DNA from: Chloroflexota bacterium
Lineage (GTDB): Bacteria > Chloroflexota > Dormibacteria > CF-121
Length of the DNA stretch: 50,695 nucleotides
Assembly: GCA_005880605.1 (NCBI GenBank)
Contig: VBIS01000081.1
Coordinates: 1 to 50,695, forward strand
Direction of reading: 5' to 3'
Shown: piece after piece, positions 1-50,695 of the stretch
How the letters are laid out: every line of letters starts with the position of its first letter
Numbering within the stretch: the first letter of the stretch is position 1
Notes under the pieces: generated by a model
Told to the model about the DNA's origin: nothing
The model's input: only the letters and a program-made list of their open reading frames with translations
Database searches by the model: none
Made by a program: the position numbers and the translations under genes

Positions 1-50
1 CGATGGTACTGGGCTGGCAACGGTCTGGGAGAGTAGGTCATCGCCGAGGT
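1..50 (+). rRNA. rrf: 5S ribosomal RNA, 3'-terminal fragment (5' part lies outside the window)
   Basis: nt 1-50 (cgatggtactgggc...ctgggagagtaggtcatcgccgagg) align by eye with the conserved 3' half of bacterial 5S rRNA (E. coli ...CGATGGTAGTGTGGGG...GAGAGTAGGGAACTGCCAGGCAT). A T-rich tract follows at 51-62. The end coordinate is approximate. Confidence 0.75.
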
Positions 51-109
51 CTTTTTCTTTTGCCCGGAAAACGGAACGGGCTCCAAGCTTGCCGGGATAA
101 TGGAGTCGA

Positions 110-1171
110 ATGGCTGGTTGGGCGCGCTGGCTGCGGCCGTCGATCAACTGGCTGATTGTCTTCATCCCCGCGTCGCTGATCGCGGAAGTGATCCGTCAGC
201 CGGTGCTGACCTTCATCACGGCGGCGCTCGCCATCATCCCGCTGGCCGGGTTGCTCGGCCGTGCCACGGACCAGCTGGCCATCTGCATCGGGCCGCGGCT
301 TGGCGGCCTGCTGAACGCCACCTTCGGAAACCTGACCGAGCTGATCGTCGGCGTGCTGCTGATCGCCGCCGGCGACTTCGAGGTGGTCAAGGCGTCGTTG
401 ATCGGTTCGATCATCGGGAATCTTCTGCTGGTGCTCGGCGTCTCGCTGTTTGTGGGCGGGCTGGGCCGGGACGAGCAGGCGTTTAGCGCCCGGGCGGCGG
501 GCGTCCATACCGCGTCCCTGGTCCTGGCGATTGCCGGCCTGGGCGTGCCGGCGCTCCTGATGGCCGCGTCGCCGAGCCTGTCCACCGGCGCTCGCCAGGT
601 CGTTTCCGTCGGTGTTGCGGGGACGCTCATCGTCCTTTACGCCGCCGCGCTGGTGTTCACCCAGTTCACCAACGCGCATCTCTTTCGCACGCCAGCCTCT
701 AGCGAGCGGCCGGAATGGTCGAGGAGGTTCGCTTCCAGCGTGCTGCTGGGTGCGGCCCTGCTAATCGGCCTCGAGTCGGAGCTGCTCGTGTCGGCGCTCA
801 ACCCCGCGCTTCAGTCGCTCAAGATCTCACCCATCTTCGTGGGTCTGATCCTGATCCCGGTGATCGGCAACGCCGCCGAGCACGCGTCGGCCGTGTTCTT
901 CGCGATCCGGGATAAGCTCGATGTCACGCTGGAGATCGCCGTCGGCTCCTCGACCCAGGTGGCGCTCTTCATCGCGCCAGCCATGGTCTTCATCAGCCTC
1001 CTGATCGGCCGGCCGATGGACTTTGTCTTCACCGGGTTCGAAATCAGTGCCGTGCTGATCGCCACCCTGCTGATCGCGGTGATTTCTCGGGACGGCCACA
1101 GCAACTGGCTCGAAGGCCTCCAGCTGGCAGGCGTCTACGCCATCATCGCGCTGGCGGCCTTCTTCCTCTAG
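110..1171 (+). CDS. cax: Ca2+/H+ antiporter, CaCA (CAX/ChaA-type) family
   Basis: 353-aa polytopic membrane ORF with both CaCA alpha-repeat signatures (NATFGNLTELIVGV and PVIGNAAEHASAV). GGAG lies just upstream of the ATG. Confidence 0.9.
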   Translation: MAGWARWLRPSINWLIVFIPASLIAEVIRQPVLTFITAALAIIPLAGLLGRATDQLAICIGPRLGGLLNATFGNLTELIVGVLLIAAGDFEVVKASLIGSIIGNLLLVLGVSLFVGGLGRDEQAFSARAAGVHTASLVLAIAGLGVPALLMAASPSLSTGARQVVSVGVAGTLIVLYAAALVFTQFTNAHLFRTPASSERPEWSRRFASSVLLGAALLIGLESELLVSALNPALQSLKISPIFVGLILIPVIGNAAEHASAVFFAIRDKLDVTLEIAVGSSTQVALFIAPAMVFISLLIGRPMDFVFTGFEISAVLIATLLIAVISRDGHSNWLEGLQLAGVYAIIALAAFFL

Positions 1172-2274
1172 CGCAGCAGCTCGCGCCGGACCGTCAAGCG
1201 TTCGACGAGGTCGACCTTGACCCGGACCCCCAGGCCCCATCGGGTCGGAACCGCGATGGTGCCGCCGCGCTGCAGGACGAAGGGCGGCTCGACGATATCC
1301 TCGGCCCAGTATCGGTCGCTGGCAGAAATGTCGCCAGGGAGGCGGAAGTTTGGCAGCGTCGCCAGCGCAACATTGCAGGCCCGGCCGATGCCCGTTTCCA
1401 GCATGCCGCCGCACCAGACCGGTGCCGACGCCTTGCTGGCCAGGTCGTGGATCCGGCGGGACTCGGCGAAGCCGCCAACCCTGCCCGGCTTGATGTTGAT
1501 CACGCGGCACGACCCCAACTCCAGGGCCTGTCGCGCCTCGCGGGCCGATTCGATGCTCTCATCGAGGCAGATGGGCGTGCGCAGCTGGCGCTGCAGGGCG
1601 GCGTGGTCGACCAGGTCGCCGGCGGTCAGCGGCTGCTCCAGCATCAGCAACCCGAACTGGTCGAGCTGGGCAAGGTGGGCGGCATCATCGAGCGTGTAGG
1701 CGCAGTTGGCATCCGCCATCAGCGTGATCTCCGGGTAGCGCTGGCGGATGGCCGCAATGGTCGTCACATCCCAGCCCGGCTCGATCTTGACCTTGATCCG
1801 GCGATAGCCCTGGGCCAGCTGGGCCCCGATGTTGTCGAGCAGCTCGTCGACGGTCGCCTGGATCCCGATACTGACGCCGGTCTCGACGCGATCACGCACG
1901 CCGCCAAGGAAGGTTGCGAGCGGCTTGCGCGCGTGCTCGGCGAGCGCGCCGGTGAACGCCATCTCGATGCAGGCCTTGGCCATGTGATGACCCCGAACCG
2001 GCGCGAATAGAGTTTCGAGCGCATCCACATCCGCCACCTCGCGCCCGATGATCGCCGGGACCAGGTAGCCCTTGAGGATCTGCCATGCGGTCTCGACCGT
2101 CTCGTACGAGTACCATGGTCCTTCGCCGGCGACGCACTCACCCCACTGGGACCGCCCGTCGATCTCGAGGCGCACCAGCAACGGATAGCGATCCTGCTGC
2201 ACGCCGAAGCTGGTGCGAAACGGCTGCAGCAGCCGCATCTTCAGCACCCGCAGCTCGACCGCCTGGATTTTCAC
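1168..2274 (-). CDS. enolase-superfamily o-succinylbenzoate synthase / N-succinylamino-acid racemase (OSBS/NSAR subgroup)
   Basis: 368 aa. Carries the catalytic KxK (RRIKVKI), metal ligands in MADAN, MLEQP and LDES, and the second Lys in NIKPGRVGG. GTG start overlaps the upstream GNAT stop (GTGA). No other men genes are nearby. Confidence 0.85.
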   Translation of the reverse strand: MKIQAVELRVLKMRLLQPFRTSFGVQQDRYPLLVRLEIDGRSQWGECVAGEGPWYSYETVETAWQILKGYLVPAIIGREVADVDALETLFAPVRGHHMAKACIEMAFTGALAEHARKPLATFLGGVRDRVETGVSIGIQATVDELLDNIGAQLAQGYRRIKVKIEPGWDVTTIAAIRQRYPEITLMADANCAYTLDDAAHLAQLDQFGLLMLEQPLTAGDLVDHAALQRQLRTPICLDESIESAREARQALELGSCRVINIKPGRVGGFAESRRIHDLASKASAPVWCGGMLETGIGRACNVALATLPNFRLPGDISASDRYWAEDIVEPPFVLQRGGTIAVPTRWGLGVRVKVDLVERLTVRRELLR

Positions 2275-3080
2275 GACGCGCGAGCCATCACGTAGGCACC
2301 CTCGCGCCGGAAATCCACGGCGATCATGCCGGCAGAGAGCGCCGCTTCGAGCGCGGCCCGGCTCTCGAGCCGCCAGCGCTGGGCGAACTCGAGACTCCGC
2401 TTCTTGACGGCCTGGAAATCCTGCGGCACGGCGATCAGGACGGCCGGGGCCGTCGCGAGGTCGACCGCCTCCCGGATGGGCTCGTCACCGGCCAGCCGCA
2501 GCATCACGGCCGGCTCACCGATTGGCGCCCTCAGCCTTGGCCGATCCAGCCACCATTCGGCCTCGAACCGGTCGGAAGGCAGGCCACGGTTGAGCTCGTC
2601 TTCCATTTGTCCGTAATGGTTCCGATCGTACAGGCGCGCGATGCATCCCAGCCGGTGAAGATTGATATAAGCGTTGCGGGCCTCCAGCGGATCGAAGGTC
2701 CAGGACACCAGCGGATAGCCGAGCCGCCGCGCGTCGTTACGCTGAGCCTGCTTGAGCTCGATGCCGATCCCGGTGCCACGGAGCTCCGGGATGACGCCGA
2801 GCTGATGCGAGCACAGCCGCAGCTGCCCGTCGCGCAGGCCCGCAAACCCGAAGCAAAAGCCAACCAGCCGGCCGTCGGGAAGAAAGGCGCCGTGCACCAG
2901 GCCACCGTTGAGCTGCATCGTGAGGAGCAGTTCGCGCGGCACCACGTTGCGCTCCGCAGCGCCCCAGATGTCCCGGCTCAGCGCCTCGCAGGCAGCGAAC
3001 TCAGCATGGGAGCGGGCGAGCCGCACCTCCACCTGATGGCGAGGCGGCGACCCGGACGACGGCGGCGGCACGCGCCACAT
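2271..3080 (-). CDS. GNAT-fold acyltransferase (COG3375-like, the type found next to NSAR genes)
   Basis: 269 aa. Acyl-CoA binding core HQLGVIPELRGTGIGIELKQAQ. 4-nt GTGA overlap with the NSAR/OSBS gene implies co-translation. Confidence 0.7.
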   Translation of the reverse strand: MWRVPPPSSGSPPRHQVEVRLARSHAEFAACEALSRDIWGAAERNVVPRELLLTMQLNGGLVHGAFLPDGRLVGFCFGFAGLRDGQLRLCSHQLGVIPELRGTGIGIELKQAQRNDARRLGYPLVSWTFDPLEARNAYINLHRLGCIARLYDRNHYGQMEDELNRGLPSDRFEAEWWLDRPRLRAPIGEPAVMLRLAGDEPIREAVDLATAPAVLIAVPQDFQAVKKRSLEFAQRWRLESRAALEAALSAGMIAVDFRREGAYVMARAS

Positions 3081-3096
3081 CCTAACGCGCAGCCGC

Positions 3097-3142
3097 CCGA
3101 CGCGCCGACGGCCGACGCGCCGACGCGCGACGCGCCGACGCC
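3097..3142. repeat. three tandem copies of a 15-16 nt unit (CGACGCGCCGACG + 2-3 nt)
   Basis: ccgacgcgccgacgg / ccgacgcgccgacgcg / cgacgcgccgacgcc, read directly. They fill most of the 62-nt spacer between the SLT-like gene stop (3143) and the GNAT start (3080). Confidence 0.8.
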
Positions 3143-3766
3143 TTACTTACAGGTCCAGGCGCTCTGGCGACCGGCGTTGTAGAAGACGAGCGCGCCCCGT
3201 GCCTGGGCATACGGATCCCAGATGTTCTGGCCGGGGAAATTGGCATTCCAGGTGGCGGGCATGAACTGGAACAGCCCGCTGGCGCCGCTGGAGCGATTGA
3301 CGGCCAGCGGATTGTAATGGCTCTCGCAGTTGGCAACCCGCAGCGCCCAGCTCAGGCCGGGGCTGTTGCCAAACACGGCGTAGATGGCGGCCAGTCCATC
3401 TCCGCCCGAGCCGGGAGGCGGCGGGGTGAAGGCGGGGGGTGCAATCGGCTTGGGGGCAGGCGCGGGGGGTGTCGCCGCCACGATCACGTCGGGTGCCGGA
3501 CGCTCCTCGAGCGCCGAGGCCTTGAGGACCTCGCGGATCGGGGCATTGCGGACCAGACCGTGGCCCACCAGAGTGATAGAGAGCTGCCGGTGGCGAACCC
3601 GGATGCGATCGATGACCTGGCGGCGACGGCGCTGGAGGCGCCAGTAGCGGAGGACCGCCCGGGCAGCCCATTCAGAGACCACAAGATGGTGGATTCGCGC
3701 GCGGGTCAACCGCAAGATATGGGCGTGAGCCTTCGAGACAATAGCAATAACCCCTGTAACGTTCAT
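3143..3766 (-). CDS. lytic transglycosylase-like cell-wall hydrolase (SLT / transglycosylase-like domain)
   Basis: 207 aa. The C-terminal CESHYNPLAVNRSSGASGLFQFMPATW matches the catalytic Glu-Ser...GLxQ signature of SLT muramidases. Has a Pro/Ala-rich linker. SD GGAGGGAAGG lies 8 nt before the ATG. Confidence 0.7.
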   Translation of the reverse strand: MNVTGVIAIVSKAHAHILRLTRARIHHLVVSEWAARAVLRYWRLQRRRRQVIDRIRVRHRQLSITLVGHGLVRNAPIREVLKASALEERPAPDVIVAATPPAPAPKPIAPPAFTPPPPGSGGDGLAAIYAVFGNSPGLSWALRVANCESHYNPLAVNRSSGASGLFQFMPATWNANFPGQNIWDPYAQARGALVFYNAGRQSAWTCK

Positions 3767-3769
3767 GGA

Positions 3770-3834
3770 GCCTTCCCTCCGTCACCCGACGAACGTCAAC
3801 CCTTCTGGTCCGTGGGCGAAAACGGGAGGAAGGC
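3770..3834 (-). promoter_or_regulatory. 5' leader stem that can sequester the Shine-Dalgarno of the SLT-like gene
   Basis: In the mRNA sense, GCCUUCCUCCCG (3834-3823) can pair with CGGAGGGAAGGC (3781-3770, containing the SD): 10 Watson-Crick pairs, 1 GU and 1 mismatch, with a 41-nt loop. Confidence 0.3.
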
Positions 3835-3905
3835 GATTGGCTACGACGCGGCGTAACGGACCGTCGACCACCCTACCACAGGGGGTGGGCCGGGCGTCAA
3901 GTCGC

Positions 3906-4943
3906 CTACAAGGCCTCGATCAGCCGCCGGAGCAGCTCGGTCCGATCGAGCCAGCTCTGGATCAGCAGGTGTTCGGAGTCGGCGTGCGCGCCGCCCCCGT
4001 CCGGGCCAAGCCCATCGAGCGTGGCGACACCGATGGCGGCGGTGAAATTGCCGTCGCTGCCGCCCCCGGTGCTGGTCTCGCTCAGTGCAAAGCCAACCTC
4101 ACCGGCGAGGCGCTGCGCCAGCTGGGCCAGGCGGATGGTGCCGGCGCTGCGCTCCATCGGCGGCCGGTCGACGCCGCCGCTGACGTGGAGGCGGGCGCCC
4201 GCGAGCTTCGGTTGCAGGTCGTTGATGGCGCGCACCACCCGCTCCGCCTCCGTGGCCCGTGCAAAGCGGACGTCGATCTCGGCTCGAGCATGGGCGGCGA
4301 CGACGTTGGGTCGGGTGCCGCCGCCAACCACCCCGACGTTGATGGTGGTCCCGCTGGCCGGGTCGCTCAGCGCCCTGAGGGCCAGCACCTGGTGCGCCAG
4401 CTCCTCGATGGCGCTGATCCCCTTCTCCGGCTCGACGCCGGCGTGGGCGGCGCGGCCGTCGACCTCGAGGATGAAATCCGCGATGCCCTTGCGGGCGGTC
4501 TTGATGGCGCCTCCGCTGGCGGCGGGCTCTAACACCAACACCGCCGCCGCCTTCCGGGCCGTCTCCTCGATCAGCGCGCGGGAGCTGGCGCTCCCGATCT
4601 CCTCATCAGAGGTCGACAGAACGACCACGGGCCGTTTCGGCTTGGCCGACTCGAGGGCGAAGGCGGCTTCGACAATACCGGCCTTCATGTCATAGCTCCC
4701 TGGACCGGTGACCACGATCGGTTCGACGCCTTCGCCGATCCGGATCTCCAGGTGGTCACCGCGGTCGGGTCGCCGATGCCGGATGGCGGCGACGCCGGTC
4801 CGCTGCCGGAATAGCTCGGCGACCTGGTCAGCGCACGCGTCGCAACGCCCCTTGTCGAGCGAGGGCGACTCGGCGACTACGAGGCGCTCCAGGGCGGCGG
4901 CCATGGCGGTCCGGTCGGGCCTTTGCATCAGGGTGCCGTCCAT
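3906..4943 (-). CDS. M20-family metallo-amidohydrolase / carboxypeptidase (candidate N-acyl-L-amino-acid deacylase)
   Basis: M20-type motifs VVLSTSDEEIGS, GGGSDGN and GLGPDGGGAHADSEHL. Start placed at ATG 4943 (MDGTLMQ..), because the longer ORF to 5111 would overlap the divergent trpB-like gene. ATG 4928 is also possible. Confidence 0.75.
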   Translation of the reverse strand: MDGTLMQRPDRTAMAAALERLVVAESPSLDKGRCDACADQVAELFRQRTGVAAIRHRRPDRGDHLEIRIGEGVEPIVVTGPGSYDMKAGIVEAAFALESAKPKRPVVVLSTSDEEIGSASSRALIEETARKAAAVLVLEPAASGGAIKTARKGIADFILEVDGRAAHAGVEPEKGISAIEELAHQVLALRALSDPASGTTINVGVVGGGTRPNVVAAHARAEIDVRFARATEAERVVRAINDLQPKLAGARLHVSGGVDRPPMERSAGTIRLAQLAQRLAGEVGFALSETSTGGGSDGNFTAAIGVATLDGLGPDGGGAHADSEHLLIQSWLDRTELLRRLIEAL

Positions 4944-5002
4944 GCTAAAACAGGCGGGAAGAGGGGCACGCTGACCATGCGGACCACAGGAGGAGAAAGG
5001 CC

Positions 5003-6367
5003 ATGAGCGTACGCGCGCCTGATGTCGCCAACCGGATCGTCCTCGACGAAAAAGAGATGCCGACGCGCTGGTACAACATCCAGGCGGACCTCCCATTTCC
5101 GGGAAGCCCACCGCTTCACCCTGGCACGCGGCAGCCGATCGGCCCGCAGGATCTGGCGCCGTTGTTCCCGATGGAGCTGATCAAGCAGGAAGTCTCGCAA
5201 GAACGCTACATCGACATCCCGCAACCGGTTCAGGAAGCGCTGCGACTATGGCGGCCGACGCCCCTGATGCGCGCCACCCGCCTGGAACGAGAGCTCAAGA
5301 CCACGGCCAAGATCTACTACAAGTACGAGGGGGTCAGCCCGCCCGGTTCGCACAAGCCGAACACGGCGGTCGCGCAGGCCTTCTACAACAAAGCCGAGGG
5401 CACCAAGCGGTTGGCGACCGAGACCGGCGCGGGTCAGTGGGGGAGTGCCCTTGCCTTTGCTGCCCGCATCTTCGACCTCGAGTGCATGGTGTACATGGTG
5501 CGGATCAGCTATGAGCAAAAGCCGTACCGCAAGAGCATGATGCAGGTCTGGGGTGCCACCGTCGTGCCGAGCCCATCCGAGCTGACGAATGCCGGGCGGA
5601 AGATTCGCGCCGAGCATCCGGACTCCACCGGCAGCCTCGGCATCGCCATCTCCGAGGCGGTTGAGGATGCCGCGACCCGGGATGACACCAAGTACTCGCT
5701 GGGAAGCGTGCTCAACCATGTCCTGATGCATCAAACAATCATCGGCGAAGAGGCGATGGTGCAAATGGAGCGGGCGGGGGCGATGCCGGACCTCGTGGTC
5801 GGCTGCGTGGGTGGCGGCAGTAATTTCTCGGGGCTCGCGTTCCCCTTCCTGCGCGACCGGCTCCAGGGGAAGACCCGGACCCGGTTCCTGGCGGTTGAAC
5901 CGGACGCCTGTCCATCGATCACCCGGGGCAAGTACACCTATGACTTCGGCGACACCGGCGAAATGACGCCACTGGTCAAGATGCATACGCTCGGCCATGG
6001 CTTCATCCCGGACGGGATCCATGCCGGCGGCTTGCGTTACCACGGCATGGCGCCGCTGGTTTCCGCGCTGGTGGATCACGGCTTCATCGACGGGGTGGCC
6101 TACCCGCAGCGGACGGTGTTCGATGCCGCTGTGCAGTTCGCACGGACCGAGGGCACGATCCCCGCGCCGGAGTCAGCCCATGCGATTCGCGCGGTGATCG
6201 ACGAGGCGGTCAAGGCGCGCGAGCGCGGCGAGTCGCCCGTCATCCTCTTCAACCTGAGCGGGCATGGCCTGCTCGACCTGGCGGCGTACGACGCCTACTT
6301 CGCCGGGACCCTGTCGGATGTTGCGCTTTCGGAGACGCGCATCAAGGAACTCGTCGGCGCGCTGTAG
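5003..6367 (+). CDS. trpB2: TrpB-like PLP-dependent enzyme (TrpB2-type tryptophan synthase beta paralog)
   Basis: 454 aa. Has the long N-terminal extension typical of TrpB2 ([13 protein letters not shown]...), the PLP-Lys region [18 protein letters not shown], and GGGSNFSG. No trpA is adjacent. Confidence 0.85.
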
Positions 6368-6373
6368 ACCACG

Positions 6374-6400
6374 GGGAGGAGGCCCGGCCGGTCTCCTCCC
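6374..6400. terminator. GC-rich hairpin between convergent genes (possible bidirectional terminator, no U-tract)
   Basis: GGGAGGAG (6374-6381) pairs with CTCCTCCC (6393-6400) around an 11-nt loop. It lies in the 39-nt gap between the trpB2 stop and the KGG-protein stop. Confidence 0.35.
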
Positions 6401-6406
6401 GCTGCG

Positions 6407-6694
6407 TCAGCGGCGGCCCCCCTCGCGGCCGATGGCGGCCATCCGGTTGCGATCCTGGCTCGAGGCTTCGCCGCCCTTGCGGCCGGCGGCTCGTGCCTCT
6501 TCTGAGGAGAACTCGTGCGCCGATCCTTTTTCGTGGGCGGCCTTGCCGCCCTTGCTGCCCGCCGAGCGGGCTTCTTCGGGACTGAACTCATGGGCTGAGC
6601 CTTTTTGGTGGGCCGCCTGGCCGCCCTTGCTGGCGATCTCCCGCTGCTTTGCCTCATCCATGGAACCGAAGCCCCGCTTGCCGCTGACTGGCAT
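6407..6694 (-). CDS. general stress protein with KGG repeats
   Basis: Repeated SKGG..AAH.KGSAHEF units (stress-induced KGG motif). Start placed at ATG 6694 because AAGGAGG sits 7 nt upstream; the track ORF extends to 6736. Confidence 0.8.
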   Translation of the reverse strand: MPVSGKRGFGSMDEAKQREIASKGGQAAHQKGSAHEFSPEEARSAGSKGGKAAHEKGSAHEFSSEEARAAGRKGGEASSQDRNRMAAIGREGGRR

Positions 6695-6828
6695 TCTTTC
6701 GCCTCCTTTCAACTGGACGACGGCACGCAGGAGCATGGTGAGGCCCGCGAGCCACTGATGTTATTGCCGCTATCAATTTAGCTGACACGACTGGCGGGCT
6801 GTCAAGGATCAGCTTGCAAACGGACACG

Positions 6829-6862
6829 CAACAGGCCTCGCTCACCCCGGCGAGGCCTGTTG
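6829..6862 (-). terminator. strong hairpin downstream of the LapA-like gene
   Basis: Perfect 13-bp stem caacaggcctcgc / gcgaggcctgttg with an 8-nt loop, 32 nt past the stop at 6894. Only a weak U-run (gtttg) follows on the minus strand. Confidence 0.45.
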
Positions 6863-6893
6863 CTGTTAAAGCAGCGATGCCAGAACGACGGCG

Positions 6894-7403
6894 CTAGTAG
6901 CCGGCTGGCTCCCGGCCGCTGAAGAAAGCGCGCACCCTCTCCCCGAAGGTCGCGCGCGTGCGGTACGGCGCCGCGCTGCCCGAACGGTCTGGCGCGCTGC
7001 CGGCGCCCACCGGCTCGCGCTCCGGCGTGGTCGTTGACTCAATCGGCTCGCGGTCCCCGGAGGTGGCGGCTACCCCGCGCAGCTCGCTCCGGACGCGGGC
7101 ATTCTCCTCGCGCAGCCGCTGGTTGTCGCGACGCAAGTCGGTGATCGCGGATTCGCGCGTCGTGACCCGACGCCGCATCGAGCCCACGCGAACGCCGTGA
7201 ACCATGCCCGAGTAGATCATGTAGAGCAAGAGCAAGCCGCCGAACACGACGGCGGTCAGTACCACCGGGACCCAATCGGGGACCGCGGACCAGTGCCATT
7301 GCCACAGGGTCACGTCGTGGGTGCCGGCGTTCCCGCTCGTGGCGTAGACGGCGACGATTCCAGCGGCGACGATCAGGAGCAGCAGGAATAGGATCATGGG
7401 CAA
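6894..7403 (-). CDS. LapA-domain (DUF1049-like) membrane protein with C-terminal coiled-coil/charged tail
   Basis: 169 aa. Two N-terminal TM helices in the LapA arrangement (MILFLLLLIVAAGIV... and VPVVLTAVVFGGLLLLYMIY) are followed by RRDNQRLREENARVRSEL. Confidence 0.55.
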   Translation of the reverse strand: MPMILFLLLLIVAAGIVAVYATSGNAGTHDVTLWQWHWSAVPDWVPVVLTAVVFGGLLLLYMIYSGMVHGVRVGSMRRRVTTRESAITDLRRDNQRLREENARVRSELRGVAATSGDREPIESTTTPEREPVGAGSAPDRSGSAAPYRTRATFGERVRAFFSGREPAGY

Positions 7404-7485
7404 TCCCTCCAGGATTCTTGATTGACTGATAACAATACAGATATCACTTTACCTGACACCGACTTCGGGGGTCAAGGCGGCGAAC

Positions 7486-7974
7486 TTGGCTGAGCTCGTC
7501 ATTCGGCGGCTGGCGGCCGGTGACTGGGCGGCCTTCCGTGAGGTACGCCTGGCGGCGCTCCGAGATGCCCCTGAGGCGTTCGGGTCGACGGAGGCCGATG
7601 CGCAGCAGCTGGACGAGAAGGAGTGGCGGCGCCGCTTGGAGCAGCGGGCGGTCTTTGTGGCCGAGGTCTCACGCCAGCGCGTGGGACTGGCGGCGGGCAT
7701 TGGCGGCGACCAGCCAGGGGAAGCCGAACTCATCTCGATGTGGGTGGCGCCGGCCTGGCGCGGCCACGGCATTGGGGATCGGCTGGTGCAGGCCGTGCTG
7801 GCGTGGGCCAGGAGCGGAGGCTTGATGACCATGCACCTGTGGGTCGCGAAGGGCAACGCCCGAGCCGAGCGCCTCTACGCCCGGCATGGATTCGCAGCCA
7901 CCGGTCGCGTGCAGCCGATGGGAGGGGAGCGGTTCGATCTTCTCGAGTTCGAAATGCGGCGCCGTGTGGGCTAG
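7486..7974 (+). CDS. GNAT family N-acetyltransferase
   Basis: 162 aa. Has the motif-A-like WVAPAWRGHGIGDRLVQAVLAWA and the C-terminal YARHGF. TTG start. Confidence 0.8.
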   Translation: MAELVIRRLAAGDWAAFREVRLAALRDAPEAFGSTEADAQQLDEKEWRRRLEQRAVFVAEVSRQRVGLAAGIGGDQPGEAELISMWVAPAWRGHGIGDRLVQAVLAWARSGGLMTMHLWVAKGNARAERLYARHGFAATGRVQPMGGERFDLLEFEMRRRVG

Positions 7975-8213
7975 CGCAGGTCGCGGACGGCGGCGGTGCC
8001 GAGGAAGCCAGTGGCCAGGGCCACGGTCGCCAGCCGCATCGAATCGACGAGCCAGCCGCCGGCCGCGGTCAGGCTCAGCGTGAGGGCGGCGCACAGCGAG
8101 CTGCAGAGTCCGGCGATCAGCCAGAGCGGCCAGCGCCGGCGTCCAGGCCAGGCCAGCAGGACACACAAGATGAAGGCGACCAGGATGAAACCCCCCACCA
8201 TCCTGGTCGCCAT
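7971..8213 (-). CDS. small hypothetical membrane protein
   Basis: About 80 aa from ATG 8213 (MATRMVGGFILVAFILCVLLAW...) with 3 predicted hydrophobic helices. No recognisable family. The track ORF extends to 8321. Confidence 0.4.
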   Translation of the reverse strand: MATRMVGGFILVAFILCVLLAWPGRRRWPLWLIAGLCSSLCAALTLSLTAAGGWLVDSMRLATVALATGFLGTAAVRDLR

Positions 8214-8355
8214 CGGCGTGCCCCCCAGGTCGATTGGCACCCCCACTGGTGACAGCCTACGTCGGGTCCGCCTTGACCGGTATCCCCCAGGGTAATGAAA
8301 GATCGTCGCCGGCGATTCCAACCGGGGGAGGGAGAACGGGGGAGGGGGATCGCCG

Positions 8356-9216
8356 CTAGATCAGATTCTGCCGGGAGGCGGCCGCGACCGCCTCGGCCCG
8401 GTTGCGCGCATTGAGCCGGCTCAGCAGGTTCTCGACATAGGTCTTGACCGTGTTCTCGCTCAAATGCAGCCGAGTGGCGATCATCGCGTTGGAATAGCCT
8501 TCGGCCACCAGCTCGAGGACCTCCTGCTCGCGGGGGGAGAGCCGGACGGCTGGAACGCTCCCGCTCGTCACCGGCGTGGCGAGCGCCCTGACGATGACCG
8601 GCCCGGTGCCAAGGCTCGATCCATCGGGACCGAGGGCCGTCCCCTGGGGCAGCACACCGCCGACCACGATCCGATCGTAGGCCGCCAGGATCGCGCCCGC
8701 GACCACCATGATCAGGCTCCAGAGCAGCACGTCCCGCCCGTCAAAGTCCTGGCCGAGGAACGCCTTGAGCGCCGCGTGGAGGGCGATCATGCCGACGACG
8801 AAGATGCCGACACAGAGCATCGCGCCCTCCGCCCCGTCGTAGGCCACCATCCACACGATGAGGAGGATGTAGGCGGCATAGATGCTGGTGCTCGCGCCGA
8901 CGCCGCCGAAAACGAAGAGCACCAGGAAGTAGCTGAGCGTATCCAGCAGCGTGAGGGCGCGGCCGATCCGCAGAATGGACTCGTCATCGGCCCTGGAGAT
9001 CGCGATCATCCCCCAGGCGTTGTAGCTGGCGACCCAGATGAGAACCAGCGCCAGTCCGATGGGCGAAATGGGCCTCACCGCCAGCGACAGGATGGCCGCA
9101 AAGAGCAGCCCCGGCCAGCGAACCACCGTTCCCAGCCGGGCGAGCCGGCGGAGCGATGCCGCGTTCAGACGCGGACGCTCGGCGGCATCGAGTCCAAGTA
9201 ACGACAGCGTCCGCAT
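8356..9216 (-). CDS. membrane-anchored LuxR-family transcriptional regulator
   Basis: 286 aa. The N-terminal ~190 aa are polytopic and hydrophobic. The C-terminus carries the LuxR/FixJ HTH (LSPREQEVLELVAEGYSNAMIATRLHLSENTVKTYVENLLSRL). Confidence 0.8.
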   Translation of the reverse strand: MRTLSLLGLDAAERPRLNAASLRRLARLGTVVRWPGLLFAAILSLAVRPISPIGLALVLIWVASYNAWGMIAISRADDESILRIGRALTLLDTLSYFLVLFVFGGVGASTSIYAAYILLIVWMVAYDGAEGAMLCVGIFVVGMIALHAALKAFLGQDFDGRDVLLWSLIMVVAGAILAAYDRIVVGGVLPQGTALGPDGSSLGTGPVIVRALATPVTSGSVPAVRLSPREQEVLELVAEGYSNAMIATRLHLSENTVKTYVENLLSRLNARNRAEAVAAASRQNLI

Positions 9217-9296
9217 GCCCCGACCTCCGCCCTGCCCCCATCAGGGTGGCCCCATTCTACCGACGACTCGAGAGGCCGTAAAGACGCGCGTGCCCG

Positions 9297-9532
9297 TCAG
9301 TCGCCGATCAGGGTCCGAACCGTCCCGGTCGTCCAGTCCGCGACCGCGATTCGGTGGTTGTTCGTTCCGCGATGTAGAGGCCATCGGCGCCGGCGCAGAC
9401 CCTGGCCGGCTCGCGGAAGGCGGCCGATGGCCCGGCGCGCGCCGGGTCCAGGCGCTGGACCTTGTTGTCGTAGCTGTCCGCCACATCGCGGTCAGTGCTA
9501 CCGACGCGGCACCCGCTCGCTTTCTCCGAACG
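9297..9532 (-). pseudogene. C-terminal relic of an NHL-repeat (beta-propeller) protein gene, frameshifted and lacking a start
   Basis: Minus-strand reading gives ..GSTDRDVADSYDNKVQRLDP..FREPARVCAGADGLYIAE, then in the next frame NNHRIAVADWTTGTVRTLIGD*. Both resemble NHL repeats (vaDs.NnrV..d / dG.lyvaD..NhRI). The frame switches at gcggaacgaac, and an in-frame stop lies upstream at 9533-9535. Confidence 0.4.
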
Positions 9533-9539
9533 TTACAAT

Positions 9540-10463
9540 ATGACTACCACGATGTCTGCTAGCCGAACTGGGCGGCTGCTGATCGCCATCGTCGCGGCTG
9601 GGCTCGCGCTGAGCAGCCGGGGCGCGAGTGCGACGGCCCTCATTGGGCAGCCGACGCGAGGGTCAACGGCGGCGCTCGAGAGCACGCCGGCGGCGGTGGA
9701 AAACGCCGCCGTGCAGGCGGAGGCGAGCCGGCTCACGGCTGCGTTTCAGGCCGATCCGCAATCCATGCGATCGTCGGCCGAGCGAGCGCTCGCATCCGGA
9801 CGAAACGATGCCACCATCGCGGCCTTCCTCAAATTGCGCTGGGCCGGTCGATTGAGTGCCGCGCTCGAGCGCTACGGTGCAATGCTTTCCTTCAGCGATG
9901 CGCCGCGGTTCACGCTGGCGGCGGCCGGCGTGCAGCATTACGCCACGCAACTGCACAGCGGCCTGCTGCACGATGGACCACGCCGGTTGATTATCGTCTC
10001 GGTGCAGGGCCAGCACCTCGTCGCGTACGACGAGGGCCGCGTCGTCGTCGATACCCCGGTCACGACCGGGCGTCCGGCGCTCGCGACCGATATCGGGGCG
10101 ATGCGGGTGCTGCGCAAGGACTCGCCCTGGACCATGCAGTCACCGTGGCCGAAGGGGTCGCCGGAGTGGTACCCGGACACGGTCGTCCAGATGGTGGTCT
10201 GGTTCACCAAGAACGGCGAGGGCCTGCACGACGCCAGCTGGCAACCCGCGGCAACGCTCGGACCAGGCTCGCAGTTTGGTCCCTTCGCGAGCCACGGCTG
10301 CATCCACCTCACGCCCGCCGCCGTCAGGGTCCTCTTCGATTGGGCGCCCATCGGCACGCCGGTGGTGGTCTACCCGGGCGACGGGTCGCCGGCTTCAACC
10401 CAGGCGCTGCAGCAATCGGTCGATGCCGCGGGCAACCCGGTCAGCGGCATTCGTGGCCTCTAG
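9540..10463 (+). CDS. L,D-transpeptidase (YkuD domain), secreted
   Basis: Signal-like N-terminus (MTTTMSASRTGRLLIAIVAAGLALSS) from ATG 9540. The C-terminal catalytic motif is SHGCIHL. Confidence 0.85.
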   Translation: MTTTMSASRTGRLLIAIVAAGLALSSRGASATALIGQPTRGSTAALESTPAAVENAAVQAEASRLTAAFQADPQSMRSSAERALASGRNDATIAAFLKLRWAGRLSAALERYGAMLSFSDAPRFTLAAAGVQHYATQLHSGLLHDGPRRLIIVSVQGQHLVAYDEGRVVVDTPVTTGRPALATDIGAMRVLRKDSPWTMQSPWPKGSPEWYPDTVVQMVVWFTKNGEGLHDASWQPAATLGPGSQFGPFASHGCIHLTPAAVRVLFDWAPIGTPVVVYPGDGSPASTQALQQSVDAAGNPVSGIRGL

Positions 10464-10507
10464 CCCGGAACTTTTTGCGCCGGTGCGCGTCGTAATCATC
10501 GAGGCCG

Positions 10508-10888
10508 ATGAAACGCATCTTCACCGCGATCGCCGTCACGCTGGCGATCGCCGCCTGCGGCAGTCAGCCCGCCGCTCCGGCCGGGACGGGCATCCAGGGT
10601 GTCGTGCAATCGGGTCCGACCTGCCCGGTCGAGCGGATCAACTCACCCTGCCCGCCGCATCCGCTCGCCGCAACCATCGTGGTGCGCGACGCAGGTGGTC
10701 ACGAGGTGGCTCGGACGCACTCGGGTGCGGATGGACACTTCAAGCTGGACGTGGCGCCCGGCACCTACACGGTGGTGGGTCTCACCATTGGATCGGGCAT
10801 GCTGCCGCGGCCGATTCCGACCACGGCGACTGTGACCGCAGGAAGCTACACGACCGTCAACGTCGAGTACGACAGCGGAATCCGCTAG
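10508..10888 (+). CDS. small lipoprotein with carboxypeptidase-regulatory-like (Ig-like) domain
   Basis: 126 aa. Lipobox LAIAAC follows a signal peptide, then a beta-rich GHFKLDVAPGTYTVVG segment. Confidence 0.65.
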   Translation: MKRIFTAIAVTLAIAACGSQPAAPAGTGIQGVVQSGPTCPVERINSPCPPHPLAATIVVRDAGGHEVARTHSGADGHFKLDVAPGTYTVVGLTIGSGMLPRPIPTTATVTAGSYTTVNVEYDSGIR

Positions 10889-10899
10889 CCCCCAGCCTG

Positions 10900-10920
10900 C
10901 CCTCCCCCCGAGGGGGAGGG
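10900..10920. terminator. short GC hairpin between convergent genes
   Basis: ccctcccc (10900-10907) pairs with ggggaggg (10913-10920) around a 5-nt loop, in the 41-nt gap between the lipoprotein and pirin stops. No U-tract. Confidence 0.3.
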
Positions 10921-10929
10921 GAAGGCGCC

Positions 10930-11826
10930 CTAGTTCCCGATGTGTGCCGCGGGAATCGTCCCCATGCGACCGCGACGGAAGTCGTCGAAGGCCTGGGCCA
11001 GTTCTTCGTGCGTGTTCATGACAAACGGTCCGTACCACGCCACCGGCTCGCCAATCGGTTGACCGCCAAGGACGAGCAGCTCGAGGTTCGGTGACCGGCT
11101 TTCCTGCGTGAGGTCCGCGGTCAGGCTGATCACGTCGCCCGCACCGAAGGCCGCCAGCTGTCCGGAGCGGATGGGTGCGCGCCTGGCACCAACGGTTCCG
11201 CGTCCAGCGAGCACGTACACCAGGCCGTTGAAGTCGCGTCGCCACGGAAGTCGCAGCTCCGCTCCGGGATTGACGGTCGCGTGGAGCAGGCTGATCGGCG
11301 TGTGCGTCACGCCCGGTCCCTGGTGGCCCGCGATCTCGCCGGCGATCACGCGCAGCAGCGCGCCGCCGTCGTGCGAGGCCAGCAGCGTGACCCTGCCGGC
11401 GCCAATGTCCTGGTAGCGTGGCGGCGTCCACTTGTTGTCGGCCGGGAGGTTGACCCACAACTGGATGCCGTGAAAGAGCCCGCCGCTGGCGATCAATGCC
11501 TCGGGCGGTCGCTCGATGTGAAGGATGCCGGCGCCGGCCGTCATCCACTGGGTGGCGCCATTCGTGATCAGGCCGCCACCACCGGTCGAGTCCTGGTGCT
11601 GAAAGGTGCCGTCGATCATGTAGGTCACCGTCTCGAAACCGCGATGCGGATGCCAGGCGGTGCCTTTCGGCTCACCCGGACCATACTCCACCTCGCCCAT
11701 CTGATCCATGTGAATGAAGGGATCGAGCACCTGCTGGTCGAGCCCGTAGAAGGCGCGACGCACCGGGAACCCTTCGCCCTCGACGCCCTTGGGCGCCGTG
11801 CTGATCGCCAGCACCGGACGCTCCAC
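10930..11826 (-). CDS. pirin family protein (bicupin)
   Basis: 298 aa. Carries the N-terminal cupin metal site HPHRGFETVTY. Confidence 0.9.
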   Translation of the reverse strand: MERPVLAISTAPKGVEGEGFPVRRAFYGLDQQVLDPFIHMDQMGEVEYGPGEPKGTAWHPHRGFETVTYMIDGTFQHQDSTGGGGLITNGATQWMTAGAGILHIERPPEALIASGGLFHGIQLWVNLPADNKWTPPRYQDIGAGRVTLLASHDGGALLRVIAGEIAGHQGPGVTHTPISLLHATVNPGAELRLPWRRDFNGLVYVLAGRGTVGARRAPIRSGQLAAFGAGDVISLTADLTQESRSPNLELLVLGGQPIGEPVAWYGPFVMNTHEELAQAFDDFRRGRMGTIPAAHIGN

Positions 11827-11869
11827 GCTGCTGAGAGGATCGAGGTCCGGCAGGTGGGGCAGCGTCAGG

Positions 11870-12853
11870 ATGTTGTCGACCGAAGGGCAGGAAGGGTTGA
11901 CCTGGGATCGATGGTTTCGTATCGCTGACCGGGTGGAGTCGCTGGGCCTGGATTCACTCTGGCGCTCGGATCATTTCTTCAGCCTGATGGGTCATTCGGA
12001 GCGGCCGGCGCTGGAGTGTTGGACCTCGCTCACCGCGCTGGCCCAGCGGACCCACCGGATCCAGTTCGGTCCGCTGGTCAGCCCCATGACGTTCCGTCAC
12101 CCGGCCCTGCTCGCCCGCATGGCCGCGGCCGTCGATGGGCTCTCCGCCGGTCGGTTGGTCCTCGGCGTCGGAGCCGGATGGAACGAGGCAGAGCACGAGG
12201 CCTACGGGATTTCCTTACCTCCGCTCAAGGAGCGGTTCGACCGGCTGGAAGAGGGCATCGGCGTGATCAAGGCGCTCTGGACGGGAGGCCCGGTCGATTT
12301 CGACGGTCATTACTATCGGCTGCAGGGCGCCGCGGCGTATCCGCGACCCGTGCAGCAACCCGCCCCGCCACTGCTCATTGGTGGCGATGGTGAAGTCCGG
12401 CTGCTCCGCATCGTGGCGCGCGATGCCGACGAGTGGAACAGCCATGCACCCGGCCCCGATGCGTACCGGCACAAACGCGCCCGGCTCGAGGAGCATTGCC
12501 GCGCGGTAGGTCGCAACCCGGACGAGATCCGGCGCTCCTGGATGGGTGGCGCGCTCATCGGCCGTGACGCGGCAGAGGTTCGCGAGAAAGGCGGCTGGCA
12601 CCAGTCATTTCTCGCGGCGCTGGCGAACGCCGCGCCCGAGGCCGCGCCCGATGAACTCCGCCGGCGGAGCTGGATCGTAGGCACACCGGACGAAGTGGCG
12701 CCGCAGCTGGAGGCCTTCGCCGCGCTCGGCGTCGAGCGCGTCATGTTCCAGTGGTACAACCTCGACGATCTCGACGGCCTGGCGCTGCTCGCCAGGGCGA
12801 CGCGGAGTTCGCGGGCGATGGCGTTGGACCGATGCTCGGCAACGTGTGTGTGA
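11870..12853 (+). CDS. LLM-class (luciferase-like) flavin/F420-dependent oxidoreductase
   Basis: ESLGLDSLWRSDHFF, LVLGVGAGWNEAEHEAYG and the overall TIM-barrel LLM pattern. Start set at ATG 11870, since the track ORF from 11789 would overlap the divergent pirin gene. The 3' end overlaps the GT2 gene by 113 nt. Confidence 0.75.
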   Translation: MLSTEGQEGLTWDRWFRIADRVESLGLDSLWRSDHFFSLMGHSERPALECWTSLTALAQRTHRIQFGPLVSPMTFRHPALLARMAAAVDGLSAGRLVLGVGAGWNEAEHEAYGISLPPLKERFDRLEEGIGVIKALWTGGPVDFDGHYYRLQGAAAYPRPVQQPAPPLLIGGDGEVRLLRIVARDADEWNSHAPGPDAYRHKRARLEEHCRAVGRNPDEIRRSWMGGALIGRDAAEVREKGGWHQSFLAALANAAPEAAPDELRRRSWIVGTPDEVAPQLEAFAALGVERVMFQWYNLDDLDGLALLARATRSSRAMALDRCSATCV

Positions 12854-14822
12854 TGGTGCCAATGGTGGGCAGCTGCGCCGTCGGGGCTTGCGTTTCGGTC
12901 GGCGCATTGAGCAGCCCATAGGCGAGCACGATGGCAACCGCAACCGCGAGCGCCGCCGGAATCAGATCGGTTCCTCGGACCCGCTCCGGACGCTCGCCGG
13001 TATTCTGGGCCGACTCGCGATAGATCTGGCGGAAGGGGGTGAGGTGGATGCCCTCGGCGGCGAAGCTCGCCCAGGGCGCGCTGGCGAACACCCAACCCTC
13101 GAATAGCAGCATGATGGCGAGGATGCCGGTGGCGATCGCTGGTGCGGCGATCAGCATGACGACAGCCCCGACGATGGTGGCCGCTGCGACCAGTGATTCA
13201 AAGGCCGACGACCGGATGGCCGGCCACAGCCGCCGCCCACCTTCTTTTTGCTTGGGGGTGCGCAAGAAGGCGGCGCGTCCGCTCCAGAGCCCGCGCACCG
13301 CGGCCAGGGCGTCGACCCAGCTCAAGGCGAACCAGATTCCCATCGCCCGAAAGGCGTCGCCCCAGGTGCACCGCTCGGCTCGGCGGAGCGCCCACAAGCC
13401 GCGCAGGACGCCAGAGGCAAGAAAGGCCAGGGGCACGATCAGCACGGGACCGGTGATCTCGCGGATGGGCAGGCGATGGTGCATGGCCGCGGCCACCGCG
13501 GTCAGCAGCAGGAGGGCCGTAAACCCGGCGGTCAGCAGATCGCCGAACCAGTGGATGCTTCCCAGCAGGTAGTTGATCCGCTGGGCCCATGTGAGCCGAA
13601 GGCGGTGGTGGGTGAAGGGCACGAGCTCTGACCAGTGCCGGCGGAGGATCTGGATCCCGCCAAGCGCCCAGCGAAAGCGTTGCTTCTTGAGTCCGTCGAA
13701 TGTCAGCGGCATCAAGCCCTGGCCCCACGCCGTGGGCTCGTAGACTCCGATCGCTCCCTGCCCCAGCATGCGAAGGCTGGCGTCCGCGTCTTCCGTGATG
13801 TTCGCTTCGTCCCAGCCACCGATGCCTTCAAGCGCTGAGCGGCGGATCAATCCCATCGTGCCCGCGAAGATGATGGCGTTGCGGTTGGCGCGCGAGGGCA
13901 TCGACACGTCGAAGAAATACTTGTAGCTGTAGTAGAGGCCACGCAGGTAGCCGCTATCCTGCCAGTCGCGATAATCCTGCGGGGTTTGCACGAAAGCGAC
14001 GCGATCATCGGCAAAATGACCGACCATCGCCGAAAGGAAGCCTGGCTTGACGATGTAGTCGGCATCGACGATGCCGAGGATGCTGACATCTAACGGCAAC
14101 CGTCGCGTCGCCTCGTTGAGCGCCCCGGCCTTGTAGCCCGGCCACGGTTCCAGATGCATGAACTGAAATCGTTGTCCAAGCTCCCGGCACAGTTGCTCGA
14201 GTGCTCGCCACAATTTTGGATCTCTGGTGTTGTTATCGACGACCTGCACGATGACGTCCGGGTAGTCGAGCTTGGCGAGCGCGGTCAGCGTTTCGCGCAT
14301 CACCTCGATGGGCTCGTTGTAGCACGGCACCTGCAGCGCCACCTTGGCTCGATAGGACGGATCGGCGACGTGCTCGATCCGCGTCCGGCGGCTGAACACG
14401 TCGAGGATCTCGAACAGGTAGTAGACGCTGAGCATCAACGCAAACGCCTCCATCAGCAGTAGCACGTAAGAGGCGATCACGCCAACCGGACTCAGGCGGT
14501 CGATGATCGGAAGGGCGGCGGCGTACGCGAGATAGCTGATCGAGGCCAGGAACACCATAGCGAGGGCATTGGCCGCGAGCACGCTCCAACGCGACAACCA
14601 GAGCCGAACCAGCAGCACGGCCACCGCCGCAGCGACGACTAGCGTCGTCCCCGCGGCTGGATCGCCCGTGATCCAGGCGGTAAGCCATCCGGTGGCGGCG
14701 ATGATGGCGAGGCCGACCGGGACCCCGACCCAACCGCGCGCCCGCACCAGCCCGGGAACCGTCACGGCAATCGTCGTGAAGGCGGAGGCCAGCGCAAAAA
14801 ACAGGGAAAGCTCGAGCAGCAC
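12741..14822 (-). CDS. processive family-2 glycosyltransferase (cellulose/chitin/PNAG-synthase-like), polytopic
   Basis: 693 aa. N-terminal TM bundle, then GT2 motifs VPCYNEP, IVDADY, QTPQ, NITEDADAS and the processivity motif QRFRWALG, then about 6 C-terminal TM helices. GTG start. Confidence 0.85.
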   Translation of the reverse strand: MLLELSLFFALASAFTTIAVTVPGLVRARGWVGVPVGLAIIAATGWLTAWITGDPAAGTTLVVAAAVAVLLVRLWLSRWSVLAANALAMVFLASISYLAYAAALPIIDRLSPVGVIASYVLLLMEAFALMLSVYYLFEILDVFSRRTRIEHVADPSYRAKVALQVPCYNEPIEVMRETLTALAKLDYPDVIVQVVDNNTRDPKLWRALEQLCRELGQRFQFMHLEPWPGYKAGALNEATRRLPLDVSILGIVDADYIVKPGFLSAMVGHFADDRVAFVQTPQDYRDWQDSGYLRGLYYSYKYFFDVSMPSRANRNAIIFAGTMGLIRRSALEGIGGWDEANITEDADASLRMLGQGAIGVYEPTAWGQGLMPLTFDGLKKQRFRWALGGIQILRRHWSELVPFTHHRLRLTWAQRINYLLGSIHWFGDLLTAGFTALLLLTAVAAAMHHRLPIREITGPVLIVPLAFLASGVLRGLWALRRAERCTWGDAFRAMGIWFALSWVDALAAVRGLWSGRAAFLRTPKQKEGGRRLWPAIRSSAFESLVAAATIVGAVVMLIAAPAIATGILAIMLLFEGWVFASAPWASFAAEGIHLTPFRQIYRESAQNTGERPERVRGTDLIPAALAVAVAIVLAYGLLNAPTETQAPTAQLPTIGTITHTLPSIGPTPSPANSASPWRAAPGRRDRRGCTTGT

Positions 14823-14874
14823 CTACGTTTACGCTGCCATAACGCCGCCCGCAAGCGCTAGTGCGTGCTTGGAC

Positions 14875-16350
14875 TCAGCCAGAGCCGAAGTTGATCATGA
14901 TGTTCTTGATCTGGGTGTAGCTGGCCAGGGCTTCGACGCCCTGCTCCCGGCCGAACCCGCTGCGCCGGTAGCCACCAAACGGCAGGCCGATGCTGCCTTC
15001 CACGCTGTAGCCGTTGACCCTCACCTGGCCTGACTTGACCGCGCTCGCCACCGTCATCGCCTTACTCAGGTCCTTGGTCCAGACGCCCGTAACCAGTCCG
15101 TAGGGCGTGCCGTTGGCGATGGCGATCGCTTCGTCGAGCGACTCGAAGGTGGTCACGGTCAGCACCGGGCCGAAGATCTCCTCCTGCTCCAGGACCGATC
15201 CGCGCTCCACGCGATCGAGCAGGGTCGGCTCGATGAAGTACCCCGCCGCGAGTTCGCCGTCCTGCGCCCGGGCGCCGCCGGTGACCGCCGTCGCCCCATC
15301 ACGCGAACCCGCCGTGATGTAGCCGAGAACGCGATGCATCTGTCGCTCGCTGACCACCGGTCCCATGTCGGGGTTGTCGAGGCCGCGGCCCAACCGGATC
15401 GCCCTGATGCGTTTTGCCAGCAGGTCGACAAAGCGATCATGGGCCGGGCGCTCGAGCAGCAGTCGGGTCGGCGCGGTGCAGGTTTGCGCGGCGTTCTGCA
15501 TCAGCGTGCTGGCCGAGGACGCTGCGGCGCGCTCCAGGTCGGCGTCGCCGAAGACCACGTTGGGGGATTTGCCACCGAGCTCGAGTGTCACCGGCACGAC
15601 GTTGTCCGCGGCCGCCTTCATGATCGCGACGCCGGTGGGAACCGACCCGGTGAACGTGATGTGGTTGATGCCGGGATGCGATGCCAGCGCGGCCCCGGTT
15701 TCCCGTCCACCGGTTACGACGTTGAAGACGCCGGCCGGAAGGCCCGCCTCAACGGCCAGCTCGGCGAGGCGGACGATGCTCAACCCCGCCTCGGCAGCAG
15801 GTTTCGCCACCACCGCATTGCCGGCGGCGAGCGCGGGCGCAATCCCTCGGGACGCGAGCCGAAGCGGGTAGTTCCAGGGCACGATCTGAGCCGAAATGCC
15901 CAGCGGCTCTCGAAGCGTGAAGTCGACGAAACCCTGGCCGAGCGGAATGCTCGAGCCGAACACCTTATCCGCAACCCCGGCGAAGTACTCGAAATAGCCG
16001 GCGGCCGCCGCCACGTCGTCCTCGGCCTGCCGGAGGGGCTTGCCGACGTCCAGGCTTTCCAGTTCGGCCAGCTCCCGGGTGCGCTCCCGCAGCAGGCCGG
16101 CCAGCCGGTTGAGCAGGCGGACGCGTCGCACCGGAGGCAGACCGGCCCACCCCTGTTCTACGGCCTTGCGCGCCGCAGCGACGGCGGCATCGACGTCCGA
16201 TTTATCGCCGAGGGCGACCTGCGCGAAGACCCGCCCGGTCGCCGGATCGACGGCCTCGAAGGTCGCGCCCGATCGCGATCCGGTGCGCTGCCCGTCGATG
16301 AACATCCGCCCGTCGAGGGCGCTCAAGGCTGTCGTGCTGGAATCCGCCAC
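14875..16350 (-). CDS. NAD(P)-dependent aldehyde dehydrogenase
   Basis: 491 aa. Has FTGSVPTG, the catalytic-Glu region LELGGKSP, and the conserved EEIFGPV segment. Confidence 0.9.
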   Translation of the reverse strand: MADSSTTALSALDGRMFIDGQRTGSRSGATFEAVDPATGRVFAQVALGDKSDVDAAVAAARKAVEQGWAGLPPVRRVRLLNRLAGLLRERTRELAELESLDVGKPLRQAEDDVAAAAGYFEYFAGVADKVFGSSIPLGQGFVDFTLREPLGISAQIVPWNYPLRLASRGIAPALAAGNAVVAKPAAEAGLSIVRLAELAVEAGLPAGVFNVVTGGRETGAALASHPGINHITFTGSVPTGVAIMKAAADNVVPVTLELGGKSPNVVFGDADLERAAASSASTLMQNAAQTCTAPTRLLLERPAHDRFVDLLAKRIRAIRLGRGLDNPDMGPVVSERQMHRVLGYITAGSRDGATAVTGGARAQDGELAAGYFIEPTLLDRVERGSVLEQEEIFGPVLTVTTFESLDEAIAIANGTPYGLVTGVWTKDLSKAMTVASAVKSGQVRVNGYSVEGSIGLPFGGYRRSGFGREQGVEALASYTQIKNIMINFGSG

Positions 16351-16434
16351 CCCGCTAGCGTACTGGTGTCAGCGGGCGGTCATCTGGGTAAAACCATTGT
16401 GTATCTGAGGTCGGACAGCGGAGGAGCTCATCGG

Positions 16435-17025
16435 ATGCGCACCGTCGCCACCTATCTGACCAGCCGGCGAAATCTCGCCGGATCGGGTCTGGCGCTGCTC
16501 GCCGCGGCGCTGCTCATGATCGATCCCGTCGGCCCCCAAGGCATCCTGCTCGTGATGGGCTTCTACCTGGCCGGGGTGGTGGCGGTGCGCGGAACCCCAA
16601 AGTTCCATCGACTGGGATTCGACCCGATGCAGGTCCAGCGCTGCCTCTCGGCGGAGATCGCCGCCGTTGCCGGGCGGGTCCCGACGGACATCTGGATCCG
16701 GATCCAGCGGATCGAATTGACCATCCGCGCCGAAATCCTGCCGCGCCTCGATTGCCTCCCGCTGGGGGCGCCTGAGCTCTACCTGGTCGAGCGCACCGCG
16801 AGCGACTTCCTGCCCACGGCGGTCGAGACCTACCTGCAGCTGCCCGGCGGGTACGCGTCGTCAGCCGGGGCGACCGCCCACCAGGTCCTGGTCGACGAGC
16901 TCGACCTGCTCGAGGCCCAGATGCGGCGGGTCGCCGAGGCCGTCCACCGCGCCGACATGGACCGTCTGCTGGCACATCACCGATTCCTCGAGGACCGCTT
17001 CAGACGGCTGGACCTATCAGGATGA
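16435..17025 (+). CDS. hypothetical membrane protein (2 TM + helical C-terminal domain)
   Basis: This is the only plausible part of track ORF 15334-17025; the rest is antisense to the aldehyde dehydrogenase. Starts at ATG 16435 ([12 protein letters not shown]..) with two hydrophobic helices. No family recognised. Confidence 0.45.
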
Positions 17026-17958
17026 CGTCGGGCGGCGCAAGACAGGCCGCATCGAAATCGGCAGCAACCTCCAGACGCCGAAGGCGAGCAGGAGCAGCAG
17101 GATGAAGGGCAGCACGAAGCCAATCACCACCAGCATGCCTCCGATGACGGCGACGAATGCCTGTCCCGCGGTCGCAAACGACTGTCCCAGCCCACTGCGA
17201 TCCCACAGGCTTGGCTGCACCGGCGCCGCCGCGACCGTGAAGAGGTGAACGGTGATCGTCGAGTAGGTCGTGCGCTGGTCGAGGAAGCGGATGCGCCCCT
17301 CGATCTGCTCGATCTGGCCGGTCACGGTCGAGAGCTGGTTCTGGACGGCGATGCTGTCCGGAATACTTTGCGCGCGCCGCATCAGGTCGAGCAGGATTGC
17401 CTGCTGGGCCTGCTGGTTCTTGAGCCGGGACTGGAGGTCGACGTACTCGCCGCTGACATCCTGGCTTACGACCTGGAGTTGGGTTGCAGTGCCGAGCTGG
17501 CGCAGCGCCGCGAGCGCATCGCTGTAGCTCGAGGCCGGGACCGCCACGACGACCGAGCCAGCGTCGGTGGCGGAGGCGGAGGCATCGCCAACTTGCGAGC
17601 TGACGAGGTACCCGTTGAAGCGCGTGGCGATCGTCACCGCCTGGTTGTAGCTGTCCCAGAAGGCGCCGGACTTGATCCGGATCCCGAGGGTGGCGTCCTG
17701 GATCACTTTCTGATTGCCCTGGGCCGTCAGGACGGCGTTGCTCGCCGGCTGGCCGGCGGGTGCCGCGGAGCTGGTAGCGCTCTTGTCCGCGCCGGAGTAG
17801 TCCGTTGCGGTGCCGCCGCCCTGAGCCAGCCCGCCGCTGACGGCGTGGGGAGCGGGTGCGGCGGGGTTGGTGGAGGCCGTGCCGCAGGCCGCCAGCAGCC
17901 CGCCGAGGCCCAGGATTGCGACGAGCAGCGCCAGGCGGACGGGGGAGGCAGTGTTCAT
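17017..17958 (-). CDS. DUF4349-domain lipoprotein
   Basis: From ATG 17958: signal plus lipobox (LLAAC), an Ala/Ser-rich linker, then the DUF4349 pattern ([13 protein letters not shown]...[14 protein letters not shown]...[21 protein letters not shown]) and a C-terminal TM helix. Confidence 0.7.
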
Positions 17959-18018
17959 TTCGATTGCTAAGACGGGCAGCGTCGGAAAAAGTTCCCGCCG
18001 CGGAAGTAAGCTTGAGCG

Positions 18019-18333
18019 GTGAGCCAGCCGGTCGACCTTTCGCCCTTGCAGCGCGAGCTCGATAACCTCCGCCTGCAGCTGTGCCACTGCAACAATGCCG
18101 GCACCTGCCTCGGGTGCCAGGGCGTCGACATGCTGCGTCAGCAGGCCCAGATGGTCGTCTCCGCGGCCACCCAGCCGGTGCTGCTGCAGGTCGCCCAGGA
18201 AAGCCAGGCCAAGGAGCTCGTCAAGCAGGTGCAGGAGATGCAGGAACGCCTGCTTCGTGACCCCGAGGCCGCCAAGGCGCTCGAGGAGCTACTGAAGTAT
18301 TTTCAGGGGCCAGCCGAAGAGACGAACCACTAG
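18019..18333 (+). CDS. hypothetical small Cys-containing helical protein
   Basis: 104 aa from GTG, with high third-position GC. Contains [12 protein letters not shown] followed by Gln/Glu-rich helices. No family recognised. Confidence 0.4.
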
Positions 18334-18337
18334 CTGG

Positions 18338-18964
18338 CTAGGCGGTCGCAGGCACGGCCGTCACGACCACCCGCTTGCTGTCCACCCAGGTGGGCCAGCA
18401 GGTGAATACCGTCAACCGGACATCGTTGGTGGGCCGCAGGATCTCGACCGCGGTCGGGGCGACGATGGTTCGCGTCGTCACGTGATACACGACCGCCTCG
18501 CCGCCGGAGGTGGTGACGTCCAACTCATCGCCGACCGCCAGTTCCTGGAGCCGCGCGAAGATGCTGCCCTCGATGTCGTCGTGTCCGTAGAGCACCGCGT
18601 TGCCGCTGCCGATGGGGGAGGAGTTGGCGTAGTGAGTGATCGCGTAACCCTTGGCGATCAGCATGTTGCCGCCGCCGTCGACGCCCCGGTCGAAAACCTG
18701 GGCGTTCTTGATGCCCAGCTTGGGAATCGAGAGGTAGGCCACCACCTGGCTCGGGCCGGCGCCGGTGCTGCCGGTCCCGGGCAGAAATTTCGCATGCTGA
18801 TGGGGAGGCGAGAGCGGGTCGCCCAGCCCCGGGATCGGCTGAATAGCGACCGCCTGCGGGCCGGCCCGGAGCAGGCCGAGGGCGGGCACGGACGTCGCCA
18901 TCAGGGCCAGCCCACCCGCAATCAGCAATCCCGCTATCAAGTTTCGACGCATCGCTCCCATCAT
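18338..18964 (-). CDS. sortase (class E/F-like transpeptidase)
   Basis: N-terminal TM anchor (NLIAGLLIAGGLALMA), a His region (AVLYGHDD) and the catalytic TLxTC-type motif LTVFTCWP. The start is uncertain (ATG 18964, 18961 or 18952; the track gives 19087). Confidence 0.7.
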   Translation of the reverse strand: MMGAMRRNLIAGLLIAGGLALMATSVPALGLLRAGPQAVAIQPIPGLGDPLSPPHQHAKFLPGTGSTGAGPSQVVAYLSIPKLGIKNAQVFDRGVDGGGNMLIAKGYAITHYANSSPIGSGNAVLYGHDDIEGSIFARLQELAVGDELDVTTSGGEAVVYHVTTRTIVAPTAVEILRPTNDVRLTVFTCWPTWVDSKRVVVTAVPATA

Positions 18965-19150
18965 AGTCAGGCGCCAGCGAAATCCTGTCAAGACGGGGCG
19001 TCGCCCCACGCGAGTGGCCGGGGCCGCCGTCCCACGCGAGCCGCGCTTCAGTGCGATGCGAGCGTTTGAGGCGTTCGAACGTGCCACACGAGCGTTTGAG
19101 ACGTTGAGGGCGCCGGCTGCGAAGCCGACGCCCCGGTCGAACGGTCTGGT

Positions 19151-19498
19151 TTAGGCCGCCTTGCGGGCGGCCGTGCGGATGTAGGCCTCGCGGACGGCCT
19201 TCGGGAACGACCAGCGCGGCTTCTTCGACGCGGGCCGCGCCTTCAACATGATCGACTCGCCGGTGAAGGGATTGGTGCCTTTCCCTGCCTTGCGGGCCTT
19301 GACGTCACGCGCTGCCAGGGCGCCGATCTCGGGGAAACGCACGCGCATGCCGCGCGCGCCGGCCGTAATGGCCGCCTGAAAGGCGTCCTTGACGGCCCAG
19401 TTGAGGTCCGACTTCTTGACCTTGTGGCCCTTCTCGGTGAGGTTCTCGTGCACCAGGCTGACGAACGTCGACGCGGTCCATTTTTGCGTTTTCGGCAT
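19151..19498 (-). CDS. hup: HU/IHF-family nucleoid-associated DNA-binding protein
   Basis: 115 aa from ATG 19498, with GGAGGA upstream. The arm motif GTNPFTGESIMLKARP..KPRWSFPKAVRE resembles the HU GRNP.TGE...fk signature. Confidence 0.75.
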   Translation of the reverse strand: MPKTQKWTASTFVSLVHENLTEKGHKVKKSDLNWAVKDAFQAAITAGARGMRVRFPEIGALAARDVKARKAGKGTNPFTGESIMLKARPASKKPRWSFPKAVREAYIRTAARKAA

Positions 19499-19610
19499 CG
19501 TGTCCTCCGTGTTGTAATCCGGTGGGCCAGGGGCCCTGTCGTGGGATGCAAACGGGGGCGAAGCCGAAAACGTGCGTATTTCCGCCGAAATTGCCAGAAA
19601 ATGAGCCGGC

Positions 19611-20066
19611 ATGCCCGAGCTCCGCTTTGAAGGCCGCCTCGAGTCCGATCAGGGCGCCTGCTTCGTCCGCATCCCGCCCGAGGTGCTGACGACGCTCGGC
19701 CAGCGCAAGCGCGCGCCGGTCAAGGTAACGATCAAGGCCTACACCTACCGCACCACGATTGCGGTCTACGGGGGCAAGTCCTACATCGGAGTGCGGCGCG
19801 AGGTCCGGGAGGCGGCCGGGGTAACGGCGGGTGAGGTGCTGACGGTTGGCCTGGAATACGACTCCGAGCTGCGGGCGGTGGACCTGCCCGAGGCGCTACG
19901 CGCAGCGCTCGAAGCCGATGCCAAGGCCGCGGCGGCGTTCGACAAGCTCTCCTATACGCGAAAGAAAGAGTTCGTCGACTGGGTGACAGGGGCAAAGCAG
20001 GCGGACACCCAGCGGCGCCGGTTGGCGCAGGCGGTCAGCATGCTCCGTGGTTCGGGCCGGCGCTAA
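19611..20066 (+). CDS. DUF1905 + YdeI/OmpD-associated family protein
   Basis: 151 aa. N-terminal DUF1905-like beta domain (VRIPPEVLTTLG..RAPVKVTI), with C-terminal LSYTRKKEFVDWVTGAKQADTQRRRL typical of YdeI. Confidence 0.7.
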   Translation: MPELRFEGRLESDQGACFVRIPPEVLTTLGQRKRAPVKVTIKAYTYRTTIAVYGGKSYIGVRREVREAAGVTAGEVLTVGLEYDSELRAVDLPEALRAALEADAKAAAAFDKLSYTRKKEFVDWVTGAKQADTQRRRLAQAVSMLRGSGRR

Positions 20067-20070
20067 CGCC

Positions 20071-20253
20071 TCAGGCGGCTTTGCGCTGGCGCAGTGAGAA
20101 GGCGATCCGATTGTCGAGCTGCCACTCTTCCTCGAGCGCCAGGATGCTCAGGAGCAGCTCTTCGTGGATATCCTCGAGCTCGCGCCGCCGCTCAACCGCA
20201 TCCGCGTCCAGCGGCTTTGGCACGAGCGCCTCGAATTGCTCGGAGGCATCCAT
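20071..20253 (-). CDS. hypothetical small acidic protein
   Basis: 60-aa ORF with GC-rich third positions. No recognisable family. Confidence 0.3.
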   Translation of the reverse strand: MDASEQFEALVPKPLDADAVERRRELEDIHEELLLSILALEEEWQLDNRIAFSLRQRKAA

Positions 20254-20370
20254 TGCTGAGTCACGTCCTTCTTGCCTCCGTTCTAGCGCGACAGTATTAA
20301 GACCGCATTAGCAATCCACTTTTCTTGCGGGGTGGGCGCAGCACTGTGCCGCGCCCGTCACCGTTTCGTC

Positions 20371-21984
20371 TTACTCGGAAGGGTGCGCGGCCGCGGGCGC
20401 TTTGAGCGCCTGTTCGCGGATCACCTTCTTATCGAATTTGCCTACGCTGGTCTTGGGGATCTCATCGACAAAGCGAACCTCGTCCGGCAGCCACCACTTG
20501 GCGACCAGGGGCGTGAGGAACTCGATGATCTCTGCCTGAGTGACCGCGCCTTTGAACTCCGGCTTGGCGACGACGTAGGCAACCGGCCGTTCCTGCCACT
20601 TCGGGTGTGGCACCCCGATCACAGCCGCCTCCAGGACTTTCGGATGGCCCATGATGGCTGACTCCAACTCCACGGAGGAGATCCATTCGCCGCCGGATTT
20701 AACCAGGTCCTTGGTCCGGTCGACGATCTGGATGTAGCCCTCCGCATCGACATTGGCGACGTCACCCGTGCGCAGCCAGCCGTCCGCCGTAAAGCGTTCG
20801 GCGTCGACGCCGCGGTAGTAGCTCGCGGTCACCCAGGGGCCGCGCACCTGAATCTCACCGACGCTCTTCCCATCCCACGGGACGGGCGCGCCGGTATCGA
20901 CGTTCGCCAGCCGCAGCTCGATGCCGGCGATGGGGAATCCCGCCTTGAGCCGTACCTGCTTGCGGTCACCCTCCGGGGTATAGCTCTTCATGCTGGCGAC
21001 GGCCGCAACGGGCGAGGTCTCGGTCATCCCCCATCCCTGGTTGGTATCGATGCCGTGCTTGGTGAGGCCGTCGTAGAGTCCGGCCGATAGCGCCGAGCCG
21101 CCGACGAACATCCGCAACCCATCCAGGTTGGTTGCGGTTTTGTCCAGGTGTTGCAGCAACGCGATCCAGACACTGGGAACGCCGGCCGTGAAGGTGACGC
21201 CTTCCTCTCGGAAGAGGTCGATCAAGCTCACCGGGTCCAAAAATCGGTCGGGAAACACGAGCTTGGCGCCGAGCATCGCCGCCCCGTACGCGAGACCCCA
21301 CGCATTGGCGTGGAACATGGGCACGACGGGGAGGATGCTGTCCGACTCCGCCAGGCCAATGCCCCCGCCGATGGCGATTCCAAAGGTGTGCAGGACCGAG
21401 GAGCGGTGACTGTAAATGATGCCCTTGGGTTTGCCGGTGGTGCCGGAGGTGTAGCACATCGCCGCCGCGTCCCGCTCGTCCAGGTCCGGCCACGGATAGG
21501 CGGTTTCCCGGTTGGCGATCAGCTCCTCGTAGGAGGCGAGCGGCGTGAGCTCGCCGTTCGGGGAGGGGCCGTCCGTCATGACAACGAAGTGCTTGACGCC
21601 CTTGAGGCTTTTTGCGATGCGTTGGAGTGCCGGGACCAGCGAGGCGTCGACGAAGATCACCTTGTCATCGGCATCGTTGATCACGAACTCGAGGTGTTCG
21701 GGGAACAGTCGGGGGTTCAACGTATGCAGCACCGCGCCGGCGCAGGGCGCCGCGAAGTACAGTTCCAGGTGCCGGTAATTGTTCCAGGCCAGGGTGCCGA
21801 CACGATCCCCTGGTCCGACGCCGAGCTCCTTCAGCGCGTGGGCCAGCTGCGCCACGCGCCGGCCGAAGTCGGCGTAGGTGTAGCGATGGCGGCCGGCCTC
21901 CCGCCGGGTCACGATCTCCTTGGCGGGGAAGAGGGTGGTCGAACGCCAGAGGAAATGCTGCAGCGTCAGGGGGAAGTCGGGCAT
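20371..21984 (-). CDS. long-chain/medium-chain fatty-acid--CoA ligase (AMP-binding superfamily)
   Basis: AMP-binding motifs [18 protein letters not shown], the TGD region (WLRTGDVA) and KSGGEWIS. Start placed at ATG 21984 (MPDFPL..) with GGAG 5 nt upstream; the track ORF runs to 22098. Confidence 0.9.
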
Positions 21985-22157
21985 TGTGCTCCGCATTGGG
22001 ATCCGCGCCTCCTTCAGCCGGCTACCCGGCCGCCGTTTTTTGGCCGTCGCAATACCACCCATGATATGCTTGATCTCGGGCGCTGTCAGCCCGGTCATGG
22101 CACGCCCGGAAACGCAAGCGGATCGGGGATATTTTTGCGAAGGAGCTAGCGGCAGAC

Positions 22158-22361
22158 GTGGCGCAGAACGGAACGATCAAGCGACTGGTGATGGATCGCG
22201 GTTTTGGATTCTTGAGCGGCGAGGACGGCAAGGAGTATTTCTTCCACCGGTCGTCCGTCGAGGGCTCGTTCGAGGGGTTGCAAGAGGGGCAAAAGGTCAG
22301 CTTCGACGTCGAAGCATCCGCTCCCAAGGGGCCACGGGCCTCACGGGTGCGCGTCGCCTAA
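22158..22361 (+). CDS. csp: cold-shock domain protein (CspA family)
   Basis: 67 aa. RNP1-like DRGFGFL and RNP2-like YFFH. GTG start. Confidence 0.9.
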   Translation: MAQNGTIKRLVMDRGFGFLSGEDGKEYFFHRSSVEGSFEGLQEGQKVSFDVEASAPKGPRASRVRVA

Positions 22362-22384
22362 CACTCACTAACCCAGAATCCGAA

Positions 22385-22419
22385 AGGCCCGCGCTGTAAG
22401 CCCGGGCCTTTTTGTTTTC
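22385..22419 (+). terminator. rho-independent terminator after csp (may also serve convergent arsM)
   Basis: 7-bp stem aggcccg (22385-22391) / cgggcct (22403-22409) with an 11-nt loop, followed by ttttgttttc. Confidence 0.6.
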
Positions 22420-22422
22420 TTG

Positions 22423-23193
22423 TCAGGGCTTCGCGGCGCGAATGAAAGCGCTGGCGATTTTTCCTGAGCCCGGCGGCAACCCGGCCTCGCCGGGACCGTA
22501 GGTGTTCGTGATCTCGATCTCGACGGCGTCAAAGCCGGCCTCGACCACCGCGGCTCGGTACTCGTCGACCGGGATGGTACCGGCCACGCAGCCGGCCCAG
22601 GCGTCTATCGCCGACTTGACCTGCGCCGGCAGCGGCTCCACTTCGACCATGTCCGAGACGGCGAAGCGTCCGCCTGGCTTGAGAACGCGGAACGCCTCTT
22701 TCAGCACCGCCGTCTTGTCGGCGGCGAGGTTGATGACGCAGTTGGAGATAACGACGTCGACCGCCGCATCGGCGAGGGGAATGGCCTCGATGGTTCCCTT
22801 CAGGAAGGTCGCGTTCTCGACGCCCGCGCGAGCCTTGTTCTCATTCGCCAGCGACAGCATCTCGTCGGTCATATCGACGCCGTAGGCATGGCCGCCGGGC
22901 GAAACCCGTCGCGCCGACAGCAGCACATCGAGGCCGGGCCCGCTGCCGAGATCGAGCACGATCTCACCGGCATGCAACTGGGCAAGCGCCGTGGGGTTGC
23001 CGCAGCCGAGGCTGGCGCCGAGGGAGAGGCCCAGGTCGGCGACCTCGGCTTTCGAGTATTCCTCCTCGCCGATGGGGCCGCTGATGGCATCGGATCCTCC
23101 GCAACAACTCGAGTCGCAGCAGCTGCCCCCATCGCGAAGCTTGATCGCAGTTTCCGCGTACTTGGCTCGAACGGACTCCCGAATCGTGTCCAT
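22423..23193 (-). CDS. arsM: arsenite S-adenosylmethionine methyltransferase
   Basis: Cys-rich N-terminus (GGSCCDSSCCGG), the SAM motif VLDLGSGPGLD, and the ArsM-typical ISNCVINL. Start at ATG 23193 with GGGAGGG upstream. Confidence 0.85.
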   Translation of the reverse strand: MDTIRESVRAKYAETAIKLRDGGSCCDSSCCGGSDAISGPIGEEEYSKAEVADLGLSLGASLGCGNPTALAQLHAGEIVLDLGSGPGLDVLLSARRVSPGGHAYGVDMTDEMLSLANENKARAGVENATFLKGTIEAIPLADAAVDVVISNCVINLAADKTAVLKEAFRVLKPGGRFAVSDMVEVEPLPAQVKSAIDAWAGCVAGTIPVDEYRAAVVEAGFDAVEIEITNTYGPGEAGLPPGSGKIASAFIRAAKP

Positions 23194-23278
23194 GAAACCC
23201 TCCCCGGAAGAGATTGATATCTGTCGATGGGATGCTAGCAAACCCATAGACACTTGTCAATGGAACTGCTAGACTGCG

Positions 23279-23620
23279 ATGGTGAAAGCCGCCGTTCCAG
23301 AACGCATCAAAGGCGTGTGCTGCCCGCCATCGATCCCGCTGTCCCTCGCCAAGGTCGATGCGTCGGTCGATGTCTTGAAAGCGCTCGCCGACCCCACGCG
23401 GCTGCAGATGGTGGGGGCGCTCAAGCGCTCGTCGCAGCCGGTCTGCATCTGTGACTTCACCGCGGCCTTCGACCTGAGCCAGCCGACGATCTCGCACCAC
23501 ATGGGCAAGTTGCGCGACGCCGGCCTGGTCGAGGTCACCAAAGTGGGGATCTGGGCCTACTACCGGCTGTCCGGTCAGCTCGAGCCGAGAACGCGCGCGC
23601 TCCTCGACGTCCTGGTGTAA
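23279..23620 (+). CDS. arsR: ArsR/SmtB-family metalloregulator
   Basis: 113 aa. Has LADPTRLQMV, the metal site PVCICDF and the HTH LSQPTISHHMGKLRDAGLV. Divergent from arsM. Confidence 0.85.
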   Translation: MVKAAVPERIKGVCCPPSIPLSLAKVDASVDVLKALADPTRLQMVGALKRSSQPVCICDFTAAFDLSQPTISHHMGKLRDAGLVEVTKVGIWAYYRLSGQLEPRTRALLDVLV

Positions 23621-23625
23621 GGGCG

Positions 23626-24051
23626 ATGTCCAGGGTCCTCTTCGTCTGCAAGCAGAACGCAGGCCGGTCGCAGATGAGCGACGCGCTCTTCCAGCGCGCG
23701 GCGCAGGGCCGGCACGAGTCTCGCTCGGCGGGCACGCGTCCGGCCGAGCAAGTGCACCCTGTGGTCGCCGACGCGATGCGCGAGGTGGCCATCGATATCG
23801 CAGGCAATCGCCCGCAGAAACTGACCGACGATCTGGGCCAGTGGGCCGATCTCGTCGTCACGATGGGGTGTGGGGACGAGTGCCCGTATATCCCGGGAAA
23901 GCAATACATCGACTGGGACCTCACCGATCCCGCGGACAGGTCACTCGCTGACGTTCGGGCGATCCGCGACGACATCCAGGCCCGGGTCATCGACCTCGTG
24001 CGAGACCTTGACGCGCGTCCGGCGCCGAAGAAGGCGCTATCTGCTAACTAG
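23626..24051 (+). CDS. arsC: arsenate reductase, low-molecular-weight phosphatase (LMW-PTP) type
   Basis: 141 aa. P-loop VCKQNAGRSQM (CX5R-S) and the downstream GCGDEC. Confidence 0.85.
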   Translation: MSRVLFVCKQNAGRSQMSDALFQRAAQGRHESRSAGTRPAEQVHPVVADAMREVAIDIAGNRPQKLTDDLGQWADLVVTMGCGDECPYIPGKQYIDWDLTDPADRSLADVRAIRDDIQARVIDLVRDLDARPAPKKALSAN

Positions 24052-24579
24052 GGAAGCCAGATCTCGGACGCGGACTGGACGTCGGTGATCCACCAGCGTC
24101 CATCGATGTCGACCAGCGTGTAGTGGTAATAGCCGAGGAAGCGATGGGTGGTCCGCCGTCCCAGGCCCACGCCCTTTTCCGCATCCGGGACCAGCCGATA
24201 GATCCACTCTTCCTTGGTCGTCACGTTGACGTTCTGAGGGCTGGCCTCCAGGCCGTAGGCGGAGAGCTCGACTTTGCCGATTTGCAGGTAAGCCGTGTAG
24301 GAAACGTCGAGCACCTCGCAGGTGATGTCGAGCCGGGCGGCGGGGAAGGACTCGAAGTCGCCCGAGAGGTCATGCGCGACCTGGGAGAGCATCGGCTCCA
24401 GGTAGACCTCGCGCAGCACGTCGGCGTCGCGGTTGTTGTACGCCTGCTGATTGAGCTTGATCGACCGAAGGACTGTGTCCTTGATCGCCGAGACGTTGAA
24501 CGCGGTCTCGCGACGGTTGGGTAAAGCCTTGTGAAACCGGGCGCCGACGCGGCGGGGGGCGACACCGTAGTGCGAAGCA

Positions 24580-26681
<2,102 letters not shown>

Positions 26682-26685
<4 letters not shown>

Positions 26686-29117
26686 GCGAGCAGGGCACAC
26701 CGCGCCGGATTCTGATCGCGGACGACGATCCGCAACGGCTGCGAAGCAGCGTCGAGCGACTGCAGCAAGAAGGCTTCAGGGTGCTCTCGGCGCAGGACGG
26801 CCTGGAGGCGCTCGACCGCGCGCGCGAGGAGCTGCCGGACGCCATCATCCTCAACCTGCTGCTGCGCCGTATCGACGGCCTTCGGGTGTGCGAAATCTTG
26901 AAGAGCAACCCGGCGACAACGAATATTCCCGTCCTGCTCACGGCGGGGGTGCACGTCGACGCCGACGAAGGCCAGCGAGCCCTCGCCGCCGGCGCCGACC
27001 GCTTCCTCAGCGACCTCAGCCCACTGTCAACTGGATCCGGTCGCGAGCTGGGGGCGGGCCAGGACCTGGTGCAGGCGGTACGCACCATGCTCGGCGCCGA
27101 ACCGGAACTCGAAGAGCGTCCCATCCTACTCGCGATCGACGACGATCCCGACAACCGGGCCTTCCTGACCAAGGCCGTCGTCAAGCAAGGCTTCGAGGTG
27201 GTGACGGCGCCCAACGCCACCCAGGCCCGCCGCCAACTCGACTCACGCCGGCCGTCGCTGATCTTCCTCGACGTGCAAATGCCGGAGGAGAGCGGGCTGG
27301 CCCTCTTACCCCAGATGCTGCGCGACTACCCGGAATCGGTGGTCGTGATGATGACGGCCTACGGATCGGAACAGGTCGCGGCCGAGGCCCTGCGGGGGGG
27401 CGCCGACGATTACATCGCCAAACCCATCGACCTGCAGCGCCTGCGCGCGCTGCTGGAGCGCAACCTCGAGAAACAGCGGCTGCGCGCCGAGCGCCAGAGC
27501 CTGGTGGCGCGGCTCAAGGATTCGAACCGCTACCTGATGCGCCAGCATGCCGCGCTGCGGCGCGCGGACGAAGAGATCCTGCAGATCAACCGTCAGCTAG
27601 AGCAGTCGAACCGCTACAAGTCCGAGTTCCTCGCCAACATGTCGCACGAGCTGCGCACCCCGCTCAACGCGGTCCTCGGCTTCAGCGAAATCCTCCTCGA
27701 CGTCACCATGAACCTCACCAGCGGCGAGCGGACCGAGTTTCTTCGCAACATCCACAGCAGCGGCCAGCACCTGCTCGGACTGATCAACGACATCCTCGAC
27801 CTGGCCAAGATCGAGGCCGGGAAGATGGAACTGAAGCCCGAAGAGATGCCCGTGGCGGAAGCCCTCCAGGAAGTCACCTCGATCCTGGAGCCGATGGCCC
27901 GCCAGCAAGGGCTGCAGCTGATGACCCTCGGCCTCAACGACGTGGGCATCATCAAGGCGGACCGCAGCAAATTCAAGCAGGTCCTCTACAATCTGCTGTC
28001 GAACGCGGTCAAGTTCACCCCGCCGCCCGGCCAGATCACGGTCACCCTGAAGGGTTCACCCGACCAGCTGACGGTTGCGGTGCACGACACCGGGATCGGG
28101 ATGAAGGAAGAGGACCTGCCCAAGCTCTTTCGCGAGTTCGAGCAGATCGACGGCTCCTATACGCGCCGCTACCAGGGCACAGGCCTGGGACTCGCCCTCT
28201 GCCGGCGCTTCGTCGAAATGCATGGCGGCCGAATCTGGGCGGAGAGCCACTTTGGCAAAGGATCAACCTTTACCTTCACCATCCCGCGGGACCCACGGCT
28301 CGGGCCGGCCAACGAGCCCTCCGGGGAGGAGGTCGCGCAAACGACCGAATCGATGGAGCTGCCCCTGGTCCTGGTGGTCGAGGATGACCCGGCCAGCAGT
28401 CAGCGTTTGACCGCCGAGATCCAGGGGGTGGGCTTTCGCGTGGCGCACGCGTTCGACGGCAACGAGGCGGTGCGCAAGGCGATGGAGATCCTGCCCGACC
28501 TGGTCGTGATGGAGACGGTCCTGCCGGTGAAGGACGGCTGGCAGGTGCTCCAGGAGCTTCGGGGCCGCGCCGCCACGGCCGATGTCCCGGTCCTGGTGTG
28601 CTCGGTGACCAAGAACCAGCAGCTGATGACCGAGTTCGGCGTGGTCGGGTACGTCGCCAAGCCCTGGGCGACCAAGACGTTGCAGGATGAGCTCCGGCGC
28701 GTCGGGCAGGGGATCAAGCGGCGCCGTGACCGGGTCCGGGTTCTGTTGGTCCATCGCGAGCGGCGCGCGCTGGCGCCGCTGGCGGCGGCACTGGTCGAGG
28801 AAGGGTTCGAGGTTTTCCGGGCGCCCGGGCTGCAGGAGGCCCTCGAAAAAGCCCGGGCTGCCGCTCCCGACGTGGTCGTGCTCGCACCCCCCGAGCCGGA
28901 ATGGGTTCTCGGCCTGCGCGGGCTCCCCGGGCAACCCGCCTTGCTCGCCCTGGGAGAAGTTTCACCGAGGGTGCCAGCGACGGCGTGGAGCGGCGTTATA
29001 CCTACCGGCCTCGTAGAGCCCGATGCCGTATTGCACGCCATCAAGGGCCTGGACATCGTTCAGAGGCGAAGGAGGACAGGGCGTGACCGGCGGCAAGGTC
29101 TTGATCGTCGAAGATAA
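26682..29117 (+). CDS. hybrid histidine kinase B: pseudo-REC(Asn) + REC + coiled coil + HisKA + HATPase_c + pseudo-REC(Glu) + degenerate REC
   Basis: 811 aa. ATGA overlap with the preceding gene. H-box MSHELRTPLNAVLGFSE and G-boxes DTGIGM / GTGLGLALC. Four receiver-like folds, read from their beta1/beta3/beta5 motifs (details in findings). Confidence 0.85.
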
Positions 29118-29472
29118 CCCGGTCAATCTCAGATTGGCCCAGTTCCTCCTGGAAAAGAAGGGGTTTACCGTGCGCAAAGCGGGCAGCGGCGCGGAGTGCC
29201 TGGCGGAGATGGGCCGGGAACTTCCGGATATCGTCCTGATGGACATCCAGCTGCCCAGCGAAGACGGCCTGGCCGTCACCCGGAAGATCCGTTCGGACCC
29301 GCGGCTGGCCGGGGTGATCGTGGTCGCGCTCACGGCGCATGCCATGGCCGGTGACCGGGAACGGATCCTGGCTGCCGGCTGCGACGGGTACATCCCCAAG
29401 CCGGTTGATCCCGCCGGGCTGCCGGGCGAGGTGGCGCATTACCTGGAGCAAGGGCGGTTGAAATCAGCCTGA
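29083..29472 (+). CDS. stand-alone receiver (CheY-like single-domain response regulator) C
   Basis: 129 aa from GTG 29083, with AGGAGGA 7 nt upstream. Canonical KVLIVEDN, IVLMDIQLP, VVALTAHA and GYIPKP. The track ORF starts at 29023. Overlaps gene B by 35 nt. Confidence 0.85.
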   Translation: MTGGKVLIVEDNPVNLRLAQFLLEKKGFTVRKAGSGAECLAEMGRELPDIVLMDIQLPSEDGLAVTRKIRSDPRLAGVIVVALTAHAMAGDRERILAAGCDGYIPKPVDPAGLPGEVAHYLEQGRLKSA

Positions 29473-29807
29473 TGCCTGAGCAAACACCGAAATCCACCCG
29501 CTCCTACCCGGAGATCCTCCAGCTGAACCAGGAGCTGGTGCGCAGCCTCCAGGGGTTGAGTGACGAGGACGAGGCCCGCAAGAAGGAGATCGAGCAGCTG
29601 AAGTTCGCCGTCGACCAGGCGAAGGCCGAGATCGCGCGGCTGCAGGAAGAACTTCGCCGCTCCAAGGAACGGGAGGCGGAGCGCCAGGAGGAACTTCGCC
29701 AGCTCGAGCAGGAACGCGTCGATCAGCTCGGGGCCCTGGACGCCCACCTCAACGCCATGCATTCGGCCGTCGAGCGCTACCTCCAGCAGGGTCGGAAGGC
29801 GGCCTGA
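29472..29807 (+). CDS. 111-aa coiled-coil protein D, paralog of the N-terminus of the next gene
   Basis: TGATG overlaps at both ends. Heptad-rich Glu/Gln/Arg/Leu sequence. The N-terminal RSYPEILQLNQELVRSLQGL parallels RSFADILQQNQEFIAHLQVL of gene E. Confidence 0.6.
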   Translation: MPEQTPKSTRSYPEILQLNQELVRSLQGLSDEDEARKKEIEQLKFAVDQAKAEIARLQEELRRSKEREAERQEELRQLEQERVDQLGALDAHLNAMHSAVERYLQQGRKAA

Positions 29808-32254
29808 TGAGTCCCGAGCCTTCCAAGGCGAGGTCGTTCGCCGATATCCTCCAGCAAAATCAGGAGTTCATCGCGCATCTCCAGGTTTTGCAAGAGGACA
29901 TCGGCACCCAGCTCGAGGAGAAGGAAAAGGAGCTGGCGATGGTCAGACGCCAGCTGGCCGCCAAGCAGCAGGAGACCGACGAGCTCCAGAATTCCCAGCT
30001 CCAGTGGGCGATCGACCGCCAGGGGCTTCTCGAACAACACGAAGGCCTCAAGCAGGGACACCAGGACCTCCAGCAGAGCCACGACCGTGCCCAGGTCGAG
30101 CTCGGCCGGCTCAAAGATGACGTCGCTCGCGCCAAGGCGCGCGATGAGGAGCGTCGCAACCAGCTACGACAGCTGGAGCAGGAGCGCATGCAGATCACGC
30201 AGAAATTCGAGGCCGACCAGAAGAAGGTGCGCGCCGATCTCAAGTCCGCGCAGGACGACCTCGACAGCCTGCAGTCGGCCCAGCTGCAGTGGGCGATGGA
30301 CCGCGAAACCCTGCTGAAAGACCGCGACACCGCCGTGGCCAAGCAGGCGCAGCTGGAGCAAGATTGGCAGAAGGCGCGCGCGGAGCTCACCCAGGACAAA
30401 GTCCGGTTGACCGAGCTCACGGCGCAACTCCAACAGCAGTTGAAGACGGTCCAGGCCGAGCTCGAGCCGCTCAAGGTGGCCCGGGACAAGTGGCAGGCGG
30501 AACGGCAGCGGCTGGTCGCCGACGTAGCGCGGCTGGAGCAGGGTGGGCAGGAAGCCGAGGCTCAGTTCAAGGCCGACCGCCGGCTCCTGCAGGGCCAGCT
30601 CGAGGAAGCCCGCAGGAAGGGCGCCGACCTCGACAAGGCCGAGGCCGAGTTCCAGCGGGTTAGCGACGAGCGCTCGGCACTCCTGAGCAAGGTCAAGGCG
30701 TTGGAAAAAGACTGGCAGCTCCGCGAGGCGTCGGTTGCCGAGGAAAAGTCGGCGCTCAAGAAGCAGGTCAGCGACGCAACCAGCAAGCTCGCCGCCGTGC
30801 TGCAGGACGCCGAAAAGCTCAAGGCGCTCCATGCCGACCTGGCCGGCGAGACCAGCCGCAAGGCGGAAGAGTGGACGGTGCGCGAGCAGCGACTCACCTC
30901 GGAGAAAAACCAGCTCAAGGTCGACCTGGAGCGGGTGCAAGCACAGCTCTCCGACATGATGTCGCAGACCAACGAGATGCACAGCCAGCGGGCGTCGGAA
31001 GCCAAGGAGTTGGACGAAGCCTGGAAACGGGAGAAGGCCTCGCTCAAGGCCCAGCTCGAGGAAGCCCGCAAGGCGGCCGGCAGCGGACCGCCAACCAGCC
31101 AGGTCCTGGCCCGCTACGAGGCGGAGAAGCGCGCCATGCAGGCGCAGCTGGATAGCCTGCGCAACGACCTGGCCGCCAGCGGCAAACACAAGGACACGGC
31201 GCCGGCCCTGTCTCAGGCGAAGCGCGACTTCGAAGCCAAGTTCCGCGTCATCTACGACCAGAGCCACGACCTCAATTCGCCGCTCAATGCGATCCTCGGA
31301 TTCAGCGAGATTTTGCTCGACGAGAAGGCCAACAAGACGACGCCCGAAGAGCGGCGCGAGTTCGTCGCCCACATCAACGAGAGCGGCAAGCGACTCGTCG
31401 AACACATCCGCGAGCTGATCGAGTTCGCCAAGCAGGAAGCCGGCATCCAGGAACGCCCGGTGCAGATGGTGCCCCCGGTCGGGACCGGCACCAAGCCGCC
31501 CGTCATCCTCGTCGCCGACAACGATCCGGCGGTCAAAGAGCGCATCGAGCCCTTCCTCCGCCACGCCGGTTATGAAGTGGTAATTGCCGCCAGCGCCCAG
31601 GAAGCCCTGCGCAAGGCGGTCCAATTGCAGCCCCTGGCCGTTCTGATCGATACCCAGCTGCCGCCCAACGGTGGGAGTGGCCTCGTCTATGACCTGCGAC
31701 GTGAGTCGAAAACCAAGGACATCCCGATCGTGCTGACCTCCAAGGTCAACAAGGAGTCGCTCGCGTTCGACATCGGTCAGGCCGACTTCCTGACCAAGCC
31801 GATCGACCGTCAGCAGCTACTGCAGATGATGGTCAAGTTCGACCTGCTCGCCGATGGCAAGCGTGGCAAGAAGACGCCGTCATCGGTCCTGATCGTGGAC
31901 GACGACCCGCAGAACATCCGCCTGGTCAAGGCCATGCTCAAGCCCTTCAACATCGAGGTGATGGTCGCCGACGGTGGCAAGGCCGGGGTCGAGATGGCGC
32001 TGAAGAAGAAGCCGGACCTCATCATCCTCGACCTGATGATGCCGGACGTCGATGGCTTCGAAGTCGTCTCCAAACTGAAAGAGGACGCGGCCGCCAGTCA
32101 GATCCCCATCCTTATCTATACCGCCAAAAACATCACGAGCGAGGATCGCGAGCGCCTCCAGGGGAACATCCAGTCGATCATCCAGAAAGGGGACTTTGGC
32201 AAAGACCGCTTCCTCGAGATGATCAACAACCTCCAGACCAGCCAGGCCGCCTAA
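29807..32254 (+). CDS. protein E: ~470-aa coiled coil + HisKA-like DHp (H-box, no ATPase domain) + two canonical receivers
   Basis: 815 aa. H-box YDQSHDLNSPLNAILGFSEILL (His codon 31265-31267). Only a Pro/Gly linker lies between DHp helix 2 and REC1 (VILVADND / VLIDTQLP / VLTS / FLTKP). REC2 reads VLIVDDD / IILDLMMP / LIYTA. No N/G1/G2 boxes. Confidence 0.85.
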   Translation: MSPEPSKARSFADILQQNQEFIAHLQVLQEDIGTQLEEKEKELAMVRRQLAAKQQETDELQNSQLQWAIDRQGLLEQHEGLKQGHQDLQQSHDRAQVELGRLKDDVARAKARDEERRNQLRQLEQERMQITQKFEADQKKVRADLKSAQDDLDSLQSAQLQWAMDRETLLKDRDTAVAKQAQLEQDWQKARAELTQDKVRLTELTAQLQQQLKTVQAELEPLKVARDKWQAERQRLVADVARLEQGGQEAEAQFKADRRLLQGQLEEARRKGADLDKAEAEFQRVSDERSALLSKVKALEKDWQLREASVAEEKSALKKQVSDATSKLAAVLQDAEKLKALHADLAGETSRKAEEWTVREQRLTSEKNQLKVDLERVQAQLSDMMSQTNEMHSQRASEAKELDEAWKREKASLKAQLEEARKAAGSGPPTSQVLARYEAEKRAMQAQLDSLRNDLAASGKHKDTAPALSQAKRDFEAKFRVIYDQSHDLNSPLNAILGFSEILLDEKANKTTPEERREFVAHINESGKRLVEHIRELIEFAKQEAGIQERPVQMVPPVGTGTKPPVILVADNDPAVKERIEPFLRHAGYEVVIAASAQEALRKAVQLQPLAVLIDTQLPPNGGSGLVYDLRRESKTKDIPIVLTSKVNKESLAFDIGQADFLTKPIDRQQLLQMMVKFDLLADGKRGKKTPSSVLIVDDDPQNIRLVKAMLKPFNIEVMVADGGKAGVEMALKKKPDLIILDLMMPDVDGFEVVSKLKEDAAASQIPILIYTAKNITSEDRERLQGNIQSIIQKGDFGKDRFLEMINNLQTSQAA

Positions 32255-32269
32255 GAGCGGAGGGCCGGC

Positions 32270-34534
32270 ATGACAGCCCTCGACCGCCAGCTGGTCCGCC
32301 TCCGTTTCGCGGCGCTCGCGATTCCATTCGGCCTGCTGCTCTGGCTGCCGTCGGCGTCGGTGCCGGTCACCATCATCCTGGCCGGCCTGATGGCCGCCTA
32401 CAACGGCATCGCGCTGCTCGCGATCCGCAGGCGGGCGGCGCTGCGTTTCTCCCGGCCGATGGCGGTCCTCCTGCTGCTTCTCGACCACGCCGTCATCAGC
32501 GCCTGGATCCTGCTCTTCGTCAGCCCGTCCTCGAGCCTTCCCTACCTGCTCTACGCGCTGGTGGCCGCCGAAGCGGTCTTCCGGTTCGAGCTCTGGGGCG
32601 GTATCGGAACCAGCCTTTTCTTTACGAGCGGAGTGATCCTCTTCCAGACGAGCGACCTCGGTTTCGCCATCTCGGTCCGCGACTCGGTGCTCCGTGCCAT
32701 CCCCACGGTCGCCGTCATCACCGGGCTCGGTGCGGCGGTGCGCGCGATGAACACCGAGATCCGGGGCACCCGGCGGCGCCTCGATCAAACCGAACAATTG
32801 CGCAACGTGCTCGGCGAGCTGGTCGGACAGATGGACGTGTCGCGAATGCTCAACACCGTGATCCGCTGCGGCATGGAGCTGCTCCAGATGGACTCAGGCG
32901 CCATCGTCCTCCTCGATGAAGATCGCGGCGTGTTCACCTTGCGCGCCGCGGTCCGCCTCCCGGGGGCGGTCGAAGGCGATGCCGTCTCGGTGGCCGACGG
33001 CATTGTTGGCCGCGTAGTGCGCGCGAAGCGCTTCGTCATGTTGGGCGAGCCTCCACTCTTTGACCTGGCCACCCTCAATGCGGCCGGCTACGCGTGTGCC
33101 TTCGGTTCGCCGGTGCTGCTGGAAGGCAAGGTCTTTGGCGTATTGCACCTCCAGACCCGCGACAATCAGCGGCGCCTGACGCGGTGGGAGGAGGAGGCGC
33201 TCGAGGTCCTCTCGCAGCAGCTGGCGGTGGCGCTTCGCAATGTCCGTCTCTTCGACGAGAGCGAGAAGCGTGCGCGGCGGCTCGAGCTGCTCAACCAATC
33301 GATCGACCAGATGAACCAGAAGCTGTTCGAGCCCGAGTTGCTCGATGTCGTGGCCAGCGCGCTCACCGGCAACCTCGGGTTCGCGGCGGCGCAGGTCTGG
33401 CTGCTGGAGCCGAGCGATGGCGCGCTCTGGCGGCGTGCCAGCCACCACACCACCGCCAACCCGCCCCCCGTTCCCGGACGGGTCGAGCGCGGGATGAGCG
33501 AGATCGGCCAGGTGGCCGAACTCCGGGTGCCGATCGTGACCAATGACCCGGCCAACCATCGCCATGTTGGCCTCAACCCCTGGATGACCGAGGAAGGCAT
33601 CCAGGCCTTTGCGGGCTTTCCGCTGGTCGTGGGTGACCAGCTGCTGGGCGTGCTTGCCGTCTATCACCGACGTCCGCTCGACCGCAACACGATCGAGCTG
33701 CTGACCCTGTTCGCGCAGCACGCGGCCACCGCGATCCAGGAAGCGCACCTGTTTCACCTCGCCACCGAACAAACCGCACGGCTCACCGCGCTCAACGTCG
33801 AGCTGCAGCGCGCCAACCAGCACAAGGCCGAGTTCCTGGCCAACATGAGTCACGAGCTGCGCACGCCGCTCAACTCGATCCTGGGCTTCTCGCAGCTGCT
33901 GCTCGAGGGTGACGGCGGAGTCCTGAGCGGAGACCAGCGTCAGGACGTCGACATCATTACCCAGAATGGGCAACACCTGTTGGCTCTGATCAACGACCTG
34001 CTCGACATCTCCAAGCTGGAGGCCGGCAAGGCGCAGCTGCACCGCGGCGAGGTGGAGGTCGAGCCCCTGATTTTGGAGTGCGTCGAAAGTGTCAGCTCGC
34101 TGGCCAAGACCAAGAAGCTCGACCTGAGTGTCAGCGTCTCCGCCGAGGTGGGACGCGTCTTCGCCGACGGTCCGAAGCTCAAGCAGGTGCTCCTGAACTT
34201 GCTCGGCAACGCCATCAAGTTCACAGAGACTGGCAGCGTCCGGGTCACCGCCGAGCGCCAGGGCGCGGAGCTGCGGGTGAGTGTCCGCGACACGGGGATC
34301 GGCGTTCCGGTTGAGGACACGGAGCGGATCTTCGAAAGCTTTACGCAGGGAAAGAGCGGCATCAGCGGCAAGTACCAGGGCACCGGCCTGGGCCTCGCGA
34401 TCTGTCGCCAGCTGGTCGAAATGCACGGTGGCCGAATCTCCGTCAAGAGCACGCCCGGCCAGGGAAGCACCTTCAGCTTCACCATTCCCCAACGCGCACT
34501 CCCGGACGCGATCGATCTATCGAGCGCGGCCTAA
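32270..34534 (+). CDS. sensor histidine kinase F: polytopic N-terminal domain + two GAF-like domains + HisKA + HATPase_c
   Basis: 754 aa. About 5-6 N-terminal TM helices, H-box MSHELRTPLNSILGFSQ, N-box LNLLGNAIKFT and G-boxes DTGIGV / GTGLGLAIC. GGAGGG lies before the ATG, 15 nt after gene E. Confidence 0.85.
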   Translation: MTALDRQLVRLRFAALAIPFGLLLWLPSASVPVTIILAGLMAAYNGIALLAIRRRAALRFSRPMAVLLLLLDHAVISAWILLFVSPSSSLPYLLYALVAAEAVFRFELWGGIGTSLFFTSGVILFQTSDLGFAISVRDSVLRAIPTVAVITGLGAAVRAMNTEIRGTRRRLDQTEQLRNVLGELVGQMDVSRMLNTVIRCGMELLQMDSGAIVLLDEDRGVFTLRAAVRLPGAVEGDAVSVADGIVGRVVRAKRFVMLGEPPLFDLATLNAAGYACAFGSPVLLEGKVFGVLHLQTRDNQRRLTRWEEEALEVLSQQLAVALRNVRLFDESEKRARRLELLNQSIDQMNQKLFEPELLDVVASALTGNLGFAAAQVWLLEPSDGALWRRASHHTTANPPPVPGRVERGMSEIGQVAELRVPIVTNDPANHRHVGLNPWMTEEGIQAFAGFPLVVGDQLLGVLAVYHRRPLDRNTIELLTLFAQHAATAIQEAHLFHLATEQTARLTALNVELQRANQHKAEFLANMSHELRTPLNSILGFSQLLLEGDGGVLSGDQRQDVDIITQNGQHLLALINDLLDISKLEAGKAQLHRGEVEVEPLILECVESVSSLAKTKKLDLSVSVSAEVGRVFADGPKLKQVLLNLLGNAIKFTETGSVRVTAERQGAELRVSVRDTGIGVPVEDTERIFESFTQGKSGISGKYQGTGLGLAICRQLVEMHGGRISVKSTPGQGSTFSFTIPQRALPDAIDLSSAA

Positions 34535-35124
34535 CCGAGCAGGCCGCTTATCAACGCGATCGCGACCAGCACCATCACGCCGGCGGCCGCGAACTGGAGC
34601 GGGCGCTCCGGGATCCAGGCGCCGAGGCGGTTCCCGAGGACGACCGCGATCGCCGACACCGTCCACAGTGCCAGCGTCGCCGCCGTAAAGACGATCAGCG
34701 GCTCGCGATAGCGAGCCTGCAAGGCGGCCGTGGCCAGTTGCGAAAGGTCGCCCCACTCGGCGACGAAGACCACCATGAACGCCGTCAGGAATGGACGCCG
34801 GTAGCGGCCTTCCTCGCGTTCGACCTCGACCGCCTCCTGGGCCTCGGCCTGCTTGAGGTTTTGCCGGATCAGCAGCCCGGCCATGACGAGAAAGAGAATG
34901 CCCGCGCCGATCCGCACGGGTTCGCGAGGAAGCAACCCGAAGATCGAGCCGGCGATCACGGCCACCAGGCTCTGCACCAGGAAAGCGGCGGCGGCGCCGA
35001 CGAACACCGGGATGGGGCGGTGACGAGTGGCGAGCAGCAAGGCGGCCAGCGCCGTCTTATCTGGCAGCTCGATCAGAAAGATGACGACGAAGACGGTGAA
35101 GCCAAGACCCAGCGCGTGAGTCAC
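34531..35124 (-). CDS. GDT1/TMEM165 (UPF0016) family cation (Mn2+/Ca2+) transporter
   Basis: Two copies of the family motif (ELPDKTALAAL and EWGDLSQLATAAL) in a 6-TM protein. GTG 35124 start overlaps the upstream stop (GTGA); the track ORF extends to 35187. Confidence 0.8.
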   Translation of the reverse strand: MTHALGLGFTVFVVIFLIELPDKTALAALLLATRHRPIPVFVGAAAAFLVQSLVAVIAGSIFGLLPREPVRIGAGILFLVMAGLLIRQNLKQAEAQEAVEVEREEGRYRRPFLTAFMVVFVAEWGDLSQLATAALQARYREPLIVFTAATLALWTVSAIAVVLGNRLGAWIPERPLQFAAAGVMVLVAIALISGLLG

Positions 35125-35696
35125 CGAGTCAGAACCGCGTCGATCCGCTGGTTCTGTTTGCGGGCCAGGTCCACCAGGCTGGTCCACGGCCAGGGCTCAC
35201 CAAAAGCCGAGGCGCTCAAGGCACTGACAATGGGTCCGTGGCTCCAGACGAGGTAGCGCGCCGAACCAGGCCCGGCGGGTCCCGTGGTCAATTGCTCCAG
35301 GGTTGTCGTGTGACTGGCAGCAACGGCGAGCGGTGGCCCGTCATGGCTCGCCATGATCCGCACCTGGGCACTGGGGTTTTTCAGAGTCCGGTTCAAGAAC
35401 CCCGCACGGGCGGCGTCAGCATCCTCGTCAGTGGCGAGCGGTGTCGCCTGAACCCACAGCCAACGGTCATTCGATGGGGCCTTGAATGACCGCCACGCGG
35501 TCAGGCCCCCGAGTCTCCGGACGCGGACGGCCCAGGGTTCCGCGCCTGCGCCACTGCGCCACCGTCTCTCGTCGAGCACCGTCCACTTTGGTGGAAGGTC
35601 TTCCAAACCAATGAGCAACCCGCGAGGCTCGGGGAGATGCCGGCTTGCTCGGACTCCGATCTGGCTAAGCGCCAGCCGCAGCCGCCGCAGATCCAT
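35121..35696 (-). CDS. hypothetical protein (192 aa)
   Basis: Lies between the OmpR-type regulator and the GDT1 gene on the same strand. Start at ATG 35696; the upstream part of track ORF 35121-36002 is out-of-frame overlap with the regulator. No family recognised. Confidence 0.45.
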   Translation of the reverse strand: MDLRRLRLALSQIGVRASRHLPEPRGLLIGLEDLPPKWTVLDERRWRSGAGAEPWAVRVRRLGGLTAWRSFKAPSNDRWLWVQATPLATDEDADAARAGFLNRTLKNPSAQVRIMASHDGPPLAVAASHTTTLEQLTTGPAGPGSARYLVWSHGPIVSALSASAFGEPWPWTSLVDLARKQNQRIDAVLTR

Positions 35697-35775
35697 AAGC
35701 GAATTGTGGCTTAGTGCAGCCAGAGGGGGAAGGAGAGGACGAAGACGAGCACGCCGAGACCCAGGGTGCGCATGC

Positions 35776-36642
35776 TCAGCCCGCCATCGCCAGTGGTTCT
35801 TGCCCCGCGGGGTAGTTGACCTTGGCGCTGAAACGATAGCCGACGCCACGCTTGGTCTGGATGTAGACGGGTTTGCTGGGGTTGGGTTCGATCTTGCTGC
35901 GCAGGCGCGAGATGTGCACGCGCAGGCCCTCTTCGTAGGCTTCCTCGTCGCCCGCCCATGCCTTGGCCAGCAAGGTCTCGTTGGTGACGACCCGGCCGGC
36001 ATTACGCACCAGCAGGAAGAGCAGCTTCGACTCGGTCGGGGTCAGCGTGACCTGCTGGCCTTTGACGCGAGCCCAGTGCTGCACGAAGTTGATTTGCAAT
36101 TCCTGGTCGATGACGACCTCCGGCTGCTCGACGCCGGCGGACTCGCCGTAGCGGCGCAGCACACGCTGCACCCGGGCGACCAGCTCTTCTTTTTCAAAGG
36201 GCTTGACGATGTAGTCCTCGGCGTACATCTGGAGGCCTTCCACCTTGCTCTCCACCGCCGCCACCGCGCTCAGGATGACGATCGGGACATCGAGGTGACT
36301 CTTGATCCGGCGGCACAGTTCGAAGCCGTCCATCTCCGGCATCATCAGGTCGACGACGACCAGGTGCGGGATGCCCTCGTGGAGTTTGCGCAGCGCTTCG
36401 GGACCACTACCGGCGGTCATGACCTCATAGCCGGCGTGCTCCAGGATGCGCTTCAAGATCTCGCGCGCCATTGCATCGTCGTCGACGATCAGGATCCGAT
36501 ACCGGTTGACGATGTTTAACCCCTCTCTTCCGGCGGCCAGTGCGCGCCGCGCTGCCGACCGGCCACCATGGATTTGGACCTGCGGCTGCTGGCTCAGGTC
36601 CGACTGGAGAGCCGGCAAAGATATATGGCCCTCGTCATGCAT
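35776..36642 (-). CDS. OmpR/PhoB-family response regulator (REC + winged helix)
   Basis: RILIVDDD, VVVDLMMPEMDG, ILSA and YIVKPF, then the winged helix LTPTESKLLFLLV...VHISRLRSKIE...IQTKRGVGYRF. ATG 36642 gives a 45-aa N-terminal extension. An SD (GGAAGAGAGGGG) also sits 6 nt before in-frame ATC 36513. Confidence 0.85.
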   Translation of the reverse strand: MHDEGHISLPALQSDLSQQPQVQIHGGRSAARRALAAGREGLNIVNRYRILIVDDDAMAREILKRILEHAGYEVMTAGSGPEALRKLHEGIPHLVVVDLMMPEMDGFELCRRIKSHLDVPIVILSAVAAVESKVEGLQMYAEDYIVKPFEKEELVARVQRVLRRYGESAGVEQPEVVIDQELQINFVQHWARVKGQQVTLTPTESKLLFLLVRNAGRVVTNETLLAKAWAGDEEAYEEGLRVHISRLRSKIEPNPSKPVYIQTKRGVGYRFSAKVNYPAGQEPLAMAG

Positions 36643-36784
36643 TTCCTTACGGTTCCTCTTTACGATGTGATGACTCTTGTCGCGTCAGGGTCACATCAGA
36701 TCGGCGCGGCCCGGACTCGAACTCACCTTAGAGAGCCTGGCTTACGGCGCTTGTTACAGACTCGTGCTCGGTTGCGCCAGGACG

Positions 36785-36816
36785 AAAAAAGGGCGCGAGC
36801 GGTGCCTCTCGCGCCC
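36785..36816 (-). terminator. canonical rho-independent terminator with no obvious upstream gene
   Basis: On the minus strand, GGGCGCGAG-aggcaccg-CTCGCGCCC (9-bp stem) is followed by TTTTTT (36790-36785). It lies between the tRNA-Leu (+) and the regulator promoter region. Confidence 0.55.
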
Positions 36817-36907
36817 CCGTAAGGCAAGCCTATGGCGGGGTGGGTGGTCCCGAATCGGTCGGTCGGCCCATCCGCGCGGTCTGAGCGGCTAAAATGCGTT
36901 TCGCCTT

Positions 36908-36991
36908 GCCCGGGTGGTGAAACTGGTAGACACGCAGCTTTGAGGGGGCTGTGAGCGCAAGCTTGTAAGGGTTCAAATCCCTTCCCGGGCA
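36908..36991 (+). tRNA. tRNA-Leu (anticodon GAG), class II with long variable arm; CCA not encoded
   Basis: Folded by hand. Acceptor GCCCGGG/CCCGGGC, 3-bp D stem GTG/CAC, anticodon stem CAGCT/GGCTG with loop TTGAGGG, variable arm tgagcgcaagcttgta, T arm AAGGG-TTCAAAT-CCCTT, discriminator A. Confidence 0.9.
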
Positions 36992-37005
36992 GAGCCCTTA
37001 CCGAC

Positions 37006-37518
37006 GTGAGCCTGAGCACCTTGTACCTGCGGCTGCGCTACCCGCGTCACCGCTTCGGTCCGGGCTTTGAGGGACCGTGGCAGCTGCGGATTCGCGGCCC
37101 CGGACGGGTCACCTTCGGCCGCGATGTCCGAGTACGCAACGCCTCCGGTCGGACCGCGCTCTTGACCTTCGGGCCGGAGGCGCGGATCGACATCGGCGAC
37201 CGGGTGGAAATCGACGGTGCCGGCCTGATGGCCGCCAGCATCATCGACGTAGGCGACGAGGCGATCCTCGGGCCGTGCCTGGTGGTGGATACTGATTTTC
37301 ACGCGGTCGGCCCGGCTCGTCGGCAGGAGGGCGCACCCGTCACCCGGCGACCGATCCGCATCGGACGATCCGCCTGGGTCCAGGGCAAATCCACCATCGT
37401 CAAAGGCGTGTCGGTGGGGGAGGGGGCGGTGGTGCGGTGGGGTGCGCTGGTCGCATCGGACGTCGCCCCAGGCGCGGTCGTGATGGGAAATCCGGCGGTG
37501 GACGTGTCCGGGCGCTAG
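37006..37518 (+). CDS. left-handed beta-helix (hexapeptide-repeat) acyl/acetyltransferase
   Basis: 170 aa. Hexapeptide repeats with the C-terminal IRIGRSAWVQGKSTIVKGVSVGEGAVV..GNPA, typical of MaaA/LacA-like O-acetyltransferases. The GTG start 15 nt after the tRNA is uncertain. Confidence 0.65.
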   Translation: MSLSTLYLRLRYPRHRFGPGFEGPWQLRIRGPGRVTFGRDVRVRNASGRTALLTFGPEARIDIGDRVEIDGAGLMAASIIDVGDEAILGPCLVVDTDFHAVGPARRQEGAPVTRRPIRIGRSAWVQGKSTIVKGVSVGEGAVVRWGALVASDVAPGAVVMGNPAVDVSGR

Positions 37519-37528
37519 CTCGGCAGGC

Positions 37529-37717
37529 TCAGGCGCCGACGACGGCGCCCTGGATGTTGCAGTAGGTGTTCCGTACCTGGTTGCCGAGAACGATCAACGT
37601 GACCAGGATCACGATGACCACCAGGCACATGATCAGCGAGTACTCGATCAGCGCTTGGCCGTTTTCGCTATCCCAGCCCATCAGGGCCCGGATCTTTGAC
37701 GCGAGGATGGTGACCAT
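37529..37717 (-). CDS. flp: Flp/Fap-family type IVb prepilin
   Basis: 62 aa. Leader ending in G followed by QALIEYSLIM (the Flp G/xxxxEY processing motif) and a hydrophobic helix. Confidence 0.75.
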   Translation of the reverse strand: MVTILASKIRALMGWDSENGQALIEYSLIMCLVVIVILVTLIVLGNQVRNTYCNIQGAVVGA

Positions 37718-37853
37718 AGCTTTGCTCTCGGGCAGGGGACCGATGCCGCAATCCGAGTATGAGTCCTATAACGAGCGACCGGCTAGCGAACCAACGGGTC
37801 GTTCCGCGATCGTGGCGGGATTGTGACCGATGCCAGCGACCGATCGGAAGGAG

Positions 37854-37994
37854 CTAGCGGGCGCTCGACCGCTGGACGAGGTAGGTGACGACCGCGAGGT
37901 ATTCCTCCGAATCGGCAGAGCCTACCCAGCGGGTGTCCTCGGTGGTGCGCCCGAAAAGGGCAAAGAGCTCGCTCAAGGTCAGCTTTTCAGACAT
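37854..37994 (-). CDS. micro-protein, 46 aa (paralog 1), unknown function
   Basis: Below the 60-aa ORF-track cutoff. MSEKLTLSELFALFGRTTEDTRWVGSADSEEYLAVVTYLVQRSSAR. About 74% identical to the ORF at 38059-38208, with many synonymous differences. Confidence 0.55.
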   Translation of the reverse strand: MSEKLTLSELFALFGRTTEDTRWVGSADSEEYLAVVTYLVQRSSAR

Positions 37995-38058
37995 TTTGAT
38001 ACCTAACAAATAGCTAATCTAACAGAGATACTATCACAAGAGATCGGCCTGCCGTCGT

Positions 38059-38208
38059 TTAGCGGGCGTTGTTCCGCTGAACCAGATAAAGCACAACGGC
38101 CAGGTATTCTTGCGAATCCGCCGAGGCAACCCAACGGGTATCCTCCGAGTGGCGGCCGAAGAGGGTGAAAACATCCGACATGGTGAGTCGCTGTGGCTCG
38201 TCCAACAT
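38059..38208 (-). CDS. micro-protein, 49 aa (paralog 2), unknown function
   Basis: MLDEPQRLTMSDVFTLFGRHSEDTRWVASADSQEYLAVVLYLVQRNNAR. An alternative start is ATG 38181. Tandem copy of 37854-37994. Confidence 0.55.
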   Translation of the reverse strand: MLDEPQRLTMSDVFTLFGRHSEDTRWVASADSQEYLAVVLYLVQRNNAR

Positions 38209-38364
38209 GGTTGTCTGGAGCGCTGGCCCCAATGAGGGTGAAACGACCCGCTTTGCGGGATCCTTTCACGCAGCGTGAAAAGTTGGGCACAGCCAGGCAG
38301 CGGTTCATCGACGATTCTGGGGATTGCCGATTTCCGTGCTGGGTAGAATTCGGGCAGATACGCG

Positions 38365-39087
38365 ATGTTCATGCCCTTTTTCGACTGGCGCTACTTGCTG
38401 TTCGTCGCCCTGCCGATCATGGCGCTCAGCTTCCTGGCCAGCAACTGGGTCAAGCGCACCTACCAGCAGTATTCGCAGGTCCGCAGCTCGAGTGGCTTGA
38501 CCGGCGTCGACATCGCACGGCGGATCCTGACCGGGGCGGGACTTGACGACGTGACGATCCAGGTAATCGATGGCGAACTGAGCGACAATTACGACCCCCG
38601 AACCAAAACCCTGAACCTCTCAAAGGAGATCGCCCTTGGCAACTCGGTGGCATCTGAGGCCGTGGTCGCTCACGAGATCGGCCACGCGCAGCAGGATCGC
38701 CAGGGATTCTTCGCGATGCGGATTCGGTCGAGCCTGGTCCCCGCCGCCAACCTTGGCTCGCAAGCGGGACTGCTGATTGTGATCGCCGGCCTGGTCCTCT
38801 CAGCGTTCACCGGGAGCGGGATCGGTTTCTACATTGCGGTCCTGGGCCTGGCGCTCTTTGCCGCGGTGGTCCTCTTCCAGCTGGTGACGACACCGGTCGA
38901 GCTCGATGCCAGCCGCCGCGCCCTTCGCTTGCTGGCGGAGAACGGCGTCATCGTGCCGGAGGAACAGGATGGTGCGCGGCGCATGCTGCGGGCCGCAGCC
39001 TTCACCTACTGGGTGGCGCTGTTCGGGGCCCTGTTGACCTTGCTGTATTACGCGTCCCTGGTATTCGGAAATCGCCGTAGCGACTGA
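38365..39087 (+). CDS. membrane zinc metallopeptidase (YugP / 'putative neutral zinc metallopeptidase' family)
   Basis: 240 aa. N-terminal TM, the DNYDP..KTLNLS region, HEIGHAQQD (HExxH) and two C-terminal TM helices. Confidence 0.85.
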   Translation: MFMPFFDWRYLLFVALPIMALSFLASNWVKRTYQQYSQVRSSSGLTGVDIARRILTGAGLDDVTIQVIDGELSDNYDPRTKTLNLSKEIALGNSVASEAVVAHEIGHAQQDRQGFFAMRIRSSLVPAANLGSQAGLLIVIAGLVLSAFTGSGIGFYIAVLGLALFAAVVLFQLVTTPVELDASRRALRLLAENGVIVPEEQDGARRMLRAAAFTYWVALFGALLTLLYYASLVFGNRRSD

Positions 39088-39217
39088 GCGCGCGGCGTTC
39101 GCCACTGCCGATCCGGCGGAGATTCGTGCGCGGCTGGCCATCGCCGGCGAAGCGCCGTACCGGGTTGGCCAGGCCCAGCAGTGGTTCTGGCAAAAGCTCG
39201 CCCCCTCGTTTAGCGCC

Positions 39218-40162
39218 ATGCGCACCTTGCCGCCGCCGGCGCGCCAGCAGCTGGAGGATTCATTTGCCTTCACCACGGTCACGCCGCAGGTGAAGCGCGT
39301 GGCCGATCACGGCCAAACGGTGAAGTACCTCTTCAGGCTGGGCGATGCAAAAACCATCGAGACGGTGGTGATGCACTACGACGCCACCACCCGGTCCCGG
39401 GCACGGACGACGATCTGCGTCAGCTCGCAGGTGGGGTGTCCGATCGGCTGCACCTTTTGCGCCACTGGCAAATCTGGCTTCGACCGAAATCTGACAGAAG
39501 CCGAGATCGTCGATCAGTTTCTCGCCGCCAGCCGGGATCTCGGTGACAAACAGCGCTCGCTCACGAATGTCGTCTTCATGGGGATGGGGGAGCCTCTGAA
39601 CAACTACGCCGCGGTCGTCGGTGCGATCCGGCGCTGGGCCCGCGAGGATACGCTCAACTTCAGCCCACGGCGGGTCACGGTGTCAACCATCGGGCTGGTG
39701 CCTTTCATCGAGCGCCTCAGTGCCGAGGGGTTGCCGGTCAACCTGGCCGTTTCGCTGCACGCGCCGGACGATGAGCTGCGCAGCAGCATGATTCCGGTCA
39801 ACCGCAAGTACCCGATCGCCGCCATCGTCGCCGCGGCCCGGGCTCACGCCGAGCGAACCGGCCGGCGCACCAGCTATGAGTACGTCCTGCTGCAGGGGAT
39901 CAACGACAGCATGGAGCAGGCACGGCGGCTGACCACGGTGATCGGTCATCGCCTCACCCATGTCAACCTGATCCCGATGAACCCGATCGACGGCAGCCCC
40001 TTGTCGCCACCATCGAAGGCGCGCGCCCAGGCCTTCCAGTCGGTGCTTCAGGGAGCGGGGATTTCGACCACCATCCGCGCCACGCGGGGACTGGACATCG
40101 ATGCGGCGTGCGGACAACTGCGAGCGCGTCAGCTCGAGCCGGCCGCGACCTCACCGGCCTGA
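39218..40162 (+). CDS. rlmN: 23S rRNA/tRNA (adenine-C2)-methyltransferase RlmN, radical SAM
   Basis: Radical-SAM cluster motif CPIGCTFCATG, plus GMGEPL and DIDAACGQL. Coordinates are the first-ATG ORF. RlmN homology (GEAPYRVGQAQQWFWQK) clearly continues upstream to about 39071, where no ATG/GTG/TTG exists (see findings). Confidence 0.85.
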   Translation: MRTLPPPARQQLEDSFAFTTVTPQVKRVADHGQTVKYLFRLGDAKTIETVVMHYDATTRSRARTTICVSSQVGCPIGCTFCATGKSGFDRNLTEAEIVDQFLAASRDLGDKQRSLTNVVFMGMGEPLNNYAAVVGAIRRWAREDTLNFSPRRVTVSTIGLVPFIERLSAEGLPVNLAVSLHAPDDELRSSMIPVNRKYPIAAIVAAARAHAERTGRRTSYEYVLLQGINDSMEQARRLTTVIGHRLTHVNLIPMNPIDGSPLSPPSKARAQAFQSVLQGAGISTTIRATRGLDIDAACGQLRARQLEPAATSPA

Positions 40163-40671
40163 TGCGTAAGCCGATCGCCGGTATCTTTTTCGACGCGGGC
40201 AACACCCTGCTCGTCGAGGAACCTGGGAAGCACCTGTGGGAAATGGCGATCACTCCTATCCCCAATGTGCTCGAGGTCCTGACCACGCTCAAGCGCCGCT
40301 ATCGCCTGGGAGTCATCTCTAACACAGTCGGCTCGGGAGACGCCGAGCTCACCGAGGCCCTCGACAAGGCCGGCATCCGGCGGTTGATCGACGCCCTGGT
40401 CACCTCGCGCGATTTCGGAAAAGCCAAGCCCGATCCCGCCATCTACGCCGAAGGCGCCCGCCGGCTCGGCGTCCCGCTCGATGAGACGGTGATGGTCGGC
40501 GACCGGTTGGACACGGATGTCGCGGGCGCGCTGCATGCCGGCATTCCGGGGATTTGGCTGCGGCATCCCGGGGCGATCGCGATCCCGGGGATCGCCCCGA
40601 GCCATATCATCGACGGCCTGGCCGAACTACCGGCTTGGCTTGAGGCCACTTCCGTGCCGGATGGTCGATGA
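40162..40671 (+). CDS. HAD-superfamily hydrolase (subfamily IA-like)
   Basis: ATG 40162 overlaps the rlmN stop (TGATG). HAD motif I (IFFDAGNTL), motif II (VISNT) and motifs III/IV (GKAKPD, VGDRLDTDV). Confidence 0.8.
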   Translation: MRKPIAGIFFDAGNTLLVEEPGKHLWEMAITPIPNVLEVLTTLKRRYRLGVISNTVGSGDAELTEALDKAGIRRLIDALVTSRDFGKAKPDPAIYAEGARRLGVPLDETVMVGDRLDTDVAGALHAGIPGIWLRHPGAIAIPGIAPSHIIDGLAELPAWLEATSVPDGR

Positions 40672-40773
40672 AGGAACGCCTGCCAGGCGTCGATATACTC
40701 AGAGAAGCCCGATGAAACGAGTCCTCCCGGCCAGCTCAAATCGGCCAAGTTCGATCTCGCGGGCAACGTCAAG

Positions 40774-41460
40774 ATGACGTTCCCGGCAGAGCTGGGCAAG
40801 CAACTCGGGCAGATCGGAGCCGCTTCCGGATCGATCGCGCTCGACATGACCGGCAACGGCGAGGCGCAGTTCCCCGATCGCTACCACGCCGTCATCAATG
40901 CCAAGATGTCCGGGCTGTCGCTGGCCACCGAAGTCGTGGTTGCCAGCGGCAAGGCCTACGTGAAAAATCCGCTCAGCGGCAAATGGCAGGTCTCGGCGCA
41001 ATCGGGCGGGATCACCGGCCAGCTCAGCCAACCCGACCCGCTCTCCTACGAGCAGCTGCTCAAGAACGTCAAGTCGATCAACGACCTGGGCGACACGACG
41101 CTCAACGGCACCGCCGTCCATCACTACCAGCTGATCCCTGATAAGGAGAAGCTGCTCGCCGCCCTGGATAACGCCGCGGCCAAGAACGCGCAGGCGCTGG
41201 CGGCGATCAAACAGGTCCTCGACAGCGGCACCATGACGGTCGAGGTCTGGTTCGGCAAGGACGACCACCTCGTCCGGCGCGTCAGCACCGACGCGGACTA
41301 CACCATCGACCTCAATCAGTTGCTCGGCTCGCTGGGCGCGCCCGCGCGGTCCGGAAGCCAGCTGCCCGCCGGGTCCACTATTCACGCCACGGCGCACGTG
41401 GTCATCACCTACCACGACTTCGACTCGCCGGTGACGATCAGCATCCCGACCGTTTCGTAG
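40774..41460 (+). CDS. LolA/LprG-fold (LppX_LprAFG-like) domain protein lacking a signal peptide
   Basis: 228 aa, beta-rich, resembling LppX/LprG-type lipoproteins (..GTMTVEVWFGKDDHLVRRV..). The family call is tentative. The in-frame upstream sequence is homologous-looking but has no start codon or signal peptide. Confidence 0.45.
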   Translation: MTFPAELGKQLGQIGAASGSIALDMTGNGEAQFPDRYHAVINAKMSGLSLATEVVVASGKAYVKNPLSGKWQVSAQSGGITGQLSQPDPLSYEQLLKNVKSINDLGDTTLNGTAVHHYQLIPDKEKLLAALDNAAAKNAQALAAIKQVLDSGTMTVEVWFGKDDHLVRRVSTDADYTIDLNQLLGSLGAPARSGSQLPAGSTIHATAHVVITYHDFDSPVTISIPTVS

Positions 41461-42101
41461 TGCTGATCGCTCCCTCGCTCCTATCGGCGGATTTCAGCCG
41501 GTTGGGAGAGGAAGTGGCCGCCCTCGAACAAGCCGGTGCCGATTGGGTGCACTTCGACGTGATGGACGGGCACTTCGTCCCCCCGATCACGATGGGGCCG
41601 CGCACCGTGGAACACTGCCGGCACTACGCCAAGCTGCCCTTTGACGTTCACCTGATGATCGAGAACCCGGAGCGCCAGATCGACGCCTTTCGTGACGCGG
41701 GCGCTAACACGGTTTCGATCCACGTGGAGGCGACCCGGCACATCCATCGGGTGCTGGAGAGCATTCGTCAGGCCGGAATGCGCCCCGGCGTGTGCCTCAA
41801 CCCCGGCAGCCCGCTGGTGCTGGTCGAGCCGGTGCTGAAAGACGCCGACCTGCTGGTCATGATGTGCGTCAACCCGGGCTGGGGCGGGCAGAAGTTCATC
41901 GACGGCAGCGCAGAACGCATCAAAGCGGCGCGGGCGTTACGCGACCGGTTCAACCCCAAGCTGGATATCGAGGTCGACGGTGGCGTCAATGCGCACACCG
42001 GCCGGCAGGCGATCCAGAGTGGGGCCACGGTGCTTGTCGCGGGGAGCTTCGTCTTCAGCCACCCCCAGGGCGCCAAGGCCGCGATCCAGGAACTGCGCTA
42101 A
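41460..42101 (+). CDS. rpe: ribulose-phosphate 3-epimerase
   Basis: 213 aa. SLLSADF, HFDVMDGHFVP, VHLM, VNPGWGGQKF and VDGGV. GTG start overlaps the previous stop (TAGTG). Confidence 0.9.
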   Translation: MLIAPSLLSADFSRLGEEVAALEQAGADWVHFDVMDGHFVPPITMGPRTVEHCRHYAKLPFDVHLMIENPERQIDAFRDAGANTVSIHVEATRHIHRVLESIRQAGMRPGVCLNPGSPLVLVEPVLKDADLLVMMCVNPGWGGQKFIDGSAERIKAARALRDRFNPKLDIEVDGGVNAHTGRQAIQSGATVLVAGSFVFSHPQGAKAAIQELR

Positions 42102-42103
42102 AG

Positions 42104-42721
42104 CTACTCGCTGGTCGGCATGTGCAGGTACATCGACTGGATGCCGACGCGGCCCGGTCCGGTGAAGCGGTTCCAGACCATGTTGCCGCCGCCACCGAAG
42201 ATGCCGGTCTTCAGCCCGAACATCTGCACATCCATGCGCACCGTTTCGTCCCGGTAGACCCAGCCACCGGGCTCGATATCGATCTGCTCGTTCTGCGCCA
42301 GCTCCTTCTCGAAGACGTTGCCATAGCCGTGCAGCCAGAGCACGCCCTCCTGGTGCGAGGCGCTGAAGCGGTCCACGAAGAATCCGGTCGAACCGAGCAG
42401 CATGTTGCTGACGCCCTTCACCCGGTTGAAGGTGTAGTCGAGGTTGCCGGTGGCCGCGAGGAACTGATGCTCCCGCACCAACACCGCCTTGCCCGGCAAC
42501 AGATGCAGTGGAAAGAGATGACCGGCGCCGTCACGGGAAAACGCGATCTCGCCAGGCCCCTGCGCTTCGGTCAGGAAGATCGGCATGCCCGCGACCATCC
42601 GCTTGAAGGCGCCCTTCATCGCCCGAATGCCGATGTTCAAGGGGGGGTCTTTCCAGAGCACGACGTGGTGCTCGAAGTAGATTGGGACCGTGCCGTCGAG
42701 CCAGGTATGCAGCACCGGCAC
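42104..42721 (-). CDS. AIM24 family protein (TIGR00266/DUF124)
   Basis: 205 aa from GTG 42721. Typical double-psi beta pattern with GIFGGGGNMVWNRFTGPGRVGIQS near the C-terminus. Homologous-looking residues continue upstream of the GTG. Confidence 0.75.
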   Translation of the reverse strand: MPVLHTWLDGTVPIYFEHHVVLWKDPPLNIGIRAMKGAFKRMVAGMPIFLTEAQGPGEIAFSRDGAGHLFPLHLLPGKAVLVREHQFLAATGNLDYTFNRVKGVSNMLLGSTGFFVDRFSASHQEGVLWLHGYGNVFEKELAQNEQIDIEPGGWVYRDETVRMDVQMFGLKTGIFGGGGNMVWNRFTGPGRVGIQSMYLHMPTSE

Positions 42722-42801
42722 CAGCTCGCCATCGATCCGATAACGGATTCCCGGGGCCTGCCCATCCTCGAGCTTGCTGGGAAGGAGTTGAGGTGGCTTC
42801 T

Positions 42802-43347
42802 GTGCGGATCAGCGGGCGGTTGGTGCCCGCCGACGTACGCCTGGGCCAGATGGCGGTCACCCTGGTCGTGAGTATCGCGCTCTTCCTGCTGGCACTACAC
42901 GTCCCGTCCTTCATGGCGGCCGGGGCCGACATCAGCGACAGTGCCCAGCGTGACTATGCCGCCAACATCTGGCAGGAGACGCAGACCAGCCTGGCCATGG
43001 TCGCCGTCGTCCTACCGTGGCTGGTCTACGCGCTCCTCTGGCAGGGCGCCCCCTGGGGCCGGCGCATCCTGCTGGTGATCGCCACCGCCGGCGTGGTGCT
43101 CACTACCTGGTTTGCCCTCCTGAGCGCCCAGAGCTATGCGGCGTTACCCCAGCAGGTCTCAGGCGTTGTCGACCGCGTCGAGGGGCGGGTGATCGCCCTG
43201 CGCGATGGCGCCAGTTATTACCTGGTGCTGTCGGACCGCGAGCTCAACACCGATCGTTCGTGGCTTCGCGCCGGCGCCAGCGTCACGCTCTGGGTCTCGC
43301 CCCGCGGCCACGTCGGTTCAGTCAGCGCCCTGGGCACCGGCCAGTAA
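42802..43347 (+). CDS. hypothetical membrane protein
   Basis: 181 aa from GTG 42802, with GAAGGAG/AGGTGG upstream. Three hydrophobic helices and a soluble C-terminal beta-rich tail. The track ORF from 42682 overlaps the AIM24 gene. Confidence 0.45.
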   Translation: MRISGRLVPADVRLGQMAVTLVVSIALFLLALHVPSFMAAGADISDSAQRDYAANIWQETQTSLAMVAVVLPWLVYALLWQGAPWGRRILLVIATAGVVLTTWFALLSAQSYAALPQQVSGVVDRVEGRVIALRDGASYYLVLSDRELNTDRSWLRAGASVTLWVSPRGHVGSVSALGTGQ

Positions 43348-43360
43348 CGGGGGGCGCGAC

Positions 43361-43546
43361 CTAGGCTGACTTGGCCTGGGTGCGCAGGCACCGGGTGCAG
43401 ACCAACGCCGTTTGGGAACGGCCGTCGATCGTGACTCGCGCCTTGTGGAGGTTGGGCATGAAGCGACGCTTCGTGTGCACTTTCGAGTGGCTCACGTGAT
43501 GCCCGTACTGGGGCCCTTTTCCGCAGATTGCGCAGCGTTGTGCCAT
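43361..43546 (-). CDS. rpmB: 50S ribosomal protein L28
   Basis: 61 aa from ATG 43546: [35 protein letters not shown]. Confidence 0.9.
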
Positions 43547-43621
43547 GGTTTGGGTTGCTTGGGCGCCTCGCGGATCATCGCGTATGATTGAGGCGAAATC
43601 AGCGTCACATAGTAGCACACG

Positions 43622-44038
43622 ATGGACTCAAAGACGAAGGCCAACCCGCAACGGACCGGGAAGCCGCCGAGGACGCTGATCCAGGCCAGGGACCTCGGGC
43701 GGATCGAGGTGTCGCGCCATGTGGTCGCCACCATCGCCGGTCATGCCGCCGCCGGTTGCTATGGCGTGGTTGCCATGGCCGCCCGCGGGTTGCGGGACGG
43801 CCTGGCGGAGCGGCTTCACCGCGACAAGGTCCACCGGGGCGTCGAGGTCGAGGTCCGTGAGGACGGGATCGCCGTCTCGCTCTACGTGATCGTCGAGTAC
43901 GGCACCCGGGTCTCGGAGGTCGCGCACAACCTCGGCAATGCGGTGCGCTACTCCGTCGAACGCACGCTCGGTCTCCCGGTGGTGGAAGTCAACGTCAACG
44001 TCCAGGGAATCCACGTCAGCGGGAGCGGCGGCAGCTGA
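43622..44038 (+). CDS. Asp23/Gls24 family envelope-stress protein (YloU-like)
   Basis: 138 aa. The pattern [16 protein letters not shown]...[29 protein letters not shown] is typical of Asp23. Divergent from rpmB as in Firmicutes-type clusters. Confidence 0.85.
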
Positions 44039-44066
44039 GATCCAAAGCCTGACCGGCGCCGCGACC

Positions 44067-45674
44067 ATGCCTATCCTCGAATGCGACGGCCGCCTCTTCA
44101 AAGAGGCACTGCTCGGCTCGCTGGCCTGGCTGACGGTCAACCGCGACGAGGTGGACGCGCTCAATGTCTTCCCGGTCCCAGACGGGGACACTGGCACCAA
44201 CATGCTGCTCACCCTGCAGTCGGCGGTCGACGAGATCCGCGACCTCGACGACGCCGATTTGTCGCGGATGGCGAAGCAGGCGAGTCACGGTGCGCTCATG
44301 GGGGCACGCGGCAATTCGGGTGTCATCCTGTCGCAGATCTTCCGGGGCTTCAGTGTTGGCATCGCCACCAGTCGCGCGGTCGACGGGCGCGGGTTGGCCC
44401 ACGCCTTCACGGTCGGCGCCGATGTCGCCTACCGGGCGGTGATCAAGCCAACCGAGGGCACCATGCTGACGGTGGCCCGGGAGGCGGCCCGAGGCGCCGA
44501 GGCGAAGGCGGCCACGAGCACCGATCTGACCGAGGTGGTGCGCGCCGCCTGCGAGGCCGCCGCTGCCGCGGTCGAACGTACACCCGAGCAGCTCCCGATT
44601 CTCAAGCAAGCGGGCGTGATCGACGCCGGGGGCTTTGGACTGCAGCTCGTTCTCGAAGGTTTCCTCAAGCGGATGACGGGCGAAGCGCTTGCGACCTTCG
44701 AGCGGCCGGCGACCCAGCATGCCCGGCCGAAGACCATCGAAGCGCCGACGGCGGGCTGGGGATATTGCACCGAGTTCATCATCAACGGCGCCAACCTGGA
44801 GGTGGACGACGTCCGCGCCGAGATCCTTCGGCATGGTGAGTCGGCGCTCGTCGTTGGCGACGATGCCGCCATCAAGGTCCACGTCCACACGCAGGAGCCT
44901 TCGGTGATCATCAGCTACGCCAGCGGCGTCGGCCGTCTGAGCCGATTGAAGGTCGACGACATGTCCGCCCAGCACCACCGGTTGCAGGGGGAGGGTGTCC
45001 GGCGTCCAGCCAGCACCAAACACCTGGCCCTGGTGGCGGTGGCGAGTGGTGACGGCTTCCGGCGCATCCTGGAAGGCCTCGGGGTCGACTCGGTGGTCAG
45101 CGGTGGCCAGACGATGAACCCGTCGGCGGAGGACATCCTGGCCGCGGTGGAGTCGGTGCCGTCCAGCGACGTCGTGCTGCTGCCCAACAACGGCAACGTG
45201 ATCATGACTGCGCAACAGGTTGCCGAACTGACCAAGAAACACGTCAGGGTCGTTCCGTCACGCAGCCTGCCGCAGGGGATTGCGGCACTCTTCGCCTTTG
45301 ATTTCAGCGCCGGCCTGGAGGCCAACGCCACCGCGATGTCGCGCGCACTCGGCACGGTGCAAACCATCGAGGTGACGCGCGCCGTGAGGGCGAGCGAGGT
45401 GGACGGCTTGAAGATCGCGGAAAACGACGTCATCGGGTTGCTCGACGACCGGATCGTGGATGCAGGTCCCTCACCGGAGCGGGTGGCGCAGGCGGTCCTC
45501 AAGCGCATCGACGCCGGAAAGGTTGGGACGGTGACGATTTACGCCGGAGCGGATGCCTCGGACGCAGAACGGGAAAGCCTTCGCAGCTGGATCGCCAAGC
45601 AGTTCCCGGACGCGTCCGTCGAGCTGCAGTCGGGCGAGCAGGCCCTCTATCCCTATGTCGTCGCGGTGGAGTAA
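44067..45674 (+). CDS. DAK2-domain protein (YloV family)
   Basis: ATG 44067. LNVFPVPDGDTGTNM and GARGNSGVILSQ in the DAK2 domain, with a C-terminal DegV-like/YloV region. Confidence 0.85.
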   Translation: MPILECDGRLFKEALLGSLAWLTVNRDEVDALNVFPVPDGDTGTNMLLTLQSAVDEIRDLDDADLSRMAKQASHGALMGARGNSGVILSQIFRGFSVGIATSRAVDGRGLAHAFTVGADVAYRAVIKPTEGTMLTVAREAARGAEAKAATSTDLTEVVRAACEAAAAAVERTPEQLPILKQAGVIDAGGFGLQLVLEGFLKRMTGEALATFERPATQHARPKTIEAPTAGWGYCTEFIINGANLEVDDVRAEILRHGESALVVGDDAAIKVHVHTQEPSVIISYASGVGRLSRLKVDDMSAQHHRLQGEGVRRPASTKHLALVAVASGDGFRRILEGLGVDSVVSGGQTMNPSAEDILAAVESVPSSDVVLLPNNGNVIMTAQQVAELTKKHVRVVPSRSLPQGIAALFAFDFSAGLEANATAMSRALGTVQTIEVTRAVRASEVDGLKIAENDVIGLLDDRIVDAGPSPERVAQAVLKRIDAGKVGTVTIYAGADASDAERESLRSWIAKQFPDASVELQSGEQALYPYVVAVE

Positions 45675-45681
45675 GGGCGCT

Positions 45682-46050
45682 TCAGATTAGCTGCGCGAGA
45701 TTGACGATAACGCCAAGCGCGGTGATCCACGCGGCGACATGGTATGCATGCCAGACTAGCGGCTTGCGCCGGTACATCATCATCAAGATGGCAAGCAGCA
45801 CCGCCACGGCGGTCCCCTTGACGGCGTAGGCAGCCAACTCGCCCTGGGTCGCCATCAGCGGCGCCATGATGCGGTTCAGCTCCTCGTGCTGCAGGGCAAG
45901 GCCAAGATGAGTGGTGAGGGAATCGAGTACCTGGAAGCCGACAAATGCGGTCAGGATCATGCCCTGGGTGAGTCGCGAATTGAGGTCGGCGTTCAGGCGC
46001 GCGCCGATGGCGACATGTCCTGGGAGCGACATCACATATAGGTTTATCAA
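45682..46050 (-). CDS. small polytopic membrane protein (DUF5658-like)
   Basis: 122 aa, 3-4 hydrophobic helices, with a LDSLTTHLGL..EELN motif reminiscent of DUF5658. The start is uncertain. Confidence 0.45.
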   Translation of the reverse strand: MINLYVMSLPGHVAIGARLNADLNSRLTQGMILTAFVGFQVLDSLTTHLGLALQHEELNRIMAPLMATQGELAAYAVKGTAVAVLLAILMMMYRRKPLVWHAYHVAAWITALGVIVNLAQLI

Positions 46051-46128
46051 TCTTTGCGACGCCTAACCTAACGAAACGCGCCCGTTGCCCGGCTGTGATT
46101 GGCGCGAACCGCTGGCTATACTCCATTC

Positions 46129-46959
46129 GTGGTGCGGATCGTTACGGATTCCACCGCGGACCTGACCCCGGAGCAACAGCGGGCCGCCGGTATTACGGTT
46201 GTGCCGCTCAACGTCCACTTCGGGGACGAAGTCTTCCGGGACCATGTTGACCTCTCGGCGGACGAGTTTTTCCGTCGGCTCAAAGCATCATCCCAGCTGC
46301 CTCGCACCTCGCAGCCCTCGGTGGGTGCCTTCGAAGAGGCCTATCGGAAGTTGCTTGCCGGCGGCGACGAGATCGTCTCCGTGCACCTCTCCAGCAAGGT
46401 CTCGGGCACCTACAACTCCGCGCTGATGGCGGCGCAGTCGGTGGGCGACGGGAAGATCGATGTCGTCGATTCGCTCAGCACCTCCATGGCCCTCGGCTTC
46501 ATGGCCCTCGAGGGGGCGAAACTGGCCAAGGCGGGCCGCGATCGGCAAGCGGTCGCCGAGTGTCTGCAGGGACTCGTGCCCAAGGCGCGGGTTATTTGCG
46601 TGGTCGACACCCTGACCTACCTCGAGCGAGGCGGCCGCATCGGGAAGGCACGAGCCCTGCTCGGATCGTTGCTCAACGTCAAGCCGATCCTGCAGCTGAA
46701 AGATGGGGAAGTCGTTCCGGTCGGACGCGCGCGTGGCCGGCCGCAGTCACTCAGCCGGCTGGTGGAGCTGCTGCAACGGGACGGCAAGGTGGGCCAACTC
46801 GCCATCATGCACGGCGCCGCTCGGACGGACGCCGAACAACTGCGGGAGCGCGTAGCGTCGAGGTATCCGGGCGTGGACATCCAGCTGACCGAGATCGGAG
46901 CCGTTCTCGGAACGCATACCGGTCCTGGCGTGATCGGCTTTACCTATCTCGTCGCCTGA
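46129..46959 (+). CDS. DegV family fatty-acid-binding protein
   Basis: GTG 46129 gives (M)VRIVTDSTADL, the canonical DegV N-terminus. Also SQPSVGAFEEAY and LSSKVSGTYNSA. The track start is TTG 46099. Confidence 0.85.
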   Translation: MVRIVTDSTADLTPEQQRAAGITVVPLNVHFGDEVFRDHVDLSADEFFRRLKASSQLPRTSQPSVGAFEEAYRKLLAGGDEIVSVHLSSKVSGTYNSALMAAQSVGDGKIDVVDSLSTSMALGFMALEGAKLAKAGRDRQAVAECLQGLVPKARVICVVDTLTYLERGGRIGKARALLGSLLNVKPILQLKDGEVVPVGRARGRPQSLSRLVELLQRDGKVGQLAIMHGAARTDAEQLRERVASRYPGVDIQLTEIGAVLGTHTGPGVIGFTYLVA

Positions 46960-46961
46960 CC

Positions 46962-49031
46962 ATGCCGCGGCTGCAGGTGGTGCGGGACCCGTCCCTCGAT
47001 GATCCGGTCGCGACCCTCCCGGGCGTCAGCGATAAGACGGAGGCCAAATTGGGCCGGCTCGGCATCGCGACCATCCGCGATCTCTTGCTCTTCTTCCCGC
47101 GCCGCTACGAGGATTTTTCCACCATCACGCCGATCGCATTCGTGCGTCCGGGAGTGAAGACGACGGTTCGTGGACGGATCTACGAGATCGGCGCCCACCA
47201 GACCAAGTACAAGCGGATGGCGCTGACGGAGGCCGTCCTGGGCGACGATTCCGGGACGACGTTGCGCGTGGTTTGGTTCAACCAGCCATGGCTGGTCAAA
47301 AGCCTGCAGAAGGGCGACGAGATCTTTGTCGCCGGCGAGGCCGACCTCAACGGCGGACTGGTGATGAAGAACCCGGACCACGAAAAGGTGTCGCTTCGCC
47401 CGACCAACGTGGCACGGCTGGTGCCGGTTTATCGGGAAACCGAGGGCCTGACCTCAAAATGGCTTCGACCCAAGATCCAGGCAGTGCTCCGGCTGGCCGA
47501 CCAGCTCGACGAATTCTTGCCAAGCGAACTTCTTACCCGTCGCGAGTTGATGGGGCGCGCCGAGGCGGTGCGGCAGGTCCACTACCCGGCTTCGGCGGCG
47601 CGACTGGACCGCGCCAAGGAGCGCCTCGCCTTTGAGGAGATGTTCGTCCTCCAGGTCGCCGCCCAGATGGCAAAGCGCGCGCGCCAGGTACGGAGCGCGC
47701 CAGTCGTGCCGTTCGACGAGCCGACCGCGCGTGGCTTCGTCGCCGCGCTGCCCTTCAAGCTCACCAATGCGCAGCGGGTCGCCGCCTGGCAAATCCTGCA
47801 GGATCTCGCGCGCCCGATGCCGATGAACCGGCTACTCGAAGGTGACGTGGGATCAGGCAAGACCGTCGTCGCGGCGATGGCCATGCATCACGCCGCCCAC
47901 GCCGGCTTCCAATCCGTCCTGCTGGCGCCCACCGAGATCCTCGCCCGCCAGCACGCGGACGTCATCCAATCGATCCTCGGCCCGTTTCAGATCGATGTCG
48001 GACTGCTGGTGGGTAGCACCCCGGCCGCGGCGCGACGGCCGATGCTGGCGTCGCTGGCGGAAGGGCAGCTGCCGGTCCTGGTTGGGACGCACGCGTTGAT
48101 CGAGGAAGGCGTGCAGTTCAAAGACCTGGCGCTGAGCGTGGTCGATGAGCAGCATCGCTTCGGGGTCGGCCAGCGGCTCGCCGTCCGGCAGAAAACCGAG
48201 CGCACGCCGCACTTCCTTTCAATGACGGCGACGCCCATCCCGCGCACGCTTGGGCTGACGCTCTTCGGTGACCTCGACATCTCGATCCTCGACGAGATGC
48301 CACCCGGGCGCCGGCCCGTCAAGACCGGCCTGGTTCCACCCGAGAAGCGCGCCGATGCCTACACCTTCATCCGCAAGCAGGTGGAGGCTGGCCGGCAGGT
48401 GTTCGTGATCTGCCCACTGATCCAGGAGTCGGATAAGCTCGGCGTCCGCTCGGCCACCCAGGAGCTCGAGAAACTGCAGCGCGATGTCTTTCCCGAGCTC
48501 GCCTCCCGTATCGCCTTACTCCACGGCCGACTCAAATCTGCCGAGAAGGAGTCCGTGATGGCCGCCTTCAAACGGGGCGACGTTGCCATCCTGGTCTCCA
48601 CCTCGGTGGTGGAAGTCGGCATCGACATTCCCAATGCCACGGTCATGATGATCGAGGGCGCCGACCGATTCGGGTTGGCCCAGCTGCATCAGTTCAGGGG
48701 CCGGGTCGGACGGGGATCCGAGGAATCGTGGTGCCTGCTGTTCACCGACGCCGAGGATCCACAATCCCTCAAACGTCTCCAGGCGGTCGTCACCAACAAA
48801 AGCGGGTTCGACCTGGCGGAGATCGACCTGAACCTACGCGGCTGGGGCGACCTCGCCGGCTACCGGCAGCACGGGAAGGATTTCAAGATGGCGAACCTGC
48901 TGGATGTCGCGTTGATCAGCGACGCCCAGAGCGAGGCCGTCCGCCTCTTGGAGCGCGACCCGACGCTGGCCGGCGAGCTGGGGCTCCGCCTCCAGCTTTC
49001 GGCGTATCGTCAGGTGTTCGCTCTGGATTGA
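46962..49031 (+). CDS. recG: ATP-dependent DNA helicase RecG
   Basis: ATG 46962, 2 nt after the degV stop. Has a wedge domain, Walker A GDVGSGKT, DEQHRFG, and helicase motifs through QLHQFRGRVGRG. Confidence 0.9.
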   Translation: MPRLQVVRDPSLDDPVATLPGVSDKTEAKLGRLGIATIRDLLLFFPRRYEDFSTITPIAFVRPGVKTTVRGRIYEIGAHQTKYKRMALTEAVLGDDSGTTLRVVWFNQPWLVKSLQKGDEIFVAGEADLNGGLVMKNPDHEKVSLRPTNVARLVPVYRETEGLTSKWLRPKIQAVLRLADQLDEFLPSELLTRRELMGRAEAVRQVHYPASAARLDRAKERLAFEEMFVLQVAAQMAKRARQVRSAPVVPFDEPTARGFVAALPFKLTNAQRVAAWQILQDLARPMPMNRLLEGDVGSGKTVVAAMAMHHAAHAGFQSVLLAPTEILARQHADVIQSILGPFQIDVGLLVGSTPAAARRPMLASLAEGQLPVLVGTHALIEEGVQFKDLALSVVDEQHRFGVGQRLAVRQKTERTPHFLSMTATPIPRTLGLTLFGDLDISILDEMPPGRRPVKTGLVPPEKRADAYTFIRKQVEAGRQVFVICPLIQESDKLGVRSATQELEKLQRDVFPELASRIALLHGRLKSAEKESVMAAFKRGDVAILVSTSVVEVGIDIPNATVMMIEGADRFGLAQLHQFRGRVGRGSEESWCLLFTDAEDPQSLKRLQAVVTNKSGFDLAEIDLNLRGWGDLAGYRQHGKDFKMANLLDVALISDAQSEAVRLLERDPTLAGELGLRLQLSAYRQVFALD

Positions 49032-49216
49032 CCTTCGGTGGCGGGGCCGCGGGCGGCAGCGGTCGGAGCCGGCTCATCAGCCAGCCGACGCCCATACCGG
49101 TGGCGATCGGCAAGACGAGCACCAGTATGATGCCTACCAGGGCGTCGACGACGACTATGCTGCAGCTCCTTCCTTGGCGGCGGCCTTCAGACCGATCCGC
49201 CTGTTTTACTCATCGC

Positions 49217-49780
49217 ATGACGGGGCCGGCCACGCGCGTCACCGCTGGGACCAGTCGTGGACGCCTGCTCAAAACGCCGCCGGGCCGAGCCACGCGACCG
49301 ACCACGGCGCTGGTGCGAGAGGCCCTGTTCAACATCATCGGCGACAGCATACGCGGTGCGCGCGTTCTCGATCTCTTCGCCGGCGCCGGGACACTGGGGG
49401 TCGAGGCGTTGTCCCGGGGAGCCACGTCGGCGACATTTGTGGAACGCGACCGAGCCTGTGCTACCATCGTCGCGGAGAATTTGGCCGCAACCGGCTTCGC
49501 CCAGCAGGGCGACGTGGCAAATGCCGACGCCATCGACTGGTTGAGGGCGCACGATAGCGACCTCGGCGCCTACAACCTTCTTCTCCTCGACCCCCCTTAC
49601 CAGGACAGCGCGACGCTAGCCGCTGCCCTGCAGGCGCTCGACCGCGCTCCACTCCGTAACGAGGCGCTGCTGGTGGTGGAGCACCATCGCGGCCAACCGT
49701 TGCCGGCGCTGCAGCGCCTGTCGTTGGTGCGCGATCGCGATTACGGCGCCACCCGCCTTACCTTCTTGAGGTACCAGTGA
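49217..49780 (+). CDS. rsmD: 16S rRNA (guanine966-N2)-methyltransferase RsmD
   Basis: ATG 49217. TRPTTALVREALFNI, VLDLFAGAGTLGVEALSRGA and DPPY. Confidence 0.85.
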   Translation: MTGPATRVTAGTSRGRLLKTPPGRATRPTTALVREALFNIIGDSIRGARVLDLFAGAGTLGVEALSRGATSATFVERDRACATIVAENLAATGFAQQGDVANADAIDWLRAHDSDLGAYNLLLLDPPYQDSATLAAALQALDRAPLRNEALLVVEHHRGQPLPALQRLSLVRDRDYGATRLTFLRYQ

Positions 49781-50271
49781 TCACCGCACTCTACCCGGGC
49801 AGCTTTGACCCACTGACCCACGGCCACCTCGACATCGTGGATCGGGCGGCGCGGATCTTCGATCGCGTGGTGATCGCGGTGCTCGATAACCCGAGCAAGC
49901 AACCCTTGTTCACGACCGGAGAGCGCGTCACCATGATCCGCGAGAGCCTCGGCGAACGCTCGGGCGTTGAGGTCAGCACCTTCAGTGGCCTCACCATCGA
50001 CTTCGCGCGACAGGTCGGTGCGCGCGTGATCGTTCGTGGGCTGCGCGCCGTGTCAGACTTCGAGAGTGAGTTCCAGATGGCGCTGATGAACCGGCGCCTG
50101 GAGCCCGACGTTACCACCGTCTTCATCCCCACCAGCCTGCGCCACCTGTTTCTCAGCTCCAGCCTGATCAAGGAGCTCGCCGAGTTCGGTGGAGACATCT
50201 CGGAATTCGTCCCAGCCAACGTCGTCGGACCGCTCAAACAACGTCTCACCGCGGCAACCCCGCGACCCTGA
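49777..50271 (+). CDS. coaD: pantetheine-phosphate adenylyltransferase
   Basis: GTG start overlapping the rsmD stop (GTGA). YPGSFDPLTHGHLDI and the RGLRAVSDFE..E region. Confidence 0.9.
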   Translation: MITALYPGSFDPLTHGHLDIVDRAARIFDRVVIAVLDNPSKQPLFTTGERVTMIRESLGERSGVEVSTFSGLTIDFARQVGARVIVRGLRAVSDFESEFQMALMNRRLEPDVTTVFIPTSLRHLFLSSSLIKELAEFGGDISEFVPANVVGPLKQRLTAATPRP

Positions 50272-50284
50272 AGGAGCACACCCA

Positions 50285-50695
50285 ATGAACATCCATGAAG
50301 CGATCGATCGCCTCGAGTACCTGATCGGCCACAGTCGCCAGATCCCGCTGACGCGGACGGTCGTCATCGACCAGGAAGAGGCGCTGGCCTGCATCGACGA
50401 TCTTCGGCTGAGCCTGCCCGACGAGATCAAGCAGGCGCGCTGGACCCTCCAGGAGCAGCAGCGCCTGCTCTCCGAGGCGCAGGCGGAGGCGGCCAGGACG
50501 GTGGGCAAAGCGGGGGAGCGGGCCCAGACGATGATCGGCCAGCACGAACTGGTCAAGCGGGCTGAAAAGCAGGCCGACGCCATGCTCAAAGAGGCCGCGC
50601 TCAGGGCCGAGGAGACCCGCCGGGCTTCCGACCGCTATGCCTGGGAGGTCATGCAGAACCTGGAGACGCAGCTGCTGCGGACGGTCGCCACCGTC
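50285..50695 (+). CDS. hypothetical coiled-coil protein, 3'-truncated by the window edge
   Basis: Open frame from ATG 50285 to the window end (MNIHEAIDRLEYLIGHSRQIPLTRTVVIDQEEAL..., then Ala/Glu/Gln-rich helix). It is absent from the ORF track because it has no stop. Confidence 0.5.
   Translation, partial: MNIHEAIDRLEYLIGHSRQIPLTRTVVIDQEEALACIDDLRLSLPDEIKQARWTLQEQQRLLSEAQAEAARTVGKAGERAQTMIGQHELVKRAEKQADAMLKEAALRAEETRRASDRYAWEVMQNLETQLLRTVATV

Follow-up and report, generated by a model that had tools for sequence, protein, structure and literature searches.

A coiled-coil protein of Dormibacterota with a kinase-less DHp and two receiver folds, a possible phosphorelay intermediate

Introduction

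What can a signalling protein do that keeps the phospho-acceptor histidine of a HisKA kinase but has no domain for binding ATP? The question is raised by gene E, which lies in a window of 50,695 nucleotides (the whole stretch of DNA that was analysed) from a member of the Dormibacterota, to our knowledge an uncultured phylum with no cultured representative. E is a gene of a soil bacterium. In its product of 815 aa (29807..32254, + strand), a coiled-coil stalk leads to a DHp without a kinase domain and then to two receiver folds, a pseudo-receiver and a canonical one. No described family matched E, as NCBIfam, Pfam, PDB sequences and the literature gave nothing specific; the initial annotation, which knew of no family combining coiled coil, DHp and two receivers, was right in this respect.

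Genomic context

Gene D (29472..29807, + strand), which encodes a coiled-coil protein of 111 aa, precedes E. Both open reading frames are real, with the coordinates and strand first assigned to them, although a protein of 815 aa is not the giant it had been called. The neighbouring genes are all encoded on the + strand as well. A (24580..26685), for which synteny was found in loci L001 and L002, encodes a GAF-GAF-HisKA-HATPase_c kinase. The kinase encoded by B (26682..29117) has two receiver folds in front of HisKA-HATPase_c and two behind; only the second of the four keeps the acceptor Asp, and the C-terminal one has Glu at this position. C (29083..29472) encodes a single-domain canonical receiver of 129 aa when read from a GTG start, which is the start called in relatives. 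In the kinase encoded by F (32270..34534), GAF-GAF-HisKA-HATPase_c is preceded by a hydrophobic stretch at the N-terminus.

The order A-B-C-(D)-E-F is kept across related loci with overlapping stop and start codons; in the window, a TGATG overlap is found at both the C/D and the D/E junction. Adjacency of E and F is retained in L083 and L084. It is gene order that suggests a tie between E and the kinases A, B and F.

Domain architecture of E

The HisKA-type DHp hairpin covers residues 462-544 (31190..31438, + strand), with alpha1 at about 465-504 and alpha2 at 513-544 according to Pfam and AF2. HisKA (PF00512) matches residues 482-546 with an E-value of 2.5e-13 and 50.3 bits, compared to a cut-off of 26.9. 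The phospho-acceptor position of the H-box SHDLNSPLN is His487, encoded by CAC at 31265..31267 (+ strand), just as proposed in the initial annotation, whose quoted peptides and Pro/Gly linker (547-565) were also exact. With a dN/dS of 0.007, the DHp is under very strong constraint.

A disordered Pro/Gly linker of 21 residues (545-565, 31439..31501, + strand) is located where the CA domain sits in hybrid kinases; ordinary relatives have a CA domain of about 115 aa in its place. The AF2 models, which are monomer models only and of low confidence for full-length E (pLDDT 58.6, pTM 0.25), show helices up to residue 544, disorder at 545-565 (pLDDT below 50 in both models) and then two (beta-alpha)5 domains. 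Pfam detected neither HATPase_c nor HPt (PF01627) in E at E ≤ 0.1, while kinases A, B and F all matched HATPase_c at 1e-30 or better in the same kind of scan. When the CA domains of A, B and F were used as phmmer queries, a CA domain was found in all ordinary relatives and in no member of the E family. GHKL ATPases were absent among the Foldseek matches of E, the best of which were the tandem receivers of PleD and single receivers. The AF2 models and Foldseek revealed no CA-like remnant after the DHp and no cryptic Bergerat fold, for which a check had been advised. Pfam, two AF2 models and Foldseek thus agree with the earlier claim that E has no ATP-binding domain, only the 21-residue linker being available for one. 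Since no CA domain is present and DHp and REC1 are separated by this disordered linker only, E cannot autophosphorylate.

Two Response_reg stretches in E were identified by Pfam, both initially described as canonical receivers. For REC2 (residues 693-808, 31883..32230, + strand) the description holds, as the full DD/D/T/K set is present (D698, D699, D742, T772 and K794; D742 is encoded at 32030-32032). Among the 197 family members on which all conservation counts are based (120 close members forming the operon clade and 77 distant ones), D698, D699, T772 and K794 are conserved at or near 100% and D742 in 196. Lys794 is followed by Gly-Asp instead of Pro, and an aliphatic residue stands where CheY has Tyr106. 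The REC2 model (pLDDT 83-89) superposes on RR468 and DivK at an rmsd of 1.4-2.2 Å. REC2 and receiver C both carry an alpha1 of the form (D/N)P(V/Q)N(L/I)RL, which is typical of relay receivers.

For REC1 (residues 566-685, 31502..31861, + strand; D571, N572, D615, S645, K664-P665) the description fails. Its alpha4 is shortened, and the position of CheY-Asp13, the second metal-binding Asp (Asn572 in E), is acidic in 0 of 197 members, being occupied by N, H, P, A, Q, I, T or K. At the acceptor position the family has Asp or, in 4 of the 77 distant members, Glu; the T87 position is V, A or L in 54 of these 77. REC1 is under very strong constraint (dN/dS 0.006) and ends in an invariant KPIDRQQLLQMMVKFDLLAD segment that reaches into the REC1-REC2 linker. 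Judged by these residues, REC1 is a pseudo-receiver and REC2 alone is canonical, so that the conserved chemistry of E comes down to one His and one Asp, the latter in REC2.

Distribution and conservation of the family

The E family has sharp boundaries, occurs in Dormibacterota only and carries no annotation other than 'response regulator'. In a profile search, family members scored at least 401 bits and were devoid of HATPase_c, whereas the next matches scored at most 212 bits and all had HATPase_c. Among the top 150 matches of an exhaustive search of 1.84e9 representatives, every full-length protein outside the family that has a DHp is built as DHp-CA-REC-REC(-REC-REC). A HisKA domain without HATPase_c but with two receiver folds, the architecture proposed for a database search, is not unique to this locus; it characterises a family of Dormibacterota that includes orphan paralogs. 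The paralogs are of at least three types, situated at conserved genomic sites, and a single type belongs to the kinase operon of this locus. The majority are orphans that adjoin neither a kinase nor a receiver and are not accompanied by a D gene.

The orphans bear on the idea that the DHp of E heterodimerises with that of B, A or F, in which case His487 would be phosphorylated in trans by the CA domain of the partner, or E would act as a dominant-negative, titrating subunit. After its His, alpha1 of E (LNAILGFSEILLD) is almost the same as in kinase B (LNAVLGFSEILLD), with 15 of 20 residues identical from the His onward; gene order and overlapping codons suggest that E is co-transcribed with the three kinases, and HisKA autophosphorylation often occurs in trans within a dimer. 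However, what the two alpha1 helices have in common is a generic hybrid-kinase consensus and not a specific match. No kinase is linked to the orphan paralogs, nothing comparable to the long stalk of E exists in B, A or F, and heterodimers of different histidine kinases are rare. We consider such pairing very unlikely.

His487 is conserved in 197 of 197 family members, and N+7 and G+11-F+12 of the DHp are invariant alongside it. All 120 members of the operon clade have Asp at H+1 and Ser at H+4 (HDLNS). The distant members all have Ser or Thr at H+4 (77/77), but an acidic H+1 is found in only 10 of 77, having been lost in the other 67; Leu occupies the position in 43. In HisKA proteins, this acid is required both for autophosphorylation and for phosphatase activity by the E/DxxT/N mechanism.

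The pattern allows E to be read as a dedicated phosphatase or phosphate sink, whose DHp would dephosphorylate C or the input receiver of B and whose REC2 may drain the kinases, setting a threshold for A, B and F with nothing passed on. The sequence H-D-L-N-S is close to the HisKA E/DxxT/N motif, and its presence throughout the operon clade makes a phosphatase role possible for this subfamily; the hydroxyl residue kept at H+4 in the distant members fits as well, and the DHp alpha1, resembling that of B, could dock the same receivers. A phosphatase role has also been proposed for 'HisKA, no HATPase' proteins by Galperin et al. (PMC5847659). On the other hand, H+4 is Ser and not the canonical Thr or Asn, and the H+1 acid of the phosphatase motif disappears from most distant members while the His stays invariant. 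In EnvZ-type kinases the His is dispensable for phosphatase activity, for which reason an invariant His is better explained by phosphotransfer. A dedicated phosphatase is in our view an unlikely function for E.

Coiled-coil stalk and gene D

The stalk comprises residues 11-457 (29837..31177, + strand), about 450 residues of heptad-periodic helix. Over residues 10-457, the power at 3.5 residues reached z=12.4 against 500 shuffles, compared to z=-1.6 for the receiver region in the same test. The initial annotation of about 470 uninterrupted heptad residues is supported as to periodicity, but not as to continuity: the model contains helix breaks at 217-219, 346-349, 423-429 (GSGPP) and 458-461, the heptads change register more than once along the stalk, and an internal repeat of about 96 aa is present (45-140 matches 141-235). 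At the N-terminus lies a conserved 'head' (residues 8-31, 29828..29899, + strand; ARSFADILQQNQEFIAHLQVLQED) with invariant columns, whose PSFxxLL...L motif is present family-wide and whose Asn18 occupies a heptad a position. Indels among homologs are 28 and 49 aa long, both multiples of 7. The stalk gave no above-threshold match in Pfam or NCBIfam and no PDB sequence match at E ≤ 1; by the Pfam and NCBIfam profiles, it does not belong to known coiled-coil cytoskeletal families (DivIVA, FilP/Scy, crescentin, SMC).

D is a truncated paralog of residues 5-31 and 78-129 of E. The duplication that had been suspected from the N-terminal likeness is true paralogy beyond mere composition: hhalign of D against the E family aligned D 6-84 with E 5-129 across one 46-aa gap (97.4% probability, E=1.5e-11), BLASTP of D against E gave E=1e-9, and DNA identity is 70% over 107 nt. 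The coiled coil predicted for D was likewise recovered, with a heptad periodicity of z=6.5 and the same register and a-position Asn as in E; Asn19 of D takes the place of Asn18 in its copy of the head. For D, Pfam and NCBIfam yielded only sub-threshold generic coiled-coil matches. The tail of D, a unique conserved stretch of 27 aa (DQLGA..AHL.AM.SAVERYLQQGRKAA), has no detectable source in E. The 246 homologs of D are 97-126 aa long and differ by indels of 7 and 14 aa; a dN/dS of 0.24 indicates purifying selection. D was gained recently and in one clade only. It is missing from L083, an ortholog operon that is 64% identical, and can therefore not be essential to how the E family works; D is accessory and not core to the mechanism.

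That D copies stalk sequence alone fits a view of E as mainly a structural or localisation scaffold with the stalk as output, in which REC2 phosphorylation would switch stalk assembly or partner binding, with FrzS, AglZ and PsmA as analogues, and the DHp would mainly dimerise. A heptad-periodic stalk of 183-585 aa is found in every family member, it carries conserved Trp-containing motifs in addition to the head (in E, seven invariant or nearly invariant Trp and two QLQWAxDRExLL motifs), orphan paralogs adjoin housekeeping genes such as uvrABC, lgt, whiA and dnaE, and PsmA sets a precedent for a kinase-like protein used as a scaffold (PMC12963549). Yet constraint is weakest in the stalk of all parts of E (dN/dS 0.135, compared to 0.006-0.007 for REC1 and DHp), no homology to known cytoskeletal or coiled-coil families was detected in Pfam, NCBIfam or PDB sequences, and a purely structural DHp needs no invariant His, N+7 or G+11-F+12. 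We regard a mainly structural role as improbable, although it is compatible with, and not exclusive of, a phosphotransfer hub. One would likewise expect a conserved His and Asp if phosphorylation of REC2 did no more than tune the structural role of the stalk, which by itself leaves the His unexplained.

Proposed function

Given that His487 and the catalytic residues of REC2 are near-invariant while the H+1 acid is lost in most distant paralogs, His-Asp phosphotransfer is favoured, and E most likely passes phosphate between other signalling proteins. In our preferred reading, to which we give about an even chance, E would be a kinase-less descendant of a hybrid HisKA kinase that acts as a His-Asp phosphorelay intermediate, hub or buffer. 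Descent from hybrid kinases is suggested by the DHp-CA-REC-REC layout of the relatives outside the family, the gap in bit scores and the likeness of alpha1 to that of B. According to the initial annotation, the His could only be phosphorylated in trans or serve as a phosphotransfer or phosphatase site. This stands insofar as E is no autokinase, and the conservation strengthens phosphotransfer, but REC1 is a pseudo-receiver and the general class had already been pointed out (PMC5847659).

E would form a parallel dimer through the four-helix bundle of its DHp and the stalk. REC2-Asp742 may be phosphorylated by ATP-dependent kinases, with A, B and/or F as local candidates; B is a particular candidate donor because its C-terminal receivers lack the acceptor Asp. 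The phosphoryl group would be exchanged reversibly between REC2-Asp742 and His487 within the same dimer, and from His487 it may pass to, or be drained from, other receivers, for instance the adjacent C. E would thereby unite a receiver and a DHp-type phosphotransferase in one protein. We infer both the direction and the partners of this phosphotransfer. REC1 may be structural or regulatory, positioning or gating REC2 as Rec1 does in ShkA, and the stalk may serve oligomerisation, spacing or localisation. D, as a clade-specific partial duplicate, is predicted to pair with the N-terminal head or to compete for its partners.

Comparison with known systems

Spo0B (Bacillus) and ChpT (Caulobacter) resemble the proposal for E in being kinase-derived dimeric hairpins whose His shuttles phosphate without ATP. 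Both have a degenerate CA-like alpha/beta domain, no receivers and no coiled coil. The earlier comparison with them would hold for the hairpin with an invariant His and no ATPase, but in E no trace of a CA domain is left and the DHp is joined to two receiver folds, and no sequence relation to either protein was seen among PDB matches at E ≤ 0.001.

In FrzS and AglZ (Myxococcus) and in PsmA (Streptomyces), as in E, domains of the two-component type are coupled to an extended structural scaffold or form one, and all three carry non-canonical signalling domains. FrzS and AglZ have an N-terminal REC, a C-terminal coiled coil and, as far as is known, no DHp. PsmA, a kinase-like polarisome scaffold, keeps the CA domain but not the His (PMC12963549) and is thus the opposite of E. 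No homology of E to these proteins was detected.

Relay kinases of the ArcB/BarA/TorS type (DHp-CA-REC-HPt) also combine a His-Asp relay within one polypeptide. The partial NCBIfam matches of the DHp and REC parts of E are of this type, with scores far below the cut-offs (for BarA, 98 versus 890 bits). E differs in having neither CA nor HPt, its second His-type site being the DHp itself.

Proteins with 'HisKA, no HATPase' have been flagged in censuses of two-component systems as 'possible incomplete histidine kinases' (P2CS), one example being the REC-PAS/GAF-HisKA protein AF_1472; a phospho-acceptor, phosphotransfer or phosphatase role was proposed, with none studied experimentally (PMC5847659). 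E falls under the definition of this class (HisKA His conserved, no HATPase), which is descriptive and not a homologous family. Its members are mainly archaeal, with PAS/GAF sensors and an N-terminal REC, whereas E has a stalk, a C-terminal pseudoREC-REC, no detectable sensor and a Dormibacterota lineage. The general class is already recognised, though without experimental study, and the E family itself is unstudied.

ShkA of Caulobacter crescentus is built as DHp-CA-Rec1(pseudo)-Rec2, with Rec1 inactive because its acidic pair is replaced while the acceptor Asp is kept (PMC6969517). Unlike E, ShkA has a functional CA domain, autophosphorylates and has no coiled-coil stalk, and E REC1 keeps the first acidic residue (D571), unlike Rec1 of ShkA, which binds c-di-GMP. 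Both proteins share a DHp followed by a pseudo-receiver with a defective acidic pair and a retained acceptor Asp and by a canonical C-terminal receiver, a conserved Rec1-Rec2 linker and the lack of a conventional N-terminal sensor domain.

Domain architecture of E

Protein E (815 aa, encoded at 29807–32254 on the + strand) consists of a coiled-coil stalk, a HisKA-type DHp hairpin and two receivers, REC1 and REC2. Pfam assigned HisKA to residues 482–546 (E-value 2.5e-13) and recognised two Response_reg stretches; HATPase_c was not detected in E even at E ≤ 0.1. NCBIfam yielded partial matches via the receivers and the DHp only, all far under cut-off. The AlphaFold2 (AF2) model of full-length E is of low confidence (pLDDT 58.6, pTM 0.25) and too weak for judging tertiary packing, with clear secondary structure nonetheless: helices at residues 11–216, 220–345, 350–422, 430–457, 462–486, 491–504 and 513–544 precede two (beta-alpha)5 domains. 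A second model, of residues 462–815 with a diverse family alignment as input, reached a pLDDT of 75 overall and of 83–91 in the receivers. It places DHp helix alpha1 at about 465–504, alpha2 at 513–544, a disordered segment at 545–565, REC1 at 566–685 and REC2 at 693–808. In a Foldseek search against the PDB, the tandem receivers of PleD were the top match, followed by single receivers (RR468, DivK; rmsd 1.4–2.2 Å), and no GHKL ATPase was matched. Since Pfam, both AF2 models and Foldseek were all negative, a cryptic Bergerat fold was rejected for the region between the DHp and REC1 as well as for the stalk. The claim of the initial annotation that E has no ATP-binding domain thus holds after the AF2 and fold checks, and the codon of His487 is indeed CAC at 31265–31267.

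Conservation was counted in 120 close and 77 distant family members. His487 is present in all 197, as are Ser/Thr at H-box position +4, Gly at +11 and Phe at +12; Asn at +7 is found in 196. The H+1 residue is Asp in 120 of 120 members of the operon clade, to which E belongs, and acidic in 10 of the 77 distant members, where Leu predominates. In HisKA domains, autophosphorylation involves the H+1 acid, which also belongs to the E/DxxT/N phosphatase motif; for His-to-Asp transfer, by contrast, the receiver supplies the catalysis. A His that is strictly kept next to an H+1 acid that can be lost therefore favours phosphotransfer as the putative common function of the family, and the operon clade including E may retain an extra phosphatase capability. 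That E itself works as a phosphatase or sink, with the motif acid kept throughout the operon clade and rare in distant members, is unlikely. Were it a simple phosphate sink, its annotation would still be corrected from 'response regulator / CheY-like' to kinase-less DHp-REC*-REC.

Two unequal receivers

Receiver residues were assigned by alignment of REC1 and REC2 with CheY and Spo0F. In REC2, the counterparts of CheY D12, D13, D57 (acceptor), T87 and K109 are D698, D699, D742, T772 and K794, with an aliphatic residue at Y106 and Gly-Asp instead of Pro at P110. The corresponding REC1 residues are D571, N572, D615 (acceptor), S645 and K664, with Phe at Y106 and P665 at P110; alpha4 of REC1 is shortened in both the alignment and the AF2 model. 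The catalytic residues of REC2 are essentially 100% conserved (D742 in 196/197). In REC1, the D13 position is acidic in none of the 197 members, the acceptor is Glu in 4 of the 77 distant members and 54 of these have V, A or L at T87. The earlier description of two canonical receivers is hence accurate for REC2, but not for REC1, which is a pseudo-receiver. With a dN/dS of 0.006, REC1 is among the two most constrained regions of E, which argues that it is functional rather than decaying.

Coiled-coil stalk

The stalk (residues 10–457) is rich in A, Q, L, E, K and R, and Pro and Gly are scarce. Compared with shuffled sequences, its 3.5-residue hydrophobic periodicity is pronounced (z = 12.4, versus −1.6 in the receiver region). 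The heptad-like character initially ascribed to it is therefore supported, but the stalk is not uninterrupted, as it contains four helix breaks (one being GSGPP at 425–429) and repeated register shifts. BLAST self-comparison of E returned no internal repeats; Smith-Waterman comparison with shuffles, used in its place, revealed a repeat of ~96 residues (45–140 versus 141–235; z = 9, score reached in 0/300 shuffles) and a third, weaker copy. Seven stalk Trp residues are invariant or nearly so in close homologs, in W-x(2-3)-(D/E/K)R contexts, two of them within QLQWAxDRExLL motifs. Spectrin-like three-helix repeats, suggested by the repeat length and the conserved Trp, are not supported by the modelling, because AF2 predicts continuous helices of 206, 126 and 73 residues and not 30-residue helices with loops. 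The stalk matched no Pfam family, NCBIfam family or PDB sequence. Membership of the stalk or D in a known coiled-coil, cytoskeletal or SMC family was likewise rejected, with sub-threshold generic matches only in Pfam, NCBIfam and PADLOC and none among PDB sequences.

Stalk length is evolving via whole-heptad modules: homologs of E differ by indels of 28 and 49 residues, those of D by 7 and 14, each a multiple of a heptad. The E orthologs P0036 and P0114 carry extra inserts of 49 aa (exactly 7 heptads) and 39 aa, respectively, at alignment columns of about 99–147, which duplicate in tandem the RQ.LL.QH..LKQG...LQQSHDRAQ.EL.RLKDD.ARAK segment located after them. In the homolog P0117, a 28-aa insertion (4 heptads) lies earlier along the stalk. 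A scaffold whose stalk is regulated by phosphorylation is a doubtful explanation of E, although such a role does not exclude His-Asp exchange by its C-terminal domains.

Gene D

Gene D (29472–29807, + strand; 111 aa, coiled coil) had been regarded as a truncated duplicate of the N-terminus of E. Profile-profile alignment of D 6–84 with E 5–31 and 78–129 corroborates this relationship (97.4% probability, E-value 1.5e-11, 42% identity over aligned columns), which is detectable at DNA level too. All 246 D homologs (97–126 aa) fall inside the operon clade. D is absent from an ortholog operon (L083, 64% identical), which has the order A-B-C-E-F with C and E overlapping directly, and thus represents a clade-specific partial duplication. 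D is under purifying selection (dN/dS 0.24), but its sequence changes more rapidly than those of C and E. No part of E corresponds to the conserved 27-residue tail of D; derivation of the tail from a frameshifted E copy was rejected, as no significant six-frame match was found. When heptads are laid out from F11 in E and Y12 in D, an Asn (N18 and N19, respectively) occupies the same a position. Asn at this position favours parallel in-register pairing. Co-assembly of D and E is plausible.

Operon and neighbourhood

Based on Pfam domains, genes A–F form a six-gene two-component operon on the + strand. D is preceded by A (24580–26685; GAF-GAF-HisKA-HATPase_c), B (26682–29117; REC-REC-HisKA-HATPase_c-REC-REC) and C (29083–29472; single receiver), and E is followed by F (32270–34534; hydrophobic N-terminus, then GAF-GAF-HisKA-HATPase_c). 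TGATG stop/start overlaps at C/D (29470–29474) and D/E (29805–29809), together with a Shine-Dalgarno-like GGAAGG motif within the D coding sequence ~8 nt upstream of the E ATG, fit with C, D and E being translationally coupled. Gene order is retained in two Dormibacteraeota MAG relatives (L001, L002), with protein identities of about 72% for D and 81–91% for the other five genes. The G + C content of the window is 63–69%. Long antisense ORFs over E (e.g. 30164–31624, minus strand) were taken to be high-GC artefacts, all homology and domain evidence being confined to the + strand.

Kinase B comprises four receiver-like folds. The first carries Asn instead of the acceptor Asp and Ser instead of the conserved Lys, the third (about 562–680) has Glu at the acceptor position and the fourth (about 685–790) is fully degenerate. 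As the acceptor Asp is kept in the second fold only (about residues 148–260), B cannot phosphorylate its own C-terminal receivers despite its 'hybrid' layout.

An OmpR-type response regulator (35776–36540, minus strand; 97.6% identical to the L001 copy, REC and Trans_reg_C in relatives) is divergently placed ~1.2 kb downstream of F, past a GDT1-family transporter gene (34531–35187, minus strand), and may provide the operon with a transcriptional output. In L001, an ICMT/PEMT-family methyltransferase gene (14739–15344) lies between F and the transporter, and CSD, ArsR-type HTH and LMWPc genes are found upstream; in the window, the junction (34534–34531) leaves no space for the methyltransferase gene. 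PADLOC did not identify an anti-phage defence system, giving only partial receiver-like and coiled-coil matches.

Family and distribution

A word-indexed search with E gave 283 matches. The best 120 of these are ≥80% identical, 769–864 aa long, contain HisKA and REC only, are annotated as 'response regulator' or 'CheY-like' and stem from Candidatus Dormibacteraeota or 'Chloroflexi' soil MAGs. An exhaustive search of 1.84e9 representatives added 15 full-length 50%-identity clusters with contiguous DHp-REC1-REC2. All other full-length matches with a DHp in the top 150 have a catalytic ATP-binding (CA) domain between DHp and receivers. With a profile of distant members, the family scored ≥401 bits, followed by matches of ≤212 bits, all with HATPase_c. 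All members have a heptad-periodic N-terminal region (183–585 aa, z = 7–17) and share an N-terminal PSFxxLL head and a KPIDRQQLLQMMVKFDLLAD segment; members outside the operon clade also share a KRGERRxR...AA tail. A homolog of 597 aa (P0299) has the head and Trp motifs without DHp or receivers. Its Pro/Gly/Arg-rich C-terminal ~70 residues look out of frame. Instead of a paralog reduced to the stalk, it may represent a gene with a frameshift or a fault in assembly.

Where members carry taxonomic names, these indicate Dormibacterota. A wide distribution outside this phylum was not supported: among the matches listed in the genome scan (at least 80 loci), contiguous DHp-REC-REC occurs only in L003–L005, and the others listed are hybrid kinases of the usual kind, in which a CA domain is inserted. 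The family occupies at least three syntenic paralog sites. Besides the operon containing E, these are uvrA-uvrC-(zf-C4_ClpX)-X-lgt-whiA-gap-pgk-tpi (L004, L086, L088) and ackA-aldo/keto reductase-MFS-X-amidohydrolase-M20 (L087, L089), with further sites in L003, L005 and L085. None of the sites outside the operon (L003–L005, L085–L089) has an adjacent kinase or D gene. The most populous orphan type (about 556–734 aa; L004 5989–7659, L086 7001–9205, L088 5001–6782) sits between uvrA-uvrC with a small zf-C4_ClpX-like ORF and the genes lgt, whiA, gap, pgk and tpi. Another orphan (L087 1251–4800; L089 428–1543) is found two or three genes away from the acetate kinase gene, in L087 also near phosphoketolase; these enzymes make or use acetyl phosphate, a known small-molecule phosphodonor of receiver domains. 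The family is well-delimited, lineage-specific and multi-paralog, with several ancient paralogs that sit at conserved chromosomal sites.

Proposed function and comparison with known systems

We consider the chances about even that E is a dimer in which a coiled-coil stalk bears a module for His-Asp exchange that needs no ATP. Kinases would load Asp742 of REC2, with A, B and F as candidates at the locus; B would be a candidate donor with a single acceptor Asp among four receiver folds and Glu in a C-terminal one. Phosphate would be exchanged between Asp742 and His487, which would then serve other receivers, e.g. C, and REC1 would position or gate REC2. C and REC2 of E have a relay-type alpha1 in common, and DHp alpha1 of E almost matches that of B. 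Domain anatomy and conservation are established by the data; each step of phosphoryl flow, dimerisation and the part played by D are inferred. Heterodimerisation of E with a true kinase is very unlikely.

A broader reading, a 'phosphorelay on a stalk' with spatial or mechanical readout and D as cap, acting as a Dormibacterota-specific signalling organiser, is quite improbable. The long parallel coiled coil would set the distance or cellular place of the His-Asp module or build higher-order filaments, and phosphorylation state would be read spatially or mechanically, not transcriptionally. In the operon clade, pairing of D with the N-terminal head of the stalk through the matching a-position Asn would yield a heterodimer in which D is a stoichiometric cap controlling assembly or partner binding.

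Apart from its mechanism, the family is a clean experiment of nature. It has lost the CA domain and lets the H+1 acid vary freely, and both the His and a single receiver Asp remain invariant in paralogs with as little as about 33% identity. This pattern makes the role of kinase-less DHp domains directly testable. The family also provides the first insight into how Dormibacterota, an abundant uncultured soil phylum, signal and organise their cells.

Lacking a CA domain, E is not a kinase, nor is it an HPt protein. Literature searches on Dormibacterota two-component systems and on DHp-only phosphotransferases fused to receivers returned nothing specific, in agreement with the initial view that the architecture belongs to no described family; it does, however, fall within the descriptive class 'HisKA, no HATPase' known from censuses. 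Such 'incomplete histidine kinases' have been catalogued for twenty years without functional characterisation, and the class has no experimentally studied member (PMC5847659, PMC1183210). In combining signalling domains with a long coiled coil, E recalls FrzS, AglZ and PsmA, without detectable homology to them. Spo0B and ChpT possess a CA-like remnant, whereas E does not; if His-Asp exchange is true, a canonical DHp could be a phosphotransferase without such a remnant. Owing to replacement of its acidic pair, Rec1 of ShkA is inactive in phosphotransfer even though it keeps the acceptor Asp, and it gates the canonical Rec2 (PMC6969517). REC1 of E parallels it in its defective acidic pair and the Asp still at the acceptor position. 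By analogy, the DHp-pseudoreceiver-receiver part of E would work most like ShkA minus the CA domain, and His-Asp exchange by E would imply that ShkA-like pseudo-receiver gating exists outside true kinases too.
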